Shown piece by piece: positions 1 through 64,000 of a stretch of DNA of 64,000 nucleotides; the first letter of the stretch is position 1; each line of letters begins with the position of its first letter. The stretch spans positions 23,926-87,925 of the forward strand of contig CAUQZB010000007.1 in NCBI GenBank assembly GCA_963522835.1. Direction: 5' to 3'. The translations under genes were made by a program, and so were the position numbers. The notes under the pieces were generated by a model. It ran no database searches. It was not told where the DNA came from and was given only the letters and a program-made list of their open reading frames with translations. This stretch comes from an uncultured Candidatus Saccharibacteria bacterium. GTDB lineage: Bacteria > Patescibacteriota > Saccharimonadia > Saccharimonadales > Saccharimonadaceae.

Positions 1-360
1 TTCAAGTAGCTTGCTCGCATCTTGGCTGCCACTCGTCCTAAGCTGATCTTTACGCATTTCTAGCACAAGACTCGTCACTCGTGCAGTATAGAGTATATTC
101 TCACGATAAATTGCTTCTGGGGATACCGTCTTACCCTTATTCTCATCCCTTGTCGTGCCATTATATTCATTCAAAGCAGCAGAAACACCGGCTAATGCCG
201 ATGCAATTCTATCCGCTTGCCGTTCCTCCATAAGCTCAGCATAAGACTTAATACCCGAGCGATTCTCTCCTGGTTGTGGTTTTTGCTCCTGCGCAAAATC
301 GCCCTTGCTGACGGGCTTTTGTTTTGTGTGATCTATTGGAAAGAAACTCTCACCGCTCAT
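1..360 (-). CDS. hypothetical protein, N-terminal part only (gene runs off the left edge of the window)
   Basis: The minus-strand frame is open for 120 codons from the ATG at 360-358 to position 1 (MSGESFFPIDHTKQKPVSKGDFAQEQKPQPGEN...). I checked triplet by triplet and found no stop. Its ATG overlaps the TGA of the upstream TatD gene in an ATGA arrangement. No family recognised. Confidence 0.4.
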   Translation of the reverse strand, partial: MSGESFFPIDHTKQKPVSKGDFAQEQKPQPGENRSGIKSYAELMEERQADRIASALAGVSAALNEYNGTTRDENKGKTVSPEAIYRENILYTARVTSLVLEMRKDQLRTSGSQDASKLLE

Positions 361-1205
361 ATATCAAATAACCTTTGTACATTTGCCGTTGTGGTGGTAG
401 CGATGCGCGCGATAGGCAAACCTTTCTTGGCTGCTTGGTCACGGGCTACCTCCTCCACATAAGCCGGTAGGTTGATTCTACCACGGAAGGGTACCGGAGT
501 CAAGAAGGGAGCGTCGGTCTCAAGCAGTATTGCATCGAGTGGGAGATCGGTATAGAGCTGCTGCTGAACACTGTCTTTTGTAAAGGTGCTGATGCCATTG
601 ACGCCAATAAATAAGCCGCGAGCACGGCCCTGCTCAAGCTGCGCCTGAGTATCGGTAAAGCTGTGCAGAACGCCGCGCACTGGCTGAGCATCGTAGATAG
701 GCCAAAAGTCCTGCCACACTACGCCGCGTGCTTGTTTTTCGTCACGCACGTGGAAGCTAACGGGCAGCTGAAACTCCGCCGCAAGCTGCAGCTGCGCCTG
801 GAGGCACTGCTGCTGCGCTGGGCGAGCGCTATTGTCATAAAAATAATCTAGACCAATCTCCCCCACCCCGACAATGACGGGCCGACCCTGCCGTAGTGGC
901 TTTTCAGCGAGGAGCTCACGAATGGCTGTAATACCCGCTTCGCCCGCTGCTTCGGCATCATGGGGATGAATACCCACCGCCGCATAACAGTGATCGCGCG
1001 CCATGGCAAACTGCACCGCCTGGCGCGAGCTGCGCACATCCGTCCCGACGCAGATCATGGCAATGCCAGCCTGGACAGCCTGCTGGTAGGCTGCCTCGCG
1101 TGCTGCATCGTCGTAGAACTCGCTATCGTGTAGGTGGCAGTGCGAGTCGATGAGACGCGGCATGGGTGGCGTGCTGCCAAGAGTATGTGTCGTATCACTT
1201 GTCAT
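357..1205 (-). CDS. tatD: TatD-family metal-dependent hydrolase/DNase
   Basis: The N-terminal LIDSHCHLHDSEF motif, GEIGLDY and HSF/LLETDAPFL motifs are typical of TatD/YabD. AAAGGAG lies 6 nt upstream of the ATG at 1205. The gene follows metG directly, as in Bacillus and Mycobacterium. Confidence 0.85.
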   Translation of the reverse strand: MTSDTTHTLGSTPPMPRLIDSHCHLHDSEFYDDAAREAAYQQAVQAGIAMICVGTDVRSSRQAVQFAMARDHCYAAVGIHPHDAEAAGEAGITAIRELLAEKPLRQGRPVIVGVGEIGLDYFYDNSARPAQQQCLQAQLQLAAEFQLPVSFHVRDEKQARGVVWQDFWPIYDAQPVRGVLHSFTDTQAQLEQGRARGLFIGVNGISTFTKDSVQQQLYTDLPLDAILLETDAPFLTPVPFRGRINLPAYVEEVARDQAAKKGLPIARIATTTTANVQRLFDI

Positions 1206-1220
1206 AGCTTACTCCTTTGT

Positions 1221-2717
1221 TTATGAGGCTGTGCGAGCTCGTGGGTCGGGGGTATGAATGTAGCGCTTCGGGAACAGTGGTGGGACGTCGGCTGGCACGA
1301 CGCCAGTGCCAAAGATAGTGTGGATGGCCTGAGCAGTAGCAGGCATGAATGGCACAAGCTCATCGGCAATCTGCAGCAACGTACTGGCCGCATAGGCTAA
1401 GACTTCGCTCAGGTGCGACTCGGCATCGTGGTCGGTCGCGCGGCGCTTGGCGATCTCCCATGGCTTGACCCGCTCAAGGTATTGGTTGAGGCTACGGACG
1501 GAGCTCCATACTTCATCGAGTGCTTTATCAAACTCCAGTCGCTGCATCATGTCGCGGTAGATGGTCATATCGTGCTCGGCTTGCGGCGCATCGCCAATCA
1601 CTCCTGCTTGGTAGCGTGTCAGCATAGCTGCCACCCGCTGCACAAGGTTGCCGAGGTCATTACCGAGCTCGCCGTTGTACGCTTTCTCAAATTTCTCCCA
1701 GGTGAAATCTCCATCGTCTTGGGTAGGAATATGACGAGCAAAGAAATAGCGGAAGGCATCAGCCCCATAGCTCTGGATAATTTCCATTGGGTCGACCACA
1801 TTGCCGACTGTTTTGCTCATCTTACTACCTCCAACGTGAACGAAGCCGTGGACGAGTAGTGTCTTAGGTAGTGGGAGATCAAGCCCGAGCAGCATAGCGG
1901 GCCAGATCCCCGCGTGGAAGCGCAAAATATCCTTGCCAATGACTTGCACATCGGCTGGCCAATACGCCTGCCACTCGGCCTTATCTGGATAGCCCAGTAC
2001 CGTAATGTAGTTAGCTAAGGCATCAAGCCAGACGTACATCACTTGGCTGTCGTCGCCTGGCACTGGCACGCCCCAGCTCAGTGTCTTACGCGGACGGCTA
2101 ATTGAGACATCTTGGACGCCATTTTTGATAAGCTCGAGGAACTCATTTTTGCGGAACTCGGGCACGATTTTCATCCGGCCTTCAGTGATGGCTTGGCGAA
2201 TCTGCTCGGTAAAGGCACTCGCTTTGAGGTAGTAGTTCTCCTCTGAGACGCGCTCATACGGCGTTTGGTGATCAGGGCATATGCCATTTGTCTCGTGGAC
2301 TTCCTTGTCGGTAAAGAATGCCTCATGCCCCACGCAATACCAGCCCTCATAGGTGTGCTTGTAGATCAGCCCCGCCTGAGCAAGCCGCTGCCAGATGTAC
2401 TGCACTGCTGCGACGTGGTGTGGGTCAGTCGTGCGGATAAAGTCAGTGTATTCTGCACCAACTGCCTCCATCAAGACTTTGAAGTTGCCATACATGCTGT
2501 CCACATAGCCCTGTGGGTCGAGCCCATTCGCCTGAGCCTTAGCAGCGATTTTATTGCCGTGTTCATCCGTGCCAACCTGGAAGCGTACCTCGTGGCCATT
2601 TTGCTTCTGATAGCGCGCCCAGATATCGGCCAGGAGATAGTCGAGCGCATTGCCAATATGCGGCTTACCGTTGACATAAGGAATAGCAGTGGTGATGTAG
2701 GCGTGTTGTTTGGTCAT
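1221..2717 (-). CDS. metG: methionine--tRNA ligase
   Basis: Class I aaRS motifs are present: PYVNGKPHIGN (HIGH) and KMSKTVGN (KMSKS). Overall MetRS-like sequence. TATAAT at 2729-2724 lies 6 nt from the ATG. Confidence 0.95.
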   Translation of the reverse strand: MTKQHAYITTAIPYVNGKPHIGNALDYLLADIWARYQKQNGHEVRFQVGTDEHGNKIAAKAQANGLDPQGYVDSMYGNFKVLMEAVGAEYTDFIRTTDPHHVAAVQYIWQRLAQAGLIYKHTYEGWYCVGHEAFFTDKEVHETNGICPDHQTPYERVSEENYYLKASAFTEQIRQAITEGRMKIVPEFRKNEFLELIKNGVQDVSISRPRKTLSWGVPVPGDDSQVMYVWLDALANYITVLGYPDKAEWQAYWPADVQVIGKDILRFHAGIWPAMLLGLDLPLPKTLLVHGFVHVGGSKMSKTVGNVVDPMEIIQSYGADAFRYFFARHIPTQDDGDFTWEKFEKAYNGELGNDLGNLVQRVAAMLTRYQAGVIGDAPQAEHDMTIYRDMMQRLEFDKALDEVWSSVRSLNQYLERVKPWEIAKRRATDHDAESHLSEVLAYAASTLLQIADELVPFMPATAQAIHTIFGTGVVPADVPPLFPKRYIHTPDPRARTAS

Positions 2718-2741
2718 AGGGGTATTATAGCATGAGGTGAG

Positions 2742-3803
2742 TTAGGGTGTCTTGGGCTGCTGCCGCTTGGCAATATCAATCAGCACATAGAGCTTATCCG
2801 TGCTCTGCATCAGGGTGATGGTGTCGTCCTGGTCGGTCATCCAGACGGTTGAGATAGCAAGACCTTCTGCGGCATGCTCGGCTTCGTCTACTTCATCGTC
2901 TGGCTCACCCCAGGCTGTTTGCCCAGCCTGCACATATTGGCGGTAGAGGTCGAGGCATTCTGCCGTGGGTGAACCATTAGCAAACCATACGACGACCATC
3001 GATACAGCACCACCTTCGCTCGACACCATAACGCGCAGCGGCCCATCATAATACCACCAGGTATTTTCCTCTTGCTTCATGAGCTGCCAGCCCTGGCTCT
3101 GCATTGTGGTATCAAGCTGCTGCAAAGACAGGGGCCATGACTGACGCTTGATGCGATCGATCCAGGCGGTGAATTGCTCTGGAGAGAAGTATGTCTCCTC
3201 ATGTAGCTCACTCTCCAGGCGCGGTAATGGATCAGGGCCAGGATAGGGACGAATCGTGCGCGGGCGGCGGGCACCATCGGACGGTGCACCAGTTTGCTCA
3301 CTGACAAGGACAAACATGATTGTCTTGTCCTCCTCATTGAGGTTGATACTAACGTACTCCCGCGAAGCTGGTGTTTGTGGAGCAAAACCCTTCCACACCG
3401 TACCAGTGAGATAACCCGTGTGTCGTACATCGGTCGGCCAGCCCCAGGCAGTGATACCTGCCGCACAGTACTCATCGTATAGTGTGCGGCACGCGTCTGC
3501 TGGTAATTGGTGAATTACATCGATGACTGGGCTACTCGCCACCGACGTTACAACGTCATTTTCTATTGTAGCAAGCAATGGCATGTGACCATCATAGTGC
3601 ATACACTGCTCGTGCCCTGTCTGCGGCTCTTGCTCACGTGGCTTGACGAGCTGCCAACCCAGCTCTTGGATGAGACTATCGTACACCTCATACGTCATTG
3701 GCCAGGGGAGTTTGCGAAGTGCATTAATGAGCGAGACAAGACGTGCGCCGTCAATCGGCGTGGGCTTGTCAGATGACTGAGTTGATGATTGGTCTGCCGG
3801 CAT
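2742..3803 (-). CDS. hypothetical protein with an internally duplicated ~150-aa domain (WP..GW..AWG motifs)
   Basis: Intact 353-codon ORF. The two halves share LPWPMTYEVYDSLIQELGWQL / QSWPLSLQQLDTTMQSQGWQL and GITAWGWPTD / GQTAWGEPDD. The same motifs occur in ORF 52187..52651. Confidence 0.6.
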   Translation of the reverse strand: MPADQSSTQSSDKPTPIDGARLVSLINALRKLPWPMTYEVYDSLIQELGWQLVKPREQEPQTGHEQCMHYDGHMPLLATIENDVVTSVASSPVIDVIHQLPADACRTLYDEYCAAGITAWGWPTDVRHTGYLTGTVWKGFAPQTPASREYVSINLNEEDKTIMFVLVSEQTGAPSDGARRPRTIRPYPGPDPLPRLESELHEETYFSPEQFTAWIDRIKRQSWPLSLQQLDTTMQSQGWQLMKQEENTWWYYDGPLRVMVSSEGGAVSMVVVWFANGSPTAECLDLYRQYVQAGQTAWGEPDDEVDEAEHAAEGLAISTVWMTDQDDTITLMQSTDKLYVLIDIAKRQQPKTP

Positions 3804-3902
3804 AGTACCTCGTATTTTTACTTATGGTATATCTCTTTGGAAGATAAGAGTATTCGTATCGTACCACGTTTTGTTATAACGTGCTACCATTCAGTCATAT
3901 TA

Positions 3903-3932
3903 TTGACAAAGCTGCAATCTATCATGTATAAT
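3903..3932 (+). promoter_or_regulatory. sigma70-like promoter (TTGACA-18 nt-TATAAT)
   Basis: TTGACA at 3903-3908 and TATAAT at 3927-3932, 13 nt upstream of the ATG at 3946. Confidence 0.55.
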
Positions 3933-3945
3933 ACATTACTCTATT

Positions 3946-4269
3946 ATGGAACATCGCTCATCATCCTACTTTCCCGAGCACTACTCGCCCACCGACCAGC
4001 GAGAGATCGAGAGCTGGACGCGTGAAAAAGGGCTCTTTACCCCAGCGCCGGCGGGGTATCTGCTCCGCACGACTGTTGCTGAGCAGCTCCATGTGACGCA
4101 CGCGACAATTAATCACGTTATTAAGACCCTTGGCATAACACTCGAGCAATATCGTGCGTGGCGTCAAAATGGCCAGCCATCTCACAAGCGAGGCTACCAC
4201 CTCTCGCCTCGGCAAGCCAAGCAAGTCGCAGCTTACCTGGGGCGATCACTTGGTGCAACGGTTCACTAA
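3946..4269 (+). CDS. small hypothetical protein with a helix-turn-helix-like segment
   Basis: 107-codon ORF behind a consensus promoter. TVAEQLHVTHATINHVIKTLGI resembles an HTH. It is followed by ...KRGYHLSPRQAKQVAAYL, a module that repeats in the next gene. Confidence 0.5.
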   Translation: MEHRSSSYFPEHYSPTDQREIESWTREKGLFTPAPAGYLLRTTVAEQLHVTHATINHVIKTLGITLEQYRAWRQNGQPSHKRGYHLSPRQAKQVAAYLGRSLGATVH

Positions 4270-4311
4270 ACACTTAGGCTCGACACACGCTCCCACTACC
4301 TATGCTATAGT

Positions 4312-5343
4312 ATGGTAATGCATATGGAAAAACCCCAGCAATCAGCACAATTACCCGAGATATTTGACAGTCATACTGCTCAAGTAGAAAAGCTCAACGA
4401 CTTGCACAAACTTCTGCGCTTTTTGCTTGAGAATGATCTCGGCCTTTCTACTCACGACCCGGCGCAGGCCTATATGTCACAACATATTCAAGAGACATCT
4501 GCATCGCAGCAACTCCTTCGCTTTATTGCAACCATCCAACCACATGACACCCAGCCTGCTCGTACCGTTATCACCTATCCAGATGTTGCTTTTGTCTTTG
4601 ATACTCCAGCTGTAGAACAAGCCATGCAGACTCAGGGCAATAGCTATCAACCATTGCACGAGTATAGAAAACACGATCTTGCTGAGCTCGTGCAAGATGA
4701 GACCTGTGGTGTTGCTCTATCGACTGATCATCATTTTGCCTGGTATATGTATGATGCACTCACGAGCCCACTTGCTGATGTGCACCAGCGTATCGCTGCC
4801 GACCAGACTAACAACAACTGGCTCCATGGCATCTATCATCATAGCCCAGAGCCACTTATATCTGTTGGCCAGGCTTCTCGCCACCTTGATATAACACCGT
4901 ATGCGGTCGAGAAAGCGTTGAGGAATCCTCAGGTCATCCAGAAGATCGGCGAGATCGTTGTCGCTCCACGCGGCAATTCGATGCGCCCATTCATCACACC
5001 CAAACAACTTCTGAGCCTCCAAGAGCATCTTCGCCCCCACAACGCTGATACCCATACGCTCCTCCCTCCACAGGAAGAAGAAATGACCTGCCCGCAACTT
5101 GCCAGAGCACTTGGTGTACACGACATGACAGTGCGACGAGCTATTGCCGCCCTTAATCAAGAGAAATCCGAGGGTGAGGATAGTCTGACTGGCACAACGC
5201 GTAAAGAGCAAGGTCGACGCCCAACCGTATATTATTCACCTGAGCAGCAGGTACGCATCCTCGCCAAGCTTCAAGAGAAAGGCTATTCTGTGTTAGCAAA
5301 GCTGCGTGATAAGCTGGGCGAAGACCTCACGCATAAAGATTAA
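4312..5343 (+). CDS. hypothetical protein with two HTH-like modules
   Basis: 343-codon ORF. The two modules are ISVGQASRHLDITPYAVEKAL...RPFITPKQLLSLQEHL and MTCPQLARALGVHDMTVRRAIAAL...RPTVYYSPEQQVRILAKL. TATAGT at 4306-4311 sits immediately before the first ATG, so ATG 4318 or 4324 may be the real start. Confidence 0.55.
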   Translation: MVMHMEKPQQSAQLPEIFDSHTAQVEKLNDLHKLLRFLLENDLGLSTHDPAQAYMSQHIQETSASQQLLRFIATIQPHDTQPARTVITYPDVAFVFDTPAVEQAMQTQGNSYQPLHEYRKHDLAELVQDETCGVALSTDHHFAWYMYDALTSPLADVHQRIAADQTNNNWLHGIYHHSPEPLISVGQASRHLDITPYAVEKALRNPQVIQKIGEIVVAPRGNSMRPFITPKQLLSLQEHLRPHNADTHTLLPPQEEEMTCPQLARALGVHDMTVRRAIAALNQEKSEGEDSLTGTTRKEQGRRPTVYYSPEQQVRILAKLQEKGYSVLAKLRDKLGEDLTHKD

Positions 5344-5521
5344 AAATGCTACAATAATAGCTAGTATGACTGTACGACTCAGCGCGACACAAATGCAACC
5401 CAGAAATATCCCAGAAGAACCAACAGCCCTCTCTCATACACCAACACTGCTGGATTTATATGCAATATTAAAGCAGTTAAGAAATCAGCCGGGGCATCAC
5501 TAACTTATGTGGTATAAGTAA

Positions 5522-5869
5522 CTACTTCCCTGTGATACGCACAAATATCATCTCATGTTCGTCTGGCCCTGGGTTGTGGATCTTGTGCTGCGTATCGGGT
5601 GGAAAGATAAAGACGTCTCCTGGATTGTAGGTATATGTGCCATCTGCGTCAGACACCTCACCACTGCCCTTGAGGACGATCATTGTCTCTTCGACACCAG
5701 GGTGATCATGCCAGTCAAAGGTCGCACCTGCAGGCAACCAACCATGGGTGATTGCCTCGCAATATGGGCTTGTGGCGTGCTCAGCCGACACATAGACTTT
5801 GCGTGCTCCACTGCCGCCATGGGCAGATTCTTTGGGGATGGTGGTTGCTGGACGTTTGATGATGCGCAT
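5522..5869 (-). CDS. cupin domain protein
   Basis: Two cupin motifs are present: WHDHPGVEETMIVLKGSG and GDVFIFPPDTQHKIHNPG. GAAGGAG lies 6 nt upstream of the ATG. Confidence 0.75.
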   Translation of the reverse strand: MRIIKRPATTIPKESAHGGSGARKVYVSAEHATSPYCEAITHGWLPAGATFDWHDHPGVEETMIVLKGSGEVSDADGTYTYNPGDVFIFPPDTQHKIHNPGPDEHEMIFVRITGK

Positions 5870-5889
5870 GGGTTGCTCCTTCTATTTAC

Positions 5890-6582
5890 TTATTGCTGCA
5901 GTTTTTGCTTATAGTAAAAGGCGTTTGCCTCGATCTCTTCCACCGTGTCTGGGAATTGCTGCACAAGCTGGGTGTGGCTCAGCTTCAGCACGGCATCTTG
6001 TGGGCTGAGCTCAGATGCAGCCAGGGCTTGGCGCACATATTCGCGAATGTGCCAATACTGCTGGCCATCCTTAATAAGCTGCTCCCTTGGTGCACTGAGC
6101 GCACCAACCATCATGCCTGTGGCAGTGCGGCTCGCTTTTTTGAATATGGTGATGCCGACGGCGACAACCAGCAGCCACAGCCCAATAAGCAATACGATGG
6201 CGCTTTGCTTGGGGTTGCATATTGCCACCAGCACAAGCGCACCAGTTATACCGACGGCGATTTTGTGTCGCTGCACGAAGCTACTCTTCTCCCCTAGCTG
6301 CTGCGCGGCCTTCACATTGGAATCGAGCTCAGTAGGAAAGGGATATGACATCTCACTCAGCGCGCCACGTGCAATAATGTGCGAAATATCGTCGCGGACA
6401 ATTGGGTCAAAATGCTCTATGCGATAGTCGTCCTGTAGCTTCTTGGTCGATCCATCAATAATATCAACTGCCATAGCAACACCGGTTTGAGCCGCCATAT
6501 CTCCCAGCGTTACACCAGCCCCAATGCCAAACGAATTCTTAAACCATCCCATGATCATACTCCTTCTCTTGTATCCACCCAC
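5890..6582 (-). CDS. hypothetical membrane protein
   Basis: 230-codon ORF with a central pair of hydrophobic helices (IAVGITGALVLVAI..., AIVLLIGLWLLVVAVGITIF). No family recognised. The start may be an internal Met (MIMGWF...). Confidence 0.5.
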   Translation of the reverse strand: MGGYKRRSMIMGWFKNSFGIGAGVTLGDMAAQTGVAMAVDIIDGSTKKLQDDYRIEHFDPIVRDDISHIIARGALSEMSYPFPTELDSNVKAAQQLGEKSSFVQRHKIAVGITGALVLVAICNPKQSAIVLLIGLWLLVVAVGITIFKKASRTATGMMVGALSAPREQLIKDGQQYWHIREYVRQALAASELSPQDAVLKLSHTQLVQQFPDTVEEIEANAFYYKQKLQQ

Positions 6583-6712
6583 GGTCGATTGATAGGCAAC
6601 CCTTTTCTTATCACAGAATAGCTGATGTAATTACATATTGCAAGGTATATGGGAGTAGCCGACGCAATCATACCGCGGAGGAGTTTGACATTCGGCTATC
6701 TGCAGATTGCCG

Positions 6713-7456
6713 TTAATCTTCTCGCATCATTGCTAGCACCGCAAACCGCCCACCAGTGTCACCCGCTGCGTGCGAGAAGTAGTCGGGGTTTATTACTGTA
6801 TCGACAGGCGAGATGTGGATATTGCGCGGCGCAATGCCCGCGCGCTGGCACGCAGCAGCATTAAAACCCGGCAGGTCAAGATGGATACCATCAGCTTCGT
6901 GCGAGCAAAAGGGTTGCCAAGCTGGGTTGGCCGCCTGGTCAAAATACTGCATGACGTAGCTCTGCCGCTGCGCGCTTGGGCTCATCCAGACAATGATATC
7001 CTCTGCCCGAGAGCCTTCGTGGACGAGGTGATCAATTGTCCGAACAAGCAGTGGTGAGAGTGTCGAATGCCGCCCCAGATGCAATAGCACGAGCACCCGT
7101 TGCACCGGATCATACAGCACCGTCGCCACGCAGTCAGCCACCGGCAACAGCAACCCCACTCCAGGCGAGCGCGTCACGAGGCCGTCCGCTACCATCTCCG
7201 CAGTGTGGCGAGTTGTCGCAGCGCTATCGACCTCGCAGAGCTGGTCATAGCTGCGGCCTACGCCATAGACAACCCGCTGATACACCACATCCGTATATGC
7301 GGCCCCGCTCGCCTGACAAAAGGCCTGTCGGTGTGCCACTACCTGCGGGTGATGTATCTCACCTAACGTGCGGTCAAGCATTGTGCCATCACTGCTTGAC
7401 GACACGCTAACGAGGAGTTCTGATGGGAAGCAGGTAGGTTGATCAGCCCGGATCAT
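6713..7456 (-). CDS. pgeF: YfiH/PgeF-family (DUF152, laccase-domain) protein
   Basis: LLLPVADCVATVLYDP...VLLHLGRHS matches the ADC...H.G..G core of the YfiH/PgeF family. I chose the ATG at 7456-7454 because it forms an ATGA overlap with the rsmA stop. The ORF track extends to 7489. Confidence 0.7.
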   Translation of the reverse strand: MIRADQPTCFPSELLVSVSSSSDGTMLDRTLGEIHHPQVVAHRQAFCQASGAAYTDVVYQRVVYGVGRSYDQLCEVDSAATTRHTAEMVADGLVTRSPGVGLLLPVADCVATVLYDPVQRVLVLLHLGRHSTLSPLLVRTIDHLVHEGSRAEDIIVWMSPSAQRQSYVMQYFDQAANPAWQPFCSHEADGIHLDLPGFNAAACQRAGIAPRNIHISPVDTVINPDYFSHAAGDTGGRFAVLAMMRED

Positions 7457-8235
7457 TGCGCGCGCCACTCTTGCATAATAGCGAGCCACTGGGCAATCGA
7501 CACATCCTCCGCCCGCCAGTCTGGCGAGATACCAGCGCGCTGCAACATCACCTCGACCGCTACCTTATCCAGCGCGAAGCCTGCCGCCAGTGCACTGCGC
7601 AGCTTCTTGCGCTTGGCCACAAAACCCGCCCGCACCACGCGGAAGAAGTCCTTCTCGTCCGCTGGCGACACGAGAGGCTGAGCACGCGTCTCGAGCACCA
7701 CCACCTGCGAGTCTACCTTAGGCGGTGGCACAAAGAACTGGCGTGGCACCACTGGGCCAAGCGTCGCCTCGGCATAGAGCTGAGCGCTCACTCCCAGCAG
7801 GCTCATTGCACCAGGCTGTGCGGCAATGCGCTCAGCTACTTCCTTCTGTACCAGCAGCACCGTGCGGCGCGGCTTATTCTCCGCCGTCAGCAGCTTTTGG
7901 ACAATCTTACTCGTAATGTAATATGGCACATTTGCTACCACGACATAGTCAGCAGGAAGCTGACTAAGGTTAAACTGCAGAATATCCTCATGCACCACCG
8001 TTAGTTGCTTGCCAGGGAATTGCCCTGGCAGCTTGCGCGCGAGGTCGGCGTCGTACTCTACCGCGGTTACTCTGCCCGCTCTGGCCAGGAGTCGGCTTGT
8101 CAATGTGCCCAGCCCCGGGCCAATCTCCAATACTGTATCATCAGGGGTCAGCGCTGCCGCATCGGCAATCGCCGCCAGCATATCCGGGTCTTTGAGCCAA
8201 TGCTGCCCTAGAGATTTTTTATTTTGTAATGCCAT
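7453..8235 (-). CDS. rsmA: 16S rRNA (adenine1518/1519-N6)-dimethyltransferase
   Basis: KKSLGQHWLKD N-terminus, SAM motif VLEIGPGLGTLT and NVPYYITS. TGgTATAAT (8251-8243) lies 7 nt upstream of the ATG. Confidence 0.92.
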   Translation of the reverse strand: MALQNKKSLGQHWLKDPDMLAAIADAAALTPDDTVLEIGPGLGTLTSRLLARAGRVTAVEYDADLARKLPGQFPGKQLTVVHEDILQFNLSQLPADYVVVANVPYYITSKIVQKLLTAENKPRRTVLLVQKEVAERIAAQPGAMSLLGVSAQLYAEATLGPVVPRQFFVPPPKVDSQVVVLETRAQPLVSPADEKDFFRVVRAGFVAKRKKLRSALAAGFALDKVAVEVMLQRAGISPDWRAEDVSIAQWLAIMQEWRAQ

Positions 8236-8312
8236 AGTATGTATTATACCAGGGTTAGCAATAGTATGCTCTGCATAACTGACTGACGCCTTCTATAGCC
8301 ATAACTTTTTTG

Positions 8313-8576
8313 TCATAATTCTTATATTCTATCTTCTCCTTCTTTATCTATTTATATCTTTATAACTTTCTTTATCTAATATCTATCTATTTCTATACCT
8401 ATCTCTATATATCTCTATAATTCTCTTTCTCTATATTTCTATATCTATATTCTTATCTCTATTTCTATTTATTTATCTTTCTATATATCTACACTATTCT
8501 CTATATCTCTCTATACATCCATATATCCATATCGATTTCTCTCCTATTATATATAAATATATAAAAGAATAGAAAA
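8313..8576. repeat. G-depleted low-complexity tract (T/C/A only on the + strand, one G at 8534)
   Basis: By direct reading, no G occurs in 8313-8533 (221 nt) or in 8535-8576 (42 nt). The tract is built from degenerate CTAT/ATCT/TTCT/TATA words with no fixed period. No ORF on either strand. Confidence 0.85.
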
Positions 8577-8610
8577 AGAGTCTGCTGTAACAGGGAAAAA
8601 ACAGGGTAAC

Positions 8611-8636
8611 TATAGTACAAATCGATTTGTACTATA
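8611..8636. promoter_or_regulatory. 26-bp perfect palindrome TATAGTACAAATCGATTTGTACTATA (candidate operator or divergent -10 boxes)
   Basis: The sequence equals its own reverse complement over 26 bp. Each arm begins with TATAGT. On the minus strand TTTCAT lies 17 nt upstream (8659-8654). Confidence 0.4.
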
Positions 8637-8757
8637 TGTTGGGAGGGGAAAACATGAAAAAATGGTGGCTAAAGTAGGAAAATATTATGCAAACCAATGT
8701 ACTGTGACACCAAGGCAAAAACTTCCGTCAGCGAAGCAGCAAACGATTTAGTGGACG

Positions 8758-9804
8758 CTACTTACCGTCCACCTTCGTCCAATCCGTCGCGAGGTCAAAG
8801 CCATGTGGGTGTTTAGTGGCAAAGCTACCAGTATCGTACACTTTGCCTGGACCCATGCTTGTTTCAACCACTGAGCAGCGTGGGTAGTTGCTATAATTCG
8901 CCGCCACGAGGATGTAGCCGTCTTTATCGACCTTAGCCCCATCACCGCGAATGGTGTAAGTGCCGCCACCACAGTTACGCATGGCGACGTTCATCGGCAA
9001 ATCGTAGTATGTCTCGCGGTGGCTCACCCCTTTGCTGTCAGTAAAGTGATGTGCACCCTTGCTCTTCGTCAATGGATTCTTAGGCTTTGTCCCGACTATT
9101 TCTACTTGCGCAGTTGGCTGCTTTACCACTGTTTGCGCCGTCAAGCGACGTTGCACCTCAGTACCATCCTTCATCTCAACCGTATAAGTTAAGCGACTAA
9201 CACCTGGCTGGCCAGCCTGCTTGATTGTTTTGCTACCGATGAATTGCTGCTTGTCTTTGATCGTCTCAGTCGCAAATGCAATCGGCTCCTCCACTGTCAC
9301 TGTATGTGTTGGTGCGCGGTGAATAGTCATCATCTCACTTGGCCCATCCAGTGCAATATTACCAGGTGTTTGGAAGGTCGTAGTATCCTCGCGGTAGAGC
9401 GCCATGCCGGCCGCCTTGGCAATATCCTGCGGCGTTTGCGCTGCGGTGAGCACACGAGAACGCTTCTTACCATCTATTACAGTGACTAACCGAGCACGCT
9501 GGATTATCACTGTTGGTGCTGCCTGCGCAAGCGACGCATCAAGGTGAGGTGAGACGGAGTCGTGCGAGGCATCAATCTTCATACCCGAGGTAGCGATGAG
9601 CTCCCGCACAGACGAAGCAGTCGAGTAGACGGCACGCTCTCGACCATTATCCACTACAGTAACCAGTCGAGCTGGCACTGCTGCTGGGCTCTGAGCCGAA
9701 GCATAGCTTGCCACGATAAGACCGCTTATGACACTCAGCCCCAGCAAGCAGGCAATCATCGGTTGACGATGCTGCCACAGACGATAGAGGCTCTTCGTAA
9801 TCAT
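8758..9804 (-). CDS. DUF348/G5-domain cell-wall protein with a C-terminal 3D (YabE-like, RlpA/MltA-type barrel) domain
   Basis: N-terminal TM, repeated DUF348-like segments, G5-like TYTVEMKDGTEVQRRLTAQTVVKQPTAQVEIVGTK, and a C-terminal ...ETYYDLPMN...GYILVAANYSNYPRCSVVETSMGPGKVYDTG typical of the 3D domain. Adjacent to ksgA/rsmA, as yabE is in Bacillus. Confidence 0.8.
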   Translation of the reverse strand: MITKSLYRLWQHRQPMIACLLGLSVISGLIVASYASAQSPAAVPARLVTVVDNGRERAVYSTASSVRELIATSGMKIDASHDSVSPHLDASLAQAAPTVIIQRARLVTVIDGKKRSRVLTAAQTPQDIAKAAGMALYREDTTTFQTPGNIALDGPSEMMTIHRAPTHTVTVEEPIAFATETIKDKQQFIGSKTIKQAGQPGVSRLTYTVEMKDGTEVQRRLTAQTVVKQPTAQVEIVGTKPKNPLTKSKGAHHFTDSKGVSHRETYYDLPMNVAMRNCGGGTYTIRGDGAKVDKDGYILVAANYSNYPRCSVVETSMGPGKVYDTGSFATKHPHGFDLATDWTKVDGK

Positions 9805-9825
9805 CTCGTTCTCTTAGCTAGGCTG

Positions 9826-11034
9826 CTAGCGGTAGATGTCTTGCAGCCCCATCTTATTCTTACATGTTGGCCAGGGTTGCCAGCCACGACGCTGGTACGT
9901 TTCCCAGGCTTTTTGGTCTTGGACCTCTGGTGGTGCTTCCGCTGCATTGGCATAGCCACCAAAACCACCCCAGGTCTTGATGTCAAATTGATACGCACCG
10001 TAATAACCATTGCCAGTGTTGGAGGTGTAACCCCCTTCGCAGCTACGTAGCTTCGCTAGTGCCCCCGCAAAGTCACCACTAAAGGTAGTATCGACCGACT
10101 TCTTCTTCGTCCCAACGATCTCGACCCGGTTGACTGGCTCTTGCGTTACCACACTACTGAGCTGCTTGCGCGACTCTTCGCGGCCATTCTTCATAATAAT
10201 CTCGTATGTCACGGCCTTCTTGCCTTTTTTGCCCTCAGTCTTGACTTCTTTTTTGCCACGCTCGCGGTCGGCATCCTTAATCTCCTCCGTCTTGAAGTCA
10301 ACTTCTTCCTCTACTGTGACCGTCTGCTTGCCATTACGCCAGAGCTCTACCGTCATACCAGCCGTTAGTGGTGCGCTAGCTGGCACCGATAGCGTATCAT
10401 CAGCGCCTAGAGTGATTTTCTTGGCCTTGAGCATTGCACCGACCGTCTTCTCCATCGTGTATGCCTGGATGGTTTTGCCATAAAATACAAGGGTAAAGGG
10501 CGTTGCGCGGCGGATCGTCATCACCTCTGCCGCCCCATCAGCAATGATATCGCGCGAGCGAGCCAGCACCGCTTGGTCTTCATCGTGCAGTGGAATACCC
10601 GCCTGCTCTGCAATCTGCTTGCCTGTGCGATAAGCGGTAATAAGCTTCGTATCTGCCCCGCCATCGCGGATCACCACTGGCCGCGCTCGATAGATGTTTA
10701 CTTCGTACGAGGCGCTCTCTAGCGGTGTATCAAGCTCGGGCTCGGTGCGGTCTTTGTCATCAAGTCGCACATTTGCCTCACGCAACGCATCACGTAAGGT
10801 AGTCGCCTTGGTGTAGAACCCGCGCTTAACCGTGCCTTCGTGCAATGTGATGATATGCTCGCCACTACCTGGCTGGCGCGACGCTGCATGGACGGACGGA
10901 ATCCGCCATAAGCCAATACCAACCAGTGCAACCATACCAGCGATAGCAAGATTGCGTGGCGAGAAAAATTTCAAAAATGGAATAGACTGTATCATAATCT
11001 GCGTAGCAATATACGCTACGATGTAGTATAGCAA
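9826..11034 (-). CDS. RpfB-like resuscitation-promoting-factor protein (DUF348 repeats, G5, Rpf transglycosylase-like domain)
   Basis: N-terminal TM, three DUF348-like repeats, G5 (KAVTYEIIMKNGREESRKQLSSVVTQEPVNRVEIVGTK), and a C-terminal CEGGYTSNTGNGYYGAYQFDIKTW...QDQKAWETYQRRGWQPWPTC that matches the Rpf catalytic domain. Confidence 0.85.
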   Translation of the reverse strand: MLYYIVAYIATQIMIQSIPFLKFFSPRNLAIAGMVALVGIGLWRIPSVHAASRQPGSGEHIITLHEGTVKRGFYTKATTLRDALREANVRLDDKDRTEPELDTPLESASYEVNIYRARPVVIRDGGADTKLITAYRTGKQIAEQAGIPLHDEDQAVLARSRDIIADGAAEVMTIRRATPFTLVFYGKTIQAYTMEKTVGAMLKAKKITLGADDTLSVPASAPLTAGMTVELWRNGKQTVTVEEEVDFKTEEIKDADRERGKKEVKTEGKKGKKAVTYEIIMKNGREESRKQLSSVVTQEPVNRVEIVGTKKKSVDTTFSGDFAGALAKLRSCEGGYTSNTGNGYYGAYQFDIKTWGGFGGYANAAEAPPEVQDQKAWETYQRRGWQPWPTCKNKMGLQDIYR

Positions 11035-11114
11035 AATGTGGGTAAAAAAGCTAGTGGATAGCCCGGAAGAACTCTCCTCGAAACCTCACTATATCAGGGG
11101 TCAGAATGCCGCTA

Positions 11115-12407
11115 CTACTTATGCTCAGCAACCAAACTTCGCACCACTGCCGCGTCATTCCACGGTTGGCGCTGGCCGTTGATGATGCGGAATTGCTCGT
11201 GGCCCATGCCGGTGATGAGAATGGTGTCACCCGCCTGGGCGATGGCGAGCGCCTGGGCAATAGCCTCGCGCCGGTCGGCAATCTCCTTGGTGTAGTCTGC
11301 CCCGCCCGCCTGGTGGATGCCGCGCAGGATTGCCTGGCGAATGCCGGCTGGCTCTTCGTTGTAGCTCTCTTCGTCGGTAACGACAATCTGATCGGCCAGG
11401 CGAGCAGCAATCTCACCCATGATGGGTCGCTTCGCCTTGTCGCGATCGCCCGTCGCACCAAAGACCAAGATGATACGCCGCTTGGTGATAGCCCGCGCTG
11501 AGGTCAGTAGCTTCTCAAGCGCATCAGGAGTATGGGCATAGTCGACTACCACATCGTATGGCGTATCCACCGGCACACGCTCGAAGCGCCCTGGCACGCC
11601 AGTGAGGTTAGCCACGCCCTGGGCAATGTCTGCTGGTGCGACGCCCAGCAATTGGCAAGCAGCCGCTGCAGCTGTCATGTTGTAAATATTAAACACTCCT
11701 GGGAGGTGTGTTGTCAGTGGTAGCTTTGTCGCATCATCAATAAGGACTGTTGCACTGCCACCCTCTTTGCGGGTCGCTGCCTGCGTGATGCGGGCTGTGG
11801 CGGCTGCGTCTTGGCCATAGGTAATCTTCTGCTCGCGCGCCGTGTATTTGTCGAAGAATGGAAACCACTCGTCATCACGGTTGAGCACAATAAAGCGCGG
11901 CTTCCGAGCAAAGAGTTTGCCCTTGGCGGCGGCATAGCGCTCCATCGTCTTGTGGTAGTCGAGGTGGTCTTGGGTGAGGTTAGTCATGATTGCAACGTCA
12001 ATTGGCACACCATCAAGCTTATGTTGATCAAGTGCGTGACTGGTAATCTCTAGCACGACGAAGTCTACGTTGGCTCGCTTAGCCTCAGCAAAGAACTGCT
12101 GCATCCGCGCGGTAGAGCCGACTGTCGCATTGAGGTCGTTGAGCTGGCGCTGACCTGCCACCTCGATCAGTGCCGTGGAAAACATTGCGGTGCGGCGGCC
12201 ACCGGCTTTGAGGATTTCATTGATGTAATTAACAGTGGTCGTCTTGCCATTTGTGCCCGTCACGGCAATAACGCGCAGGTGCTTGGCTGGGTTGCCATAG
12301 CGTGCCGCTACCAGGGCAATGCGGCTCCGCCGATACGCTTCTTCGAGAGTGTGGATCATCGCTGCGGGCAAGAGGCGGCGCAGCTGCTTTACAAGTGTGT
12401 TTTTCAT
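11115..12407 (-). CDS. murE: Mur ligase, most likely UDP-MurNAc-L-Ala-D-Glu:diamino-acid ligase
   Basis: VTGTNGKTTT P-loop, DYAHTPDALEKLL and FGATGDRDKAKRP motifs of MurE-type ligases. The N-terminal domain is short. Confidence 0.8.
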   Translation of the reverse strand: MKNTLVKQLRRLLPAAMIHTLEEAYRRSRIALVAARYGNPAKHLRVIAVTGTNGKTTTVNYINEILKAGGRRTAMFSTALIEVAGQRQLNDLNATVGSTARMQQFFAEAKRANVDFVVLEITSHALDQHKLDGVPIDVAIMTNLTQDHLDYHKTMERYAAAKGKLFARKPRFIVLNRDDEWFPFFDKYTAREQKITYGQDAAATARITQAATRKEGGSATVLIDDATKLPLTTHLPGVFNIYNMTAAAAACQLLGVAPADIAQGVANLTGVPGRFERVPVDTPYDVVVDYAHTPDALEKLLTSARAITKRRIILVFGATGDRDKAKRPIMGEIAARLADQIVVTDEESYNEEPAGIRQAILRGIHQAGGADYTKEIADRREAIAQALAIAQAGDTILITGMGHEQFRIINGQRQPWNDAAVVRSLVAEHK

Positions 12408-12446
12408 TTTTTTAGTATAGCATTTTTTGGCCGATGGCGGGTAGTT

Positions 12447-14594
12447 CTAGGGAGTAATTTTCTCAAGGCGGGCATACTGCACATTAAGCTTCTTGGTAGA
12501 TCCATTTGCAAAGCGCACGCTCACTGCCATGCCATCGATGTCAATCACCTCACCATCGCCAAATTGGAGTGACCGTACCATATCGCCAACCTCATACGGC
12601 ATGACCTCATCGAGCGCATCGTCGTACACTGGTGTAGCTGGTTCGGTATACACCATCGACAGGCTCATGCCCATATCGTCGAGAAAGCGCGATGGGCTGT
12701 TGTAGCTGCGGCTACCAAATTGCAAGCGGCTCTGCGCATAGCTCATATAGAGCTCCTGCCGAGCGCGTGTCATCCCCACATAACAGAGGCGACGCTCTTC
12801 TTCGAGTGCGGCTGGCCCTTCTTCAAGTGCCCTGGCACTAGGAAACAGCCCATCCTCAAGCCCCACCATATACACCACCGGAAACTCCAACCCCTTGGCA
12901 GCATGGAGCGTCATCAGCGTCACGCTGTGCGCACCCGTCGCTTGGTCGGCCGAAGACATAAGCGCAACTTCCTCAAGAAAGTCCGACATACTGGCAAAGG
13001 CCCGCGCATCAGACAGCAGTGCACTGAGGTTAGCCTCGCGATCATCAGCCTGGGGCGAGCCATCAAGAACATAGTCGCGATAGCCCGTCTTGGTAATCAC
13101 ATCATCAATCAGTTGGCTTGGATCAGCCGCGGCCTCGACCTGCGTCTGGAAGCCACGTAGCAACTGGCCCAGCTGTGCGAGAGCAGTCTGCGCCCGCTTC
13201 GTCAGTGTCGCTGCCTGGCTGACATTAACCAGCGCACTAATGATATCGAGCCCACTGGTACTCTGCCAGATGAGAAACTTCTCCAGGCTCGTTGCGCCAA
13301 TCCCCCGCGTTGGTACATTGGCAATCCGGCTAAAGCTCACACGGTCATTTGGCTGATAGATGAGGCGGAGATAGGCCAAGATATCCTTAATCTCCTTACG
13401 ATCATAAAACCGCACCCCACCGACCAACTGGTATGGCACGCGCTGCTGGTTGAAAGCTCGCTCAAAGGCATAGCTCTGGGCGTTGGTGCGATACAAGACA
13501 GCAAAGTCGCTATAGTCGCGCTCACCCATCGCCACCTGCGCAGCAATCTGGCTGGCAATGGTATACGCCTCCTCTGCTTCATCATAGGCAGCTTGCACCT
13601 GCACTGGTGCGCCTGGGCCGGCTGCCGTCCAGAGGGTTTTATCCGTTCGCTGCTGATTTTTGTTAATCACATTGCCAGCAGCTTCGAGAATGGCCCCTGT
13701 CGAGCGATAATTTTGCTCGAGCTTCACCACCAGCGCCCCCGGGAAATCGCGCTCGAAGTTGAGAATATTCGTAAAATCTGCGCCACGCCAGCTATAGATC
13801 GACTGCCAGTCATCTCCTACCACGCAGATATTGCGGCGTGGGTTTACCAGCAGCTTGATGATCTGATACTGCGCAGCATTCGTGTCCTGATATTCGTCAA
13901 CGAGAATATGTTTAAACTGCGCTTGGTAGCGCAGGCGCACTGCTGGGTGATCGCGCAGGAGGCGTACCGTCTCGAGCAGGAGGTCGTCAAAATCGAGCGC
14001 ACCTGCATCAGCCAGCAGCTGCTCATACAACTGGTAGATCTCTGCCACTACCTGCTGGAAGGGAAATCGTGCACTGGCTGCGTAGTCACTGGGCGAGAGG
14101 AGTTGATTCTTAGCTTTGCTAATGGCTGCACTGGCAGCACGCGGTTTGAGCTTGTCTGTACCAACGGAGAGCTGCTTCATCGCTTGTTTGATGAGCCCTT
14201 GACGGTCATCTTCGTCATAAATCACGAAATTTGGTGGAATGCTGATAGCCGCACCATCACGCCGCAATATCCGCACACAAATGCCATGGAATGTCCCCAT
14301 CCACGGCATAAAGGAGCGAGGTGGTTGGTCGGCTGGCGGTGTGTGAGACGAGCTTGCCTGAGTAGGCCCGGCAATCTGCCAGAGGCGCTGACGCATTTCG
14401 CGGGCTGCTTTGTTGGTAAAAGTAACAGCCAAGATTTCATTCGGCCAGACGCCCTGCTCGGTCAGGAGGTAAGCAATGCGGTGTGTGAGCGTTTTTGTCT
14501 TGCCACTGCCCGCCCCTGCAAGAATTAGGACCGGGCCATCAGATGCGACCACTGCCGAGCGCTGAGCGTCATTTAATCCATCGAGTATATCCAT
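12447..14594 (-). CDS. pcrA: ATP-dependent DNA helicase PcrA/UvrD
   Basis: AGAGSGKTKTLTHRIAYL (motif I), VDEYQDTN (motif II), VGDDWQSIYSWRGA, TLHAAKGLEFP and YVGMTRA are SF1 UvrD-family motifs. Confidence 0.93.
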   Translation of the reverse strand: MDILDGLNDAQRSAVVASDGPVLILAGAGSGKTKTLTHRIAYLLTEQGVWPNEILAVTFTNKAAREMRQRLWQIAGPTQASSSHTPPADQPPRSFMPWMGTFHGICVRILRRDGAAISIPPNFVIYDEDDRQGLIKQAMKQLSVGTDKLKPRAASAAISKAKNQLLSPSDYAASARFPFQQVVAEIYQLYEQLLADAGALDFDDLLLETVRLLRDHPAVRLRYQAQFKHILVDEYQDTNAAQYQIIKLLVNPRRNICVVGDDWQSIYSWRGADFTNILNFERDFPGALVVKLEQNYRSTGAILEAAGNVINKNQQRTDKTLWTAAGPGAPVQVQAAYDEAEEAYTIASQIAAQVAMGERDYSDFAVLYRTNAQSYAFERAFNQQRVPYQLVGGVRFYDRKEIKDILAYLRLIYQPNDRVSFSRIANVPTRGIGATSLEKFLIWQSTSGLDIISALVNVSQAATLTKRAQTALAQLGQLLRGFQTQVEAAADPSQLIDDVITKTGYRDYVLDGSPQADDREANLSALLSDARAFASMSDFLEEVALMSSADQATGAHSVTLMTLHAAKGLEFPVVYMVGLEDGLFPSARALEEGPAALEEERRLCYVGMTRARQELYMSYAQSRLQFGSRSYNSPSRFLDDMGMSLSMVYTEPATPVYDDALDEVMPYEVGDMVRSLQFGDGEVIDIDGMAVSVRFANGSTKKLNVQYARLEKITP

Positions 14595-14629
14595 AGTAGC
14601 CTATTATACCGGATGCCGCCACACTGGCG

Positions 14630-17600
14630 CTAGCCAAAGAGCGTGTAATAGACCGCGCCAAGGCCAGCACCAAGCGCCAACAGCATGACAATCCACAGCA
14701 GCCAAATCCAGCCTGCAGCTTGTTCGGGACGGCGGCGCGACTTCTTTGGTGCGCGAGTAAATTCTTCAGCACTGTAGATTGGTGCAACGACATTGCCTTC
14801 ATTCTCTTCCTGGAGTGCTTGGTGGAGGGCGAGCGCAGTGTCGCCATTTTGGGTGGTGGCAGCCGCTTCTTCAATGGTATTGACATGTGCTTGGTCGTTT
14901 GCGGTTGGCTCATCATCCCACTCAGTCTCCACTGTCATTGGCTCGGCTTCGACTCGCTCTGCTTCGCCGTAGTAGTCGATATCCGGCTCACCAGGGCCAG
15001 GCACAGGCAGGCTCAGGTCAATCTCATCTTCTGCAAACTGCGGCCCTATCTCATCGGCCGATACCGCACGAGAATCAGCCTGCTCATCTGGGTAGAGCGA
15101 CTGGTCAGCGCCATAGTGATCCTCTAGCTGGTACATGGGCTCATCATCCGCCGTAGCAGCCTCTGGTGTATCTTGCTCGGGTAGTGGGTAGTGATCATCG
15201 GTCGGATAAAGTGATGGCGCATTCTCGCTCGTGTCTGTCAGTGCATCGATGAATTGCTCAGCCGAGGCATGCTCATCATGCGGCGCAAAAAGATGTGGCG
15301 GTACCGCTGGCTCGTTGGTATCAGCCGGAGCTATGCCGAATGCGCCAGGCTCATCATGATACATCCCCATCGGGGTAGTATCAGCCAATGTTGGCGCATC
15401 ACCCACTAGCGTATCAGCACCACCCAGTGGGCGCTTATCGACCTTGGTCTCGGCATCAGGTAAGAATGGTGTGTAGCTCAGCGGCTTTTCATCGCCAGGC
15501 TGGAGGTCGAGCGCATCTGCAGATGGCGCTCCATCAGGCGTTCCTACATCAGATGCTTTAGCTTCATCACTTGCCGAAGGACTCGATGCTGCTCCTGTGT
15601 AATGCTGCGCTGGCTCATGGCCAGGTGCTGGGCGAATATCCATGCCCACCACTGGTGCACTACTCGTTAGCGGTTCAACCACCGCACCCTGGCGGCGCAC
15701 CCGCGGGCGAGCCGTTTGGGCGGCTGCAGCAACTGGGGCAGCCCCACCCACAATATCCATAAAGCGACCACGCGGACGCTGAATAGATGGAGCAGCTGCT
15801 TGATCATCATTTGGCTCGGTTGGTGCTGTCTCGTCTGCAGCATGCACAGCTGGTGCATCGGCAACCGATGGCTTAGTCTGTTGGTCGGCTGGCTGAGAAA
15901 GCGTAATTGGCACGACATCGGGCGCATTCTTTGGCGTATCCTCCTCTTCTTGCGGAGGTGTTGGTGCATCATTGGTGGGCACCTCAGGGCGAGCAGCAAT
16001 AATCTGCTGCGCCTTAGCTACGACATCATCGGCTGGGGCAAACAGTGGTGTAGCGGGTGCATATAGCTGCTCCGGTTGGCTATAAGGAGTATCTGACAAT
16101 TGCATTGATACCGTATTTTGCACAGTGTCATTCGTATTCTGAGCGACATCGGTTGCATCAATAGCATTCGCTTCCTCTTGCGAGTCGGGCAATGGAATAT
16201 CGAGGTATGGTTCAGGGGTCGCTCGGTGCTCATTATACGTACTCAGCAGCGGCAACGGGCGATCGATGTGAGCTTCTGGCATAGCATCCTCAGTGCGCGT
16301 CCCCTCTGGCTGTGGCGATGGGTTGTCATTAGCCACTGCTGCATCTGGTATGGCGCGCTCGGCCGTTAGTAATTCTGCTGGAGCGACATCATCTACGTGC
16401 GATTGAGTAGATGGAGCAGCGAGTTCATCCTGCCAGGGCATGCCCTCATCACCAAACGACACGTGCTCACTCAGCATATCTGCATCAGCCACCTGAGCTG
16501 CCGTCTGGCTATCATCTGCAACGCTCGTACTGTCTGTTGCCACCTCTGGCCACGCAGGTGTAGCGTGGTCTATATCAGAGGCTTGCACACCTGGTATATT
16601 GCCCGATTCATCATATTGCAGCTCAGGCCAGGCTGGCTCGTCAAGCGACTGGTCAAGCGGCTGTACTACCTCACTATCAGAGGTATCACTACCACTCAGC
16701 GCTACTGGCATATCTGTGCCTGCAGATGTTTCTGGTGCATAGAGCAATTGGTCGTCATTGGCCTCATCGGTATCGCTCACACTGGTTGTATTATCTGGCT
16801 CATCCTGTGGTGTGACGACAGGTACATTATTAGCCGTATACGCATCATCCGCTGGCTCCACTACTACCTCGGCAGGGGGTAGCGAAGTATCACTCTCCTC
16901 CTTTGTTGGTGGCGGGATAACAAGTGGTTGCGGAGCAAAAGCATCATCAAGATCATCAACGACGGATGGTTGCGCCAGCTCAGCATCATCATCGGGCGCC
17001 TGATTCACTTCATTGAGATGGCGGACAAGCGCTTCGTCATCGTCATCGTCATCACCCTCGGCGTCTTCGCCTGCAAATTGGTACGGCATCGTTGGCGTCT
17101 CCGACTCAATTTGCTCAATTGTCGCTGGCGTCTCTTCCTCTGTAGCCGCAGCAGATGTTTCCTCGCTCGCTACGTTGTCGCTCGATATTGATGATGCTAC
17201 ATTATCTGTTTCTGCTGCAGATGCTGGTGTATCTGAATCTGTTGTAGATGCTACATCATCCACCGGTGTCGCCTCGCGGGCTGGTGATGCAACAAACGGC
17301 CGCGCTGCCGACCGGCCAAAGAACTGCGCTCGATCGGTATATGCGTCATCATCCTCGTCGTCGTCATCGCTGGCTGGGGTAATAATATCGTCAGGGTCAA
17401 CTGTTACAACTGCTGCAGGCTGAGATTGAGACGGCATGTCATCTGTCGTCGTCTGCATTGGTGTTGCTGTATCAACAGAGGTCGCTTGAATTGATTCTGC
17501 ATCATCCACCGCATCAGTTTGCTCTAGATTGGCAGGCATCGAAGCCGGTTCGCGCTCCGACGCAACAACCGACTCCGACAGCGCTCGGGCACGGTCAACA

Positions 17601-18025
17601 GCTGGCTCAGGCTCAACTGGCTCATATGACTCCCCTGCTGGCTCTGCTTCGTCCGCTTGTTGCGACAGCGGCATGATCGTCACCCCGCGGCGGCGCACAG
17701 GCATACTGTCAGTATTAGTATCAGAGGTAGCATCAGTGACGGTAGTGCTATCATCAGTCTGCACTGTTTCATCAGTGCTATTAGTATTATCCTGAGTACG
17801 CAGCGTGCTTGCATCTTGTGTGTCGTCGCTTTCCTCAGGACGAGCCGAATCTGCTGCTATTGTTTGCTGGGGCGTTGCAGTTTGGGTGCTTGATGAGGCC
17901 GAATCTTTGCTTGGTGTGGTGGCAGGTGCTTCAGACGGTTTGTCTGGCGTTGTTGGCAGCTGACCAGACTGGCGCATGAGGTCGTGCACCGCGCGGTCGA
18001 GTTCGTCGAAGTCTATATCTGGCAT
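14630..18025 (-). CDS. very large acidic, low-complexity (D/E/T/P/A-rich) protein with a single C-terminal TM helix
   Basis: Uninterrupted ORF of more than 1100 codons. AAAGGAAA lies 7 nt upstream of the ATG at 18025, while the ORF-track start 18055 is a TTG. The C-terminus is KKSRRRPEQAAGWIWLLWIVMLLALGAGLGAVYYTLFG. No signal peptide or catalytic motif. Confidence 0.7.
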   Translation of the reverse strand: MPDIDFDELDRAVHDLMRQSGQLPTTPDKPSEAPATTPSKDSASSSTQTATPQQTIAADSARPEESDDTQDASTLRTQDNTNSTDETVQTDDSTTVTDATSDTNTDSMPVRRRGVTIMPLSQQADEAEPAGESYEPVEPEPAVDRARALSESVVASEREPASMPANLEQTDAVDDAESIQATSVDTATPMQTTTDDMPSQSQPAAVVTVDPDDIITPASDDDDEDDDAYTDRAQFFGRSAARPFVASPAREATPVDDVASTTDSDTPASAAETDNVASSISSDNVASEETSAAATEEETPATIEQIESETPTMPYQFAGEDAEGDDDDDDEALVRHLNEVNQAPDDDAELAQPSVVDDLDDAFAPQPLVIPPPTKEESDTSLPPAEVVVEPADDAYTANNVPVVTPQDEPDNTTSVSDTDEANDDQLLYAPETSAGTDMPVALSGSDTSDSEVVQPLDQSLDEPAWPELQYDESGNIPGVQASDIDHATPAWPEVATDSTSVADDSQTAAQVADADMLSEHVSFGDEGMPWQDELAAPSTQSHVDDVAPAELLTAERAIPDAAVANDNPSPQPEGTRTEDAMPEAHIDRPLPLLSTYNEHRATPEPYLDIPLPDSQEEANAIDATDVAQNTNDTVQNTVSMQLSDTPYSQPEQLYAPATPLFAPADDVVAKAQQIIAARPEVPTNDAPTPPQEEEDTPKNAPDVVPITLSQPADQQTKPSVADAPAVHAADETAPTEPNDDQAAAPSIQRPRGRFMDIVGGAAPVAAAAQTARPRVRRQGAVVEPLTSSAPVVGMDIRPAPGHEPAQHYTGAASSPSASDEAKASDVGTPDGAPSADALDLQPGDEKPLSYTPFLPDAETKVDKRPLGGADTLVGDAPTLADTTPMGMYHDEPGAFGIAPADTNEPAVPPHLFAPHDEHASAEQFIDALTDTSENAPSLYPTDDHYPLPEQDTPEAATADDEPMYQLEDHYGADQSLYPDEQADSRAVSADEIGPQFAEDEIDLSLPVPGPGEPDIDYYGEAERVEAEPMTVETEWDDEPTANDQAHVNTIEEAAATTQNGDTALALHQALQEENEGNVVAPIYSAEEFTRAPKKSRRRPEQAAGWIWLLWIVMLLALGAGLGAVYYTLFG

Positions 18026-18191
18026 GAACGGTTTCCTTTGTTTGTTTTTATACAAGCGCTACAATTTTTGTGTGGTGCACACCAGTCCACACCCTGATAC
18101 AACGAACCGGAGCCTCGTATCGAGTTTTGGATACTACCTCGGTTGTTGATCAATCGTATGCCCACAATGTATCGCTTATGTTGTTTTCTCT

Positions 18192-18220
18192 AGTGTAGCT
18201 TATTTGACATTGTGGCGCAA
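18192..18220 (-). promoter_or_regulatory. candidate promoter TTGCGC-17 nt-TACACT for the acidic-protein gene
   Basis: On the minus strand the -35 TTGCGC is at 18220-18215 and the -10 TACACT at 18197-18192. This would give a ~160-nt leader before ATG 18025. Confidence 0.35.
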
Positions 18221-18442
18221 CTCACCTTGCTCATTTGGTGCGAAGTATCGATGCGCTAATTCGCATACTCATACCATCGTGTTGCACTCTCGGCAATAGC
18301 CTACCTCTGGTCGATTGGCTGATATTTTTGCAAAAGGTACTCATCCTACATGATGTTATTTTTACACTACTTTTTCATATACGCTGTATTATATACAATG
18401 GTACAGTATGCGAAGTTAAACAATTACCTTGCCTTCACCAAT

Positions 18443-18472
18443 AAAAACACCCACCGTAGTGATAGGTGGGTG
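18443..18472 (-). terminator. rho-independent terminator downstream of pyk
   Basis: Stem CACCCACC (18448-18455) pairs with GGTGGGTG (18465-18472). It is followed on the minus strand by TTTTT (18447-18443) and lies 25 nt after the pyk stop. Confidence 0.6.
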
Positions 18473-18496
18473 CTTCTATAGAGTGTTCTAGCGGGT

Positions 18497-19927
18497 CTAG
18501 CGCTCGAAGGTGCGGACGCTCAGCGTATCTGTCCCACCAGTTGCGCCAGGCTGGCGACCACTGATAATGACGGCAGTCACCGACTGTACATCACCAAAGG
18601 CACCTTGGCTGAGTAGCTCGCGCGTGAGGTCGCTCCCCAGCTGCTGGCTGTCGGGCCGGACGAAGCTACGCGTTGCATACGACAAGGCAAGCTGCTGCGC
18701 CACACGGGGGTCTGGTGCCACCGCAATAATTGGCAACTCCGGTCGACACGCAGCGATACGTGCTGCTGTCGCACCAGAATGCGTCTCGGCAACGATCACT
18801 GTTGCGTCAACCTTATGAGCCACCTCAACGGCAGCATGAGCAATCGCATTGAGTCGGCGGTTGGTGCGGCCCTCCTCGATGGGCATGTCATTCATCGGCC
18901 AGCGCGACTGAGTGTAGCGCACGGTGTCGGCCATCATTTTAACGGCCTCAACTGGATAGTCACCATTAGCCGTCTCGTCAGAAAGCATCACGACATCTGT
19001 CCCAAGGATAGCAGCAGTTGCAACGTCACTTACCTCAGCCCGGGTTGGCTCGGGGTTATCGACCATGCTGGCTAGCATCTGTGTCGCAACAATCGAGAGC
19101 TTGCCATACTTGCGGCAGAGGCGGATGATTTCGCGCTCGACGATTGGCACAATCTCTGGGCTCGTTTCGACCGCGAGGTCACCGCGAGCAACCATCACAC
19201 CATCAGCCGCCTTGACGATTTCCTTGAGTGTTTCTGGCTCGATAGCCGCCTTGGTCTCGACCTTGGCAATGATCTGTGCAGTCGAACCATGGCTCAGCAA
19301 AATCTGGCGTAGGTTGTTGATATCCTCCGCGCTCTGGATGAAGCTCAGCGCCACGAAGTCAATATCTTTATCTGCCCCAAACTCGACATCAGCCAAGTCC
19401 TTTGGCGTCAGAATGTCACCGCCAAAGTCGGTGTCTGGCAAGTTGAGCCCCTTGCGACTCATCAAGAAACCATCATTACTCAGGCGCACCTTGATGGCAG
19501 TGTCGCTGACGCGCTCGGTCATCTCACCGCGCAATTTGCCGTCGAAGAGATAGACAGGCTCGCCCACCTTAACCTTATCAGCAAGGTTATACTGGATAGG
19601 CAAACAGTTACTACCATCGTGCTCCTCCACCGCGTGGTCAAGGATGATTTCATCGCCTGCCGCAATATCGAAGTGGTTATCCTTGAGTACGCCGAGGCGA
19701 ATCTTTGGCCCTTGCAAGTCTTGCAAAATCGCGACGGTACGGCCAACAGTGGCACTTGCCTTGCGAATCCACGCAATCTGGTCAAGCCGCTCTTCGTACG
19801 AGCCGTGGCTAAAGTTGAGGCGAAAGCCATTGGCACCCGCCCGGATCAAAGCTTCTATTTTCTCTGGTGTGTTGGTAGCTGGCCCCAGAGTAGCCAGTAT
19901 CTTTGTACGTTTTGTAGAATTATTCAT
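18497..19927 (-). CDS. pyk: pyruvate kinase
   Basis: RTKILATLGPAT, GFRLNFSHGS and MVARGDLAVE are pyruvate kinase motifs. I placed the start at ATG 19927 (MNNSTKRTK...) because TATAAT (19942-19937) lies inside the longer ORF-track extension. Confidence 0.93.
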   Translation of the reverse strand: MNNSTKRTKILATLGPATNTPEKIEALIRAGANGFRLNFSHGSYEERLDQIAWIRKASATVGRTVAILQDLQGPKIRLGVLKDNHFDIAAGDEIILDHAVEEHDGSNCLPIQYNLADKVKVGEPVYLFDGKLRGEMTERVSDTAIKVRLSNDGFLMSRKGLNLPDTDFGGDILTPKDLADVEFGADKDIDFVALSFIQSAEDINNLRQILLSHGSTAQIIAKVETKAAIEPETLKEIVKAADGVMVARGDLAVETSPEIVPIVEREIIRLCRKYGKLSIVATQMLASMVDNPEPTRAEVSDVATAAILGTDVVMLSDETANGDYPVEAVKMMADTVRYTQSRWPMNDMPIEEGRTNRRLNAIAHAAVEVAHKVDATVIVAETHSGATAARIAACRPELPIIAVAPDPRVAQQLALSYATRSFVRPDSQQLGSDLTRELLSQGAFGDVQSVTAVIISGRQPGATGGTDTLSVRTFER

Positions 19928-20200
19928 TGCGTACATATTATAGCAGCATAATGCCAAATAGTGAAACACAAGCGGCATCACTTAGGTGAGTATACATATA
20001 CGATAAACCGAGTATTTTGGCCAATTTTACTCCTTTCATTACCCTTTCCAGAATACTGATAGCCACCCTTTATTATCCACTCCACATCAGAGATTAATAA
20101 ATGAATTGGGGCAGTTTCTTCTCCTGCACTATTTGAAGAAATAGTGCGAAAAGTAGGATAAGCAAAAAAGCGGAGGCTATGGCATTTACCTACCAATCAT

Positions 20201-20229
20201 TTGACAGCACCATGTAATCACAGTATGCT
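20201..20229 (+). promoter_or_regulatory. sigma70-like promoter TTGACA-17 nt-TATGCT
   Basis: TTGACA at 20201-20206 and TATGCT at 20224-20229. AAGGAG lies 9 nt upstream of ATG 20268. Confidence 0.45.
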
Positions 20230-20267
20230 AGGCTATAACATCATTTTACTATAAGGAGTCTAACACT

Positions 20268-20507
20268 ATGGCACCATCCCTCTTACATCTCGCATTGGCA
20301 CTCGACTGCTTTGGCGGTATTCTCTATCTCTTGTTTGCGCCGCGCATACCACGAGCTTTCTTGCCGTGGCTGACCGCAGGAATCGTCGTGCTTCATCTTG
20401 TGGCGGCTGGCATATTGTACTGGCTTGGGCAAGATGGTGAACTCCTCGTTCTACCTATGGCATTGTATGCTGTAGCACCAATTGTCCGGCGCTACCAGGG
20501 CAAGTAG
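20268..20507 (+). CDS. small hydrophobic membrane protein, hypothetical
   Basis: 79-codon ORF with its own promoter and RBS. About three hydrophobic helices. Confidence 0.5.
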   Translation: MAPSLLHLALALDCFGGILYLLFAPRIPRAFLPWLTAGIVVLHLVAAGILYWLGQDGELLVLPMALYAVAPIVRRYQGK

Positions 20508-20569
20508 GATTATCTATCTCTCTTGCAAAAGAGCCCCTCAGAGATACAACCACTAGTGTACATAGAGCA

Positions 20570-20596
20570 ATACCGCAGCGTCATCGGCTGCGGTAT
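20570..20596 (+). terminator. 10-bp GC-rich hairpin downstream of the small membrane-protein gene (weak terminator candidate)
   Basis: ATACCGCAGC (20570-20579) pairs with GCTGCGGTAT (20587-20596) around a 7-nt loop. No clear T-run follows, so the function is uncertain. Confidence 0.3.
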
Positions 20597-20634
20597 CTTG
20601 CTAGCGAAAAAGGAAATAGCGCTAAGCTTTGCTT

Positions 20635-20857
20635 AGAATAAAGCGTTTTCTCTACGAGAGAAACGCAAACATAATGGCTCGCTCATGAGCAAAAGAGGAG
20701 GAATGATCACCCATCGCGCCTATCCACCCTGGTGGAGACCTCTGGCAAATTCATTGCCAACTGGCGATAGCGCCCACGGCTGATCGCTGCACCAGTAGCC
20801 TAACCCATAGCTACCTCTGTGCTAACATGTGTTCGAAGTACCTTATCAGTACCCCCT
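20635..20857 (-). ncRNA. candidate small RNA (promoter plus terminator, no credible ORF)
   Basis: The transcript is bounded by the promoter TTGCTA-17-TACACT (20891-20863) and a minus-strand hairpin (GCGTTTCTC/GAGAAAACGC, 20666-20643) followed by TTTATTCT. Several internal hairpins. The family is not recognised. Confidence 0.3.
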
Positions 20858-20862
20858 ACGAC

Positions 20863-20891
20863 AGTGTAGCACTATATCGAACAATTAGCAA
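20863..20891 (-). promoter_or_regulatory. candidate promoter TTGCTA-17 nt-TACACT
   Basis: On the minus strand the -35 is at 20891-20886 and the -10 at 20868-20863. It uses the same TACACT -10 hexamer as the promoters at 62601 and 18192. Confidence 0.4.
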
Positions 20892-20972
20892 ACGTTTGTT
20901 TCATTTTTTGGGATTTTTGTTCGGAATTTTATACTAACCAGTTTAACCATTCCTCGTATGACTATGGCATTC

Positions 20973-21923
20973 TTAACTACCTGACTTAATGCCAGTATAA
21001 TTCTGGACAACTCGAGCAATACTATCTGCGTCGCTCGAATCTTTGAAATTATGATCCTGTACTGGTTGCACTAAAAGATCCATTACTTTATCTACCATAG
21101 CTTGGTACAAAGCTTGGTCTCTATCTTTAACGGACATATAGCCGGCAAGCATCTTCGCATTAACCAGTTTGTGCTTATACTGGTTCCGTAGACTTGCATA
21201 TACGCGATAGTTCTTCTGTGCAAAGTGATAGTTTGCATACAAAATCGCACCTATAGATAGCTTGAATGAGAGGATTGTAATGCTATTCTTTGTATATAGA
21301 TCTCCTGCGAATACCATCAGAAGCCCCATTACTACAACCATTATCAATATATACGCAGCAAGGCAATAGAGGGCCTGTTTCCGCTTACGATACCAGAAAT
21401 GGATATTTTCTTGCAATTGGCTCTCATCTTTTCCTGGCTTGCACCAAGGCCATTTGAGCCAAATTCCAGACGAAGTCTCTTCCTCATAAAGATTCACTTG
21501 TTTTTGAAATTCTTTCGCGATAACACTTGTTACTGCTTGCTCTATGTTTTTGCTTGCAACATTCACCGCTGTTTCTAGTTTACGTGTATAATTGTCTATG
21601 TCAGTTTTTTGTTTTTCAAGATTTTTAAACGCAGCCTTCCTTGCTGCTGCGCTGCTCAGAAACTGAACCACATCATTGTTTATTAGTAAAGCTTCAATAG
21701 CTGTATCTCGTAGAGTCTGGTTCATTAGTCCGTCTATATGATACCCTACATCATAAGGACTATTACTTTTTATTATATTTTGATAGTTACCATCATTTTC
21801 AATTTTCTGTTTTTGATCGCTTGTACCAACAAGATTAACAATATTGATATATTTGTTATATGTGTCAATCTTCTCGTGAATTCCTTTGTCGTAGTCTTCT
21901 CGTTTGAGTGTTTTTAGTTGCAT
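20973..21923 (-). CDS. hypothetical coiled-coil protein with a central 2-TM hairpin (AT-rich orphan gene)
   Basis: 316-codon ORF that is K/N/I-rich and visibly much more AT-rich than the flanks. It has a predicted helical N-terminal half, then LYCLAAYILIMVVVMGLLMVFAG and ITILSFKLSIGAILYANY. No catalytic motif. Confidence 0.65.
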   Translation of the reverse strand: MQLKTLKREDYDKGIHEKIDTYNKYINIVNLVGTSDQKQKIENDGNYQNIIKSNSPYDVGYHIDGLMNQTLRDTAIEALLINNDVVQFLSSAAARKAAFKNLEKQKTDIDNYTRKLETAVNVASKNIEQAVTSVIAKEFQKQVNLYEEETSSGIWLKWPWCKPGKDESQLQENIHFWYRKRKQALYCLAAYILIMVVVMGLLMVFAGDLYTKNSITILSFKLSIGAILYANYHFAQKNYRVYASLRNQYKHKLVNAKMLAGYMSVKDRDQALYQAMVDKVMDLLVQPVQDHNFKDSSDADSIARVVQNYTGIKSGS

Positions 21924-22009
21924 AGAGTTATTTTACCGTTTCGTTGTTGTTATTTGTTAGCTATTTTAAATGAAATAAGTTTTAAAATTCAGTTATATAA
22001 CCTCTTATT

Positions 22010-22459
22010 TTATTCGTGTCGTCGGCGCATCATCCATGTGCACAGCCCTATTCCCACCAGTGCCGCTATGCTATCGATCATGACATCGCGCAGTTCACCA
22101 CTGCGCCCTGGTATGAAGAGTTGATGGATCTCGTCTGTCACTGCATAGAGACTGCAGCTGAGCAAGGCAAAGCTCGCCACAGTGTGCGTTCGCCAGCGGC
22201 GGATAGTGATGCGCAGTGCACGATACATCAATATACCAAGGATAAAATAAGCAATAATATGAGCACTCTTGCGCACAAGAAACGTCAAGATAGCCGTACT
22301 TACCCCTGGCATAGCCTGCTGCAAATGCCCAACAATCACCCCACTCTGCCCGCTAGAGACAGTGGCGGGCTGGTGAGAGAGAGTGAAGATAACTAAGGCC
22401 CAGCCACAAACAATTACGTAATTACGTATGATAGCTGTTTTTTGTTTTGTATTTGTCAT
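22010..22459 (-). CDS. VanZ-family membrane protein
   Basis: Four TM helices and the VanZ-like signature ...AVTDEIHQLFIPGRSGELRDVMIDSIAALVGIG. Confidence 0.75.
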   Translation of the reverse strand: MTNTKQKTAIIRNYVIVCGWALVIFTLSHQPATVSSGQSGVIVGHLQQAMPGVSTAILTFLVRKSAHIIAYFILGILMYRALRITIRRWRTHTVASFALLSCSLYAVTDEIHQLFIPGRSGELRDVMIDSIAALVGIGLCTWMMRRRHE

Positions 22460-22469
22460 ATAGCATATA

Positions 22470-23894
22470 TTATTTATGGTGAGGCATTTTGTCTAGGTAT
22501 TTTTTGAAGGGTATCTTGGCAAAGAGATCCTTCATCAAGATAATACCTACTGCCATAATCACTATACAGGCTATGATAGAAATAATTTTCGGCACATGAG
22601 TATAGTAGATAATACCCCCGGCAATCAGCACAGCACCAGAGCATATGACGCTTTGCGCACGATAGCACACCTTAACATACCGCTGGACATGAATATGCCG
22701 TATTACCGCCATACAGGCAAAGGCAACGGCAGTCGAGAGTGCCGAAGCATACACACCAATAACACCTACCAAAGCAAGGTTGACAACGATGTTAATTACT
22801 GCGGCCGCAAGGGAGCTATTGGCAACCTCTTTTGTCTTTTTCTTAGCAATGTATATCGCAGAGTAGTTGCCAAGGATCGCCTGGAAGAACGCCCCTATCG
22901 CCAAGATAGGTATTAAACCATGCGCATTTGCATACTCCGCACCGACAATTCGTGAATAGCATATATCTATCACCAATACATATACCACTGTTGCAAATGA
23001 GTATAGCCGCAAGCACATGTCGGACACCTTCGAAAAGAATGCATCTCTATCTCGCGAGGTAATATGAATCGAGGCAGATTCGCTCCAGCTCATACTAAAT
23101 ATGCCAAATAGTATACTCGGGACAAATGCAAATTTATTCGCAATCGCATACATGCCATTTGCCGCTGCACCAATAAACATCGAAATAATAGTCCTATCTG
23201 AGACATTGAGCACCCACCATGCAATATTATTCGGCAAAAGTGGAATAGCATACCGCAGCATATCCGAACGCAACGATTGGTGTGTCTCGCCGTGCAGCAG
23301 GCGAATCTGTTTCTTGCGCCGAATAACCACCAATAGATAGCCTATGCCTACCAAATTCGCGAGCACTAACGATATCATCAAACTAAAGGCAGGTAGTCGC
23401 ATAACCGCAACAAAGACAAAGGAGCATAGTGTACTCACGACACCAATGAGTATGCTCGCGATAGAAAAATGCTTTGCATCACCAACTCCTCGCGTAAATT
23501 GTAGTAGCACCGCAGATACGATAGAGAGAACAATATTGAGACACACAAGAATCAAGTATGGGATAGTAACAAACAGCGACCCAATCACCAACAAAGCGAT
23601 GGCCACCCCTGTGATAGGCAGCACTATCTTGAATATCGTTGATAGAATGCTACTAAGTCTGTCCGCATCGTTGCGCGAATCGATCGCAAACCGAAATGCT
23701 GCAAACTCCAGCTGCACCGATAATATTGGCGCAAACAGAGCAATATACGTCAAGATAAGGTCGACCTGCCCATAGTCACTTGCGGACAGATAAAATGTAT
23801 ACAAAGGGACGAGCAAGAACGCAACGGCCTGCGTCGTGATCTTGCTAATCGTGAGGAGAGCGGTGTTTTTTATGAGCTCGGTAGATCTACTCAT
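22470..23894 (-). CDS. wzx: polysaccharide/oligosaccharide flippase (Wzx, MOP superfamily)
   Basis: 474 aa with about 12-14 TM helices and an N-terminal IKNTALLTISKITTQAVAFLLVPLYT typical of polysaccharide biosynthesis flippases. Embedded in a glycan locus. Confidence 0.8.
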   Translation of the reverse strand: MSRSTELIKNTALLTISKITTQAVAFLLVPLYTFYLSASDYGQVDLILTYIALFAPILSVQLEFAAFRFAIDSRNDADRLSSILSTIFKIVLPITGVAIALLVIGSLFVTIPYLILVCLNIVLSIVSAVLLQFTRGVGDAKHFSIASILIGVVSTLCSFVFVAVMRLPAFSLMISLVLANLVGIGYLLVVIRRKKQIRLLHGETHQSLRSDMLRYAIPLLPNNIAWWVLNVSDRTIISMFIGAAANGMYAIANKFAFVPSILFGIFSMSWSESASIHITSRDRDAFFSKVSDMCLRLYSFATVVYVLVIDICYSRIVGAEYANAHGLIPILAIGAFFQAILGNYSAIYIAKKKTKEVANSSLAAAVINIVVNLALVGVIGVYASALSTAVAFACMAVIRHIHVQRYVKVCYRAQSVICSGAVLIAGGIIYYTHVPKIISIIACIVIMAVGIILMKDLFAKIPFKKYLDKMPHHK

Positions 23895-25027
23895 ACGCTT
23901 TTTACCGCCTTGTCAAGAAATGCAAATGATTGCAGACGCCTCTTGGCAAGGTTTTTTTCGTAGGCTGTATAATCAATGGCGGAGCGCATATCCTTTTCCG
24001 TGTCATCTTCTGCCAGAAGCCGATCTGACAATGCAAGGCTATCCACGAGCGAAAGAATCCGATCGTCTTTGTCATAATTCATCCCTTTATTGTACAAGAT
24101 CCAGAAATTCTTTCTATACTGGGCACAAAATATCACACCATGGAAAGACGCCGTAAATACATATTTGGCATGACGTATGTACCACAGGTATTTCCCTGGG
24201 TTCTCATCTTTTGGTAGGATATAACCCTTTGCTGCCCCTTTCATTTTGAGCCAGGTATCAGGTTGCCATATAACGATCTTGAGCCCCTCTTCTCGAGCGA
24301 GTTGCTGTATCCGTTGTTCAAACTTACGCGATACACTCACTGCATAAATAAAGATATAATCCTTCTTGATATGCTCTGTGGGCGACTCCTCTCCATCGCG
24401 ATAATCGCCCCCATCAATGAGCAGCGTTGGATCGAGCACCACAGTGCTCTTGATTGCAAAATCTTCGGCTAGCCATTTTTGGCCATTTGGCTCTCTGACC
24501 GAAATGTAGCTGAAGTCCTGTATCATATCACGAATTATTTCAGGATGATTAGTGTTGCTACTTACTCGTCGTGCACCAAATGAGGCCGCGTATGATATCT
24601 TTGGCTTCTTTTTTTCAACAAAATTCAAGAAATAGGCAGGATCATAATCGTCAATCATTATATTCCACACCTGGTCACTCCCTGCAATGTACGCATCATA
24701 CGCAAAGTGAGCCTCTTGCAATTCTTTGTTGGTAGTAAATGTGCGGCTAGATAGCCTCAGATGCTTCTTGATATACCTATCGTAGCTCGCCTGATTCTTC
24801 TTGAGCCGGTTGTATATACATGCCCGCCCGACATTACGCAGCATACCCTTTGCACTGTTGTCTCCACTAAAGACCGAGTAGAGTTTTCGCTGGCCAGGGC
24901 TTGAGAAGTCAATAAATTCGGGCGCAATGCCGTACCGCGTCTGCAAGACTTTTTGCAGTGCGTATGCTTGCATAATAGACCCACAATTATGCGAACGATG
25001 AAAGGTGATGATGCCGACTTTTTTCAT
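23891..25027 (-). CDS. polysaccharide pyruvyl transferase family protein
   Basis: The N-terminus MKKVGIITFHRSHNCGSIMQAYALQKVL and GSDQVWN are characteristic of the PS_pyruv_trans (CsaB/WcaK-like) family. Confidence 0.85.
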   Translation of the reverse strand: MKKVGIITFHRSHNCGSIMQAYALQKVLQTRYGIAPEFIDFSSPGQRKLYSVFSGDNSAKGMLRNVGRACIYNRLKKNQASYDRYIKKHLRLSSRTFTTNKELQEAHFAYDAYIAGSDQVWNIMIDDYDPAYFLNFVEKKKPKISYAASFGARRVSSNTNHPEIIRDMIQDFSYISVREPNGQKWLAEDFAIKSTVVLDPTLLIDGGDYRDGEESPTEHIKKDYIFIYAVSVSRKFEQRIQQLAREEGLKIVIWQPDTWLKMKGAAKGYILPKDENPGKYLWYIRHAKYVFTASFHGVIFCAQYRKNFWILYNKGMNYDKDDRILSLVDSLALSDRLLAEDDTEKDMRSAIDYTAYEKNLAKRRLQSFAFLDKAVKSV

Positions 25028-25044
25028 AAGAATATCCTCGTCTT

Positions 25045-26040
25045 TTAGATTTTTATCAATTTTCTAATTGCAATGAATCCAAGGTTGGCGCCAAGACAAA
25101 TAATCAGTGCCGCCCGTATTCGACCACTGTACTTGACGTCTCTGCTCAGTAGTGTACCCCACTTGAGCCGCCGAACGGTACGTTTGATTTCGTCAAATTC
25201 TCTTGGGAATTTTTTGCGGCTTGCATACATCAATGCACCGTATGATGCCGAGGCGACAAATAGGTTATTGTCCATTGCCTGGACGAGTTTCTTTGGTGGA
25301 TTGTGGAGTGCTCTGCCTGTCTTTTGCATATTCTCAATCGCTTGGTAGTGCCGAATGTTAAATTCCTGATGCACGGCGCTTGTCGGGTTAGCCCGATAGT
25401 AATAGAGCTTGCGATTGTCAACCGCGATGCAGCGCGCCGATATAATCGCACGGGCCAAGAAATCAAAATCCTCTCCTATCGCCATCTGAGAATCAAACCG
25501 GATACTATTACTCGTAATAATCTCAGTTTTATACAATTGGCAGCCATTATTGCCCTTCTCGAGCCGTCCATTATATAGCGCGGTCAATGCCTCGGTGCGC
25601 GTAAAGACCGACGCCGACGCAGCAACTGGGATAGTCGCGTCCAAGAAGTTCTGCCGCTCTGCATTGCCAAGCAGGTGCTTTGGTGTGCTCACTATGTCAG
25701 CATCCGTCGCCTGTGCATCAGCCAAGAGATTCTCAATATACGTTGGGTGGATTGAGTCATCTGCATCAACGAAGGTAACGTAACTCCCCTGCATTCGCTC
25801 AATGCCTTCGTTGCGGGCCGAGCTCACCCCACCATTTGGCTTATCAACAACGACAATCCTCTGGTCTTTCTGGGCAAGATCATGAGCAATATCAAGCGAT
25901 CTATCTGATGAGCCATCATTGACGATGATAATCTCGAGCGCCCGATGCGTTTGGGCAATAATACTCTCGATGCACTGACTGAGGTATTGTTCCATATTAT
26001 AGACAGGTACGACAATACTAACGAGTGTTTTGCTGCTCAT
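25045..26040 (-). CDS. family 2 glycosyltransferase
   Basis: VSIVVPVYNMEQYLSQCIESI...IIVNDGSSD...FVDADD is a GT2 signature. I placed the start at ATG 26040 (MSSKTLVS...). The longer ORF-track version overlaps the upstream gene. Confidence 0.85.
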   Translation of the reverse strand: MSSKTLVSIVVPVYNMEQYLSQCIESIIAQTHRALEIIIVNDGSSDRSLDIAHDLAQKDQRIVVVDKPNGGVSSARNEGIERMQGSYVTFVDADDSIHPTYIENLLADAQATDADIVSTPKHLLGNAERQNFLDATIPVAASASVFTRTEALTALYNGRLEKGNNGCQLYKTEIITSNSIRFDSQMAIGEDFDFLARAIISARCIAVDNRKLYYYRANPTSAVHQEFNIRHYQAIENMQKTGRALHNPPKKLVQAMDNNLFVASASYGALMYASRKKFPREFDEIKRTVRRLKWGTLLSRDVKYSGRIRAALIICLGANLGFIAIRKLIKI

Positions 26041-27145
26041 ACAAAGCTCCTTTCTGAAACAGTGAGACCATGAGAATCGGCAAGATGAAGTTCTTTGCTG
26101 CAATATCGAAGAAGGCTTCTGCAAATCCATACAGGATGATGAATAAGAATAGAATATACATCTTCGTCGAGCGTTCTCGCCGCATCCCCCACCAAAAGAC
26201 GAAGGCAAATATGATAAAGCCAACAATTCCATAGCGGGCATATATATACACCGGGAAGTTATCGACCGGAGGCGTCCCGTACTGGGCTTTATTGTACACC
26301 TCGTCCGATCCAAATACCGATGGAGTGTATTCTGATTGCAGGTATTGGTCGATCAATTTAGGCCTGCCAGACATAACCCTATTTGCTAGATCATTATCGA
26401 CGAGCACTGCCGCCCCTATGCACGACACAAGAAGGCCGATCACAAACAAATACGGTGCTACGGTGTTTTTCTTGCGCTCACCATGCTTGTGGAGTAGCAG
26501 TCTATAGGCTGGAATGAAGGCAAGGCTCAGCAAGAAGCCCGTGCGACTACCAGTCAGAATACCAACAGCGATACAAGCAATCAGAGCGATACCCGTAAAC
26601 ACCCGGCGAGTGCCATAGAGATACATACCGCTGAGTAGTATTGGGAAGAATGATAGCGATGCTTGGTTTGGCCCATCAAACCCAAGCGAATATTTTGCAA
26701 GTCCATATCGCTGCGATTCATTACCATCAAACCCAACATACACCATCGGCAGCACACCTAAGAGTGCCAAAATAACCACCAGCAGATAAAACCCTACTGA
26801 GGTATAGAAAAATATCTTGATAAACTCATCCCGCTTGAGGATCAAAAGCGTGCTCGAAGTTAGTGCGAGCCATGCAACATTTGGCCACTGGAAAATAACT
26901 GATATCCCAAGCACCGCAATATAAAAGAGCAGGTATTTACAATGCCACCTAGTAAGCTTGTTTGTTATGGCAAAATCTACCAGAATAATCCCCGATAGAA
27001 CAATGCCAATTATAAGCACTAGAGGCAGCCACGCCGTCAACTGTGGTGATACCACGTAGAGGTAATAGTACGTGATCATCACAAACACGAGCGTGGTCGC
27101 GAGTATCTTTTTTGGATTTATATGTAGCTTTTGTGGTGTTCTCAT
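26018..27145 (-). CDS. polytopic membrane protein, candidate O-antigen/EPS polymerase (Wzy/EpsG-like)
   Basis: 375 aa with about 10 TM helices and no soluble domain. It sits between glycosyltransferases in a locus that also has Wzx and Wzz. The assignment rests on context. Confidence 0.55.
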   Translation of the reverse strand: MRTPQKLHINPKKILATTLVFVMITYYYLYVVSPQLTAWLPLVLIIGIVLSGIILVDFAITNKLTRWHCKYLLFYIAVLGISVIFQWPNVAWLALTSSTLLILKRDEFIKIFFYTSVGFYLLVVILALLGVLPMVYVGFDGNESQRYGLAKYSLGFDGPNQASLSFFPILLSGMYLYGTRRVFTGIALIACIAVGILTGSRTGFLLSLAFIPAYRLLLHKHGERKKNTVAPYLFVIGLLVSCIGAAVLVDNDLANRVMSGRPKLIDQYLQSEYTPSVFGSDEVYNKAQYGTPPVDNFPVYIYARYGIVGFIIFAFVFWWGMRRERSTKMYILFLFIILYGFAEAFFDIAAKNFILPILMVSLFQKGALYEQQNTR

Positions 27146-27151
27146 ACGTCT

Positions 27152-28399
27152 CTACTTTTCTTCTAATTCCTTGAGGAGCCCTCTATAATAATTATATAAT
27201 GTCATATCTTTGGCGGCTCTTTGGCCTGCTTTGCTCATGGCTTGTAATGTGTCATCCTCTCTAAGAAGTTTTTCTATATTTTTTGCTATAGACTGCTCAA
27301 GGTTCTCATCTGTATCAAGGAGGATAGCTGCTCTGTCTGATGCATATTCTGGTATGCCACCTCTGTTTGTCGTGATCATTGGGAGGCCTGCCGTAATCGA
27401 TTCTATAACCGTTAGCGGTGCAGCATCATTACACACTGAGGGCAGCACGGCAAAGTCACACCCACGGTAGATTAGCGGCATGTTGTCATAGTCGATATAC
27501 CCGGTAAATGTCACGTGCTCCCGATGCGCTTCGGTGAGATCACGCAGCTCCTTCAAAAATGGGTTTTTGATATCAGTCCCAAAGAACGAGCTGCCAACCA
27601 CAAGCAGCTGGTAATTTTGCTCTCTCACCCAGTCAAGCGCCCGCAGCAACACATCAATCCCCTTCTCCGGAGTCAGCCTACCACTGAATAATACGATGTT
27701 TTTTGAGGCATCGATGGTATATTGTTGATGCAGTAGCTTCGATGCGCGCTTTCTCGTCATTGCAGTAAACTGGGTATTGTCAACTGCGTTCTTGAGCACC
27801 GATATGTTTTGTAGTGGGCCGCTGCGTTCATTACCTTGCGCCGATTTAGCGATCAAGCTATCTTTGATGAAATTGCTCACGACGATAATTTTTGCACCCG
27901 CTAGATACTCATATGTCTTATAAAAGTTAGTTATTTCATTATGGATATGCACATAAACTCTACCTTTGTATCGTTCCTGGTTTTTGTGCCACCGCAGGAT
28001 GTGCGTCTGGATGATCGCATTCTCAAACAGTATTTTGCGATGGTTTTTGCGAGCAATATGCCTTGATACCTTCCTCAAAAAATACAGCCGCTGCAGGACC
28101 GCCCGCAAAGACGCACTCTTATTTGTATCGACAAGGCGCTGGAATATACTGTAGAGTATAGTATCGGCTACTCTGATCACCCATGGGGTTTGTATAAAGA
28201 CAAAGTCTGTGTGTGTATAGGCTTGAGCCTTCTCTATAGCATCTGGCGTTGCAATGCTATATACGGTCAGGCGAGCACTACCCTGCCGCTCGTTCTCATC
28301 AATAAAATTTTGGACCAGATTCTCTACTGCACCCCCCATCACCGAAGGCACTGGCAAGAGGCCGGTCGTTATGATCGCTATAGTTCCTTCTTGATTCAT
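27152..28399 (-). CDS. family 4 (GT-B) glycosyltransferase
   Basis: FSGRLTPEKGIDVLLRAL and PSVCNDAAPLTVIESITAGLPMITTNRGGIPEY match the EX7E GT4 motif region. Confidence 0.85.
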   Translation of the reverse strand: MNQEGTIAIITTGLLPVPSVMGGAVENLVQNFIDENERQGSARLTVYSIATPDAIEKAQAYTHTDFVFIQTPWVIRVADTILYSIFQRLVDTNKSASLRAVLQRLYFLRKVSRHIARKNHRKILFENAIIQTHILRWHKNQERYKGRVYVHIHNEITNFYKTYEYLAGAKIIVVSNFIKDSLIAKSAQGNERSGPLQNISVLKNAVDNTQFTAMTRKRASKLLHQQYTIDASKNIVLFSGRLTPEKGIDVLLRALDWVREQNYQLLVVGSSFFGTDIKNPFLKELRDLTEAHREHVTFTGYIDYDNMPLIYRGCDFAVLPSVCNDAAPLTVIESITAGLPMITTNRGGIPEYASDRAAILLDTDENLEQSIAKNIEKLLREDDTLQAMSKAGQRAAKDMTLYNYYRGLLKELEEK

Positions 28400-29517
28400 C
28401 GAGCAGCCTCTCCCTCGTATTCATACAGTTGGCGCATGTTTTTCATAATATTTGGTGTCGTGTATCGTGATAGTGCGGATTGGATTGCGTCTTTCTCGCG
28501 GTGCAAGGAGCGGTGCTTTTTGTGGTGCTGAACAGCCGCGCGGAATGTCTGCCTATCTCGCGCTGGCGTGGCACCCACCAACGAGAGGAGCTCAGCAACC
28601 CCTCGGCACTCCAAGGCAACGATTGGCATACGTCCCATCATCGCCTCAAGAATATTAACAGGAAGCCCCTCTTGCTTTGACGTAGAAACATATAGATCCG
28701 ACGCCTGGAGCAGCTCTGGTATATCCTTTCTATATCCGAGGAAATGAACTTGACTCTGTATACCATAGCGAGCAGACTGCTTGTGGATCTTACCCTGCAG
28801 ACTATCTGCACCAACCAGCAAAAGATGCATTGACGCGTCCTGCTGCAAGGTTGTCTTGAGCGCACTGAGGAGCCAAGACTGGTTCTTTCTTTTCGACAGC
28901 TCAGCGACGTAGATTATGACGAAATCATTCGGCTTAATGCCCAGCTCAGCACGTATTGCGCGCCGTAAGTCCTTATTGATTGTGATATCAAATCGCTTTG
29001 GGTCCACCCCCACCCCCGGCACATACACCACACTGGTAGCAAAATGGCGGTTAGCTCGGGCATAGTCCTCGGCATTGATCGTGATGAGAACGTCGGTGTA
29101 GTGCGCCATCAGGCGCTCAATGGGATAGTACACCAGCCAGTTAAGTAGTGGCGCACCCGTAAAGAAGTGAAAGCCGTGAGCAGTGTAGATCACCCGTGTG
29201 CCGCGCTGCCGAGCCTGCCGAGCCGCAAGACGCGTCACGACCCCCCCTACTGGTGTATGAGTGTGGATGAGGTCGTACTGCTCGTGGTCGATAATCTCCT
29301 TGAGCTGGCGATAGGCCCGGACATTACTCAGTGTGAAGGGGCTACGCGTAAATGGTACGACAAACTGCTTGTCGCAATCCTCAATCTGTTCCTCGCCCAT
29401 CGAGGCATAATGTACCTCATACCCCTGTTCGCGCAGCATCCGCATGAAGGGCCGATTGAACTTCTGGAAGTTGGCGGTGTGTGAGGTGAAAAGGACTTTT
29501 TTCTTATTCGAGAGCAT
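28396..29517 (-). CDS. family 4 (GT-B) glycosyltransferase
   Basis: YVAELSKRKNQSWLLSAL and STSKQEGLPVNILEAMMGRMPIVALECRGVAELL are GT4 motifs. It overlaps the neighbouring gene by 4 nt. Confidence 0.85.
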   Translation of the reverse strand: MLSNKKKVLFTSHTANFQKFNRPFMRMLREQGYEVHYASMGEEQIEDCDKQFVVPFTRSPFTLSNVRAYRQLKEIIDHEQYDLIHTHTPVGGVVTRLAARQARQRGTRVIYTAHGFHFFTGAPLLNWLVYYPIERLMAHYTDVLITINAEDYARANRHFATSVVYVPGVGVDPKRFDITINKDLRRAIRAELGIKPNDFVIIYVAELSKRKNQSWLLSALKTTLQQDASMHLLLVGADSLQGKIHKQSARYGIQSQVHFLGYRKDIPELLQASDLYVSTSKQEGLPVNILEAMMGRMPIVALECRGVAELLSLVGATPARDRQTFRAAVQHHKKHRSLHREKDAIQSALSRYTTPNIMKNMRQLYEYEGEAAR

Positions 29518-30124
29518 TATCGACTCCTGTTACTGTCCGCTCACTTCCCTCTGTGTGGCCACTCATCATCAATACCGCTCCAATCGTCTTTATCATGATC
29601 TTGACGTCGGTCAGGAAGCTTAGCCGCTGGACATACTCACCGTCCATCTCGGCTTTGCGCTGGTCGTCTAGGTCATCGCGGCCATTTACCTGCGCCCAGC
29701 CAGTGATGCCTGGCTTGACGGAATTAGCCTGGTATTTTTGGCGCAGGTTAATGAGCTTTTTCTCTGTCTTAATGACGGGCCGCGGCCCAACAATACTCAT
29801 CTCGCCTTTGATAACATTAAGTAGCTGTGGTAGTTCGTCGATGGAGAGCTTGCGCAGCACCCCACCGAGTGGTGTAATATAGCTATCTGCGTTGGTAAAA
29901 CTATTGGTTGGCATATTCTTTGGTGCTTTTGTAGACATAGTCCGAAATTTATAAACTGTAAATAACTGCTTATCTTTGCCGAAGCGCTTCTGGCGAAACA
30001 AGGCCGGCCCTTTCGATGTGAGGCGGATCGCCGCTGCAACCAGCAGCATTGGCAGCCCTAGAATCACCAGCGCAGCCAGCGCAATGCTCACATCTTCGAT
30101 GCGTTTTCCGTATTCCCGATACAT
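29504..30124 (-). CDS. undecaprenyl-phosphate sugar phosphotransferase (bacterial sugar transferase, initiating enzyme)
   Basis: Single N-terminal TM. FRQKRFGKDKQLFTVYKFRTM and DELPQLLNVIKGEMSIVGPRP match PF02397-type WbaP/EpsL-like enzymes. Confidence 0.9.
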   Translation of the reverse strand: MYREYGKRIEDVSIALAALVILGLPMLLVAAAIRLTSKGPALFRQKRFGKDKQLFTVYKFRTMSTKAPKNMPTNSFTNADSYITPLGGVLRKLSIDELPQLLNVIKGEMSIVGPRPVIKTEKKLINLRQKYQANSVKPGITGWAQVNGRDDLDDQRKAEMDGEYVQRLSFLTDVKIMIKTIGAVLMMSGHTEGSERTVTGVDNALE

Positions 30125-30216
30125 GGTATACCCCCTTGTTACCCTGTGTTGTTATCGTGCCGCGTACCCATGCGGCTGCATGCTTCAGCAAAATAAGTTC
30201 TGTGTAGGTAGCGCGA

Positions 30217-30846
30217 CTAGCGCTTAGCCTTGGTCGCCGCGGATGTAACTGCGGCAGCTGCTTCGGCCACGCGCTGCGATTGCGCATAGTCGTAGGCAAA
30301 GAACAATCCTACAATGGCAAGCAGCAGTGCGCCACCGCCACCAAGTGCCATTGCCTGCCACAGCCCTATATTTGCTGGCGCACTTGGTGTATTGACAGTG
30401 TCGACAGTTTTGATGCTAATTTTGGTTTTGCCATACAATGCTTTCGTTTGCTTTTCAAACTCGGTAATTGCCTGTTTGAGTAAGGTTTCGCTCATCTTGG
30501 GCTCACCAGCATTCATCGAGACAGTGATAATATCGGTGTTCTTTACGTGCTTGGCAGTTGTGTTAGCCAGCAGTGTCTCGTAGCTCCCCTTGTATTGGGC
30601 GCGGTCGATTACCGGATCGAGCACCCGCCGTGAGGTAAAGAGCGTCGTATAGTTAGTAAGCGTAATGGTGTTTTGACCCTGATCTACCCCTGTTAGCAGC
30701 AATGTTGCGGAGCTTTTATACTGCGGCTGTTGGATGGACAGCGCATAGGCTGCACCCAGCCCAATACCAACGAGAATGGCAACAATCATCACCGGCCACT
30801 TCCGTGCATAATATCGTATTAGTTGGTAAAAGTTGATTGTTTCCAC
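30217..30846 (-). CDS. Wzz/YveK-type chain-length determinant protein
   Basis: The N-terminus INFYQLIRYYARKWPVMIVAILVGIGLGAAY is followed by a periplasmic-type segment and a C-terminal TM, ALGGGGALLLAIVGLFFAY. No cognate tyrosine kinase gene is seen nearby. Confidence 0.7.
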   Translation of the reverse strand: METINFYQLIRYYARKWPVMIVAILVGIGLGAAYALSIQQPQYKSSATLLLTGVDQGQNTITLTNYTTLFTSRRVLDPVIDRAQYKGSYETLLANTTAKHVKNTDIITVSMNAGEPKMSETLLKQAITEFEKQTKALYGKTKISIKTVDTVNTPSAPANIGLWQAMALGGGGALLLAIVGLFFAYDYAQSQRVAEAAAAVTSAATKAKR

Positions 30847-31093
30847 AATGCCCCCTGTGTGTTATGTTCTCATATTGTTTGTCCCACCTATGTTCGACTA
30901 TAGCATACATTTTGCCGAGCTCCAAGCATATCTTGCAACATATGGCGATCATACATTTATAGAACAGAGGTTATACCATAAATTGTTGTGGAAAATTCAG
31001 CAGATTTGCGTACTGCAAAGGTGCTACAATAAATTAATAAAGCATGCTTATACGTAATTCTAAGAAGATAAAGAATCGCTAGAAAGGATAAAA

Positions 31094-31660
31094 ATGACTC
31101 TCAATACCATCTTCCCTGTCATCTATACTATCGAATCAATCGACCTTCCTTCATCTGGTGTTGATTATGAGGTTGGACCAACAGGCTTAGACTATATGAC
31201 ACCATACCGAATCACGGTCGACGAGACACTAAGCTATACGCTTGGTATACATTCTAGTGATACATCGCCCGGTCTTGTTACTGACATAATTACAGCTCCC
31301 AACCCATGGCAGTTATGTATCGTTGAGCAAGGAGATCTCTATGTTTGTGATGTACGATATCCTCAGTCGTTCGCAAAAATAGATGAACTATATGATGGTA
31401 TTGTCGCCATAAAGCCAATCGTTGATCAGGATATTATTCTATTTATTACTCACATAGGTATGCTTGCGCTCGACTCTACTGGCGTGCGCTGGAAAACAAA
31501 GCGAATCGCTCTTGACGGCATCACTATTGAAGGTATCACTGGTGACTGGGCCAACTGCAGACCTCAATCGGAAATGGAATACGGAACGTTTGATATTAAT
31601 CTACTAACTGGCGAAATACGACGTAGCGAGGACAATAAGCGTGTACTGCGCCTGCTATAG
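31094..31660 (+). CDS. hypothetical protein
   Basis: 188-codon ORF with GAAAGGA upstream of the ATG. No signal peptide and no recognised family. Confidence 0.5.
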   Translation: MTLNTIFPVIYTIESIDLPSSGVDYEVGPTGLDYMTPYRITVDETLSYTLGIHSSDTSPGLVTDIITAPNPWQLCIVEQGDLYVCDVRYPQSFAKIDELYDGIVAIKPIVDQDIILFITHIGMLALDSTGVRWKTKRIALDGITIEGITGDWANCRPQSEMEYGTFDINLLTGEIRRSEDNKRVLRLL

Positions 31661-31670
31661 CCCTTCTGCT

Positions 31671-32876
31671 CTACTCCCCACTCTCTCCACCCTGATACTC
31701 GCTCAGTGTCACGCGCACGACGCGCTCTTTGCCATCGCGGAGGATAGTGAGGGCGACGACGTCGCCAGGCTGGTATTCGCCAATCAGGCTCGAGACGTCG
31801 CCCTGCTTGCCCACAACGAGGCTATTGATCTTGGTAATGACGTCCTTCTCACGGAGGCCAGCTTTATCAGCTGGGCTACCTGCTACAATCGCGCTTTTGT
31901 CGCCACTTGTCATCACATACGCGCCTTCCTTCGCCGAAGTACCGACCTGCTTAGCAATATCTGGCGTGAGCATCACATAGCGCGCCCCAAGGTAGGCCCG
32001 GCGCACTCCCTTACCCGCTAGGACCGACTTGAGCGTCCCCTTCATCGCATTGACAGGAATAGCAAAGCTAATGCCCTGAGCGTTTGTTGCCACTGCTACA
32101 TTGATGCCAATCACCTGCCCCGAGCGGTTAAGCAATGGCCCACCAGAATTGCCAGAATTCACGGCGGCATCGGTTTGGATGAGATCAGTCAGGCTCTCCG
32201 TTCGCTGGGTGCTATTGCCTGAGGTAGACGCCGTTACGGGCCGCCCTTTGCCAGAGATGATACCGCTGGTGACGGTGTTTTGGTAGCGGCCCAGTGCGTT
32301 GCCGATTGCCACAACCGACTGCCCTACCCGCACCGTTGCTGAGTCACCGAGCGACAGTGGCGTGAGCACCGTATTGCCTACCTCAAGCTTGAGGTAGGCA
32401 ATGTCATTGAGTGGGTCCTCCCCCACGACTCGGACGTCATCATACCGCGTGCCGTCCGAAGCAATAACACGGATAGAGCTCGCCTTAGACACAACGTGCT
32501 TGTTCGTGACGATGTAACCATCTTTGCTGACAATAATGCCCGTACCCGCCGCCGCTGATTGGCGAGTGGTCGTGCGGAGCGATGATGATTCTTCGATATT
32601 GGTGATGATAGACACGACGCTCTTTGATGCTTTATCGGCGACATTGGCTACTGCAGATTCGTCAGCGGTGGGAGCGAGGTTACCATCGGTGCTAACTTGG
32701 TCTCGCTCAGTGACAGTCGCATTGCGGTCAATCGCCCGCAAATAAACCCACATTGCCATTGCCACAACGAAGACAAGGGTAAGTGCACCCGCTGCGATAA
32801 TAGACATGATTTTTGATTGACGCATGGCACGCGCCGCCCGCTGGTCTTGCGCTGTCATCTGCGGTTGTTGATTCAT
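31671..32876 (-). CDS. htrA: HtrA/DegP-family serine protease with a PDZ domain
   Basis: N-terminal TM, TNKHVV (His), GNSGGPLLN (Ser) and a C-terminal PDZ-like segment (...GSPADKAGLREKDVITKINS...). Confidence 0.9.
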   Translation of the reverse strand: MNQQPQMTAQDQRAARAMRQSKIMSIIAAGALTLVFVVAMAMWVYLRAIDRNATVTERDQVSTDGNLAPTADESAVANVADKASKSVVSIITNIEESSSLRTTTRQSAAAGTGIIVSKDGYIVTNKHVVSKASSIRVIASDGTRYDDVRVVGEDPLNDIAYLKLEVGNTVLTPLSLGDSATVRVGQSVVAIGNALGRYQNTVTSGIISGKGRPVTASTSGNSTQRTESLTDLIQTDAAVNSGNSGGPLLNRSGQVIGINVAVATNAQGISFAIPVNAMKGTLKSVLAGKGVRRAYLGARYVMLTPDIAKQVGTSAKEGAYVMTSGDKSAIVAGSPADKAGLREKDVITKINSLVVGKQGDVSSLIGEYQPGDVVALTILRDGKERVVRVTLSEYQGGESGE

Positions 32877-32914
32877 AACCTCTTTTCCCCTTACCCCTTT
32901 CTCATTTGCCTCGG

Positions 32915-33697
32915 CTACGCAAGGCCAGTGGCGCTCAGGCTGTTAAACAACAGCAAAAGCGTCAGCACAAGCCCAACCGCCAACGTAGACGGCAAGACGA
33001 TATCCGCCCCGCGCACCACACCATGCTGGTAGTAGCTATTATAGGCACGCTCACACACAAAGCCAAAGAGCACCAAAAAGAGCGGCAACTGTGCAAGCTT
33101 GATCGCCCCTAGGCCAGAGATGGTATAAGCAAACATCCAGTGGTAGCTCACCCAGCCAAGCTCCGCAAAGACTGTCGCAGTAATGAGTGCGTAGGTACGT
33201 GTGAGTGGTTCTTCATAGCTACCGAGAACATGCCGTGCAGCACAGTACCCCAGTACCCACAGCGGTAGCACAACCAGGGCAGCATCCCACCGGTAGGAGC
33301 TCATAGCAAGAGCTGTCGCCCCAACAAAGACGCCAACGCCCGCCTGAATAGCCACCGAGCGGCGATCCGATCGTGGCTTGAGTACCACCAGCCACAGTGC
33401 ATGCAGCACTGCCAAGATAACCTGTAGCCAGATCACTCCACTCGCAGCATACATCAGCATCACGACGCTAATGCCTACCGTGAGGTCGATCATATTTGCC
33501 ACAATATTGGCAAGCCAAAAGCGTGGCCGCACTGCGAGCGCGCGCCACTTGCTCGCAATCACCAGTGCCAACGCGAGCCAAGGCGACTGCACCTCTAGGA
33601 CGATCAAAAATAGCAGCGTCGCAAGCCCAAGATTGAGCGCCACATAAACGACCTCACTGACCCGAGACTGACGATGTGTACCATGCAAAAAATCCAT
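32915..33697 (-). CDS. hypothetical polytopic membrane protein
   Basis: 260-codon ORF with about 7-8 hydrophobic helices. No family recognised. Confidence 0.55.
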   Translation of the reverse strand: MDFLHGTHRQSRVSEVVYVALNLGLATLLFLIVLEVQSPWLALALVIASKWRALAVRPRFWLANIVANMIDLTVGISVVMLMYAASGVIWLQVILAVLHALWLVVLKPRSDRRSVAIQAGVGVFVGATALAMSSYRWDAALVVLPLWVLGYCAARHVLGSYEEPLTRTYALITATVFAELGWVSYHWMFAYTISGLGAIKLAQLPLFLVLFGFVCERAYNSYYQHGVVRGADIVLPSTLAVGLVLTLLLLFNSLSATGLA

Positions 33698-34057
33698 TGC
33701 CTTTTATTATACCATTTTGGGCGAAAAAATAAGAGCCTAGGGCGAGAACATTCTACTCTCTACTGTACTGACTGTGTTAGTTCAGTAGTTTGTCTTGCTA
33801 CGCCTCAGTTTGCAGAGTCTCACCATAAGATCGCACGCCGCTTCTCTCGCATTTCCTCCGGTGGAGCGTGAAATTGATTGTAATAAATGTGCTTTTTTAG
33901 ATAAGTGTAAGAGAGTTGATGCCCGAGGAGCGCTAGCTCTTGTTGCAATTTATCAGAAGGAAGGTGAAACAAATACTGAGGAAGAAGAATTATAAGATTC
34001 AGGCAGTATTTGCTTTGTTTGACAATAGCCATACTATACGCTCTATACTTACTATAT

Positions 34058-34447
34058 ATGACAAGCAAATTCCATTTTCGCAACACCAAGCAACACTGGG
34101 TGGCCGCCGCCGTCCTCGCACCTCTCCTCGTTATTACCGTACCGGTGACTGCCTTTGCTTTGACTGGCTACATTAGCAGCGAGATACCACGACACTTCCC
34201 ATCAGGTTCGTACAAAGAGGTACTGAATGTACGGCAAGTGACCGATCGCAAGCTATTCGATGCAGCTGCTCAGTGCTTTGCTGGCCATGGTTTGCCGCAC
34301 CGCATTGTGAATGGCTCGTCGATCCAGGTTCAGGAATCACTCTTTCGTACCGGCATTGAGCGATGTTGGAATGAACTCAATAACGCAAAGCTCTCCACTC
34401 AGGATCCTGAGTGGACGAAGACGCAACAGTTTTGGCATGGGCGATAA
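34058..34447 (+). CDS. hypothetical secreted or membrane-anchored small protein
   Basis: I placed the start at ATG 34058 (MTSKFHFRNTKQHWVAAAVLAPLLVITVPVTAFA, signal-like). TATACT at 34044-34049 lies 8 nt upstream and TTGACA is at 34019-34024. Confidence 0.5.
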   Translation: MTSKFHFRNTKQHWVAAAVLAPLLVITVPVTAFALTGYISSEIPRHFPSGSYKEVLNVRQVTDRKLFDAAAQCFAGHGLPHRIVNGSSIQVQESLFRTGIERCWNELNNAKLSTQDPEWTKTQQFWHGR

Positions 34448-34757
34448 GACGGTAGAATTTTCGTATCTCGCAGCTTAGCCGCACAACTCGTCGTAGGTAA
34501 AGCTAAGGCTGGGTAATGTAAAACCGTACAAACACTACCATATTTGGCAATAGCAGTGGTGCTATACAATCGGCAAATCACCGTTTTTGTACTTCACAGA
34601 TGGAAATAACCCCCTTCTCGCTATCTTACTCGACGGAGGAAAGAGTTATTATAATGATCTACTCTGATTCGAAGGTTAAGAGCTAATACTTACTCTGCAC
34701 GGCCTTGTAACTATACGCCGAACACAGAAGCTTATCGGCTTATTAAAGTACCATTCA

Positions 34758-36500
34758 CTAATTGCTAATTGCCGACGAAGTACCCGTCGTGGACTGGCCA
34801 ACCACGACAACGAACTGCGTGTGGCTACTAGTAGTCACTGGTGGTGTGCCAGTAGTAGCCTGAGCATGATAGATCGACTCTAGCTTGGCCTTCGTGTGCG
34901 GTGCGCTAGCTCTCCCAGCCACTTGGTAGATCTTGTTACTCCCTGCGCTGCCGCTGCTTGGAGCATTATCAATGCTGTCAATAACCATGCCAAGCTTCTC
35001 TAGCTTGTCTGCCTCGCGCTTGGCTACCCCTGATGCACCTGATGCATTGAGGACGACGACATGGGCCGACTCTTTAGATACCTCTGTGGCATTGAGTGTC
35101 TTGTTGATGTACGCTTGGATCTGGCTGTAGTCGTATGTGCCGGCTGCGGGTATAACCGAGCTAATACCGTTAACTGTCTGTGCTACCACTAGGTCGCCAA
35201 CAGGCGTACCGAGCAAGCTCACACTCTTGATAGCGTCACTCTTGATATTTTGCCCCAGCGACATAAGCGTACGGATCTCACTTGTCTCAAAGTTGGTACG
35301 GAGGTTCTTACCTAGTGCATCAATGATCCCCGTCACCGCACCAAAGTTCGTCAGGGTGCCAGCGCTCGTTGCCTTTTCTTTGATAGCCACGAGCACCTTC
35401 TGTTGGTTCTTCTCGCGGTCGAAGTTAGACTGCTCGAAGCCGTAGGATATGCCCGAGGCACCGCGTGCCTGCGCCAAGTAGAGCGCATGCTCAGCATCGA
35501 GATCAACTGGCCCATTGGGGTAGTCGATAAAGTGACCATTCGGCGGGCAGTTCTTGACCATCGTGGCGTGGCTCGCGCGAGGGTTTCCGCCCCGACACTT
35601 CCAGTCGAAGTTACCATCCATCTGGCCACGAGGGTCACGGCTCTCGATCGTCACTTTGATGCCACCCAATGCCGAGACCAGGTCGCGCAGCACAGTGTAA
35701 TTGACATGCACACTGTATTGCAAGTCTAGCCCCACAATATTGCCAAAGAACTTGCGCGAAGCCGCTTGGCGCTCATCCTCTGCCTCGGTGCTCGACCAAT
35801 CGCTATTGACGCAGTTGAAGTACTCATTGATCTTACCTGCATTGCCAGAGTTACACGACCGGCGATATTTGACGTAGAGGTCGCGCGGGATACTAATCAT
35901 ATAGGCATCCTTCTTGCTCTGGCTAATACTCAAGATCATGATGGAATCAGTCAGATACGACCCCTCGTGGCCTGGGTCATCCTCCGATGTACCAAGCAAG
36001 AGAATATTGCTCCGGCCATTACTATCTGCCTTGAGCTCCTTTTGCTGAATCAAGCCAAAGATATCACCCTTAAAGATATGTGAGCTCGCCATAAAAGCCC
36101 GCCACAGCAGCATCGCACCAAAGCCCACACCAATGATGACGAGAGCGATAATGATACGCTTGATCCATTTGCTCCGCGTCGATTGCGGTTTCTTGCGGCC
36201 TTTACGGCCTCGCTTGCCACTGCCCTGCTCGAGGTCAGCAAATATGTTATCGCTTGGGTTGATGTCGAAGTCGGTTAGGCTACTACTGGGGTTGTTGGTG
36301 CTGATAGACGCACTGCGGCGTGGTGCATAATTCCTCGGCTGCTCTGCTGTGGCCAAGCTGCGACTAGAGCCAGCCGTGCCCGTCATCGAGCGACCCATCC
36401 GCGGCATCGAGCCATCGGCACGCCGAAGCGAGCGAGGGCGCCTATCCACCGCCCCGCTACTTTGCGACCGAAAACCATCTATCGAATTGCGACCCGCCAT
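34758..36500 (-). CDS. LytR-CpsA-Psr (LCP) family glycopolymer ligase
   Basis: Basic N-terminal tail and one TM, then NILLLGTSEDDPGHEGSYLTDSIMILSISQSKKDAYMISIPRDLYV, the LCP core. The C-terminal segment is LytR_C-like. Confidence 0.88.
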   Translation of the reverse strand: MAGRNSIDGFRSQSSGAVDRRPRSLRRADGSMPRMGRSMTGTAGSSRSLATAEQPRNYAPRRSASISTNNPSSSLTDFDINPSDNIFADLEQGSGKRGRKGRKKPQSTRSKWIKRIIIALVIIGVGFGAMLLWRAFMASSHIFKGDIFGLIQQKELKADSNGRSNILLLGTSEDDPGHEGSYLTDSIMILSISQSKKDAYMISIPRDLYVKYRRSCNSGNAGKINEYFNCVNSDWSSTEAEDERQAASRKFFGNIVGLDLQYSVHVNYTVLRDLVSALGGIKVTIESRDPRGQMDGNFDWKCRGGNPRASHATMVKNCPPNGHFIDYPNGPVDLDAEHALYLAQARGASGISYGFEQSNFDREKNQQKVLVAIKEKATSAGTLTNFGAVTGIIDALGKNLRTNFETSEIRTLMSLGQNIKSDAIKSVSLLGTPVGDLVVAQTVNGISSVIPAAGTYDYSQIQAYINKTLNATEVSKESAHVVVLNASGASGVAKREADKLEKLGMVIDSIDNAPSSGSAGSNKIYQVAGRASAPHTKAKLESIYHAQATTGTPPVTTSSHTQFVVVVGQSTTGTSSAISN

Positions 36501-36803
36501 AAACTCTCTCTACTATACTGGATCTGCCCCAAAAAATAAATACGAAACCGCGCCCAAACTTGCACTTTGCAAGCCAAAAATGCCGCGAGAGACTGTGGTC
36601 GTGCGGCATCATACTACAAGCATCGACAAAAAGAAGTATTTCACACAAACGGCAAAGCCCCGCCTCGCCCAACCAATATTTCGCCATAGTCTTGACACGC
36701 CTGTCATATATTGATATATATATATTAATCTTTTGCGCCGACCCGCAGGAGATGGTACGTTTCCACCCAGAGTTATTAGAGAAAAAGAAAGTAGCTGATC
36801 ATC

Positions 36804-37553
36804 ATGATTGTCTGGCTATTCTCGGCATTTGCAGCGATTGTTGCAACTATTGTTGGACTCTTTATGGCTGTAGGCCTTGTGTTAGAACAAGATGACAAGG
36901 AAAGTAATCAATCCACCACAGTAGGATTTTTTACAAAGGTAGTCGCTACTATGCTTGTCCTCTACGGGGTAGCAAATGCGGTGCTATATACGATGTCCAG
37001 TTTTGATACCAAAACAAAGCGTGCCTCTGCTACTATTGCACAGGTCACCTCCCACTACGGGCTTGAGTCGGATACTCAATATCCGCTTAAGTTAGGTCAA
37101 CGCTTTGCCGGTACGTCTGGCAGTATGGCAGTGAACGGGAACTTCTTCTTCGTTCATGGCAGTGGCTCATGGACGCCAGCTACCGCTATTTCTGTCGGCT
37201 TTGCATCGCAAGGCGAGAGCTATATCTTAGAGATTCCAACATCTAAGATAACGTTTGTTCAATCAAACGAAGCAAAGTCTTCTGTTAGCATCCATATCGA
37301 TTCAGATATTAATGCGGGCCACAATTACGTCGTCAGAGAGGACTATAGCTCGTGCCATGCACGTGTCAGCTTCGGCTGGTGGTACTGCCACAGGACGCTC
37401 GAGAAGTCTTCTGTTAGCACCACGGATAGTGTAAGCCTACCTGAAGTTATTCAGGGAGCCTTTACAGAGGGCCATGCTCGCGCTACCATAACCCTTTCTC
37501 CCGAGCAGTATCAGCTGCTCCTTACGGGCGGAAACCCCGCTCCGTCATCTTGA
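36804..37553 (+). CDS. hypothetical membrane-anchored protein
   Basis: 249-codon ORF with two N-terminal TM helices, then a Ser/Thr/Gly-rich, probably extracytoplasmic, domain. Confidence 0.5.
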   Translation: MIVWLFSAFAAIVATIVGLFMAVGLVLEQDDKESNQSTTVGFFTKVVATMLVLYGVANAVLYTMSSFDTKTKRASATIAQVTSHYGLESDTQYPLKLGQRFAGTSGSMAVNGNFFFVHGSGSWTPATAISVGFASQGESYILEIPTSKITFVQSNEAKSSVSIHIDSDINAGHNYVVREDYSSCHARVSFGWWYCHRTLEKSSVSTTDSVSLPEVIQGAFTEGHARATITLSPEQYQLLLTGGNPAPSS

Positions 37554-37656
37554 TCTATCGTCGAGCCTCACAGTATGCGCTCCGCTAGGTCGGTGGCGGA
37601 GCGCATACATTGCAATTATTCCTCCCCTCTGCCCGCATTTAGTGATATAATACTTC

Positions 37657-38262
37657 ATGATGGAAGCAAGTTTTTTGACCCGCCACCCCAGGCTCAAGGA
37701 TATCGGTGGCTTTGTAATTTTTGTGGTGTGCGTCATTGTTGGCACACTCCTTATCAATACCTTTGTATTTCGTAGCTTTAGCGTGACTGGCCCAAGCATG
37801 GAGCAGACGCTCTACACCGGCGACCGGCTGATTGTCAATCGCCTGCCCGTCACGATGGCGCATTTGCAAAACAACTCATACACACCCAAGCGAGGGCAGA
37901 TCATCGTCTTTAAGAACCCGCTCTACAGTCCAGGCAGCGAGGATATGAACCTCGTTAAGCGCGTCATTGCCTTTGCGGGCGAGCGCGTTACCGTCAAGGA
38001 TGGGACGCTGACTGTCTATAATAAAGAGCATCCACAGGGCTTTCACCCCGACGACAGCTGGGATGGCCCTGGCTCTCCCACCAGTGGCGACACAGAGGTA
38101 ACGGTGCCCGAAGGATCGATTTTTGTAGCGGGTGATCACCGTCAAGGCAGCTACTCGCTCGACTCACGCAATGGCCTCGGCACCGTGCCACTCTATGATG
38201 TGATTGGCCCCGTTAGCCTGCGCCTCTGGCCACTGACGAAGGTTCAAGGGTTCCAGGTATAA
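37657..38262 (+). CDS. lepB: signal peptidase I
   Basis: TM anchor, SVTGPSMEQTL (catalytic Ser), VKRVIAFAGERV (Lys box) and GDHRQGSYSLDSR (box E). Confidence 0.9.
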   Translation: MMEASFLTRHPRLKDIGGFVIFVVCVIVGTLLINTFVFRSFSVTGPSMEQTLYTGDRLIVNRLPVTMAHLQNNSYTPKRGQIIVFKNPLYSPGSEDMNLVKRVIAFAGERVTVKDGTLTVYNKEHPQGFHPDDSWDGPGSPTSGDTEVTVPEGSIFVAGDHRQGSYSLDSRNGLGTVPLYDVIGPVSLRLWPLTKVQGFQV

Positions 38263-38488
38263 TATTACTAACTCATCTTGTTGCTTTTACTCTTGCAAAC
38301 AAACTTTGTTTAGTGTTTGGATTTCTCTTATTCTTCGTTTGCTTGAGCCCCATCATAGCCTAGCCAGTTATGAACAAAAAACTGGCTATTATCTCCAGAC
38401 CTTTTCGCCCAGGATATGAATATTTTTGGTATATATTCACTATTACAGAGAACTCGTATTGTATTCATTAGCAGTCTTTGACCACAAT

Positions 38489-38520
38489 AAATAAACCTTC
38501 TTTGTCATAAGAAGGTTTAT
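38489..38520. terminator. 12-bp AU-rich hairpin between the convergent genes lepB and parB
   Basis: AATAAACCTTCT (38489-38500) pairs perfectly with AGAAGGTTTATT (38509-38520) around an 8-nt loop. A/T runs on both sides allow bidirectional use. Confidence 0.45.
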
Positions 38521-38547
38521 TGCATATATGGGATATGCTCTATTTCG

Positions 38548-39462
38548 TTACTTCTCACCCTGCGTATGCTCAAGCAAACTAATAATCCGCTCGAAGTCAT
38601 CGTCGCTCGTAAAACGGATAACGATCTGCCCTGCCCCACGGCGGTTGCCACGGATCTGGACTGGTGCACTCAGCTGCTGCTCAAAGCGCTGGCTGGCAGC
38701 CGTATACTGTGGTGGTGGCGCTGGGCGCTGGGCCTTGGCGGTCTTTTGGGCAGAGTCACTTGCCTCGGTGCGCTTAAGAATGGCCAGGTACTGCTCGATT
38801 CGCCGCGCGCTCCACTCTTCCTGAATAATCTTGGGTAGAATATCTGCAATCTGCGCTTCATCCAGGCTAATCAATGGCCGGACTTGCCCCTCGCTCAGCT
38901 TGCCATCAACTACTGCTTGGCGCACTACCTCGGGCAGGCGCAAGAGACGCAGCGTGTTGCTCACCGCACTGGGTGACTTGCCACCAACGCGCTGGCCGAT
39001 CTGCTCGAGCGTGAGGTTGAATTGATCGCGCAGCTTGAGATACGCCGTGGCGGTCTCGATGGCGTTGAGGTTTTGGCGTTGGATATTTTCGATAAGAGAG
39101 AGCTCGAGCTTGTGCTGATCAGACAACGTGCGCACCAGTGCCGGGATCTTCTCCAGCCCCGCCTTGGTAGCAGCTCGGTAGCGCCGCTCACCAGCCACAA
39201 TGACATAGTTGCCTTTGTTATCAGGGGTAACAACGATAGGCTGCAGCACACCATGAACACGGATAGACTCAGCGAGCTCATCGAGCAGCGTTTCGTCAAA
39301 CACCCGGCGTGGCTGAGTGGGGTCGGGCATGATTTCTGCAAGTTTGATTTGGCGCAGGTCACTAATCCGGTCGTCTTGGTCGGCGGTTGGGTCGAACGAT
39401 TCGTCCAGCAACTCCGCCGGAATCAGCGAATCAAACCCCCGCCCTAAACCTCGTTTTGCCAT
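38548..39462 (-). CDS. parB: chromosome partitioning protein ParB/Spo0J
   Basis: GLGRGFDSLI N-terminus, IVAGERRYRAATKAGL (ParB box) and an HTH segment. Lies immediately downstream of parA. Confidence 0.92.
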   Translation of the reverse strand: MAKRGLGRGFDSLIPAELLDESFDPTADQDDRISDLRQIKLAEIMPDPTQPRRVFDETLLDELAESIRVHGVLQPIVVTPDNKGNYVIVAGERRYRAATKAGLEKIPALVRTLSDQHKLELSLIENIQRQNLNAIETATAYLKLRDQFNLTLEQIGQRVGGKSPSAVSNTLRLLRLPEVVRQAVVDGKLSEGQVRPLISLDEAQIADILPKIIQEEWSARRIEQYLAILKRTEASDSAQKTAKAQRPAPPPQYTAASQRFEQQLSAPVQIRGNRRGAGQIVIRFTSDDDFERIISLLEHTQGEK

Positions 39463-40227
39463 TTATACCCCCGTTCGTTCGATTATTTCTTTCGTCACGG
39501 CTTTGTACGCCCGTGCGCCTCGACTAAAGCGGTCATATGCCCCAATCGGCGCACCATGGCTCGGAGCCTCAGCCAGGCGAACATTGCGCGGGATAGACTC
39601 CGCAAACACCTTCGCCGGAAAATGCTTTGCAATCTCAGCCAAGACCTGGCTCGAGAGCGATGTGCGACCATCTACCATGGTAGGTAGTACCCCAATAAGA
39701 TCAAGTGTTGGATTCATATTTTTGCGCACCAGCTTCATTGTCTCGAGCAGCTGCCCGAGCCCCTCCAACGCATAGAATTCCGCCTGGACTGGCAAGAGCA
39801 CATAGCGTGCGGCAATGAGCCCATTGACGGTGAGAAGGCTCAGGCTTGGTGGGCTATCGATAATGATATAGTCGTAGCCAGTTAGTTCATCGATCGCCCC
39901 TTTGAGACGGCTAAAGCGGTGCTGCGCCTTGGCCAGTTCTACCTCGGCATTGGCCAGCTGCGGCAGAGCGGGCGCGATGAAGAGATTCTTGTGCTCGGTG
40001 GGCTGGATGATATCGGCAAGTTTCTTCTCGCTCTTGACGACCTCTGTCATGGTAGCATCGAGCAGCTGCTTATCAATGCCAAGGCCGCTCGTGGCATTGC
40101 CCTGCGGGTCGAAATCGACGACGAGGGTTTTCTTGCCGGCCTTTGCCAAATAGTAGGCAACATTAATCGCTGTTGTCGTTTTGCCAACACCACCTTTTTG
40201 ATTTGTTACACAAATTACTGCCGTCAT
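39463..40227 (-). CDS. parA: chromosome partitioning ATPase ParA/Soj
   Basis: Deviant Walker A NQKGGVGKTTT, DFDPQGNAT and IIIDSPPSL. Confidence 0.93.
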   Translation of the reverse strand: MTAVICVTNQKGGVGKTTTAINVAYYLAKAGKKTLVVDFDPQGNATSGLGIDKQLLDATMTEVVKSEKKLADIIQPTEHKNLFIAPALPQLANAEVELAKAQHRFSRLKGAIDELTGYDYIIIDSPPSLSLLTVNGLIAARYVLLPVQAEFYALEGLGQLLETMKLVRKNMNPTLDLIGVLPTMVDGRTSLSSQVLAEIAKHFPAKVFAESIPRNVRLAEAPSHGAPIGAYDRFSRGARAYKAVTKEIIERTGV

Positions 40228-40522
40228 GTCCCGTATTTCCGTTTATCCTCTCCATTATAGCATAACCCACATTGGTTAGTGAGGCGAGGTAGCGGAGTTA
40301 TGCACAGGATAAGGAGGCTTTTTCGCGTGATTACCTCTGTGGTGTTTACATTGGCTACCCAAGGCCTACCTCGCGCTACTTCACCATGCTACCCACTCGA
40401 GGGTTTTCTTAAGTCTGATCATATTATACCTTCGTGTTGAGAAGAAAATTCGCTACACCCCTCACACTCCTCTAGGGTAAGGTAATGCAATAGTGACCTA
40501 AGAGAAATTAGCGTTACATATT

Positions 40523-43396
40523 CTAGCGCAAAGCAAAGAAGGTTGGGTCATCAAGCTCATCGTGCGCATGCGCTGAGGCTGTACTATCAGGCTGCTCAGC
40601 CAGTGGCACTGGGCCATCTGACTGAGGCTGCACCGTATGCGGTTGGTGGTGCAAGAGCTGAGCTGGAATCGTGGTGCGCGGCTTAGCGTGCTGAATGGAG
40701 AGAAGTGATGGGTCTCGTGGTGCGGCTGGCTTAGATGCGGTACTCGCTGGCTTTTTGCCTGGAGAAGGAGTGGCTGGCTTGGCAGCTTTACTGGGAGCAA
40801 TAGGCTTCTTCACCTGCTTACTAGATTGAGCACTTGATTGCCCAGTAGTCGCCTGCTCATCGCGTGCTTCGCCACCAGCTGGCTTGCGTCGGCGACGTCG
40901 ACGGCGCTTGGCGGTGCCTTCGCCCGTGGCGGTGGCCGATGATGCTACTGAAGTGCCTGCTTGTCCCGCCAGCGTCACACTCACCCCTGTACTGCCCGGG
41001 TGAATCCGCTCATTGATGGTATCCTCCACCGTTTGGCGCGACTGGCTATACAGCTCACGGCTATGCTCAATAATGCGCGACAAATGGCTCCGCTTAGCCT
41101 CAGGCAAATTAAGCGTAGTCGCACTAAAGGCTGGTGCCTTCTCACCATTAATCACCATGTTGATGATGAAGTTGCGATTATGCATCTGGGTGAGGTCGTT
41201 CTCCTCAAACTGCGGTTCAAACTGCTTGGCAAGGATCGGGCTGTCGTCCGGCGAGACGCGGAAGCTAATCATTGTCCCGACGTTGCCAAAGACCGCATCG
41301 CGCACCGTTGGCTCCATCTGCGAGATGTATTGGTTGGCTACGGTGAGGTTGAGTCCATACTTGCGTGCCTCACTCAGAATGGTAGCAAAGCTGTCGGTCG
41401 CAAAGTTTTGGAACTCATCGACATAGAGATAAAATGGCCGCCGGTCATGGATATCGAGGATATCACTCCGACTCATCGCCGCCAGCTGGATCTTCGTCAC
41501 CAAAAATGAACCAAGAATCCCCGCATTATCCTCGCCAATCAACCCCTTCGACAGATTCACTACCAAGATCTTGCCCTCGTCCATAATCTGGCGAATATTA
41601 AACGACGAGTGCGTTTGACCAATGATATTGCGGATAATGGGGTTCGCCGTAAAGGCCCCCACCTTGTTGAGCACTGGTGCGATGGCCTCTGTCTGGAACT
41701 TCTCCGACCAGCTGGCAAACTCCACATTCCAGAACTGCCGCACCACTACATCGTTGCAGTAGCCGATCGTCTCTTTGCGGAATTTTTTATCCGTCAGCAT
41801 GCGGGTGATATCAAGCATGGTAGGCTCGGGCCGATCGAGTAGTGCCAAAATAGTATAGCGCAAAATATATTCCAGCCGCGGCCCCCAACTGTCACCAAAC
41901 ATCCGCTTGAGCACACCAATCACCTCTGATGAGATCGTCGATTTCTGCGCTGGGTTGGTAACTTCCAGTGGGTTAAAGCCAATCGGGTGCTCGACGTCTG
42001 CGGGATTAAAATACACCACGTCATCCAGCCGGGCTTCGGGGATGAACTTCATATTCTCAATCGCAAAATCGCCATGCGGGTCAATAATAGCATAGCCTTG
42101 ATTATGATAAATATCACTCAAGGCAAAGAGCTCCAGCAGGCCACTCTTCCCCGCCCCCGTCTGGCCGATGATATAGACGTGGCGCGAGCGATCGCTCCGC
42201 AACATACCAAACTGGTGGTTGATCCCGCGAAAGTTGGTCAGGCCAAAGGCCGAGATGTTCTCGTCGTCAGCCGCATGACCAGTGAGGACAGGTAAGCGAT
42301 TTGGCGGTTCGGCGGTTTTGTTGCTTGCCCAGACGATGTTGGGCGTCTCGACATTGGTGTGCGGCAAATGAAAAACACTCGCCATCTCCTCAATATTAAG
42401 CAAAAAGCCGCGGTCAGCAAAGAGGCGCAGCTTGTAGCGGTTGAGATCTTCCTTGCGGAAGCTGTCGTGGCTCATGGTGAAGCCGTTGAGGTTGGTACTG
42501 TTGTATTGCTTGAAGGTGCCGATGATTGCCTGCATACGCAGCCGCGCATCAGTGGTACTATCGCCAAGATATACAACGCGAATCTTGACCTGGTAACCCA
42601 GCTTGGCGGCCTTTTTCTCGGCCTCGGCGATGCGGGTTTTGTCACGATCGGAGAGCTCCGTCACTGTCGTCATGTTGCCTTCGGGTGGTTGCCACAGCGC
42701 CATGAGGAACTGGCTAAACCACCGCGCCTTGGGGTGAAATGCGTCACCAAACAGCCCGCCACCGCGCACGCGCCTCACCCACGCATCGGATGCTTTGTGC
42801 CAGTCATCTGCCACGGGGCGCACCAAAATTTGGATCCAAATCTCATCATCCGTATCCTCCAACTTGGCTAATGTACCTGTAATACCGGCTAGTGGATCAA
42901 CCTCAAAGCTCTGAAAGGTCTTGATCGGCAAAAACTCACTCTCTGCCAACACAACCTCTGCTGTATAGACGACATGGTGCTGCTGCTCGTGCGCTGTATA
43001 GTCGGCAGTGGCGGTGCGAATTTGCACCGTGGGATACTGCGAATAAACCTGACTCTCAACGAAGTTGCGTAGTGCACGCGGCGTCCAGACATAAAACTGA
43101 ATCTGCCCACCGACTGACGCAATCTCAAAGCTGAGATGCTCTTGGTAGCCATCATTAATCTTGAGCTCGCGTGCATCACGCAAGATACCGTGGAGGCTGG
43201 CAAACATTTGCTCAGCTGCGAGCTCAGACTTGTCATTAGCACGGGGGATCTCGAGGATAAGCAGTTCGCTCTCGACCTCGCGCAGCACATCAACTTGCCG
43301 ATTGTTGCGCCACGTCAAATAACCGAGGAGGATCACCACTGGCACCCACACATACCACTGCAAAATTATCGTAAAAAACGTCGTAAAAAATGCCAT
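40523..43396 (-). CDS. VirD4/TraG-like (type IV secretion coupling-protein-type) membrane ATPase with a basic C-terminal tail
   Basis: N-terminal TM pair, Walker A IIGQTGAGKSGLLE, Walker B and TraM-recognition-like region FYLYVDEFQNFATDSFATILSEARKYGLNLTVANQY. The C-terminal tail is RRRRRRRKP...KKPIAPSKAAKPATPSPGKKPASTASKPAAP. Confidence 0.8.
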   Translation of the reverse strand: MAFFTTFFTIILQWYVWVPVVILLGYLTWRNNRQVDVLREVESELLILEIPRANDKSELAAEQMFASLHGILRDARELKINDGYQEHLSFEIASVGGQIQFYVWTPRALRNFVESQVYSQYPTVQIRTATADYTAHEQQHHVVYTAEVVLAESEFLPIKTFQSFEVDPLAGITGTLAKLEDTDDEIWIQILVRPVADDWHKASDAWVRRVRGGGLFGDAFHPKARWFSQFLMALWQPPEGNMTTVTELSDRDKTRIAEAEKKAAKLGYQVKIRVVYLGDSTTDARLRMQAIIGTFKQYNSTNLNGFTMSHDSFRKEDLNRYKLRLFADRGFLLNIEEMASVFHLPHTNVETPNIVWASNKTAEPPNRLPVLTGHAADDENISAFGLTNFRGINHQFGMLRSDRSRHVYIIGQTGAGKSGLLELFALSDIYHNQGYAIIDPHGDFAIENMKFIPEARLDDVVYFNPADVEHPIGFNPLEVTNPAQKSTISSEVIGVLKRMFGDSWGPRLEYILRYTILALLDRPEPTMLDITRMLTDKKFRKETIGYCNDVVVRQFWNVEFASWSEKFQTEAIAPVLNKVGAFTANPIIRNIIGQTHSSFNIRQIMDEGKILVVNLSKGLIGEDNAGILGSFLVTKIQLAAMSRSDILDIHDRRPFYLYVDEFQNFATDSFATILSEARKYGLNLTVANQYISQMEPTVRDAVFGNVGTMISFRVSPDDSPILAKQFEPQFEENDLTQMHNRNFIINMVINGEKAPAFSATTLNLPEAKRSHLSRIIEHSRELYSQSRQTVEDTINERIHPGSTGVSVTLAGQAGTSVASSATATGEGTAKRRRRRRRKPAGGEARDEQATTGQSSAQSSKQVKKPIAPSKAAKPATPSPGKKPASTASKPAAPRDPSLLSIQHAKPRTTIPAQLLHHQPHTVQPQSDGPVPLAEQPDSTASAHAHDELDDPTFFALR

Positions 43397-43522
43397 AATG
43401 ACGCGCTTTGATTATAGCATGGGACATGTATTTTGACAAGGTATGTACGCAATTTGTTCAATAGATTTGCTGAGACGGCGAACATTAGCCCATTAGAGAG
43501 AGTACTCTGCCCTACCCTGCGG

Positions 43523-43870
43523 CTATAAATTCACCACACCCGTCTCGACCTGCTCTGCGACAAAGGCAGCGCCTAGAACGCGTTCGAGGCTAGAGATCGT
43601 CTCATTTTCAACTGGTTGGCAGGTTGTCATCGTCACGTATGCCAGACCGGTCTCGGGCCAAGTACGCGCTGCAATATGCGCTTCGGGCAAAAGAAGCGCC
43701 ACACCAATACCATACGGTACATAGTCGTGGCTCACCGAGCGTACCGCTGAGAGTCCCGCTCGCCAGGCAATCTCACGCAGCGCTTGCTGCACAACAATCC
43801 GGCTGTTGAGGCATACTGTGCTCCCACCGGTGATTTTAAATGTCATTGTTTGCAGCCGCTCTGCTTTCAT
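43523..43870 (-). CDS. S-adenosylmethionine decarboxylase (SpeH, class 1)-like protein lacking the processing serine
   Basis: VPYGIGVALLLPEAHIAARTWPETGLAYVTMTTC aligns by eye with the SpeH core ...[33 protein letters not shown]. ES-H is replaced by EA-H and IHTWPE by ARTWPE. Confidence 0.65.
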   Translation of the reverse strand: MKAERLQTMTFKITGGSTVCLNSRIVVQQALREIAWRAGLSAVRSVSHDYVPYGIGVALLLPEAHIAARTWPETGLAYVTMTTCQPVENETISSLERVLGAAFVAEQVETGVVNL

Positions 43871-43967
43871 GGAGATATTTTATCATATTTGCCGGTAATT
43901 CTGGGGAGATATTCTACTCGCTCAGGAGCAAAATTGACGACTTATCCCAAGATGATATACTAGCATT

Positions 43968-44465
43968 ATGATTGATGTATTGACGACTACTCTCACCAAA
44001 CTTTGCCAACCCCTCCCCCGCATGAGCGCTGCCATGAAGCAGTGGTTCCGTGATAACCTCTGGATTATGATGCTGCTGGTTGCGATTGTTAATGCTGGGT
44101 ACGGCGTATCTTTGCTTATCCAGCTGTATCAGGCTTTTACATCAAAGGTGGGTACTTTGCTGATGATGGTTGCGCCACAAGCATCTTCGTCGCTGACTAC
44201 GCGGCGAGTTTATCTCGTCGTGGCATTGCTGTGCGTTATTACTCAAGGAATCATTGCTGGCCTTGCAGTCCTCCCCTTGCGCGAACGGCGCAAACAGGGT
44301 TGGGTGCTTGCGGTGTGTAGTGCGCTAGTGATTGGCCTCTTTGCGGTGATTGGCTTCATCCTCAATATATTTATGATGCCACTGGCCGTGCTGGTGTCAC
44401 TCATGTCGCTGTTGTTTGCACTGGCGGCGCTATATGTTGCACACGAAGTGAAGGATGAATTTTAA
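43968..44465 (+). CDS. hypothetical membrane protein
   Basis: 165-codon ORF with four hydrophobic helices. No family recognised. Confidence 0.5.
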   Translation: MIDVLTTTLTKLCQPLPRMSAAMKQWFRDNLWIMMLLVAIVNAGYGVSLLIQLYQAFTSKVGTLLMMVAPQASSSLTTRRVYLVVALLCVITQGIIAGLAVLPLRERRKQGWVLAVCSALVIGLFAVIGFILNIFMMPLAVLVSLMSLLFALAALYVAHEVKDEF

Positions 44466-44618
44466 TACTCCTAGATTACACACCTGCCATCTTGGTCAAT
44501 AATGCCTGCTAAGGTTACACTCTCTATTCACTCCCCGCTAGCGCAATGAGAGAATGAACGACAAGAAAGAGGGTGAGTGGGCAATACGATAAAGCCGCGT
44601 AGTTTCGATGCAAACAGC

Positions 44619-44647
44619 TTGAAAACCACCCCTGCCTGTGCTACAGT
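44619..44647 (+). promoter_or_regulatory. promoter TTGAAA-17 nt-TACAGT for tRNA-Gln
   Basis: TTGAAA at 44619-44624 and TACAGT at 44642-44647. The mature tRNA 5' end lies 12 nt downstream. Confidence 0.5.
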
Positions 44648-44658
44648 ATCTACAGCGA

Positions 44659-44733
44659 TGGGGTGTCGCCAAGTGGTAAGGCAACGGGTTCTGGTCCCGT
44701 CATGCGGGGGTTCGAATCCCTCCACCCCAGCCA
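44659..44733 (+). tRNA. tRNA-Gln (anticodon CUG)
   Basis: A 75-nt cloverleaf folded by hand: acceptor TGGGGTG/CACCCCA, D-arm GCC-AAGTGGTAA-GGC, anticodon stem ACGGG/CCCGT with loop TTCTGGT, T-arm GGGGG-TTCGAAT-CCCTC, and an encoded CCA. Closely resembles E. coli tRNA-Gln. Confidence 0.93.
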
Positions 44734-44745
44734 TATAGCATTTTT

Positions 44746-44770
44746 AGTCTGCAGAGGCAGGCTATTTTTT
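44746..44770 (+). terminator. rho-independent terminator after tRNA-Gln
   Basis: Stem AGTCTGC (44746-44752) pairs with GCAGGCT (44757-44763) around loop AGAG, followed by ATTTTTT. Confidence 0.6.
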
Positions 44771-44966
44771 ATTACCGCTATAGCTACTAGGAGAATATGC
44801 CAAGCTATAAGCACCTGAATCCCAAAACTTCACCCGCTGCTCACACTGTCTCTCTATACTTCCTCCTCAGCATTAGTCTCTCCTCTACTTCATTCGGGTA
44901 GGGCGTGAAGATTGATGAGTCTTGCTATTTAAGCTTTAGGTTTAGGCTATATACATTAAACATGCA

Positions 44967-47525
44967 TCACCGCCGTCGACGCGAACGCACCACAGCGTGC
45001 CCTTTGCCAAAGTAGGTGCGGCCAAGCCACTTGTGCCCTTCGATAATCGCAAGTGGGACGAAGAACGCCACGATCCAGACAAAGACACCATCGCTCCACG
45101 AGATAGGCGCCACATGGAGCCACTGCTCAAGCGGCCCAAACAATGCGACCAGCTGGAGTACAATCGATACTGCCAAGCCACCATAAAATGCTGTGCTCCA
45201 CCGCCGAGCGCGTCGCCAGACAGGCTCGTAATCACTGCGGGCAGCGAGAGCGCTGGCCCACTGCATTACCACCAGCGCACAGAAGGCAATAGTGCGGGCA
45301 TACCCTTCGCCATGCGAGTGATAATACATGCTGTAGAGCCCCAATGTGATAACCGCCATCACTACTGCGATGAGCCCAACCCGGCTCAGCATAAAGCGGC
45401 TGAGCAGTGGCGCCTTGGGGTGGTACGGCGACCGCCGCATTGCCTGGGGCGAGCCTGGCTCGACGCCAAGCGGAATGACCATCGTTGTATCCGTTACCAA
45501 ATTGACCCACAAGATCTGCACGGGCAAGAGTGGGATAGGCAGGCCCACCAGCAGCGAGCCAATCGACACGAGCACCTCACCAAGATTCGTCGCAAGTAAA
45601 TACACCACCATGCGCTTGATATTAGCGTAGATCGTCCGCCCCTCATGTACGGCACTGATGATGGAGCGGAAGTTGTTATCGAGCAGGATAATATCACCAG
45701 CATCGCGTGCTATCTGCGCTCCCGAGCCCATCGCGATGCCAACATTGGCATTGGTCAGCGCGGGGATATCATTGACGCCATCGCCCGTCATGGCAGTAAT
45801 GTCCGTCGCATTGAGCGCTGTGAGGATGCGGTGCTTATGCTCTGGTATGACCCGCGAGAAGACGCGCGCCCGGGCCACCACAGTAGCCAGCTCACCGTCG
45901 CTTAGTTGGTCAAGCCGCCGGCAATCATATACCTCATCACGCCCCCGTACAAGGCCAAGTTGCCGCCCAATCTGATACGCCGTCTCAAAATGATCGCCGG
46001 TAATCATCCGCACTGTGATGCCCGCTTGGCGAGCCCGAGCAATCGACGGCCGAGCCTCTGGCCGCACACTATCTGCCACACCAACCAACCCAACAAACTG
46101 CAACCCCTGGCGCGCCGGCAGCTGCTCTAGCGAATCAATCGGCGCGCGAAGCGCCGTATACGCCAAGGCAATCACTCGATGCCCCTGCCCCGTGAGCTGC
46201 TGCAAAGCCTGGAGCGTCGCGCGCTTATCTGTGCTGGAAAGTCGGGCATGGCGAATGATCGCCTCTGGCGCACCCTTTACGCACAGGCGATATTGCCCAG
46301 TACCAACTGCCTGGAGTGTGCCACTCATCGCCAGCTTGTGCTCAAAGGGAAAGAGCGTCAAACCCGTCCGGCGCTGCGGCCGCGAGACGCGCTGCTCATT
46401 GCAATAGGCGGCAAAGGCTCGATCGAGCGGGTCATACATCTTGCTCCGGCTATTGGGCAAGGTGCTGCCAGCCAGCGTCTGGAGTAGTGGCTCAGTACGA
46501 TTGCCTGGCGCCCAGACGGCCTGGACGGTGAGTTTATTGCGCGTAAGAGTTCCCGTCTTGTCTGTGGCGATTGTCGTCACCACGCCAATTGTCTCAATTG
46601 CCGCCATCGTCCGCACCAGCGCCTTGCGCCGCGCCATCCGCTGCATACCAATGGCCAAAATCACCGAGATCGCTACTGGCAGCCCCTCCGGCACCGCACT
46701 AACGGCAAGCGCTATCACAAACTGCAGCGCCGCCGTAAGCTCCATACCACGCCACAGTGCCAGCCCCAACGCCACCACTGATGCCACTAGCACAACGATG
46801 ATGATTTGGCTCACCAGCTTATCAATCGTCCGCTCCACTGGGCTCGCCTCACGTGGGTGACTCGAGAGAGCAGCCAGTTTACCATACTCAGTCGCATTTC
46901 CGGTTGCCGTCACAATAGCAAGCGCACTGCCACCAATCACAAATGACCCCTGATACAAACAATTCCGCCGCTCATAGAGCGCCGTTGCCATAGGGAGAAC
47001 CGCACTATTCTTCTCGATCGGGAGCGACTCACCCGTCAGCTGTGATTCATCCACCCGGAGCGAGCGCGCCTCGAGCACCCGCGCATCGGCCGGAATCTTA
47101 TCACCCTCTTCCACGATAATAACATCACCTGGCACCAGCTGCTCCGCATCAAGTGATTGCTCACCTTCATGTCGACGGACGCGTACCTGCAGGGGAGCGT
47201 GCTTTTGCAGTGAGCGAACGATGCGCTCGGTAGAGAGCTGCTGCGTATAATCGATCAGTGCACTCACCACAATAATCGCCAAAATAATCAGCCCGTCCAC
47301 CACCGCCTGGTGGAAGAAACTAATCGCCGCTGCCGCAAACAGCACCAGCATAAACACCGAGCAAAATGGCTTGATGAGCCGCCGCCACAGTGGCTCATGC
47401 ACAACGCGGATGATATTAGGGCCGTAGTGTTCCAGCCGCTCAGCCACAGCAGCGTCATCGAGACCACGGACGCCAGACGATAGGTCGGCCATCGTCTGCT
47501 GAGGGGTCTTGGCATGGTATGTCAT
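44967..47525 (-). CDS. cation-transporting P-type ATPase (type II, Ca2+/Mg2+-like)
   Basis: TGES, DKTGTLT phosphorylation site, MITGDH and GDGVNDIPAL, with about 10 TM helices. I placed the start at ATG 47525 (MTYHAKTPQQT...), which has TATAAT (47540-47535) 9 nt upstream. Confidence 0.92.
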   Translation of the reverse strand: MTYHAKTPQQTMADLSSGVRGLDDAAVAERLEHYGPNIIRVVHEPLWRRLIKPFCSVFMLVLFAAAAISFFHQAVVDGLIILAIIVVSALIDYTQQLSTERIVRSLQKHAPLQVRVRRHEGEQSLDAEQLVPGDVIIVEEGDKIPADARVLEARSLRVDESQLTGESLPIEKNSAVLPMATALYERRNCLYQGSFVIGGSALAIVTATGNATEYGKLAALSSHPREASPVERTIDKLVSQIIIVVLVASVVALGLALWRGMELTAALQFVIALAVSAVPEGLPVAISVILAIGMQRMARRKALVRTMAAIETIGVVTTIATDKTGTLTRNKLTVQAVWAPGNRTEPLLQTLAGSTLPNSRSKMYDPLDRAFAAYCNEQRVSRPQRRTGLTLFPFEHKLAMSGTLQAVGTGQYRLCVKGAPEAIIRHARLSSTDKRATLQALQQLTGQGHRVIALAYTALRAPIDSLEQLPARQGLQFVGLVGVADSVRPEARPSIARARQAGITVRMITGDHFETAYQIGRQLGLVRGRDEVYDCRRLDQLSDGELATVVARARVFSRVIPEHKHRILTALNATDITAMTGDGVNDIPALTNANVGIAMGSGAQIARDAGDIILLDNNFRSIISAVHEGRTIYANIKRMVVYLLATNLGEVLVSIGSLLVGLPIPLLPVQILWVNLVTDTTMVIPLGVEPGSPQAMRRSPYHPKAPLLSRFMLSRVGLIAVVMAVITLGLYSMYYHSHGEGYARTIAFCALVVMQWASALAARSDYEPVWRRARRWSTAFYGGLAVSIVLQLVALFGPLEQWLHVAPISWSDGVFVWIVAFFVPLAIIEGHKWLGRTYFGKGHAVVRSRRRR

Positions 47526-47597
47526 AATAGATCTATTATAGCACACCAAGCATAAGCATTCTGGACAAATCACTGTACATCAGCGTATACTAGAGCC

Positions 47598-47822
47598 ATG
47601 ACAAAAGCTCCACACACCACTGTAACCAAAACCAAGGCAGCAGCCAAAAAATCATCGAAGCGCACTAGTGCATCAGCCACTCACCCCTCATCACGTCAAA
47701 CCAAGCAACCCAAGACGGTCGACTACTACCCCAACCGCATGACTATTGCTGTCTCAGTGCTAGCTGGCACAGGACTTGTCTTGCTGTGTTTGATGGTGCG
47801 GATGACAGTGATTGTAGAGTAA
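47598..47822 (+). CDS. small basic protein with a C-terminal TM helix, hypothetical
   Basis: 74-codon ORF. TATACT at 47586-47591 lies 6 nt upstream of the ATG. The N-terminal half is K/T/S-rich, followed by IAVSVLAGTGLVLLCLMV. Confidence 0.45.
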   Translation: MTKAPHTTVTKTKAAAKKSSKRTSASATHPSSRQTKQPKTVDYYPNRMTIAVSVLAGTGLVLLCLMVRMTVIVE

Positions 47823-47977
47823 GCACACTAAAGTAACCAGGCCACCCGTAGTGATATTTCATTTTCAATGAAAAATACCACACTTTTTACAGACAAGAGT
47901 TGATAACCCGGCCGATTAATAATTAAAGCTCTCTCGGTTATGGCACAGTGTGTTATAGTATGCTATAGTGTGTCATT

Positions 47978-50473
47978 ATGACACATCGTTTTTCTATTTT
48001 TCAGGGGCGGCGGCGCCCGATGCTTTTTGTTGCACTTGGTGTGAGTATTACCCTGCTTGTAGGGAGTGTTATTGCTCTCTATTTAGTATCGCAGCCAAGT
48101 GCTCAGTCACCCAATGGCCGCAAAAAAACAATCGACCTTCTTACCAAGACAAATACCCAAACGCAGCAGCGTCGCATCACCTCACAGTTGGGTTTTAGTC
48201 TAGAGTACGACCCAGGAGTTATGACAGCAGAGGGGATTGTCCAAAATCCCAACAGTGAGCCAGGAACATTTCAGGGGCAAACATATAATGGCGATCAACT
48301 CCAAGAGGCACGCAACTACGGCATCATTACCCTACACCTCACTAACAAGACGTCTAGTACACCACAGCCAGCCGCTGCGCAGCAGTCACAACTTACTATT
48401 ACCGCTAACCGTAACAAAAATTACTTCGGTAGCAAAGACAGCATCCCTGAGTACAAGGGGAAGTCTAACCTTGACATCATCACCCAAGAGAAACGCAAAA
48501 GCCTTGCTCATGCTGGACGTGATGATGAGATCAACGAACGCGCTATTACTATCGCAGGCAAAAAATATCGTGAGCTTCACGTCAAACATCGCCTCAAAGC
48601 TCTTAATGGTCAGCTCACTATCTGGCGACAATCCTACTACTACCTAACCGTCCAGCACGACCGACCATATTGGCTTGCCGTAACCAACCTACCTGCCAAT
48701 GACCGCGATGCGCTCACTACCTGGCAAAATGTAATCTCTCGCGTCTCCTATACGCAGCCACAGGACGGTGCGCTATCTTCTAGCCAGCCCGTGATCGCAC
48801 GCCTAGCTGCAGCCAATAGACCAACCGACACCGCTAACATCCACGGCACAGTCGGCGACGACATTATGCTCAGTGTGGTAGCAAAAAATCAGCTAGCAAC
48901 AGTTAGAGTTGGTGCAATGCGCTGTGCTCGCCTCACCTTTCGCGTCCAGAGTAATACTCTCGCACTAGCAAAGGCTTGTAATGGCGGCATTGGGAGTGGG
49001 TCGATCGTGTCATCGGATGGCGTTGTTGTCACTAATGGCCACGTTGTCGAAACAACCGATACTGATCTCCTTGCCAATGCCTTCCCAACCTCCCAACAAG
49101 AGTGGGATAACTATGTCCAATTTGTCACTGGAGCGGGTTATGCAACTGAGACGCAGATACGCGAGCTTATCAGCCAAGTCGAAAACGATGATATGGCTGC
49201 CGCCCAAAAGCTTATAGCCTATCTGCAGCTTGTGCCAAAATCTAACATTACAGTAAGTAACAGTCGCACCGACTACGTTATCCAGACGTCTGATGATCCA
49301 ATCCGCCTTACAGAAGAAAATACCTGGCAAAAATCTGCCACCAACAAAACTGCGACACTCATTGACAAAGAAGTTGATACAGGTGATGTCGATCTCTCGT
49401 CTCGATATACCGACGTTGCACTCCTCAAGATGAGCGGTACATTCCCAACGATCCAACAGCTGTCGTCGCTCAGCTCAGTCCAAAACGGCGACCGCATTAC
49501 TGCAGTAGGGTACCCAGCGCTTGTTGATGGTGGCATTAGCACTAAGCAGTCTCGCACCATACCCACCGTTTCTACTGGTACGACAAGCAGGACACTGCGT
49601 GATGGCGGCGGGCACTCGCTTATTTTGACTACTACCGAGATCTCTTCTGGCAGTAGTGGTGGCCCTGCTTTTAATGCGAAGGGTGAGCAAGTTGGTATCA
49701 CAACATATGCGCGAGAATCATGCACGAAAGAAGAATCGTGCTTTGGTAGCGGTATTGCCCGAGATGCACAAGACGCACAAACTATGGCAACCAAGCAGCG
49801 TGTCTCCATTGCCACTAATGGTGAACTCACCAAACTATGGCAGACAGGTATCGATGAATTTGTTGCTGGGCGCTACAGCGCTGCAGCACGGTCATTTAGT
49901 AGTCTCAACAGCAAATACCCAGGTAATTATCTTGTAACAAAATTCCTATCAACCGCCCAGAATCAACCACGAGATGAAACCGACCAGACTACAACACCTA
50001 GCCCAGATGCTCGCAATGCAGACCCAAGTACAAATCCTGATACTAGCATCGATTACTCCTACACTCCGCTCACATCAAGCGAACGTAGTACGGTTGTCAT
50101 ACTTATCATCTGCTTTATGGTAATTATCGTGGTCGCGATTGCAGTAATTGGCTTCGCTATCTGGGCTGGCACCCGCAAGAAGAACTCTACTCAGCCGCGT
50201 TACCCCTACCCATTACGGCCAACAGCGCAGCCTGGGCAACCACCCGTTGGCTACACAAGTCAGCCACAACCACCCGTCCAGCAACCATATTATCCGCCCC
50301 AGTCTCAACCTCAGCCATATCCACCAACTCAGCAAGTTACACCAGTGCAGGCGCCTATGGTGCAGCCAGCAACACAGCCTTCATCACCAACTGATCCACT
50401 ACCACCACAGCAGCCGCAGGCTACTCAACCCTCAGCACCGACTGAGTCATCTACTCCCGCTCCATTCGAGTAA
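47978..50473 (+). CDS. membrane-anchored trypsin-like (S1C) serine protease with a second TM and a P/Q-rich C-terminal tail
   Basis: N-terminal TM, VVTNGHVVE (His), SSGSSGGPAFNAKGEQVGI (Ser), a late TM VVILIICFMVIIVVAIAVIGFAIWA, then a proline/glutamine-rich tail (QPGQPPVGYTSQPQPPVQQPYYPPQSQPQPYPP...). Confidence 0.8.
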   Translation: MTHRFSIFQGRRRPMLFVALGVSITLLVGSVIALYLVSQPSAQSPNGRKKTIDLLTKTNTQTQQRRITSQLGFSLEYDPGVMTAEGIVQNPNSEPGTFQGQTYNGDQLQEARNYGIITLHLTNKTSSTPQPAAAQQSQLTITANRNKNYFGSKDSIPEYKGKSNLDIITQEKRKSLAHAGRDDEINERAITIAGKKYRELHVKHRLKALNGQLTIWRQSYYYLTVQHDRPYWLAVTNLPANDRDALTTWQNVISRVSYTQPQDGALSSSQPVIARLAAANRPTDTANIHGTVGDDIMLSVVAKNQLATVRVGAMRCARLTFRVQSNTLALAKACNGGIGSGSIVSSDGVVVTNGHVVETTDTDLLANAFPTSQQEWDNYVQFVTGAGYATETQIRELISQVENDDMAAAQKLIAYLQLVPKSNITVSNSRTDYVIQTSDDPIRLTEENTWQKSATNKTATLIDKEVDTGDVDLSSRYTDVALLKMSGTFPTIQQLSSLSSVQNGDRITAVGYPALVDGGISTKQSRTIPTVSTGTTSRTLRDGGGHSLILTTTEISSGSSGGPAFNAKGEQVGITTYARESCTKEESCFGSGIARDAQDAQTMATKQRVSIATNGELTKLWQTGIDEFVAGRYSAAARSFSSLNSKYPGNYLVTKFLSTAQNQPRDETDQTTTPSPDARNADPSTNPDTSIDYSYTPLTSSERSTVVILIICFMVIIVVAIAVIGFAIWAGTRKKNSTQPRYPYPLRPTAQPGQPPVGYTSQPQPPVQQPYYPPQSQPQPYPPTQQVTPVQAPMVQPATQPSSPTDPLPPQQPQATQPSAPTESSTPAPFE

Positions 50474-50515
50474 TGATAGCGTCGGCCACCAGCAAATTGT
50501 GGTATACTAAAGACC

Positions 50516-51649
50516 ATGAGAGTACGGATAGAGATAGACACAAAGACCTTTGTGCGGTTTTGGCTGGTAGTAATTGGTTTTGCCTTTGCAATCCTCGCGA
50601 TTTATCTGGCGCAGACTGCCTTGATTATGATTGGCACGGCGGGGTTCCTCGCGCTGGCACTCAATGGGCCGGTCAATGCCATCGTCGAGCGCTTGCCAAA
50701 TCGCAGCCGCACACTCAGCACTGCCCTCGCCTTCATTAGCATTGTGGCGCTACTTGGAGTGGTTCTTGTGCTTGTGGTACCACCTATCGTCCAGCAGACG
50801 AGCAAGTTTGTCGACGCCCTGCCGGGGATGGTCCATACAGCGGGCGAGCAGTGGCATAGCTTTGGTGCTTTTGCCGAGCAGTATCATATCCAAGCGCAGG
50901 TGGATCAAGTAGTAGAGAGTGCTCGCAGCAGTGTCGAGTCCTGGACGCGTGGCCTTAGCGGCAACCTCCTTGCCGGCATTAGCTCCGTCTTCTCTGCAGT
51001 CGGCTCAGGGTTCTTGGTGCTCGTCCTCACCTTCTTGATGCTGACGGAAGGGCCAGCCTGGGCAGAGCGCTTTTGGGGGCTCTACCGCGATCAAGCCACG
51101 ATGGAGCGCCACAAGAAGGTCGCCCACCGCATGCATGCCGTGGTAACAGGCTATGTGACGGGCCAGCTCACCATCTCAGGTATTGGCGCGCTGTTTGCTG
51201 GGGCGGCGGTCTTTGTGCTGAGCCTCTTTTTCTCGGCTATTCCAAGCAATCTTGCGCTCGTCACCATTGCCGTTACCTTCGTCTTGGCGCTCATCCCTAT
51301 GTTTGGCGCGACGATTGCCGGGGTGATGATCTCCCTCTTGCTTGCCTTTAATGCCTTGCCAGGTGGCCTCATCTTTGCGGCATTTTTCATCATCTACCAG
51401 CAGATCGAGAATAACTTCATCTCACCCACCATTCAGTCGCGCAAAATTGATCTCACGCCACTAGTTGTCCTTGTTGCCATCACCATCGGTCTCTATATCT
51501 TTGGCATCATCGGTGGTCTCATCTCCATCCCCATCGCTGGCTGCTGCAAAGTCCTACTCGACGACTACCTCGAGCACAACGCCCGTGCTCGCGAAGAATC
51601 CACCAAGCCACTAGCCAAGCTGGTGGAGAAGATTAAGGGCGAGAGCTAA
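50516..51649 (+). CDS. AI-2E family transporter (PerM/UPF0118)
   Basis: 377 aa with about 8 TM helices. The overall layout and the C-terminal ...IENNFISPTIQSRKIDLTPLVVLVAI...GIIGGLISIPIAG are typical of AI-2E permeases. Confidence 0.82.
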   Translation: MRVRIEIDTKTFVRFWLVVIGFAFAILAIYLAQTALIMIGTAGFLALALNGPVNAIVERLPNRSRTLSTALAFISIVALLGVVLVLVVPPIVQQTSKFVDALPGMVHTAGEQWHSFGAFAEQYHIQAQVDQVVESARSSVESWTRGLSGNLLAGISSVFSAVGSGFLVLVLTFLMLTEGPAWAERFWGLYRDQATMERHKKVAHRMHAVVTGYVTGQLTISGIGALFAGAAVFVLSLFFSAIPSNLALVTIAVTFVLALIPMFGATIAGVMISLLLAFNALPGGLIFAAFFIIYQQIENNFISPTIQSRKIDLTPLVVLVAITIGLYIFGIIGGLISIPIAGCCKVLLDDYLEHNARAREESTKPLAKLVEKIKGES

Positions 51650-51728
51650 AGCCAATAGAGCTTGACTGTTGTCTATCAGCTAGTCGACACAGTGGTGGTC
51701 ACAACACAAGATAGATCATGAGGTGTAT

Positions 51729-52172
51729 TTATAGATTTGGTCGCCTCGACGCCATCTCAATCCCCAGATCAACCTCAAGCGGATCCTCGCCCTCGTCCAG
51801 CTCATCTACTTCTTCTGCGGAGTAGTAACGACCATCTTCTAGCTCTTCAGGAGCACGCCATGCGTAGTAAGTCAATGAAGCTGGTTCACTGATCTGAAGG
51901 ATGTCACGCAGGATGTGGATCGACTGTAATGAAAATGATGAATACTCTGAACTCAGCAACGGCAGTGAACGAGAGAAAGAGTGAGGATTCTCCTTATTCT
52001 TTAGAGTACACGATATGCCGCCATTCATTATAATGTACTCTATGTACTTTAAGTTCTCGTCACTCTTGTCATTATATATCAGTGTTATATGAGTGCGATC
52101 CTCTGCATGCATGAGTATTGCTGAAATTCTGCATGCGAATTCGTCCCATGTTATTGTGTTAATATTGTGCAC
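51729..52172 (-). CDS. hypothetical small acidic cytoplasmic protein
   Basis: 147-codon ORF that is AT-richer than its neighbours, with a very acidic C-terminus (EEVDELDEGEDPLEVDLGIE). It loosely resembles YbjN/T3SS-chaperone-like sensory domains, but this is unverified. Confidence 0.5.
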   Translation of the reverse strand: MHNINTITWDEFACRISAILMHAEDRTHITLIYNDKSDENLKYIEYIIMNGGISCTLKNKENPHSFSRSLPLLSSEYSSFSLQSIHILRDILQISEPASLTYYAWRAPEELEDGRYYSAEEVDELDEGEDPLEVDLGIEMASRRPNL

Positions 52173-52186
52173 TTGTCAGCCTCCTT

Positions 52187-52651
52187 TTAGTCTTCATTTA
52201 GTATCTGTGTGAATTGAGGAGAGTGAAGAAATATGCCAACAGATGAACGGGTGTTACTTAGCTGTAGTTGGCATCCTGTAATGGACGTCCATATCGCAGT
52301 CTCATCCTCCTGCTCGCGAACAATTTTTGGGTCGCCCCAGGCTGCCTTTCCGGCATTAACGTAGCCTACGAATGTATCGTTCATAAAAACATCGCGAGCG
52401 CTAGAACTAACTATGTCTACGTCAGTTAGACTCCAAGAAATAGTGTTCAGGCCTGCAACTGGATCAGAGGTCACCATGAGCATCGGGCGATTAACTGGAA
52501 TATCTTTAGCAATACTACTCGCGTCACTTTCGTCCCAGCCTAGTTTTTCCATAGCCGCTGTCAACTTATCTTCCGTGAGTGGCCAATCTTGGTTGACCCA
52601 GTAATTTACAAGTTCAGCAAATCTTTGTGGGGTAATGCTGTTCCATGTCAT
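52187..52651 (-). CDS. hypothetical protein, single copy of the WP..GW..AWG domain
   Basis: 154-codon ORF. QDWPLTEDKLTAAMEKLGWDE and GKAAWGDPKI match both halves of ORF 2742..3803. Confidence 0.55.
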   Translation of the reverse strand: MTWNSITPQRFAELVNYWVNQDWPLTEDKLTAAMEKLGWDESDASSIAKDIPVNRPMLMVTSDPVAGLNTISWSLTDVDIVSSSARDVFMNDTFVGYVNAGKAAWGDPKIVREQEDETAIWTSITGCQLQLSNTRSSVGIFLHSPQFTQILNED

Positions 52652-52745
52652 GATGATAGTATTATACCACCATCATATCCTACACACCATCGCTATTTTG
52701 TGCTATCACACTACTGCTCTGTGCGTGGTTCATCGTGTCATAATA

Positions 52746-53462
52746 CTATCTCGGCACGCAGCGGTACACCACTGTTTGGTCTCGCATGCATAACTGCACA
52801 ACTGGTGCAATAACTCCTGCCGTCTTGAGCGTATCGGGCGACGACCAATCGTAGCGTGGCCCTCCCTCACTGCCATATTCAATCGGCGCAACGACTAGAT
52901 TGTAATAATGATGCATTAGCACCAGCGCACGCAACGGATCGACAAGCGGCGCGGTTGCCATCGGCTCATCAGACATATCAAGCTCGAGTGTTTGCCATGC
53001 TGCGTCGGGTATCTCCTCAGTCTCCTCGGATGCGTTATATCTATCATAGCTCACAGCCAAGCCACTACCGTTATAGCCAAGACCTGGCAGTTTCTCAGCA
53101 TAGTCTGGCAGGTACGCCGCGATGGCAAGGTCGATATTCTCTGGTAGGGTTTTATCCGCATCATAGCCCGTCCGCTTAGTCAGTGGCAGATCCTCAGGTG
53201 GCAGCCCAGCACTGAGGTACGCTTCGCACACAATGAGGTCGCCCAGTATAATCGTCGCTTCGTTGATGTCGTGATTGTTATATTCGCTATTCTCATATGC
53301 TCTGCGGCGCACTGCATCATATACCACAGTCAAGGCGGCAATCTTCTGGTCTGACGGCGATGGTTCTTGCTCTGCCTGTGGTGTAGCTGTCTTTTCTGAT
53401 AGAGTCTCGTGATTCATATCGACTATGATGGGGCATCCCTTGGCGCTTGTCAAGCAATGCAT
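52746..53462 (-). CDS. hypothetical acidic protein
   Basis: 238-codon ORF. The start is uncertain between 53462 and ATG 53417 (MNHETLSEK). No family recognised. Confidence 0.5.
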   Translation of the reverse strand: MHCLTSAKGCPIIVDMNHETLSEKTATPQAEQEPSPSDQKIAALTVVYDAVRRRAYENSEYNNHDINEATIILGDLIVCEAYLSAGLPPEDLPLTKRTGYDADKTLPENIDLAIAAYLPDYAEKLPGLGYNGSGLAVSYDRYNASEETEEIPDAAWQTLELDMSDEPMATAPLVDPLRALVLMHHYYNLVVAPIEYGSEGGPRYDWSSPDTLKTAGVIAPVVQLCMRDQTVVYRCVPR

Positions 53463-53546
53463 GTGAATATACTTGCGTCTATTTATACAATATATTATTC
53501 TAATAGTGTAATCTGCGTTATATTTAATACATGCGAGGGAGATGAA

Positions 53547-53870
53547 ATGCTTGAGAGGTTTAAGTTATTCAAAGAAAAAGACCCTACTAAACCGTCTTTG
53601 AGAGGGTCAGAAGTTTATGTTCACTCGGGTCTGTGGGATCCATGAGGAGCACTTGAAGGTGATGGGATTGACGACCCAGATAAAGTACGGTATCTTGTTG
53701 AAATTATAGAAGCATATAATGCTGTCGACGACACAACACCCGAGGGTGCTATTGAGAGGGAAAGACTTGCAAATGAATTTACTAGAGCGGTAGAACTCGG
53801 GCACGCTGCTGTACTAGAAAGCAACACAGACACAGCATCAGAGGATCGTACTGACACTAGCAATGCGTAA
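53547..53870 (+). pseudogene. small acidic-protein gene interrupted by a single in-frame TGA (53643-53645); pseudogene or recoding candidate
   Basis: GAGGGAG lies 5 nt upstream of ATG 53547. After 32 codons comes TGA, and the same frame then stays open for 74 more sense codons to TAA 53868-53870 with no in-frame ATG/GTG/TTG. A strong terminator follows at 53909-53940. Confidence 0.45.
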
Positions 53871-53908
53871 GGATTTCTAAACATTACCTATCGTCGCACC
53901 AAGCCTCA

Positions 53909-53940
53909 AATGACGACCCTCCAGTAGGGTCGTCATTTTA
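53909..53940 (+). terminator. rho-independent terminator
   Basis: AATGACGACCC (53909-53919) pairs with GGGTCGTCATT (53927-53937) around a 7-nt loop, running into TTTTA. Confidence 0.6.
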
Positions 53941-53984
53941 TCATCTCTCGTACTTTACCAGGCGTCGCTATGGTTTATCAGAGA

Positions 53985-55475
53985 TTATTGAGCGATTTTC
54001 TCTTCCGCCCACCACCACACCGGCCCTTGCGGGGTGTCGCGCACGGCAATGTGCTGCGTGGCGAGCTCGGCACGCAGGCGGTCGGCTGTGGGCCAGTCGC
54101 GGGCTTCGCGGGCACGCTGGCGCTGGAGGATGAGCTGCTTTGCCTCATCTGTAATATCTGGCGTCGACTCACAGAGGTCGAGACCAAGTAGCTGGTCAAT
54201 CGCCGCTAGCAACTCCTCCAATCCACGATGGTACACTGCTGCCAGTGGCCGCGCTAGCACCCGATCAAATGCTTCGTCGATGAGTCGCAGCGCCTCGGGG
54301 GTATTCAGGTCATTGGCGAGCGCCTCACGTACTGCCCCACTTGCTGCCAGGAGCGACACATGGCCCGATTGCTCGTCACTCTTGCGCTGGTCATCATCCA
54401 GGCTCTCATACGTCTGGTGGCGCAGGCACGCCACTTCATACCACTTGCGCAGGCGATTGCGCGCTGCACTGAGGTTTTCCCAGCTAAAGTTCCCCTCGTG
54501 CGAGTAGTGGCTCTGTAAGACAAACAGCTTATACTCTATGGGGGTGTAGCCCCGCTCGGCGAGGTCGGTCAAGGTATAACCATTGCCCAGGCTCTTGCTA
54601 ATCTTCGTGCCATTAACCTTGAGGTGGTTGCAGTGCAGCCAGTAGTGAGCAAAGGGTTGGCCCGTCGCAGCCTCGCTCTGAGCGATTTCGTTGCTGTGAT
54701 GGACGGGGATATGATCAATCCCACCAGTGTGGATGTCGAGCGTCGCGCCAAGGAAGTGCATTGCAATCGCCGAGCATTCCAAGTGCCACCCCGGGAAGCC
54801 CATCACTGGCGCACTGTCTGCTGGTGGCTGGTCGAGCAGCTCCGGTGGCGTGGGCCACTCCATGTCGCGCTTGACGCCATCTGGCGAGAACTTCCATAGA
54901 GCAAAGTCGCTCGCGTGGCGCTTCTCGCTATTGGGGCCAATCCGTGCCCCCGCCCGCAAGGCTCGCAGATCGAGCCGGGCAAAGTCTGCATAGGCCGGGA
55001 AGGTACTGGTATCAAAATAAATCCCATCACTCGTCTGGTAGGTGTGCCCCTTACGCTTGAGAGTAATGGCAAGCTGGATTTGCTCGTCGATATAGTCGGT
55101 AGCACGGGCCAGCTGGCTCGGCGGTGTTAAGTGCAACGCGTTCATCCCGCGGATGAAGTCATCAGCGTAGAATTTAGCAATCTGCCAGGCGGTCTTACCC
55201 TCGCGGCGCGCACCCTTCTCGAGCTTGTCTTCACCTTCATCGGCATCACTTGTCAGGTGGCCGACATCGGTGATATTCATCACGCGCTCCACCTCGTAGC
55301 CCTCCGCCTGAAGCATGCGCACCAAGATATCCCAGTAGATATACGCCGCCCAGTTGCCAACATGCAAATAGCTATACACTGTTGGCCCACAGGTGTAGAG
55401 CGACACCTTGCCAGGCTGGAGCGGCACAAATGTATCGAGCTGACGAGTCAGTGTATTAGCAAACTTAATCGCCAT
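53985..55475 (-). CDS. cysS: cysteine--tRNA ligase
   Basis: YTCGPTVYSYLHVGNW (HIGH) and KISKSLGN (KMSKS). I placed the start at ATG 55475 (MAIKFANTLTRQ...). The ORF-track N-terminal extension overlaps the upstream gene. Confidence 0.93.
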   Translation of the reverse strand: MAIKFANTLTRQLDTFVPLQPGKVSLYTCGPTVYSYLHVGNWAAYIYWDILVRMLQAEGYEVERVMNITDVGHLTSDADEGEDKLEKGARREGKTAWQIAKFYADDFIRGMNALHLTPPSQLARATDYIDEQIQLAITLKRKGHTYQTSDGIYFDTSTFPAYADFARLDLRALRAGARIGPNSEKRHASDFALWKFSPDGVKRDMEWPTPPELLDQPPADSAPVMGFPGWHLECSAIAMHFLGATLDIHTGGIDHIPVHHSNEIAQSEAATGQPFAHYWLHCNHLKVNGTKISKSLGNGYTLTDLAERGYTPIEYKLFVLQSHYSHEGNFSWENLSAARNRLRKWYEVACLRHQTYESLDDDQRKSDEQSGHVSLLAASGAVREALANDLNTPEALRLIDEAFDRVLARPLAAVYHRGLEELLAAIDQLLGLDLCESTPDITDEAKQLILQRQRAREARDWPTADRLRAELATQHIAVRDTPQGPVWWWAEEKIAQ

Positions 55476-56469
55476 GAGCTGCCTCGTTCTCATCATATTC
55501 AACGAAGGCCCGGCTGGCTGCCTCGACGATCTCGCGCATTGCCAGCTGGTAGTCCTCATACATCCGCCAACCCGCTGCATAGGCATGGCCGCCGCCGCCA
55601 AAGTACCCAGCGATCATTGCCGCTACTGGCGCATTGCTGCGAATCTTGCCAGTCAGCTTGCCATCGGGGTAGGTCTTGATCGCAATCGCCACATCTACCC
55701 CCTCTACCAAGCGCATCTCGTCTAGCACGAGCATACTGGGGTTATATTGGTCGCTATATTCCTGGATCTCCTCCCACGGGATGTGGATGAGTGCCAAGCG
55801 GCCATCTAGCATATACTCGATCCGCTCGATCAAGCGCCCTTTGTAGCGAAGGATCTCTGGCGCTTTTTTCATAAAGTCGCGGCGGCGCACCTCAATGGCG
55901 GCATTGCTTGCGCCCAGCCGGGTCAGCTCTGCGACGGTCTGGATGGAGTCGGCCGTGGTGTTTTGCGTCGTGAGGCCGAGGCTATCGCTCATGATCGCGA
56001 TGAGGAGATTCTCTGCCGCTTGTGGGTTGATCGCCCATTGGGCGTGCTGCGCAAGGTTGTAGATGAGCTCACCAGTTGCCACCACATCTTGATTGATAAG
56101 TGTATGGTCAAAGCTTAGGGTACTCTCCGTCGCGTGGTGGTCTAGCACGAGCACTGGGTGCGTCGTGAGGAAGGCGCGAACACTCGGTGCTTCGAGCACT
56201 TTGCTGAGCAAGACATCTGCGCTGGTATCAACGATAATCGCCAGCTCGGCACTACTGTCAAACTCATCAGTAATGCGATCCCAGCCGCGGATATACCGCA
56301 AATATTTGGGCACTGCCACCGGGCAATAGAGCGTCACCTGCTTGCCCATATCGCCCAGAATTTCCTCCAGCGCGAGGCTACTGCCAACACTATCGCCATC
56401 GGGGTTTTCAGCTTGGATAATAATAATTTTGTCTGCGCGTTGAATCGCGCGTATCGCTTCGTCAAACAT
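55465..56469 (-). CDS. nrnA: DHH-family phosphoesterase (NrnA-like oligoribonuclease/pAp phosphatase)
   Basis: NPDGDSVGSSLAL, IIVDTS, VLDHH and the DHHA1 motif GGGGHAYAAG. Confidence 0.85.
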   Translation of the reverse strand: MFDEAIRAIQRADKIIIIQAENPDGDSVGSSLALEEILGDMGKQVTLYCPVAVPKYLRYIRGWDRITDEFDSSAELAIIVDTSADVLLSKVLEAPSVRAFLTTHPVLVLDHHATESTLSFDHTLINQDVVATGELIYNLAQHAQWAINPQAAENLLIAIMSDSLGLTTQNTTADSIQTVAELTRLGASNAAIEVRRRDFMKKAPEILRYKGRLIERIEYMLDGRLALIHIPWEEIQEYSDQYNPSMLVLDEMRLVEGVDVAIAIKTYPDGKLTGKIRSNAPVAAMIAGYFGGGGHAYAAGWRMYEDYQLAMREIVEAASRAFVEYDENEAAHGD

Positions 56470-56665
56470 CCTCTTTAGTGTAGCAGAATTTGCCAGTTGG
56501 TGCGAGGTATGGTACGGTGGATTTATGGCTTGGTATGCGAGCTACAGGATCGTAGTTAGCCAAGGACGAATCGCGATGAATATAGTGGGCGGAGTCTATT
56601 CTTATTTGCATAGCATTATAGAAATATGGTACGGTAGTTTTAGAAGCACTAGTGTGGAGGATTCT

Positions 56666-56893
56666 ATGACAGACCACGAGAACAGACCAAGCGCGAGCGA
56701 GATTAGTCAAGCACACGAGAGTGATCAGACAGCAACCTTGCGGCAAAAATTCGGAGCGAAATTTCTAGAGCTAGCCGAAAGAACAAAAGGTTTCATAGAC
56801 ACCGCACGAATGATATACTGGCACGGCTTCCCGCTCCCTCCATATGAAAAGGATAAACCGGCAACTCCTAGAGAAATGAATTCAGAGAAATAA
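56666..56893 (+). CDS. small hypothetical protein
   Basis: GGAGGA lies 5 nt upstream of ATG 56666 (MTDHENRPSASEISQ...). The ORF-track start at 56525 lacks such a signal. Confidence 0.4.
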   Translation: MTDHENRPSASEISQAHESDQTATLRQKFGAKFLELAERTKGFIDTARMIYWHGFPLPPYEKDKPATPREMNSEK

Positions 56894-56933
56894 CCACGCA
56901 AAATACCAGAGTCTATATCAGTACTAACGATCC

Positions 56934-57671
56934 TTAGTTGCCTGTCTGCGCCTTCTCTACCAGCTTCTTGCCGCCACGCTCAAACCAGCGTGTATAGGTG
57001 GGGCTACTGCCACTTACCCGCTCGCGCCACAGGTTCATGGCATCGCGACTGTAACTGAGAGTCTCGATCGCCTCCAGCCCACGGCCACGGTATAAGTTGC
57101 CCGCTGCACCCGGGCCACCATTGTAGCCAGCAGCAACGAGCTCAACGCACTCATTTTCGGATAGATTGCCGAGTGGCACACATAGCTGGTCACGCAGATG
57201 TGCCAGGTAGGCCGCACCAAAGGCGATGCTCGTTTCAGGATCAAATAAATCATAGTTCGTGCGCGCCGGCTTCACGAATTTAGCCGCAATCTCCTTGCCC
57301 GTGCTATCCGTCACCTGCATCAAACCACTGGCCACACCACTGTGCGCCTTGGGGTAACCGCCGGATTCCAGCGTCATGATAATCGCCACCAGCTGCGGCG
57401 AAATATTATACTGCCGGGCCTGCTTGGTAATCTCGCCCTGCCAACGCTTAACGGTATCTGGCATCCAGGCAGGTAAAGTGTTGTCTTGGCTCGTGAGCGC
57501 TGCATTTGCAGTGTCCTGCGGTGTTTTGATAAACTTCGCCAGCATGCCACGCTGCCACGCAAGGCACACACCACCCACCAGCACAAGCACTAGCGCCGCA
57601 CTCATCAGCCCCCAGCGGTTACTCTGCGCCCAGCGCGTTAGCTTCTTTGTCCATTTCTTCGATTTTGCCAT
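56934..57671 (-). CDS. membrane-anchored lytic transglycosylase (SLT domain)
   Basis: N-terminal TM. IMTLESGGYPKAHSGVASGLMQV and AAGYNGGPG match the SLT catalytic Glu-Ser, GLMQ and AYNxG motifs. Confidence 0.8.
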   Translation of the reverse strand: MAKSKKWTKKLTRWAQSNRWGLMSAALVLVLVGGVCLAWQRGMLAKFIKTPQDTANAALTSQDNTLPAWMPDTVKRWQGEITKQARQYNISPQLVAIIMTLESGGYPKAHSGVASGLMQVTDSTGKEIAAKFVKPARTNYDLFDPETSIAFGAAYLAHLRDQLCVPLGNLSENECVELVAAGYNGGPGAAGNLYRGRGLEAIETLSYSRDAMNLWRERVSGSSPTYTRWFERGGKKLVEKAQTGN

Positions 57672-57929
57672 TGTTTTAGTATAGCAAATAAACGCGCGTT
57701 ATCTCGCCTTTTGGCATGACACGCCCCGCCTCTTCCTTTCAAACCTCTGCAATTATCCGTATGCCCAAAAATACTATAAGAGTGAATCTAGAATAATATC
57801 AGCCTGCTACATCAGACTTGAGAATATGATAGTCCTGGCAGCAGAACATTGTACTCCACTCGAATATAATAGCAAATAGAGAAGCTAACAAATAAAGTGC
57901 AGAGGTCTTACTCCTTAAGTTCCTTTTGG

Positions 57930-57958
57930 TTGACAACTCCCTCTTCCTCCACTATGGT
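57930..57958 (+). promoter_or_regulatory. promoter TTGACA-17 nt-TATGGT
   Basis: TTGACA at 57930-57935 and TATGGT at 57953-57958. ATG 57966 lies 7 nt downstream, consistent with a leaderless mRNA. Confidence 0.5.
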
Positions 57959-57965
57959 ATGTACT

Positions 57966-59576
57966 ATGACAAATCCTCCAGATGATACCACTACTACCCA
58001 GCAACAAAGGCTACAGGCAAGTCAGCTCCCAATCGACCCAGTCAAGATAAAAGCAATGATCGACTACTACATTGTGGAGTATCGCGAGCAGTTACTCGAT
58101 AGAGATTTGCTCGAGCAGGCGATCGCGAAGGACGAAATACTCTGGGATGTTGATATATGGGGAATAATCTCTAATCTCACCACCGCTCTACATCAGTCCA
58201 ATTGTGACCCCTACTTCGATAGTGATTGCGATGAGCAGACTATTCTCGAGTGTAGACGCTTCACCACCGATCTCCTACGCGACCTGCAAAAGGTCAGCCA
58301 AGACATCCCTGGTCTTGCTGCGAAGCTTCCCGAGATTAAGCAGCATGTCTGGGAGCTTCTTGACGTCATCTTGCCAGATTCGCAGCCGACACAAGCAATG
58401 CGGTCAAGCACTCTTGAACTCCAGCGCGATGAGTCTGGCACTGTCTCGCTCCAAACAATCCCTGCCGATCTTGAGCCACATGAGCTCTTTCATCAGCGAT
58501 ATCGTGAGTATATCAAAATGGGTGATATACCAGATGGAATAGCCCGATTGCAGGAGCTACGCGAATCGCTCGATGCTCGTATTGCTGCCGCCAGAGATAT
58601 GCAGCGCGATGATATCGATTGGCCTTTTTATCACCTTCTCGGCGATGCCGATACCCTCCACTTGCGCACTCAAGATGCTCATGATTTTACTCGCATTTGC
58701 ACGATTGCGAGCCTTTGCCAAGAAATGGCCTATCGGCACTTTAGATATAACCCTGCGACAACAACACCCTCGCAAGATCGAGAAGTCAGTCAATATATTT
58801 CATCAGCTCAGCAAGAACTGGGCACGATCATCGAGCTCCTTCTCAAATTCGATGATGATGGCGTAGCGAAGGCGCAGCAACTCGAACGGTATGTCATCAG
58901 CCCCTACATCAAGGCAGAAATCGATGCCGAGTACGTCATACATGGCAAAGATTCAGACGGCACACGCCAAGCTCGCGCTATCGCCTATGTCATTGTACCC
59001 GAAGATGAAGAGTATGTGCTCCATCCTATTGTTAATTCCTTGAACGACCAGCGCTTTATCTTCGACCAGCGGATTCGTGATGCCTACATTGCCATCATCA
59101 CCAAGCATCCATCAGAGCGATCTTCTTCACAGTTATTTGACGACTACTATCTTGTAAAGCTCTGTGCCAAGCATGGCGAGCAAGCGGTCGCTCGGAAGGC
59201 CGCTTGGGACATGGTGAACTATTATTTCTATCAAACAGATGAGATAGAGAAGATCCATTTCTATGTGCTTTTGCTCAAAGACGAGCTAGGAGAAGGTGAG
59301 AAAGTCAAGCAGTGGGTCACGCAACAGCTGCGAGACAACCCAAGCGCCGAACTCGCTACGCTTTATTTTGAATGTATTGGTTATGATCATGACGTATTTC
59401 GCTTTTTGCAAGAGGCCACCGCACGTGAAGCAGACTCACCGATGAAGGCACTGGCCCAACAAGTTGAGAATCTTAATACGCTCGAAAGTGCTGTCAGCGA
59501 CTGTCTTTACGATTTCGTCGAGAAGCAAGAAGCCGCTGAAGAGCAGCAGCATCTCCACGCAGAATCAGCACAATAG
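57966..59576 (+). CDS. hypothetical acidic, predicted all-helical cytoplasmic protein
   Basis: Long intact ORF. I chose the start ATG 57966 (MTNPPDD...) from the promoter position. No family recognised. Confidence 0.55.
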   Translation: MTNPPDDTTTTQQQRLQASQLPIDPVKIKAMIDYYIVEYREQLLDRDLLEQAIAKDEILWDVDIWGIISNLTTALHQSNCDPYFDSDCDEQTILECRRFTTDLLRDLQKVSQDIPGLAAKLPEIKQHVWELLDVILPDSQPTQAMRSSTLELQRDESGTVSLQTIPADLEPHELFHQRYREYIKMGDIPDGIARLQELRESLDARIAAARDMQRDDIDWPFYHLLGDADTLHLRTQDAHDFTRICTIASLCQEMAYRHFRYNPATTTPSQDREVSQYISSAQQELGTIIELLLKFDDDGVAKAQQLERYVISPYIKAEIDAEYVIHGKDSDGTRQARAIAYVIVPEDEEYVLHPIVNSLNDQRFIFDQRIRDAYIAIITKHPSERSSSQLFDDYYLVKLCAKHGEQAVARKAAWDMVNYYFYQTDEIEKIHFYVLLLKDELGEGEKVKQWVTQQLRDNPSAELATLYFECIGYDHDVFRFLQEATAREADSPMKALAQQVENLNTLESAVSDCLYDFVEKQEAAEEQQHLHAESAQ

Positions 59577-59584
59577 CCGCTTCA

Positions 59585-60199
59585 CTACACCGCGCGCCGC
59601 CCCTCGAGCGCGTGGCCGAGGGTGATTTGGTCGGCATATTCAAGGTCAACACCAACAGGGATGCCTCGGGCCAAGCGCGTCATCCGCACCGTTAGGCCTG
59701 CCTCGGCAATGTGCCGCTGCAAAAAGAGCGCGGTCGACTCGCCCTCCACGCTCGCATTGGTGGCAATGATCACCTCTTCTACTACGTCATCAGCAATGCG
59801 CCTCAGCAGCTCGGGGATGTGCAGCTGCTCTGGCCCCACCCCATCGATCGGTGAGATAACGCCACCCAGCACGTGGTACGTCCCCTTATAGTGGCCAGTA
59901 CGCTCCAGCGCCACGATATCGAGCGGCTCCTCCACCACAGCAATCTGCTTGCGATCGCGCTCTGGGCTACTATAGAGTGGCGAAACGTCTTGGTCAGGAT
60001 CCATCAGAGCAAAAGTGACGGGGCAGGTTGCAACAGCAGTGTGAAGCTGTGTAATCGCCTGGGCAATCCCCTGGCTCGTCCGCCCATCGGCTCGCAGCAA
60101 AAAATACGCATAGCGCTCCGCCGTGCGCGCGCCCACTCCTGGCAGACGCCCCAGCTCATCTATCGCCCGTTGCAAGGCCTGAGGCAGAATATCTGCCAT
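59585..60199 (-). CDS. recR: recombination protein RecR (zinc-finger cysteines not conserved)
   Basis: LPGVGARTAERYAYFLL (HhH) and Toprim region VVEEPLDIVALERTGHYKGTYHVLGGVISPIDG...IIATNASVEGESTA. Only one Cys remains where the C4 finger normally sits. Lies downstream of ybaB, as in most bacteria. Confidence 0.9.
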   Translation of the reverse strand: MADILPQALQRAIDELGRLPGVGARTAERYAYFLLRADGRTSQGIAQAITQLHTAVATCPVTFALMDPDQDVSPLYSSPERDRKQIAVVEEPLDIVALERTGHYKGTYHVLGGVISPIDGVGPEQLHIPELLRRIADDVVEEVIIATNASVEGESTALFLQRHIAEAGLTVRMTRLARGIPVGVDLEYADQITLGHALEGRRAV

Positions 60200-60204
60200 A
60201 CTAG

Positions 60205-60528
60205 CTAGAACCCGAAGTTGCCAAGCTCACCCATCAGTGACTGTAGCTCTCTCTCCAGTGGCTGCGTCTTCTTGGCAGTGATTTCTTTTGCTTTAGCCAA
60301 ACCGTCGCGAATTGCAATCTCAATCCAGTGCTCTAGCTGATGGATGTTATCCAGGTCTACCTTAGTTGGGTCGATCTTTACATCCTTGATTTTCATATCA
60401 GCTGTAATCTGCACAATCACTGCACCATCACCAGCCTCAACCTCTATAATCTCCTTCGCTAGTGATTTCTGTATTTTCTGCGCCTTGATCGCGCTATTAA
60501 CCAATTTCATTTTGTTGCCCATTGCCAT
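60205..60528 (-). CDS. ybaB: YbaB/EbfC nucleoid-associated protein
   Basis: 107 aa. The layout KIQKSLAKEIIEVEAGDGAVIVQITADMKIKDVKIDPTKVD is typical of YbaB, and the ybaB-recR pairing is conserved. Confidence 0.88.
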   Translation of the reverse strand: MAMGNKMKLVNSAIKAQKIQKSLAKEIIEVEAGDGAVIVQITADMKIKDVKIDPTKVDLDNIHQLEHWIEIAIRDGLAKAKEITAKKTQPLERELQSLMGELGNFGF

Positions 60529-60834
60529 ACTTCTTCATTTCCTCCGTTTCTTGGCTGTCGTACTCGATTTATTATACATGATTTGGCGGATAGCTGGAAG
60601 GGATACTCGATCGCTCAGCGCCTCTCATCCTCATTATTGGGGGATTACCACCAAATGAGAAGTCATCAACCACCACGCACGCTTCGAGCGTGATGAGGAT
60701 GACACGCCTCACAGCCCAACACACATGATTCGACTATATCCAGAGCAACAAGCACACCATGATATCCGTCTCGAATCGGTTACTCGTCCAGACACTGCAC
60801 ACAACACAACTCAGTATGCACACAAGCCAAGCTT

Positions 60835-61803
60835 CTACGACATAATACCCTGCTCTACCAGCCAACGGTAGTTCCAGCCATCGTTCGATTCGGTTTTATA
60901 GCTCCAGAAAAAGTGGGCATCGGCGCTGGCAAAAGCTGTTTGCTGCGCCAGTATGTAGGCGGTGATGGTCGGCGGAGTCATAGCAATAGCAAGCGGCAAA
61001 ATCGCGCTCCACTCACCAATGATGGTTGGGCGCTGCAACGACTGGTGCATGTGGGTAAATTCATCCACAATACTCGCGTGCTGATCATAATCCACCAGCG
61101 CCAAGTTGGCCGCCCCAAAGCACTGGTAGTGGTGAATATCGAGCCAATCACGGGGCTGCGCCCGGCGCCACCGCGGCAGCTGGTAGGCGTCACTGATAAT
61201 AATGCGCGTTGTGGCCGGCACAATACGGCGCAACCGGCCAGTTGTGCGGCGCGACCACAGCCGCAGCAGCCAGTGCTGCAGCCAGTTTTTGGTGAAGGGC
61301 TCGTTCAGTAGCTCAATCCCCCAGAGCTGCGGGCTTGTACTATAGCGCTCGGCAAGCTGCCTGAGGATGCGGCGGGTTGCCCGGCGGTTTTTGGCCTGAT
61401 ACCACCCCGTCTGCGGCATGCGGTTGCCACTCCCACTGTGGTCGCCCAAGTTCTGCGCGCCAGGCGCCGCATGTAAATCAAGCAAGACACGCATATGGTA
61501 TTTTTGAGCCATTGCAAAGCACCAGTCCAGCTGCTTGGTAGCCTCGAGGTAACCATCCTGGCTTTCCAGTACCCAGTAACCAACCGGCACACGCAGCGCC
61601 TCGATACCGTGCGCATGCAGCCAGGCAAAGTCCGCTTCGGTCATAAATTCCTGCCGGTGCTTGGCAATGCGCTCCGGGCCATCTGGTTGCATCATCAGCT
61701 GATGCTCGTTGCTCGCATCGGTGTCCGCAAAGACCGATGGCGTCATCCAGCGCTCAAGCACCAGCCACCCACCTAAGTTAACACCACGTAATGGTTTATG
61801 CAT
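60835..61803 (-). CDS. glycoside hydrolase family 5 (beta-glucanase/glucosidase-like)
   Basis: GVNLGGWLVLERWMTPSVF, LRVPVGYW, ELLNEPF (acid/base NEP) and IIGEWS (nucleophile). I placed the start at ATG 61803 (MHKPLRG), which has TACAAT (61816-61811) 7 nt upstream. Confidence 0.8.
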   Translation of the reverse strand: MHKPLRGVNLGGWLVLERWMTPSVFADTDASNEHQLMMQPDGPERIAKHRQEFMTEADFAWLHAHGIEALRVPVGYWVLESQDGYLEATKQLDWCFAMAQKYHMRVLLDLHAAPGAQNLGDHSGSGNRMPQTGWYQAKNRRATRRILRQLAERYSTSPQLWGIELLNEPFTKNWLQHWLLRLWSRRTTGRLRRIVPATTRIIISDAYQLPRWRRAQPRDWLDIHHYQCFGAANLALVDYDQHASIVDEFTHMHQSLQRPTIIGEWSAILPLAIAMTPPTITAYILAQQTAFASADAHFFWSYKTESNDGWNYRWLVEQGIMS

Positions 61804-61848
61804 ATGCTTTATTGTAGCAAAGCATAGAGCTAAACTATAATTGCAAGT

Positions 61849-62427
61849 ATGTACACCCGCACCATCGTCATACCATCCTCCAGCAAGACTCAAACATTGC
61901 GCCTGGTTAAACCAAGCCCAGCTTATGCGCCAATTACCATCCAATGGATTCATCGGCCAGAGGTGACACAGTATTTGGGCGCGGATTTTTCGCAGATGAC
62001 TGAGGAAGATGAGGTGGCGCATCTCCAAAATATGCTTGACGATGACGATCGGTATAGCTGGATGATTGAGCGTGATGGCGAAATCGTTGGCAATATTGAA
62101 ATCAACGATATAAGAAAACTTAGCCACAAATACGGCGTCACAGCTGGGGCATTTTGTACACTGATTGGCGATCCGAAAAACTGGGGTCAAGGCCTTGGGA
62201 GTTCTGCCAAGCAAGCAGCTTGCAATTGGGCGTTTTCTGAAGGTGGTTTTGCAATGATTGAGGCAAAGGCCTACGTGCAAAATATCCGCAGCTGGAATGC
62301 GCTGGAAGAGCTTGGCTACCGGTACACAGGGATTGAGCAAGGTGAAGTTGCAGGTGAGGCAGTGAAATGGAGGGTGTATACACTGGCGAGGGCTGATTGG
62401 CGGCAACTGGATTGGGCTAAGCAATAA
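61849..62427 (+). CDS. GNAT-family N-acetyltransferase (RimJ/RimL-like)
   Basis: Acetyl-CoA motif region LIGDPKNWGQGLGSSAKQAACNWAF. TATAAT at 61836-61841 lies 7 nt upstream of the ATG. Confidence 0.85.
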   Translation: MYTRTIVIPSSSKTQTLRLVKPSPAYAPITIQWIHRPEVTQYLGADFSQMTEEDEVAHLQNMLDDDDRYSWMIERDGEIVGNIEINDIRKLSHKYGVTAGAFCTLIGDPKNWGQGLGSSAKQAACNWAFSEGGFAMIEAKAYVQNIRSWNALEELGYRYTGIEQGEVAGEAVKWRVYTLARADWRQLDWAKQ

Positions 62428-62466
62428 ATAACAAAATGGCTCCAACGAGCCATTATAATAAATCCG

Positions 62467-62541
62467 TGGTGACCTCACCGGGAATCGAACCCGGGTTGCT
62501 GGGATGAGAACCCAGTGTCCTAACCGCTAGACGATGAGGCC
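62467..62541 (-). tRNA. tRNA-Glu (anticodon CUC)
   Basis: The reverse complement folds as acceptor GGCCTCA/TGAGGTC, D-arm GTCT-AGCGGTTA-GGAC, anticodon stem CTGGG/CCCAG with loop TTCTCAT, T-arm CCGGG-TTCGATT-CCCGG, and an encoded CCA. Length 75 nt. Confidence 0.92.
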
Positions 62542-62600
62542 GCTTAGTCACTATAGCAAAAAAATCGACACTTGTCTAGCGATAATGTTGTAAAAAAGGC

Positions 62601-62629
62601 TTGACATACCCTAGGCGTGATGCTACACT
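62601..62629 (+). promoter_or_regulatory. near-consensus promoter TTGACA-17 nt-TACACT
   Basis: TTGACA at 62601-62606 and TACACT at 62624-62629, preceded by an A-tract (AAAAAAGG). No annotated + strand gene lies downstream. Confidence 0.55.
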
Positions 62630-62635
62630 GATCGT

Positions 62636-62873
62636 GTCATGCACTTGCATGGTGGAGACAACTAACACAAACAGCACTCGATACAGCCATCGCAAGCCAC
62701 GAGATGCAGGAGAACCCATACTGCATTTGTCTGGTTTGTTCACGCTATAACTGTGCAAATTCACACTTGGCACCCGTGCGAGAGGTGCCAAGCAAAGGAG
62801 GACTCCTTGGGTATCTTACCCAGCCCAGGAGATGTGCGATTTTCACTTCCCACGCGGGGAGTGATTTTCGTTT
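62636..62873 (+). ncRNA. candidate ~240-nt small RNA, convergent with and overlapping the 3' end of the histidine kinase gene
   Basis: The promoter at 62601-62629 and the intrinsic terminator at 62843-62873 bracket a region with several hairpins (GGCACC..GGTGCC, CCAAG..CTTGG, GGGTA..TACCC). The only long ORF (62704..62898) runs through the terminator. The family is not recognised. Confidence 0.35.
62843..62873 (+). terminator. rho-independent terminator (+ strand)
   Basis: TCACTTCCC (62843-62851) pairs with GGGGAGTGA (62856-62864) with one G-U pair and loop ACGC, followed by TTTTCGTTT. No T-run exists on the opposite strand. Confidence 0.55.
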
Positions 62874-64000
62874 GGTGAAATATTCTGGTGCGGCGTGAGG
62901 CGATCGATCGGCAAGCGGAAGCCAAAGGTGCTACCCTGCCCCTCTCGCGAATGAAAGATCAGCTCGCCATGGTGCCCCAGCACGATCTTCTTTGCCAAGA
63001 ATAGCCCAATCCCCGTGCCATCGGGCCGCTGCAGCTGGGCATTGTGCGCCCGGAAGAATTTCGTAAAGATCTTGCGCTGCTCACCCTGCGGCACTCCAAT
63101 GCCATGATCTTGCACGGTACACACCACCCAGCCATCCTTGCGGTAGAGTCGTACTGTAATAACATCAGCGCCAGGTGAGTAGTAAATAGCATTATCGATA
63201 TAATTAACGATGACTTGCCGAAGCTTATTTTCATCGATTAACAGAGGTGGGATAACTCCATGCGATCGATAATCCACTCGCAAATGGTGGCGCTCGGCAA
63301 TGAGCTGAATAGACTCGATACTCTCCGCCACCAGCGCGGCAACATCACCTGGATGGAAGTCGATTGTGAAGTTGCCAGTGCGGATGCGCGACACATTAAG
63401 GAAGTTGCCAATCAGCTGCACCATTCGCTCACTACTCGTAAAAGCCTCGGTAAGGAAGGTGCGCTGCGTGGCATTAATCTCACCAGCATCGCCCTCCAGC
63501 ACCATCGAGATATAGCCCTTTACACTAGTGAGCGGCGTACGCAGCTGGTGACTCGCCATACTAACAAACTCATCCTTCGCGGCATCGAGCTCGCGCAGGC
63601 GGCGGTTAGAGGCGCGCAGTTGGCGCGTTGCATGGTCTACCGCTTGGGTGAGCTGCTGCTGGAACTGCTGCGTGGTATTGTGGCACTGTTGCGCCATCAG
63701 CGTCACTGCGCATTGCTGGGCTATCATTGCAAGAGCGGCTCGCTGCGCAGTAGTATACGTGGCTCGCTCAGCTGGCGGGCCTAGCACGATATATCCACAG
63801 TGATTACCCTGCCACACCAGCCGCAGCACTACAGCAATGTTGTAGCGGCGGAGTGCGTGGCGCTTGGGTAGCATGGCGGTCATTGTGCGAGTCGTCGCTT
63901 CTTCACACAGTGGCAAGAGTGTATCAACAGAAGTAGCGCATTCATCTGGCAAGTCAATTAGCGGCGGTACTCCATCCACCGTCACCATCACCCCGCACCA
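62843..64000 (-). CDS. sensor histidine kinase, C-terminal part (the gene continues past the right edge)
   Basis: H-box FVSMASHQLRTPLTSVKGY, N-box VNYIDNAIYYS and G-boxes DHGIGVP / GTGIGLFLAKKIV. The frame stays open upstream of the ORF-track start up to position 64000. Confidence 0.85.
   Translation of the reverse strand, partial: WCGVMVTVDGVPPLIDLPDECATSVDTLLPLCEEATTRTMTAMLPKRHALRRYNIAVVLRLVWQGNHCGYIVLGPPAERATYTTAQRAALAMIAQQCAVTLMAQQCHNTTQQFQQQLTQAVDHATRQLRASNRRLRELDAAKDEFVSMASHQLRTPLTSVKGYISMVLEGDAGEINATQRTFLTEAFTSSERMVQLIGNFLNVSRIRTGNFTIDFHPGDVAALVAESIESIQLIAERHHLRVDYRSHGVIPPLLIDENKLRQVIVNYIDNAIYYSPGADVITVRLYRKDGWVVCTVQDHGIGVPQGEQRKIFTKFFRAHNAQLQRPDGTGIGLFLAKKIVLGHHGELIFHSREGQGSTFGFRLPIDRLTPHQNISPNENHSPRGK

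Follow-up and report, generated by a model that had tools for sequence, protein, structure and literature searches.

What accounts for a stretch of bacterial DNA that goes without one of the four bases, on one strand, for more than two hundred nucleotides, and does such a stretch do anything for the genes that lie beside it? The question is raised by a window of 64,000 nucleotides (the whole stretch of DNA that was analysed) from an uncultured Candidatus Saccharibacteria bacterium, in which the intergenic gap next to rsmA holds a run of 221 positions with no G on the + strand. An earlier note on this DNA proposed that the tract could be a long unstructured RNA, or a curved, UP-like or protein-binding piece of DNA. 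We find that the tract is most likely a by-product of mutation and not a dedicated RNA or promoter device. From the comparison of alleles, it is probably a hypervariable array of simple sequence, generated by slippage and carried in an accessory cassette that is decaying, with no need of a sequence-specific function.

Anatomy of the locus

The gap covers 522 bp (8236-8757) between rsmA and a G5/DUF348 gene, just as the earlier note had it. The features used below, in order along the window, are:

7453-8235, - strand: rsmA (16S rRNA dimethyladenosine transferase; Pfam RrnaAD, E 7e-59)
8243-8251, - strand: extended -10 of rsmA (TGGTATAAT), 7 nt before the ATG, conserved with or without the tract
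8313-8566, no strand given: run that is G-free on + and C-free on -, made of 221 nt, one G at 8534 and 32 nt
8317-8544, - strand: hypervariable (A-D)n array, 228 nt, bounded by conserved GGAGAGAAAT (5') and ATGAC (3')
8317-8375, - strand: stretch of the array nearest to rsmA (...GTTATAAAGATATRAATAGATAAAGAAGGAGAAGATAGARTATAAGAATT), which every tract allele conserves
8545-8580, - strand: conserved flank on the array's far side from rsmA, with one AT-rich and one pyrimidine-rich block (CTCTTTTTCTATTCTTTTATATATTTATATATAATA)
8587-8616, + strand: promoter-like site (GTAACA-18-TATAGT) that points away from rsmA and precedes gene X in fuller alleles
8611-8636, no strand given: perfect 26-bp palindrome (TATAGTACAAATC/GATTTGTACTATA), 32 bp in relatives, a candidate operator
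8637-8709, + strand: remnant of the gene X 5' untranslated region, from alignment with L129
8708-8757, + strand: remnant of the gene X 3' coding end (GKNFR.RS.KRF...), from alignment with L129
8758-9804, - strand: G5/DUF348 (YabE-like) gene, whose stop touches the rsmA start in distant relatives

Reading the sequence and counting its bases, we find no G on the + strand over 8313-8533, which is 221 nt, and a single G at 8534, in agreement with the earlier note. The G-free positions after that G number 32 (8535-8566) and not 42 as claimed, and the interval 8313-8576, described as a tract of about 264 nt with a single G, contains three (T 133, A 76, C 52). That the tract is AT-rich and extremely strand-asymmetric is borne out by the base counts. 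How unusual is such a run? Counting across the whole 64-kb window puts the second-longest run lacking any one base at 45 nt, and a symmetric model with G = C = 10.5%, taken from the local GC content of 21%, gives a 221-nt G-free run a probability of ~2e-11 per start.

The tract has stops in all frames, as had been stated, and holds no ORF of at least 40 aa. A coding tract was considered and rejected: the rsmA strand is stopped in all frames, the G-free strand can hold no ATG, GTG or TTG as a start, and indel lengths are not divisible by 3. Over the whole window the + strand has more C than G (17336 and 15628) and more T than A (15926 and 15110), with most genes on the - strand; the skew of the tract has the same direction as this genome-wide skew but is extreme.

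The array has a period of two

The earlier note saw in the tract degenerate words 'without a fixed period'. This part of the description fails: sequence identity is ~0.50 at even lags and ~0.25 at odd lags, where 0.386 is expected, and Fourier power at period 2 reaches 16.7 with all other periods at ~1. We write the array as (A-D)n on the rsmA strand, with D standing for G, T or A, and as (H-T)n on the + strand. In the window, A occupies 86% of alternate positions of the rsmA strand over 228 nt, with two phase shifts. The same holds in all 16 alleles examined, which have an A-phase of 82-88% with 2-4 phase switches; shuffled sequences average 0.66 and reach 0.75 at most. Positions outside the A phase are T (43%), G (37%) or A (20%) on the rsmA strand, and essentially never C. 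AGATA, ATAGA and AGAGA recur most often as words, at spacings that are even in the overwhelming majority of cases. Beyond this, Tandem Repeats Finder returns only degenerate periods of 6, 8, 10 and 26 nt at 63-80% match. The array thus has the short head-to-tail unit of simple-sequence and VNTR loci, in a degenerate and imperfect form.

The junction between the G5 gene and rsmA differs from strain to strain

By its RsmA protein the window falls in a human-oral Saccharibacteria (TM7) clade. In relatives at 62-76% RsmA identity there is no gap at all, the stop of the G5 gene directly touching the rsmA start, and the whole 522-bp gap is therefore lineage-specific. Closer to the window, we compared alleles from about 20 independent assemblies of strains with at least 94% RsmA identity. 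Tract alleles are found in about 20 assemblies, with array lengths of 117-340 nt. L095 has a tractless gap of 128 nt that reads ...TAGGAGAGAAA joined to ATGACAAAAA... (also given as AGGAGAGAAA joined to ATGACAAAAA), and what meets here are precisely the sequences found on either side of the array in other strains. L085-L089, L092 and L094 are also tractless; they have a PIN-like gene in reverse orientation, of 36% GC. We read the G5-gene/rsmA junction, from these alleles, as a hotspot of insertion or rearrangement.

The PIN-like cargo lies at about 1038-1754 of its alleles, the L094 copy being a 134-aa fragment. A Replic_Relax gene adjoins the array in L132 and L134 only; in L134 it occupies, together with more than 9 kb that have no counterpart in the window, positions 1-9700, joined to the array. 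A 21-nt probe gave 32 metagenome matches, of which 19 are unrelated, and the six unrelated matches that were read are chance matches in low-complexity sequence, mostly apparently coding.

Syntenic upstream regions of rsmA, in which the earlier note had proposed to look for similar tracts in related genomes, thus carry them in about 20 assemblies and lack them in L095, in the PIN-type alleles and in the relatives at 62-76% identity. The note had itself counted absence or lack of conservation in close relatives against a function, and by this standard the functional reading is weakened.

The gap as the remains of a gene cassette

What, then, fills the rest of the gap? In the fullest alleles (L129, L124, L111 and L131) the palindrome/TATAGT segment is followed by a gene of 552-563 aa, here called gene X, which is oriented away from rsmA and toward the G5 gene. 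Some strains have it intact and others have lost it by deletion. Alignment of the window with L129 reveals a 1570-bp deletion that removes almost all of gene X, plus an 88-bp deletion; of the region corresponding to L129 4345-6018, all that the window (8637-8757) still has is the 5' UTR of gene X and, close to the 3' end of the gene, some 16 codons. With these two deletions the gap of the window resolves into a promoter/UTR remnant, a 50-nt gene fragment, the array and the rsmA promoter. We interpret the 'oversized gap' of the earlier note, on this alignment, as the decayed remains of a gene cassette that varies between strains, at a hotspot of insertion. A clade-specific cassette, comprising gene X, its palindrome-bearing promoter and the array, would have split the ancestral abutting pair of G5 gene and rsmA, and gene X would later have been deleted from the lineage of the window, leaving the 522-bp gap.

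The palindrome carries a TATAGT box on each strand, is present in other tract alleles (the L090 copy is at 1490-1521), and lies ~95 nt upstream of gene X in the fuller alleles. From this position and its two boxes, it looks like an operator overlapping the gene X promoter. Considered as a repeated or mobile motif, it has no second copy in the window and is absent from viral contigs. In the fuller alleles the tract accordingly sits between two divergent promoters, the extended -10 of rsmA on one side and the gene X promoter, in the palindrome, on the other.

Gene X is an orphan, with homologues found only at 85% identity or above. It matches no Pfam or NCBIfam family, and its best PDB sequence match is non-significant (one hit, E 0.74). 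The AlphaFold model is poor (pLDDT 39.8), and a fold search with it returns non-significant matches only, many of them winged-helix; an OmpR-like winged helix was considered for gene X and is unsupported, the fold matches all being non-significant. The N-terminal half of the protein is largely disordered and its tail is very basic and RGG-like (GKNFRRRSGKRFGGRGQGKKK).

The rsmA core promoter occurs with and without the tract

The earlier note placed the end of the tract about 30 bp from the rsmA promoter. The run in fact ends 61 nt upstream of TGGTATAAT, because this element sits at 8243-8251. The core promoter CCCTGGTATAAT, with the ATG 6-7 nt later, is found in all junction states, whether tractless, PIN-type or tract-bearing. 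Tractless sister strains share the same extended -10, so that rsmA evidently has no need of the tract.

The rsmA start (8233-8251) has no Shine-Dalgarno sequence, and the distance from TGGTATAAT to the ATG is 7 nt here and 6 nt in relatives. A -10 element so near the ATG, together with the lack of a Shine-Dalgarno, suggests that the rsmA mRNA is leaderless or near-leaderless, and rsmA is here probably transcribed from its own near-leaderless promoter. In more distant relatives rsmA is instead coupled to the G5 gene upstream of it, directly at the stop codon. For the RsmA homologues P0001-P0004, P0008 and P0009 (293-296 aa), gene callers add 33-36 residues ahead of the conserved start MALQNKK, and P0003 and P0004, the two that were checked, are of PIN type and have added residues that reach into the variable region ahead of rsmA. 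Such additions are probably artefacts of annotation.

Slippage and the near absence of C

We now consider how an array of this kind could arise. Its interior differs in nearly every allele, and both of its ends are well conserved. Even near-identical strains differ: L001 has one extra tandem 10-nt unit relative to the window and L002. Indels in the array take one of two forms, a tandem duplication or the loss of sequence between direct repeats (L131, for instance, has lost 28 nt between two copies of TAGATAAAG). Short-read contigs often end within the tract, and array length differs between strains through unit-sized indels or slippage, as at VNTR loci, with a range of 117-340 nt among the 16 alleles. 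We take the repeat-flanked indels, the unit gains and the contig breaks to be the marks of replication slippage. Slippage between the array's own short direct repeats would have built it and would keep reshuffling it.

The same process would explain the missing base. If the array was amplified from units that have no C on the rsmA strand, the opposite strand would be without G from the outset, and if array turnover outpaces point mutation, C would rarely accumulate and selection against it would be unnecessary. The G, T and A at the alternate positions could represent a decayed GA/TA-type microsatellite under GC-to-AT-biased mutation, a bias that is usual in bacteria.

The counts are consistent with this expectation. 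Across the 16 alleles, C makes up 25 of 4016 nt on the rsmA strand of the array, and sporadic T-to-C changes do occur, as in GATACATAG and ATAGCTATA. Where the 3' portion of the array aligns well, with the alignment read by eye and counts that are small, there are ~4 A/G polymorphisms to 1 T/C, a ratio that matches, at such small counts, the expectation from 17 T and 60 purines; the neighbouring flank has 6 A/G and 5 C/T, again a small sample. Selection against C was considered and is not needed, as C appears, within these small counts, at about the neutral rate.

Some observations run against a purely neutral array. Every allele with the palindrome segment retains an array of at least 117 nt, even after loss of gene X. 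The genome of this episymbiont, which we take to be roughly 1 Mb, is small and gene-dense, and conservation is good at both ends of the array. Prokaryotes generally avoid dinucleotide-type repeats, with an enrichment in those that depend on a host (PMC4060949), so that a useless one of 117-340 nt is unexpected. We infer that the array has no sequence-specific function and acts at most as an easily melted, AT-rich spacer between divergent promoters.

Alternative explanations

The alternative that survives best, though we still judge it unlikely, is that the array tunes expression: its length and melting would alter the upstream region shared by the gene X and rsmA promoters, strains or subpopulations would differ heritably yet reversibly in expression, and a nucleoid protein or the gene X product may bind. 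The array lies between the promoter-like site with its palindromic candidate operator (8587-8636) and the rsmA -10, all cassette alleles retain it with conserved promoter-proximal ends, and its length differs by unit-sized steps between near-identical strains. It is also the least stable duplex in the 64 kb, at -1.0 kcal/mol per step as compared to a mean of -1.43. The winged-helix-like fold matches of gene X, weak and non-significant as they are, point the same way. There are precedents in the (GAA)n repeat upstream of vlhA (PMC6258824) and in the link of long simple repeats with host dependence (PMC4060949).

Against tuning, the extended -10 of rsmA works in tractless alleles, the array units are degenerate where known switches have perfect repeats, and gene X has a low-confidence structure model and no family match. 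A switch that acts through spacing has further difficulties. The array is not part of the -35/-10 spacer and sits farther out than -60 with respect to rsmA, and helical phasing is not kept between alleles: the palindrome-to-(-10) distance modulo 10.5 is scattered over all values. A 10-11-bp phasing is present in no allele, its power not exceeding that of shuffles, and AA/AAA periodicity peaks at 4-9.25 bp in most alleles, inconsistently among them. Without a 10-11-bp periodicity, curvature from phased A-tracts is unsupported, and with the tract beyond -60 the earlier suggestion of curved DNA or an UP-like element finds no support.

In its strong form, in which the array would be a true contingency element that retunes the gene X and rsmA promoters by slippage, or else a protein-binding platform, this proposal is quite unlikely. 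In the platform version the array may be bound by the gene X product, which is possibly DNA-binding, or by a nucleoid protein.

That the tract is a relic or a working part of a mobile element, such as an AT-rich unwinding or iteron-like origin or a preferred site of integration or recombination, is very unlikely. The alternative cargo at the junction (the 36% GC PIN-like gene, and gene X) would fit, as would the Replic_Relax gene and more than 9 kb of DNA absent from the window, joined to the array in L132 and L134, and an origin would be expected to melt easily, as does this least stable duplex of the window. However, the tract has no conserved long repeat unit and none of the conserved 17-22-bp iterons of such origins, no replication or integrase gene lies beside it in the window, the palindrome has no match in viral contigs, and the array persists where the mobile genes are gone. 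A DnaA-trio was dropped, together with triplet repeats of the TRAP/HutP type, the period being 2 and not 3; H-DNA and Z-DNA were likewise dropped, the strand being neither pure purine nor alternating purine-pyrimidine.

The proposal that the tract is transcribed into a C-free RNA, which as an unstructured A/G/U molecule would serve as a platform or sponge for an RNA-binding protein, has only a slight chance of being correct. The distal face of Gram-positive Hfq reads (A-N)n repeats, and the period-2 pattern of A in the tract would suit an (A-N)n reader of this kind. The tract body is indeed unpaired in the predicted fold, essentially unstructured, and this half of the earlier claim stands. Read-through is possible in alleles that have lost gene X, the window among them: no terminator-like site was found between the G5 stop and the tract, or anywhere in 7900-9100, and the AU-rich hairpin of the palindrome has a T6 run only after 10 nt, unlike an intrinsic terminator, in which a GC-rich hairpin is followed at once by a U-run. 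The other half, a dedicated RNA, is not supported. In fuller alleles a convergent gene X of 1.7 kb separates the G5 gene from the tract, which there is promoter-upstream DNA; placed between divergent promoters, it is a shared, untranscribed upstream spacer and not part of a planned transcript. Its sequence is unconserved, a search of 7000-10500 on both strands against Rfam 15 gave no match at E <=1, and the fold of the tract RNA and of the whole gap is no more stable than those of shuffles (z = -1.7). A CsrB-like sponge is a discrete transcript that displays many GGA motifs in the loops of hairpins, and the tract has no repeated hairpins and few GGA motifs.

Finally, there is next to no chance that assembly or sequencing produced the tract, for although short-read contigs often break at low-complexity DNA and several end inside it, identical tracts come from different samples (L090 and L091; the window and L002) and some 20 allelic versions with conserved flanks were recovered independently in ENA, JGI and Logan assemblies.

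Relation to known repeats

The reading we favour, a slippage-generated array in a decaying cassette, can be placed beside several known systems. In Mycoplasma gallisepticum, (GAA)n lies ~40 nt upstream of the vlhA start sites (PMC6258824). The array resembles promoter contingency repeats of this kind in being a purine- or AT-rich repeat upstream of or between promoters, with strain-dependent length that changes by unit-sized slippage, in a small-genome, host-associated organism. In the same class, Haemophilus influenzae has (TA)n in its divergent hifA/hifB promoters, and Vibrio cholerae has TTTTGAT heptads ahead of ctxAB. Contingency repeats have short, perfect units at spacing-critical positions and a demonstrated effect on expression, whereas the array has 117-340 nt of degenerate period 2 with no constant longer unit, lies beyond -60 with unconserved phasing, and is absent from sister strains that have the same promoter.

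Like bacterial VNTRs and minisatellites, the array is intergenic and non-coding, with hypervariable copy number and indels flanked by direct repeats. Typical VNTR units are longer and better conserved, and an almost complete lack of one base on one strand, here over 200-317 nt, is not among the features described for such loci. The heterogeneous units, drawn from a few words (AGATA, ATAGA, AGAGA), recall the 'cryptically simple' compound imperfect microsatellites, which have been described mainly in eukaryotes. With the synthetic G-less cassette, an engineered tool for in-vitro transcription, the tract shares a long G-less strand, and the resemblance is compositional only. UP elements and curved upstream DNA are also AT-rich and upstream of a promoter, but the former sit at -40 to -60 and the latter needs A-tracts phased at 10-11 bp, and the tract has neither. 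The earlier note knew of no described element of this kind, and our literature searches likewise found no published description.

With dinucleotide-type repeats usually purged from bacteria, the array is a clear example of what we read as slippage-driven turnover in Saccharibacteria. In practical terms, it can serve directly as a marker for typing strains of this oral species and accounts for the breaks of assemblies here, and the annotation of the gap is corrected to that of a decayed, strain-variable cassette at an insertion hotspot. Were the array a true contingency element after all, it would have no described predecessor in the Candidate Phyla Radiation, as far as our literature searches show: slippage would heritably retune the orphan gene X and the ribosome-maturation gene rsmA, giving an obligate episymbiont cheap diversity of expression among strains and within populations. 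An effect of array length on expression would open a first way into phase-variation-like behaviour in this radiation.

The 5' edge of the array

Two details at the array's 5' edge complete the description of the locus. The conserved flank at 8545-8580 is able to pair with segments of the array (32 nt, 81%). On the - strand, within 8501-8545, a conserved, Shine-Dalgarno-like AGGAGAG is followed 8 nt on by an ATG, the start of a mini-ORF that has 3-19 codons, with a different length and sequence in each allele; in L095, which lacks the tract, AGGAGAG directly precedes ATGACAAAAA.

Follow-up and report, generated by a model that had tools for sequence, protein, structure and literature searches.

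Orphan DUF6301 and TY-Chap3-type genes of a Saccharibacteria genome as a predicted two-part immunity module with toxin-linked relatives in Actinomycetaceae

In Staphylococcus aureus the EsaG (DUF600) proteins occur in arrays and give immunity to EsaD, a nuclease toxin of the T7SS. Orphan immunity is also known, among cdiI genes as well as among immunity genes of the T6SS. Zhang et al. reportedly set out polyimmunity loci in 2012, along with immunity proteins of the tandem-domain type, for instance SUKH repeats. No description of DUF6301 as an immunity family was found in the literature searched. Iyer et al. (2022, PMC9503650) described TY-Chap3 as a predicted chaperone of ARG-centred, ADP-ribose-related defence systems rather than as an immunity protein. 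A 2026 preprint reports that Schaalia restricts Saccharibacteria through Esx-secreted effectors, and predicts epibiont counter-measures that are still to be found (PMC13622651).

The window, a stretch of 64,000 nucleotides from a Saccharibacteria genome, carries a cassette of three small genes whose surroundings comprise AI-2E, cysS, a DHH protein and an SLT transglycosylase. The bacterium is tiny and lives attached to Actinomyces. The features of the window that enter the argument are the following.

51729..52172, minus strand: P1, 147 aa, TY-Chap3-type open reading frame of allele class A, with a weak TY-Chap3 match
51732..51866, minus strand: C-terminal extension of P1, the last ~45 residues, with the motif ...ELD.G.DPLEVDLGIE..., recognised by its near-invariance
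52187..52651, minus strand: P2, 154 aa, DUF6301 protein (PF19818 match), predicted immunity component
52746..53417, minus strand: P3, 223 aa from its probable start, clade-restricted acidic ORFan; the frame is open to 53462 (238 aa)
53425..53453, minus strand: promoter-like site TTGACA-17-CATCAT, a weak pattern match that ends 8 nt before the Met16 ATG of P3
53547..53870, plus strand: small acidic gene that runs divergently within the same variable island; in this genome its frame has a stop codon at 53643-53645
2742..3803, minus strand: second DUF6301 locus of the window, 353 aa, beside metG, with two DUF6301 domains by domain matches

ORF calling on the window returned all three frames on the minus strand, with the positions and the lengths of 147, 154 and 238 aa given in the first-pass annotation. 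The proteins had been described there as acidic, without transmembrane segments and encoded at a lower GC content than the flanking genes, and these points hold. The pI is 4.54 for P1, 4.30 for P2 and 4.43 for P3; the maximum of the 19-residue Kyte-Doolittle mean lies at 0.68-1.59 across the three, so that no transmembrane segment is predicted; and the GC content is 0.44, 0.45 and 0.53, respectively, compared to 0.556 for AI-2E, 0.588 for cysS and 0.523 for the genome. The acidic tails also ascribed to them are present in P1 (15 Asp or Glu in the last 45 residues), mild in P2 (6 in the last 45) and missing from P3. Overall pN/pS, calculated from 30-34 genomes, is 0.46 for P1, 0.27 for P2 and 0.32 for P3, against 0.03-0.09 for the flanking genes. 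P1, P2 and P3 are under purifying selection and are therefore genes rather than chance frames. None of them matched NCBIfam, a PADLOC search gave no meaningful match, and no SUKH or Imm family of Pfam was matched at E 1 or better.

By its sequence P2 is a member of DUF6301. PF19818 matches it with 66.1 bits (E 4.6e-18, cut-off 27.2) over profile positions 3-137 of 137, and the invariant residues W23-P24, G38-W39, G106 and S144-P145 are common to 34 family members. Conservation is strong over the first 35 residues (pN/pS 0.02-0.10); the C-terminal half varies more (0.35-0.52). Identity to members of the Actinomyces arrays described below is only 14-24%. A protein atlas search returned DUF6301 clusters only, and a P2 profile found nothing below E 0.2 among PDB sequences. 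The AF2 model has a pLDDT of 83. Foldseek comparison of this model with the PDB gave nothing at E 0.001 or better, and a wide VIA fold search gave matches of the Mog1/PsbP/DcrB/DUF1795 type with Z scores of 5.2-5.7, a range that is common for the tool. No SUKH or Imm family was among the matches listed in the fold searches. Some proteins of the Mog1/PsbP/DcrB/DUF1795 type are chaperones. At the metG-side site a relative encodes a protein of 1256 aa that contains at least five DUF6301-like repeats together with TY-Chap3.

P1 starts with GTG, preceded by AAGGAGG 7 nt upstream (52180-52186). The first-pass annotation had likened this protein to YbjN and T3SS chaperones, which agrees with a sub-threshold match to TY-Chap3 (PF22552; 18.9 bits, cut-off 27, profile positions 2-54 only). 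Homologues of 172 aa are about 50% identical to the window P1 over their full length, and alignment with these alleles reveals a 28-residue internal deletion in the latter. Because these homologues score higher against TY-Chap3 (46 bits for a 172-aa class-B allele, 67-68 bits in a fused form), P1 is identified, on sequence grounds, as a homologue of TY-Chap3 proteins shortened by 28 residues. A P1 profile detected nothing below E 0.2 among PDB sequences. In 35 sequences the tail has a pN/pS of 0.04-0.15 with pS 0.17-0.39, compared to 0.4-1.0 in the N-terminal part. A related motif also lies C-terminal of TY-Chap3 in the 370-aa fusion discussed below and in the 1256-aa protein, and other Actinomycetaceae TY-Chap3 proteins are without this conserved acidic extension. 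ARG or ADP-ribose-processing genes were not found beside P1 in the window, in related loci or in the Actinomyces locus.

The first-pass annotation had pointed to the neighbourhoods of homologues as the place where linked toxin domains might be seen, and for P2 such a link was found in Actinomycetaceae. In nine loci from eight genomes of this family a DUF6301 gene lies directly 3' of a gene for a large protein, with a gap of 10-33 nt where measured. The last ~210 residues of these large proteins form one family with the invariant pattern D...ExKG...Q...Y...D. The same tail occurs on unrelated N-terminal regions and one N-terminal region occurs with two different tails, a domain shuffling that is typical of polymorphic toxins. 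In five genomes DUF6301 genes form tandem paralogue arrays of 4 to ~10 copies, and in L115 fragments of 42-43 residues of the toxin tail lie between the copies. The gene order and the arrays correspond to the layout of polymorphic toxin and immunity genes. Of 151 genomes, 10 contain DUF6301 and 9 the toxin tail, with 7 containing both; outside Actinomycetaceae DUF6301 is rare, a sample of 200 genomes from the class having yielded one more. The PD-(D/E)xK-like signature of the tail suggests a nuclease. This reading comes from the motif, since the tail has no Pfam match and its profile found nothing below E 0.2 among PDB sequences. Similarly, a T7SS route is proposed by analogy, from the gene order and an FtsK/SpoIIIE ATPase, because the small helical proteins and the toxin N-termini gave no WXG100 or LXG match (best E 0.5). 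We infer both the toxicity and the nuclease activity of the proteins encoded upstream of DUF6301.

Two other Saccharibacteria genomes, G466 and G438, encode a toxin with the same tail. The gene behind it overlaps the toxin gene by 23 nt and codes for a 370-aa protein in which a DUF6301-like domain is fused to TY-Chap3 (67-68 bits) and which ends in a motif related to the P1 tail. With these, the position typical of immunity genes, immediately downstream of a toxin C-terminal domain and on the same strand, is occupied in nine Actinomycetaceae and two Saccharibacteria loci; in the window itself it is P3 that precedes P2. The G438 contig is syntenic with the window at 98%. The toxin-module contigs G466:C4 and G448:C3 could be mobile elements or binning errors, because they are short, include stretches of high GC and have almost nothing in common with the window genome. 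On a scaffold of Actinomyces sp. oral taxon 170 the order is toxin (383 aa)-P2-P1. The module adjoins a protein with an ApeA N-terminal domain, which we take to belong to a defence-associated family, inside a low-GC island, and a large serine recombinase is encoded near the P2-P1 copy. Contamination of this scaffold with Saccharibacteria DNA was considered and rejected: its flanks have 62-70% GC, contain no Ns and are without the Saccharibacteria flanking genes. At the DNA level the P2-P1 stretch of 1008 bp shares 90-95% identity with class-B alleles of Saccharibacteria, among which it nests; if the immunity reading proposed below is right, this indicates that genes passed recently between an ultra-small epibiont and the genus of its hosts. 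P1 and P2 are thus tied in several ways: they are adjacent in Saccharibacteria and Actinomyces, fused in the 370-aa protein, and found together in the 1256-aa protein.

At least 34 Saccharibacteria species genomes carry the cassette between AI-2E and cysS, where it forms an accessory island. The first-pass annotation had held that a consistent link of the homologues to housekeeping operons, or confident structural matches to unrelated metabolic or ribosomal functions, would speak against its proposal; neither was seen, and the site is in fact empty in more distant members of the genus, where AI-2E adjoins cysS. Across related loci the flanking proteins are 95-99% identical but the cassette proteins only 49-96%, and the gene content of the island differs between genomes. 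The variable stretch of P2-P1 falls into at least three deeply diverged allele classes, the window P1 belonging to class A. In Saccharibacteria the cassette occupies this one fixed site, and no recombinase is present there in the related loci. The divergent small gene at 53547..53870 is present in some related loci and absent in others. What had been called a UGA-interrupted gene carries a TGG-to-TGA nonsense change, the relatives L033 and L052 reading TGG (Trp) at this codon; the gene is frameshifted in a third relative, L048. P3 would be an independent, clade-specific module within the same variable island. Its true start is probably Met16 at 53417, which gives 223 aa, the length of most database homologues. 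The promoter-like site in front of this start comes from a scan that did not exceed shuffled sequences (5 sites found, 4.8 expected). P3 has 112 close homologues, none with a Pfam domain. A profile search of 1.84 billion representatives returned its own cluster and one weak repeat-protein match, while the protein atlas gave no usable match and the PDB profile search none. The AF2 model (pLDDT 46.5) is too poor for a fold search.

A toxin corresponding to the Actinomycetaceae tails was sought in the window genome. In tblastn searches with four toxin tails no match was better than E 0.88, and the toxin-tail HMM had no match at E 10 in the 9516 frames of the 1.03 Mb, 98%-complete assembly. The earlier remark that no toxin gene is visible in the window is thus true of the whole assembly for the toxin domain identified here. 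The P2-P1 pair is kept in at least 30 genomes without this toxin and without the FtsK-like ATPase module.

In view of the above, we consider it fairly probable, from the gene context, that P2 and P1 are two halves of an immunity protein against polymorphic toxins, kept as an orphan immunity pair. The pair would act as orphan immunity since the window genome encodes no such toxin. The first-pass proposal of an immunity or anti-effector cassette is in this way supported for P2 and P1, by toxin adjacency, arrays, fusion and gene context, but does not extend to P3. Mechanistically, the cytoplasmic P2-P1 pair would bind and block a toxin that reaches the cell from outside, sent by Actinomyces hosts or by rival strains of Saccharibacteria. 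Toxin specificity would lie in the C-terminal half of P2 and the N-terminal two thirds of P1. The conserved ends, that is the P2 N-terminus and the P1 tail, would carry a common function and would also supply homology for swapping of the whole ~1 kb module. Binding and protection by P2-P1, the secretion route and the identity of the attackers are predictions of this model.

Other functions for the cassette can be considered. P1, and perhaps P2, could bind peptides as a chaperone or adaptor of some secreted protein whose gene lies elsewhere in the genome, with the tail docking on a secretion ATPase. TY-Chap3 belongs to the T3SS-chaperone/YbjN fold class and is a predicted chaperone (PMC9503650), the P2 model weakly resembles the DUF1795 Eag-type chaperones SciW and PA94 (Z 5.2-5.5), and the near-invariant P1 tail suggests a conserved partner. 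However, secretion chaperones are not known to be amplified to arrays of ten paralogues behind a toxin gene as DUF6301 is, the pair persists in the genomes where both the toxin and the FtsK-like ATPase module are missing, and amino-acid divergence as high as this is more in keeping with an arms race over specificity than with a housekeeping chaperone. We regard a chaperone role as unlikely. It is also rather improbable that a toxin-immunity locus once stood here and has left the cassette as a decaying remnant with no present function. The toxin is missing from the genome, the neighbouring small gene is disrupted here and in one relative, one relative has a frameshift in P3, and gene content is variable, all of which would be expected of decay. 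Yet all three cassette genes have intact frames in about 30 species genomes, and because the frames are intact and pN/pS is low, even in the P1 tail where synonymous variation is ample, selection acts on the proteins and neutral decay does not account for them.

A module for anti-phage defence or for countering ADP-ribosylation would be in line with the definition of TY-Chap3 in ARG-centred predicted defence systems (PMC9503650) and with the ApeA-type neighbour in the low-GC island of Actinomyces. It is nevertheless very improbable: a scan of ten flanking proteins detected no domain of the Macro, Nudix/WYL regulator, phosphatase or nuclease kind, AI-2E and cysS are the direct neighbours, and the cassette has neither a PADLOC match nor an enzymatic domain. 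Equally little can be said for P3 as a toxin that is neutralized by P2/P1 in a self-contained addiction module. P3 does lie directly upstream of P2, in the place of the toxin gene in the Actinomyces and G466/G438 loci, but the relative G001 retains P3 without P2 and P1, and P3 alleles vary independently of the P2-P1 classes. P3 also shows no similarity to the toxin tail (BLASTP negative, hhalign probability 0.15%), and no catalytic family was detected in it.

Beyond the predicted orphan immunity pair, we tentatively propose a wider scheme of epibiont counter-defence, which is possible but on balance the less expected outcome. In this scheme several old allele classes of a two-part immunity would be directed against nuclease-type toxins that Actinomyces hosts or rival epibionts deliver via an Esx/T7SS-like route, and the ~1 kb module would cross the phylum boundary between epibiont and host in company with toxin and recombinase genes. 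If true, this would be the first molecular explanation of how Patescibacteria escape an Esx attack by their hosts. The immunity reading of P2 and P1, if right, would supply concrete genes for a host-epibiont arms race. It would also give the uncharacterised DUF6301 family and the tailed TY-Chap3 subfamily a testable two-part immunity function and define an undescribed toxin domain of oral Actinomycetaceae. The allele classes could mark host range or strain compatibility in oral Saccharibacteria.

Among the described systems, one close parallel is EsaG/EsaD. In both cases small cytoplasmic proteins are encoded right behind a toxin, here a predicted one, that is secreted and has a C-terminal domain of nuclease type, paralogues form tandem arrays, and orphans are kept in genomes without the toxin. 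The families differ, as DUF6301 and TY-Chap3 are unrelated to DUF600, and the predicted immunity here has two parts that may be split, fused or multi-domain. Moreover, the toxin tail is of no described family and the orphan copy resides in an epibiont of another phylum. Like acquired interbacterial defence (AID) clusters (Ross et al. 2019, cited in PMC13622651) and other orphan immunity genes, the pair lacks a cognate toxin, is strain-variable and horizontally exchanged, and would protect against the toxins of neighbours. AID clusters, in contrast, are carried on mobile elements with a recombinase and are aimed at T6SS effectors of Bacteroidales, whereas the cassette has one fixed place in the chromosome, flanked by housekeeping genes and without a recombinase beside it, and its likely attackers are Gram-positive. 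With polyimmunity loci and SUKH repeats it shares the clustering of family-diverse small genes and the repetition of domains within a polypeptide, as in the 353-aa and 1256-aa DUF6301 proteins, but P1, P2 and P3 gave no match to a SUKH or Imm family of Pfam. Finally, P1 homologues belong to the same domain family as the TY-Chap3 proteins of ARG-centred systems (PMC9503650), the longer alleles and the fusion scoring 46-68 bits. Unlike those proteins, P1 is without an ADP-ribose-processing partner and has an extra conserved acidic C-terminal extension, and its homologues are paired with DUF6301 and a toxin gene.

The three minus-strand ORFs of the first-pass annotation are present, with the positions and sizes it had assigned to them. 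The features of the window considered here are:

51729-52172, minus strand: P1, 147 aa
52187-52651, minus strand: P2, 154 aa
52746-53462, minus strand: P3, open frame of 238 aa
53547-53870, plus strand: divergent "UGA-interrupted" gene, stop at 53643-53645
2742-3803, minus strand: double-DUF6301 protein, 353 aa, adjoining metG

Most database homologues of P3 start at the equivalent of Met16 (53417), which gives 223 aa. P2 and P1 probably share one transcript and are translated together, since the GTG start codon of P1 lies seven bases past an AAGGAGG motif and 14 nt past the P2 stop. All three proteins have a pI of 4.3-4.5. As the annotation had proposed, none contains a hydrophobic stretch of transmembrane strength, and GC content (P1 0.44, P2 0.45, P3 0.53; genome 0.523) is below that of the flanks (0.556 and 0.588). 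Of the acidic tails it ascribed to the cassette, only that of P1 is clear.

P2 belongs to DUF6301 (66.1 bits, Pfam), and P1 has a sub-threshold match to TY-Chap3 (18.9 bits). Other Actinomycetaceae TY-Chap3 proteins terminate where the P1 tail begins, and neither a DUF6301 nor a toxin gene lies within 1.5 kb of their genes. P3 gave no match in Pfam, NCBIfam, PADLOC or the atlas, no relative beyond its own cluster in a set of 1.84 billion representatives, and no usable structure prediction. The predicted P2 model (pLDDT 83, pTM 0.80) has only middling fold matches (Z 5.2-5.7) to DcrB, YjgB, PA94, SciW and an anti-CRISPR, which have a Mog1/PsbP-like sheet-and-helix arrangement in common; these matches neither support nor contradict an immunity role.

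The survey of homologue neighbourhoods for linked toxin domains that the annotation had recommended did reveal such a linkage. DUF6301 occurs in 10 of 151 Actinomycetaceae genomes, often in tandem arrays (two sites with 8 and 7 copies in one genome; about 10, 7 and 5 copies in three others). At nine loci in eight genomes the first DUF6301 gene lies directly 3' of a larger gene (10-33 nt where measured), the product of which ends in a predicted toxin tail, a family of about 210 residues with invariant D, E-x-K-G, Q, Y and D. Nine of the 151 genomes have a member of the tail family, and seven of those nine also have DUF6301; bare counts are given because these genomes are kin. The residue pattern is typical of PD-(D/E)xK nucleases, an assignment made from the motif only, and the tail has no Pfam or PDB match. 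It is joined to unrelated N-termini (Gly/His-rich low-complexity, helical with TM-like segments, or helical alone), one N-terminal type bears two different tails, and tail fragments of 42-43 residues (86-88% identical) lie between the DUF6301 copies of one array. The combination of adjacency, arrays, tail swapping, tail fragments and co-occurrence suggests that these are polymorphic toxin and immunity loci, of which they bear the hallmarks. In one Actinomycetaceae genome (G275:C1:997000-1016999), proteins of 508 aa that end in a different tail (E-V-K motif) are each followed by genes of about 165 aa from another family alternating with DUF6301 genes, with a DDE transposase between; this is a predicted mixed immunity array.

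DUF6301 and TY-Chap3 are joined in three architectures. They are encoded by adjacent genes in the window and on an Actinomyces scaffold. In Saccharibacteria genomes G466 and G438 they form a 370-aa fusion (DUF6301-like, 22-24 bits in Pfam and E 5e-8 with a purpose-built family HMM; TY-Chap3, 67-68 bits) that ends in a motif related to the C-terminal motif of P1, and its gene overlaps the end of a toxin-tail gene by 23 nt (tail E about 4e-14). Since the G438 contig is otherwise 98-100% protein-identical to that of the window, the predicted toxin-fusion module of G438 is placed in a Saccharibacteria chromosome. The third architecture is found at the metG-adjacent site of relatives, where a 1256-aa protein (L147:705-4475 in one relative) with at least five DUF6301-like repeats and one TY-Chap3 looks like a fused poly-immunity protein.

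In the 1.03-Mb, 98%-complete assembly holding the window, four toxin tails searched by tblastn had no significant match and the tail HMM had no match at E 10 in 9516 frames, which extends the earlier remark that no toxin gene is visible in the window. The relatives examined likewise lack the tail at their cassette loci. As the FtsK/SpoIIIE-type ATPase and three small helical proteins of the Actinomyces locus are missing from this genome as well, P2 and P1 are predicted orphans there. Outside the window, a third DUF6301-like frame (G000:C5:17582-18178, E 9.5e-7 with the family HMM) and a homologue (G000:C1:147552-148274) 88% identical to a 241-aa gene 3' of a toxin-like gene (G448:C3) are possible further orphan immunity genes.

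Thirty-four Saccharibacteria species genomes yielded P1 relatives, the related loci being drawn from Candidatus Saccharibacteria / Nanosynbacter. Wherever the contig reaches far enough, the cassette is flanked by the AI-2E transporter gene and cysS. In four more distant genus members these genes are adjacent, leaving the site empty, and in a fifth about 1.15 kb of DNA separates them. Gene content differs among relatives, one of which holds just P3 and the small divergent gene. Between genomes, proteins of the flanks are 95-99% identical, compared with 49-90% for P1, 64-95% for P2 and 65-96% for P3. Overall pN/pS is 0.46, 0.27 and 0.32, respectively, against 0.03-0.09 for the cysS, AI-2E, DHH and SLT proteins, and pS is likewise raised in the cassette. 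The island is accessory and hypervariable. Many related genomes have a fourth, highly conserved gene of 166 aa between P1 and AI-2E (L052:8550-9050, L044:8472-8972, L076:8526-9026), which has no Pfam match and is absent from the window's genome. The "UGA-interrupted" gene carries a single nonsense change: loci L033 and L052 have TGG (Trp) there and encode an intact acidic protein of about 110 aa. The L048 copy is frameshifted. The gene has the look of one more component of this variable island, now in decay, and not of recoding. Elsewhere in the window, plus-strand ORFs of 559 aa (57897-59576; 27-94% identity) and 122 aa (56525-56893; 40-100%) are also hypervariable where flanks are 95-99% identical, and an 831-aa trypsin-like protease gene (47978-50473, plus strand) occurs in only some of the genomes.

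At the DNA level the P2-P1 alleles form three classes, A (including the window), B and C, which share 64-79% identity with one another; members of one class average about 89-95%. P3 alleles show no pattern matching these classes. Class B and C alleles of P1 have 172 aa, with 28 extra residues, and are about 50% identical to P1 of the window; the class-B copy of the Actinomyces scaffold covers the whole TY-Chap3 profile (46 bits). Variation peaks in the middle of the module, and both outer ends are strongly constrained: pN/pS is 0.02-0.10 in the first 35 residues of P2 and 0.35-0.52 in its C-terminal half, 0.4-1.0 in the N-terminal two thirds of P1 and 0.04-0.15 in its last ~50 residues. Because synonymous changes accumulate in this tail (pS 0.17-0.39), its invariance reflects selection on the protein.

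On the scaffold of Actinomyces sp. oral taxon 170 F0386, the gene order is FtsK/SpoIIIE ATPase, three helical proteins of 84-93 aa, a 383-aa toxin-tail protein that keeps all invariant residues, DUF6301, tailed TY-Chap3 and an ApeA-N-terminal-domain protein. All of these genes lie in a 43-53% GC island inside 62-70% GC DNA. The P2-P1 module, taken as the 1008 bp that start shortly ahead of P2 and finish with P1, is 90-95% identical to class-B Saccharibacteria alleles, within which it nests in the tree, and the homology stops at the module borders. The scaffold could be a contaminating Saccharibacteria contig, but this was rejected because the Saccharibacteria flanking genes are missing. The simplest reading of these comparisons is a recent transfer of the module into Actinomyces, with a Saccharibacterium or a shared mobile element as its source. 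The F0386 ATPase and two of the helical proteins have counterparts, at 95-98% identity, on a 13.7-kb contig assigned by binning to a Saccharibacteria genome; this contig and G466:C4 may be of Saccharibacteria origin or may have been binned there in error. In the genome of the window, a repeat found at the ends of several contigs (C7:90072-90737, C1:164267-164567, C3:141705-142146), and also at C8:8943-10094, has 89-95% DNA identity to parts of the Actinomyces oral taxon 170 scaffold (L150:234-1832), which suggests a mobile element common to epibiont and host. The matches include a 532-aa ORF beside the toxin island, by eye a putative large serine recombinase.

We infer all functions of the cassette from gene context. 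P2 and P1 could act jointly in the cytoplasm by binding toxin tails that enter the cell, with the variable middle of the module setting toxin specificity and, more speculatively, the conserved acidic tail of P1 contacting the invariant catalytic region of the toxin. The toxin could be supplied by the host or by rival epibionts. No WXG100/LXG match was found that would point to a secretion route.

According to a 2026 preprint, Schaalia odontolytica restricts a Saccharibacterium via Esx-secreted effectors, and epibiont counter-measures are anticipated (PMC13622651). These effectors are different proteins from the toxin-tail proteins, and the work is therefore context for the cassette, not evidence. 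The original description of TY-Chap3 (PMC9503650) comes from predicted ADP-ribose-countering systems and gives it a T3SS-chaperone/YbjN-type fold in circularly permuted form. In contrast to those systems, none of the ADP-ribose-countering partner genes is present at the cassette. The closest parallel known is the EsaD nuclease of Staphylococcus aureus with its EsaG (DUF600) arrays, where immunity genes are arrayed with a nuclease toxin much as DUF6301 genes are arrayed after a predicted toxin gene.
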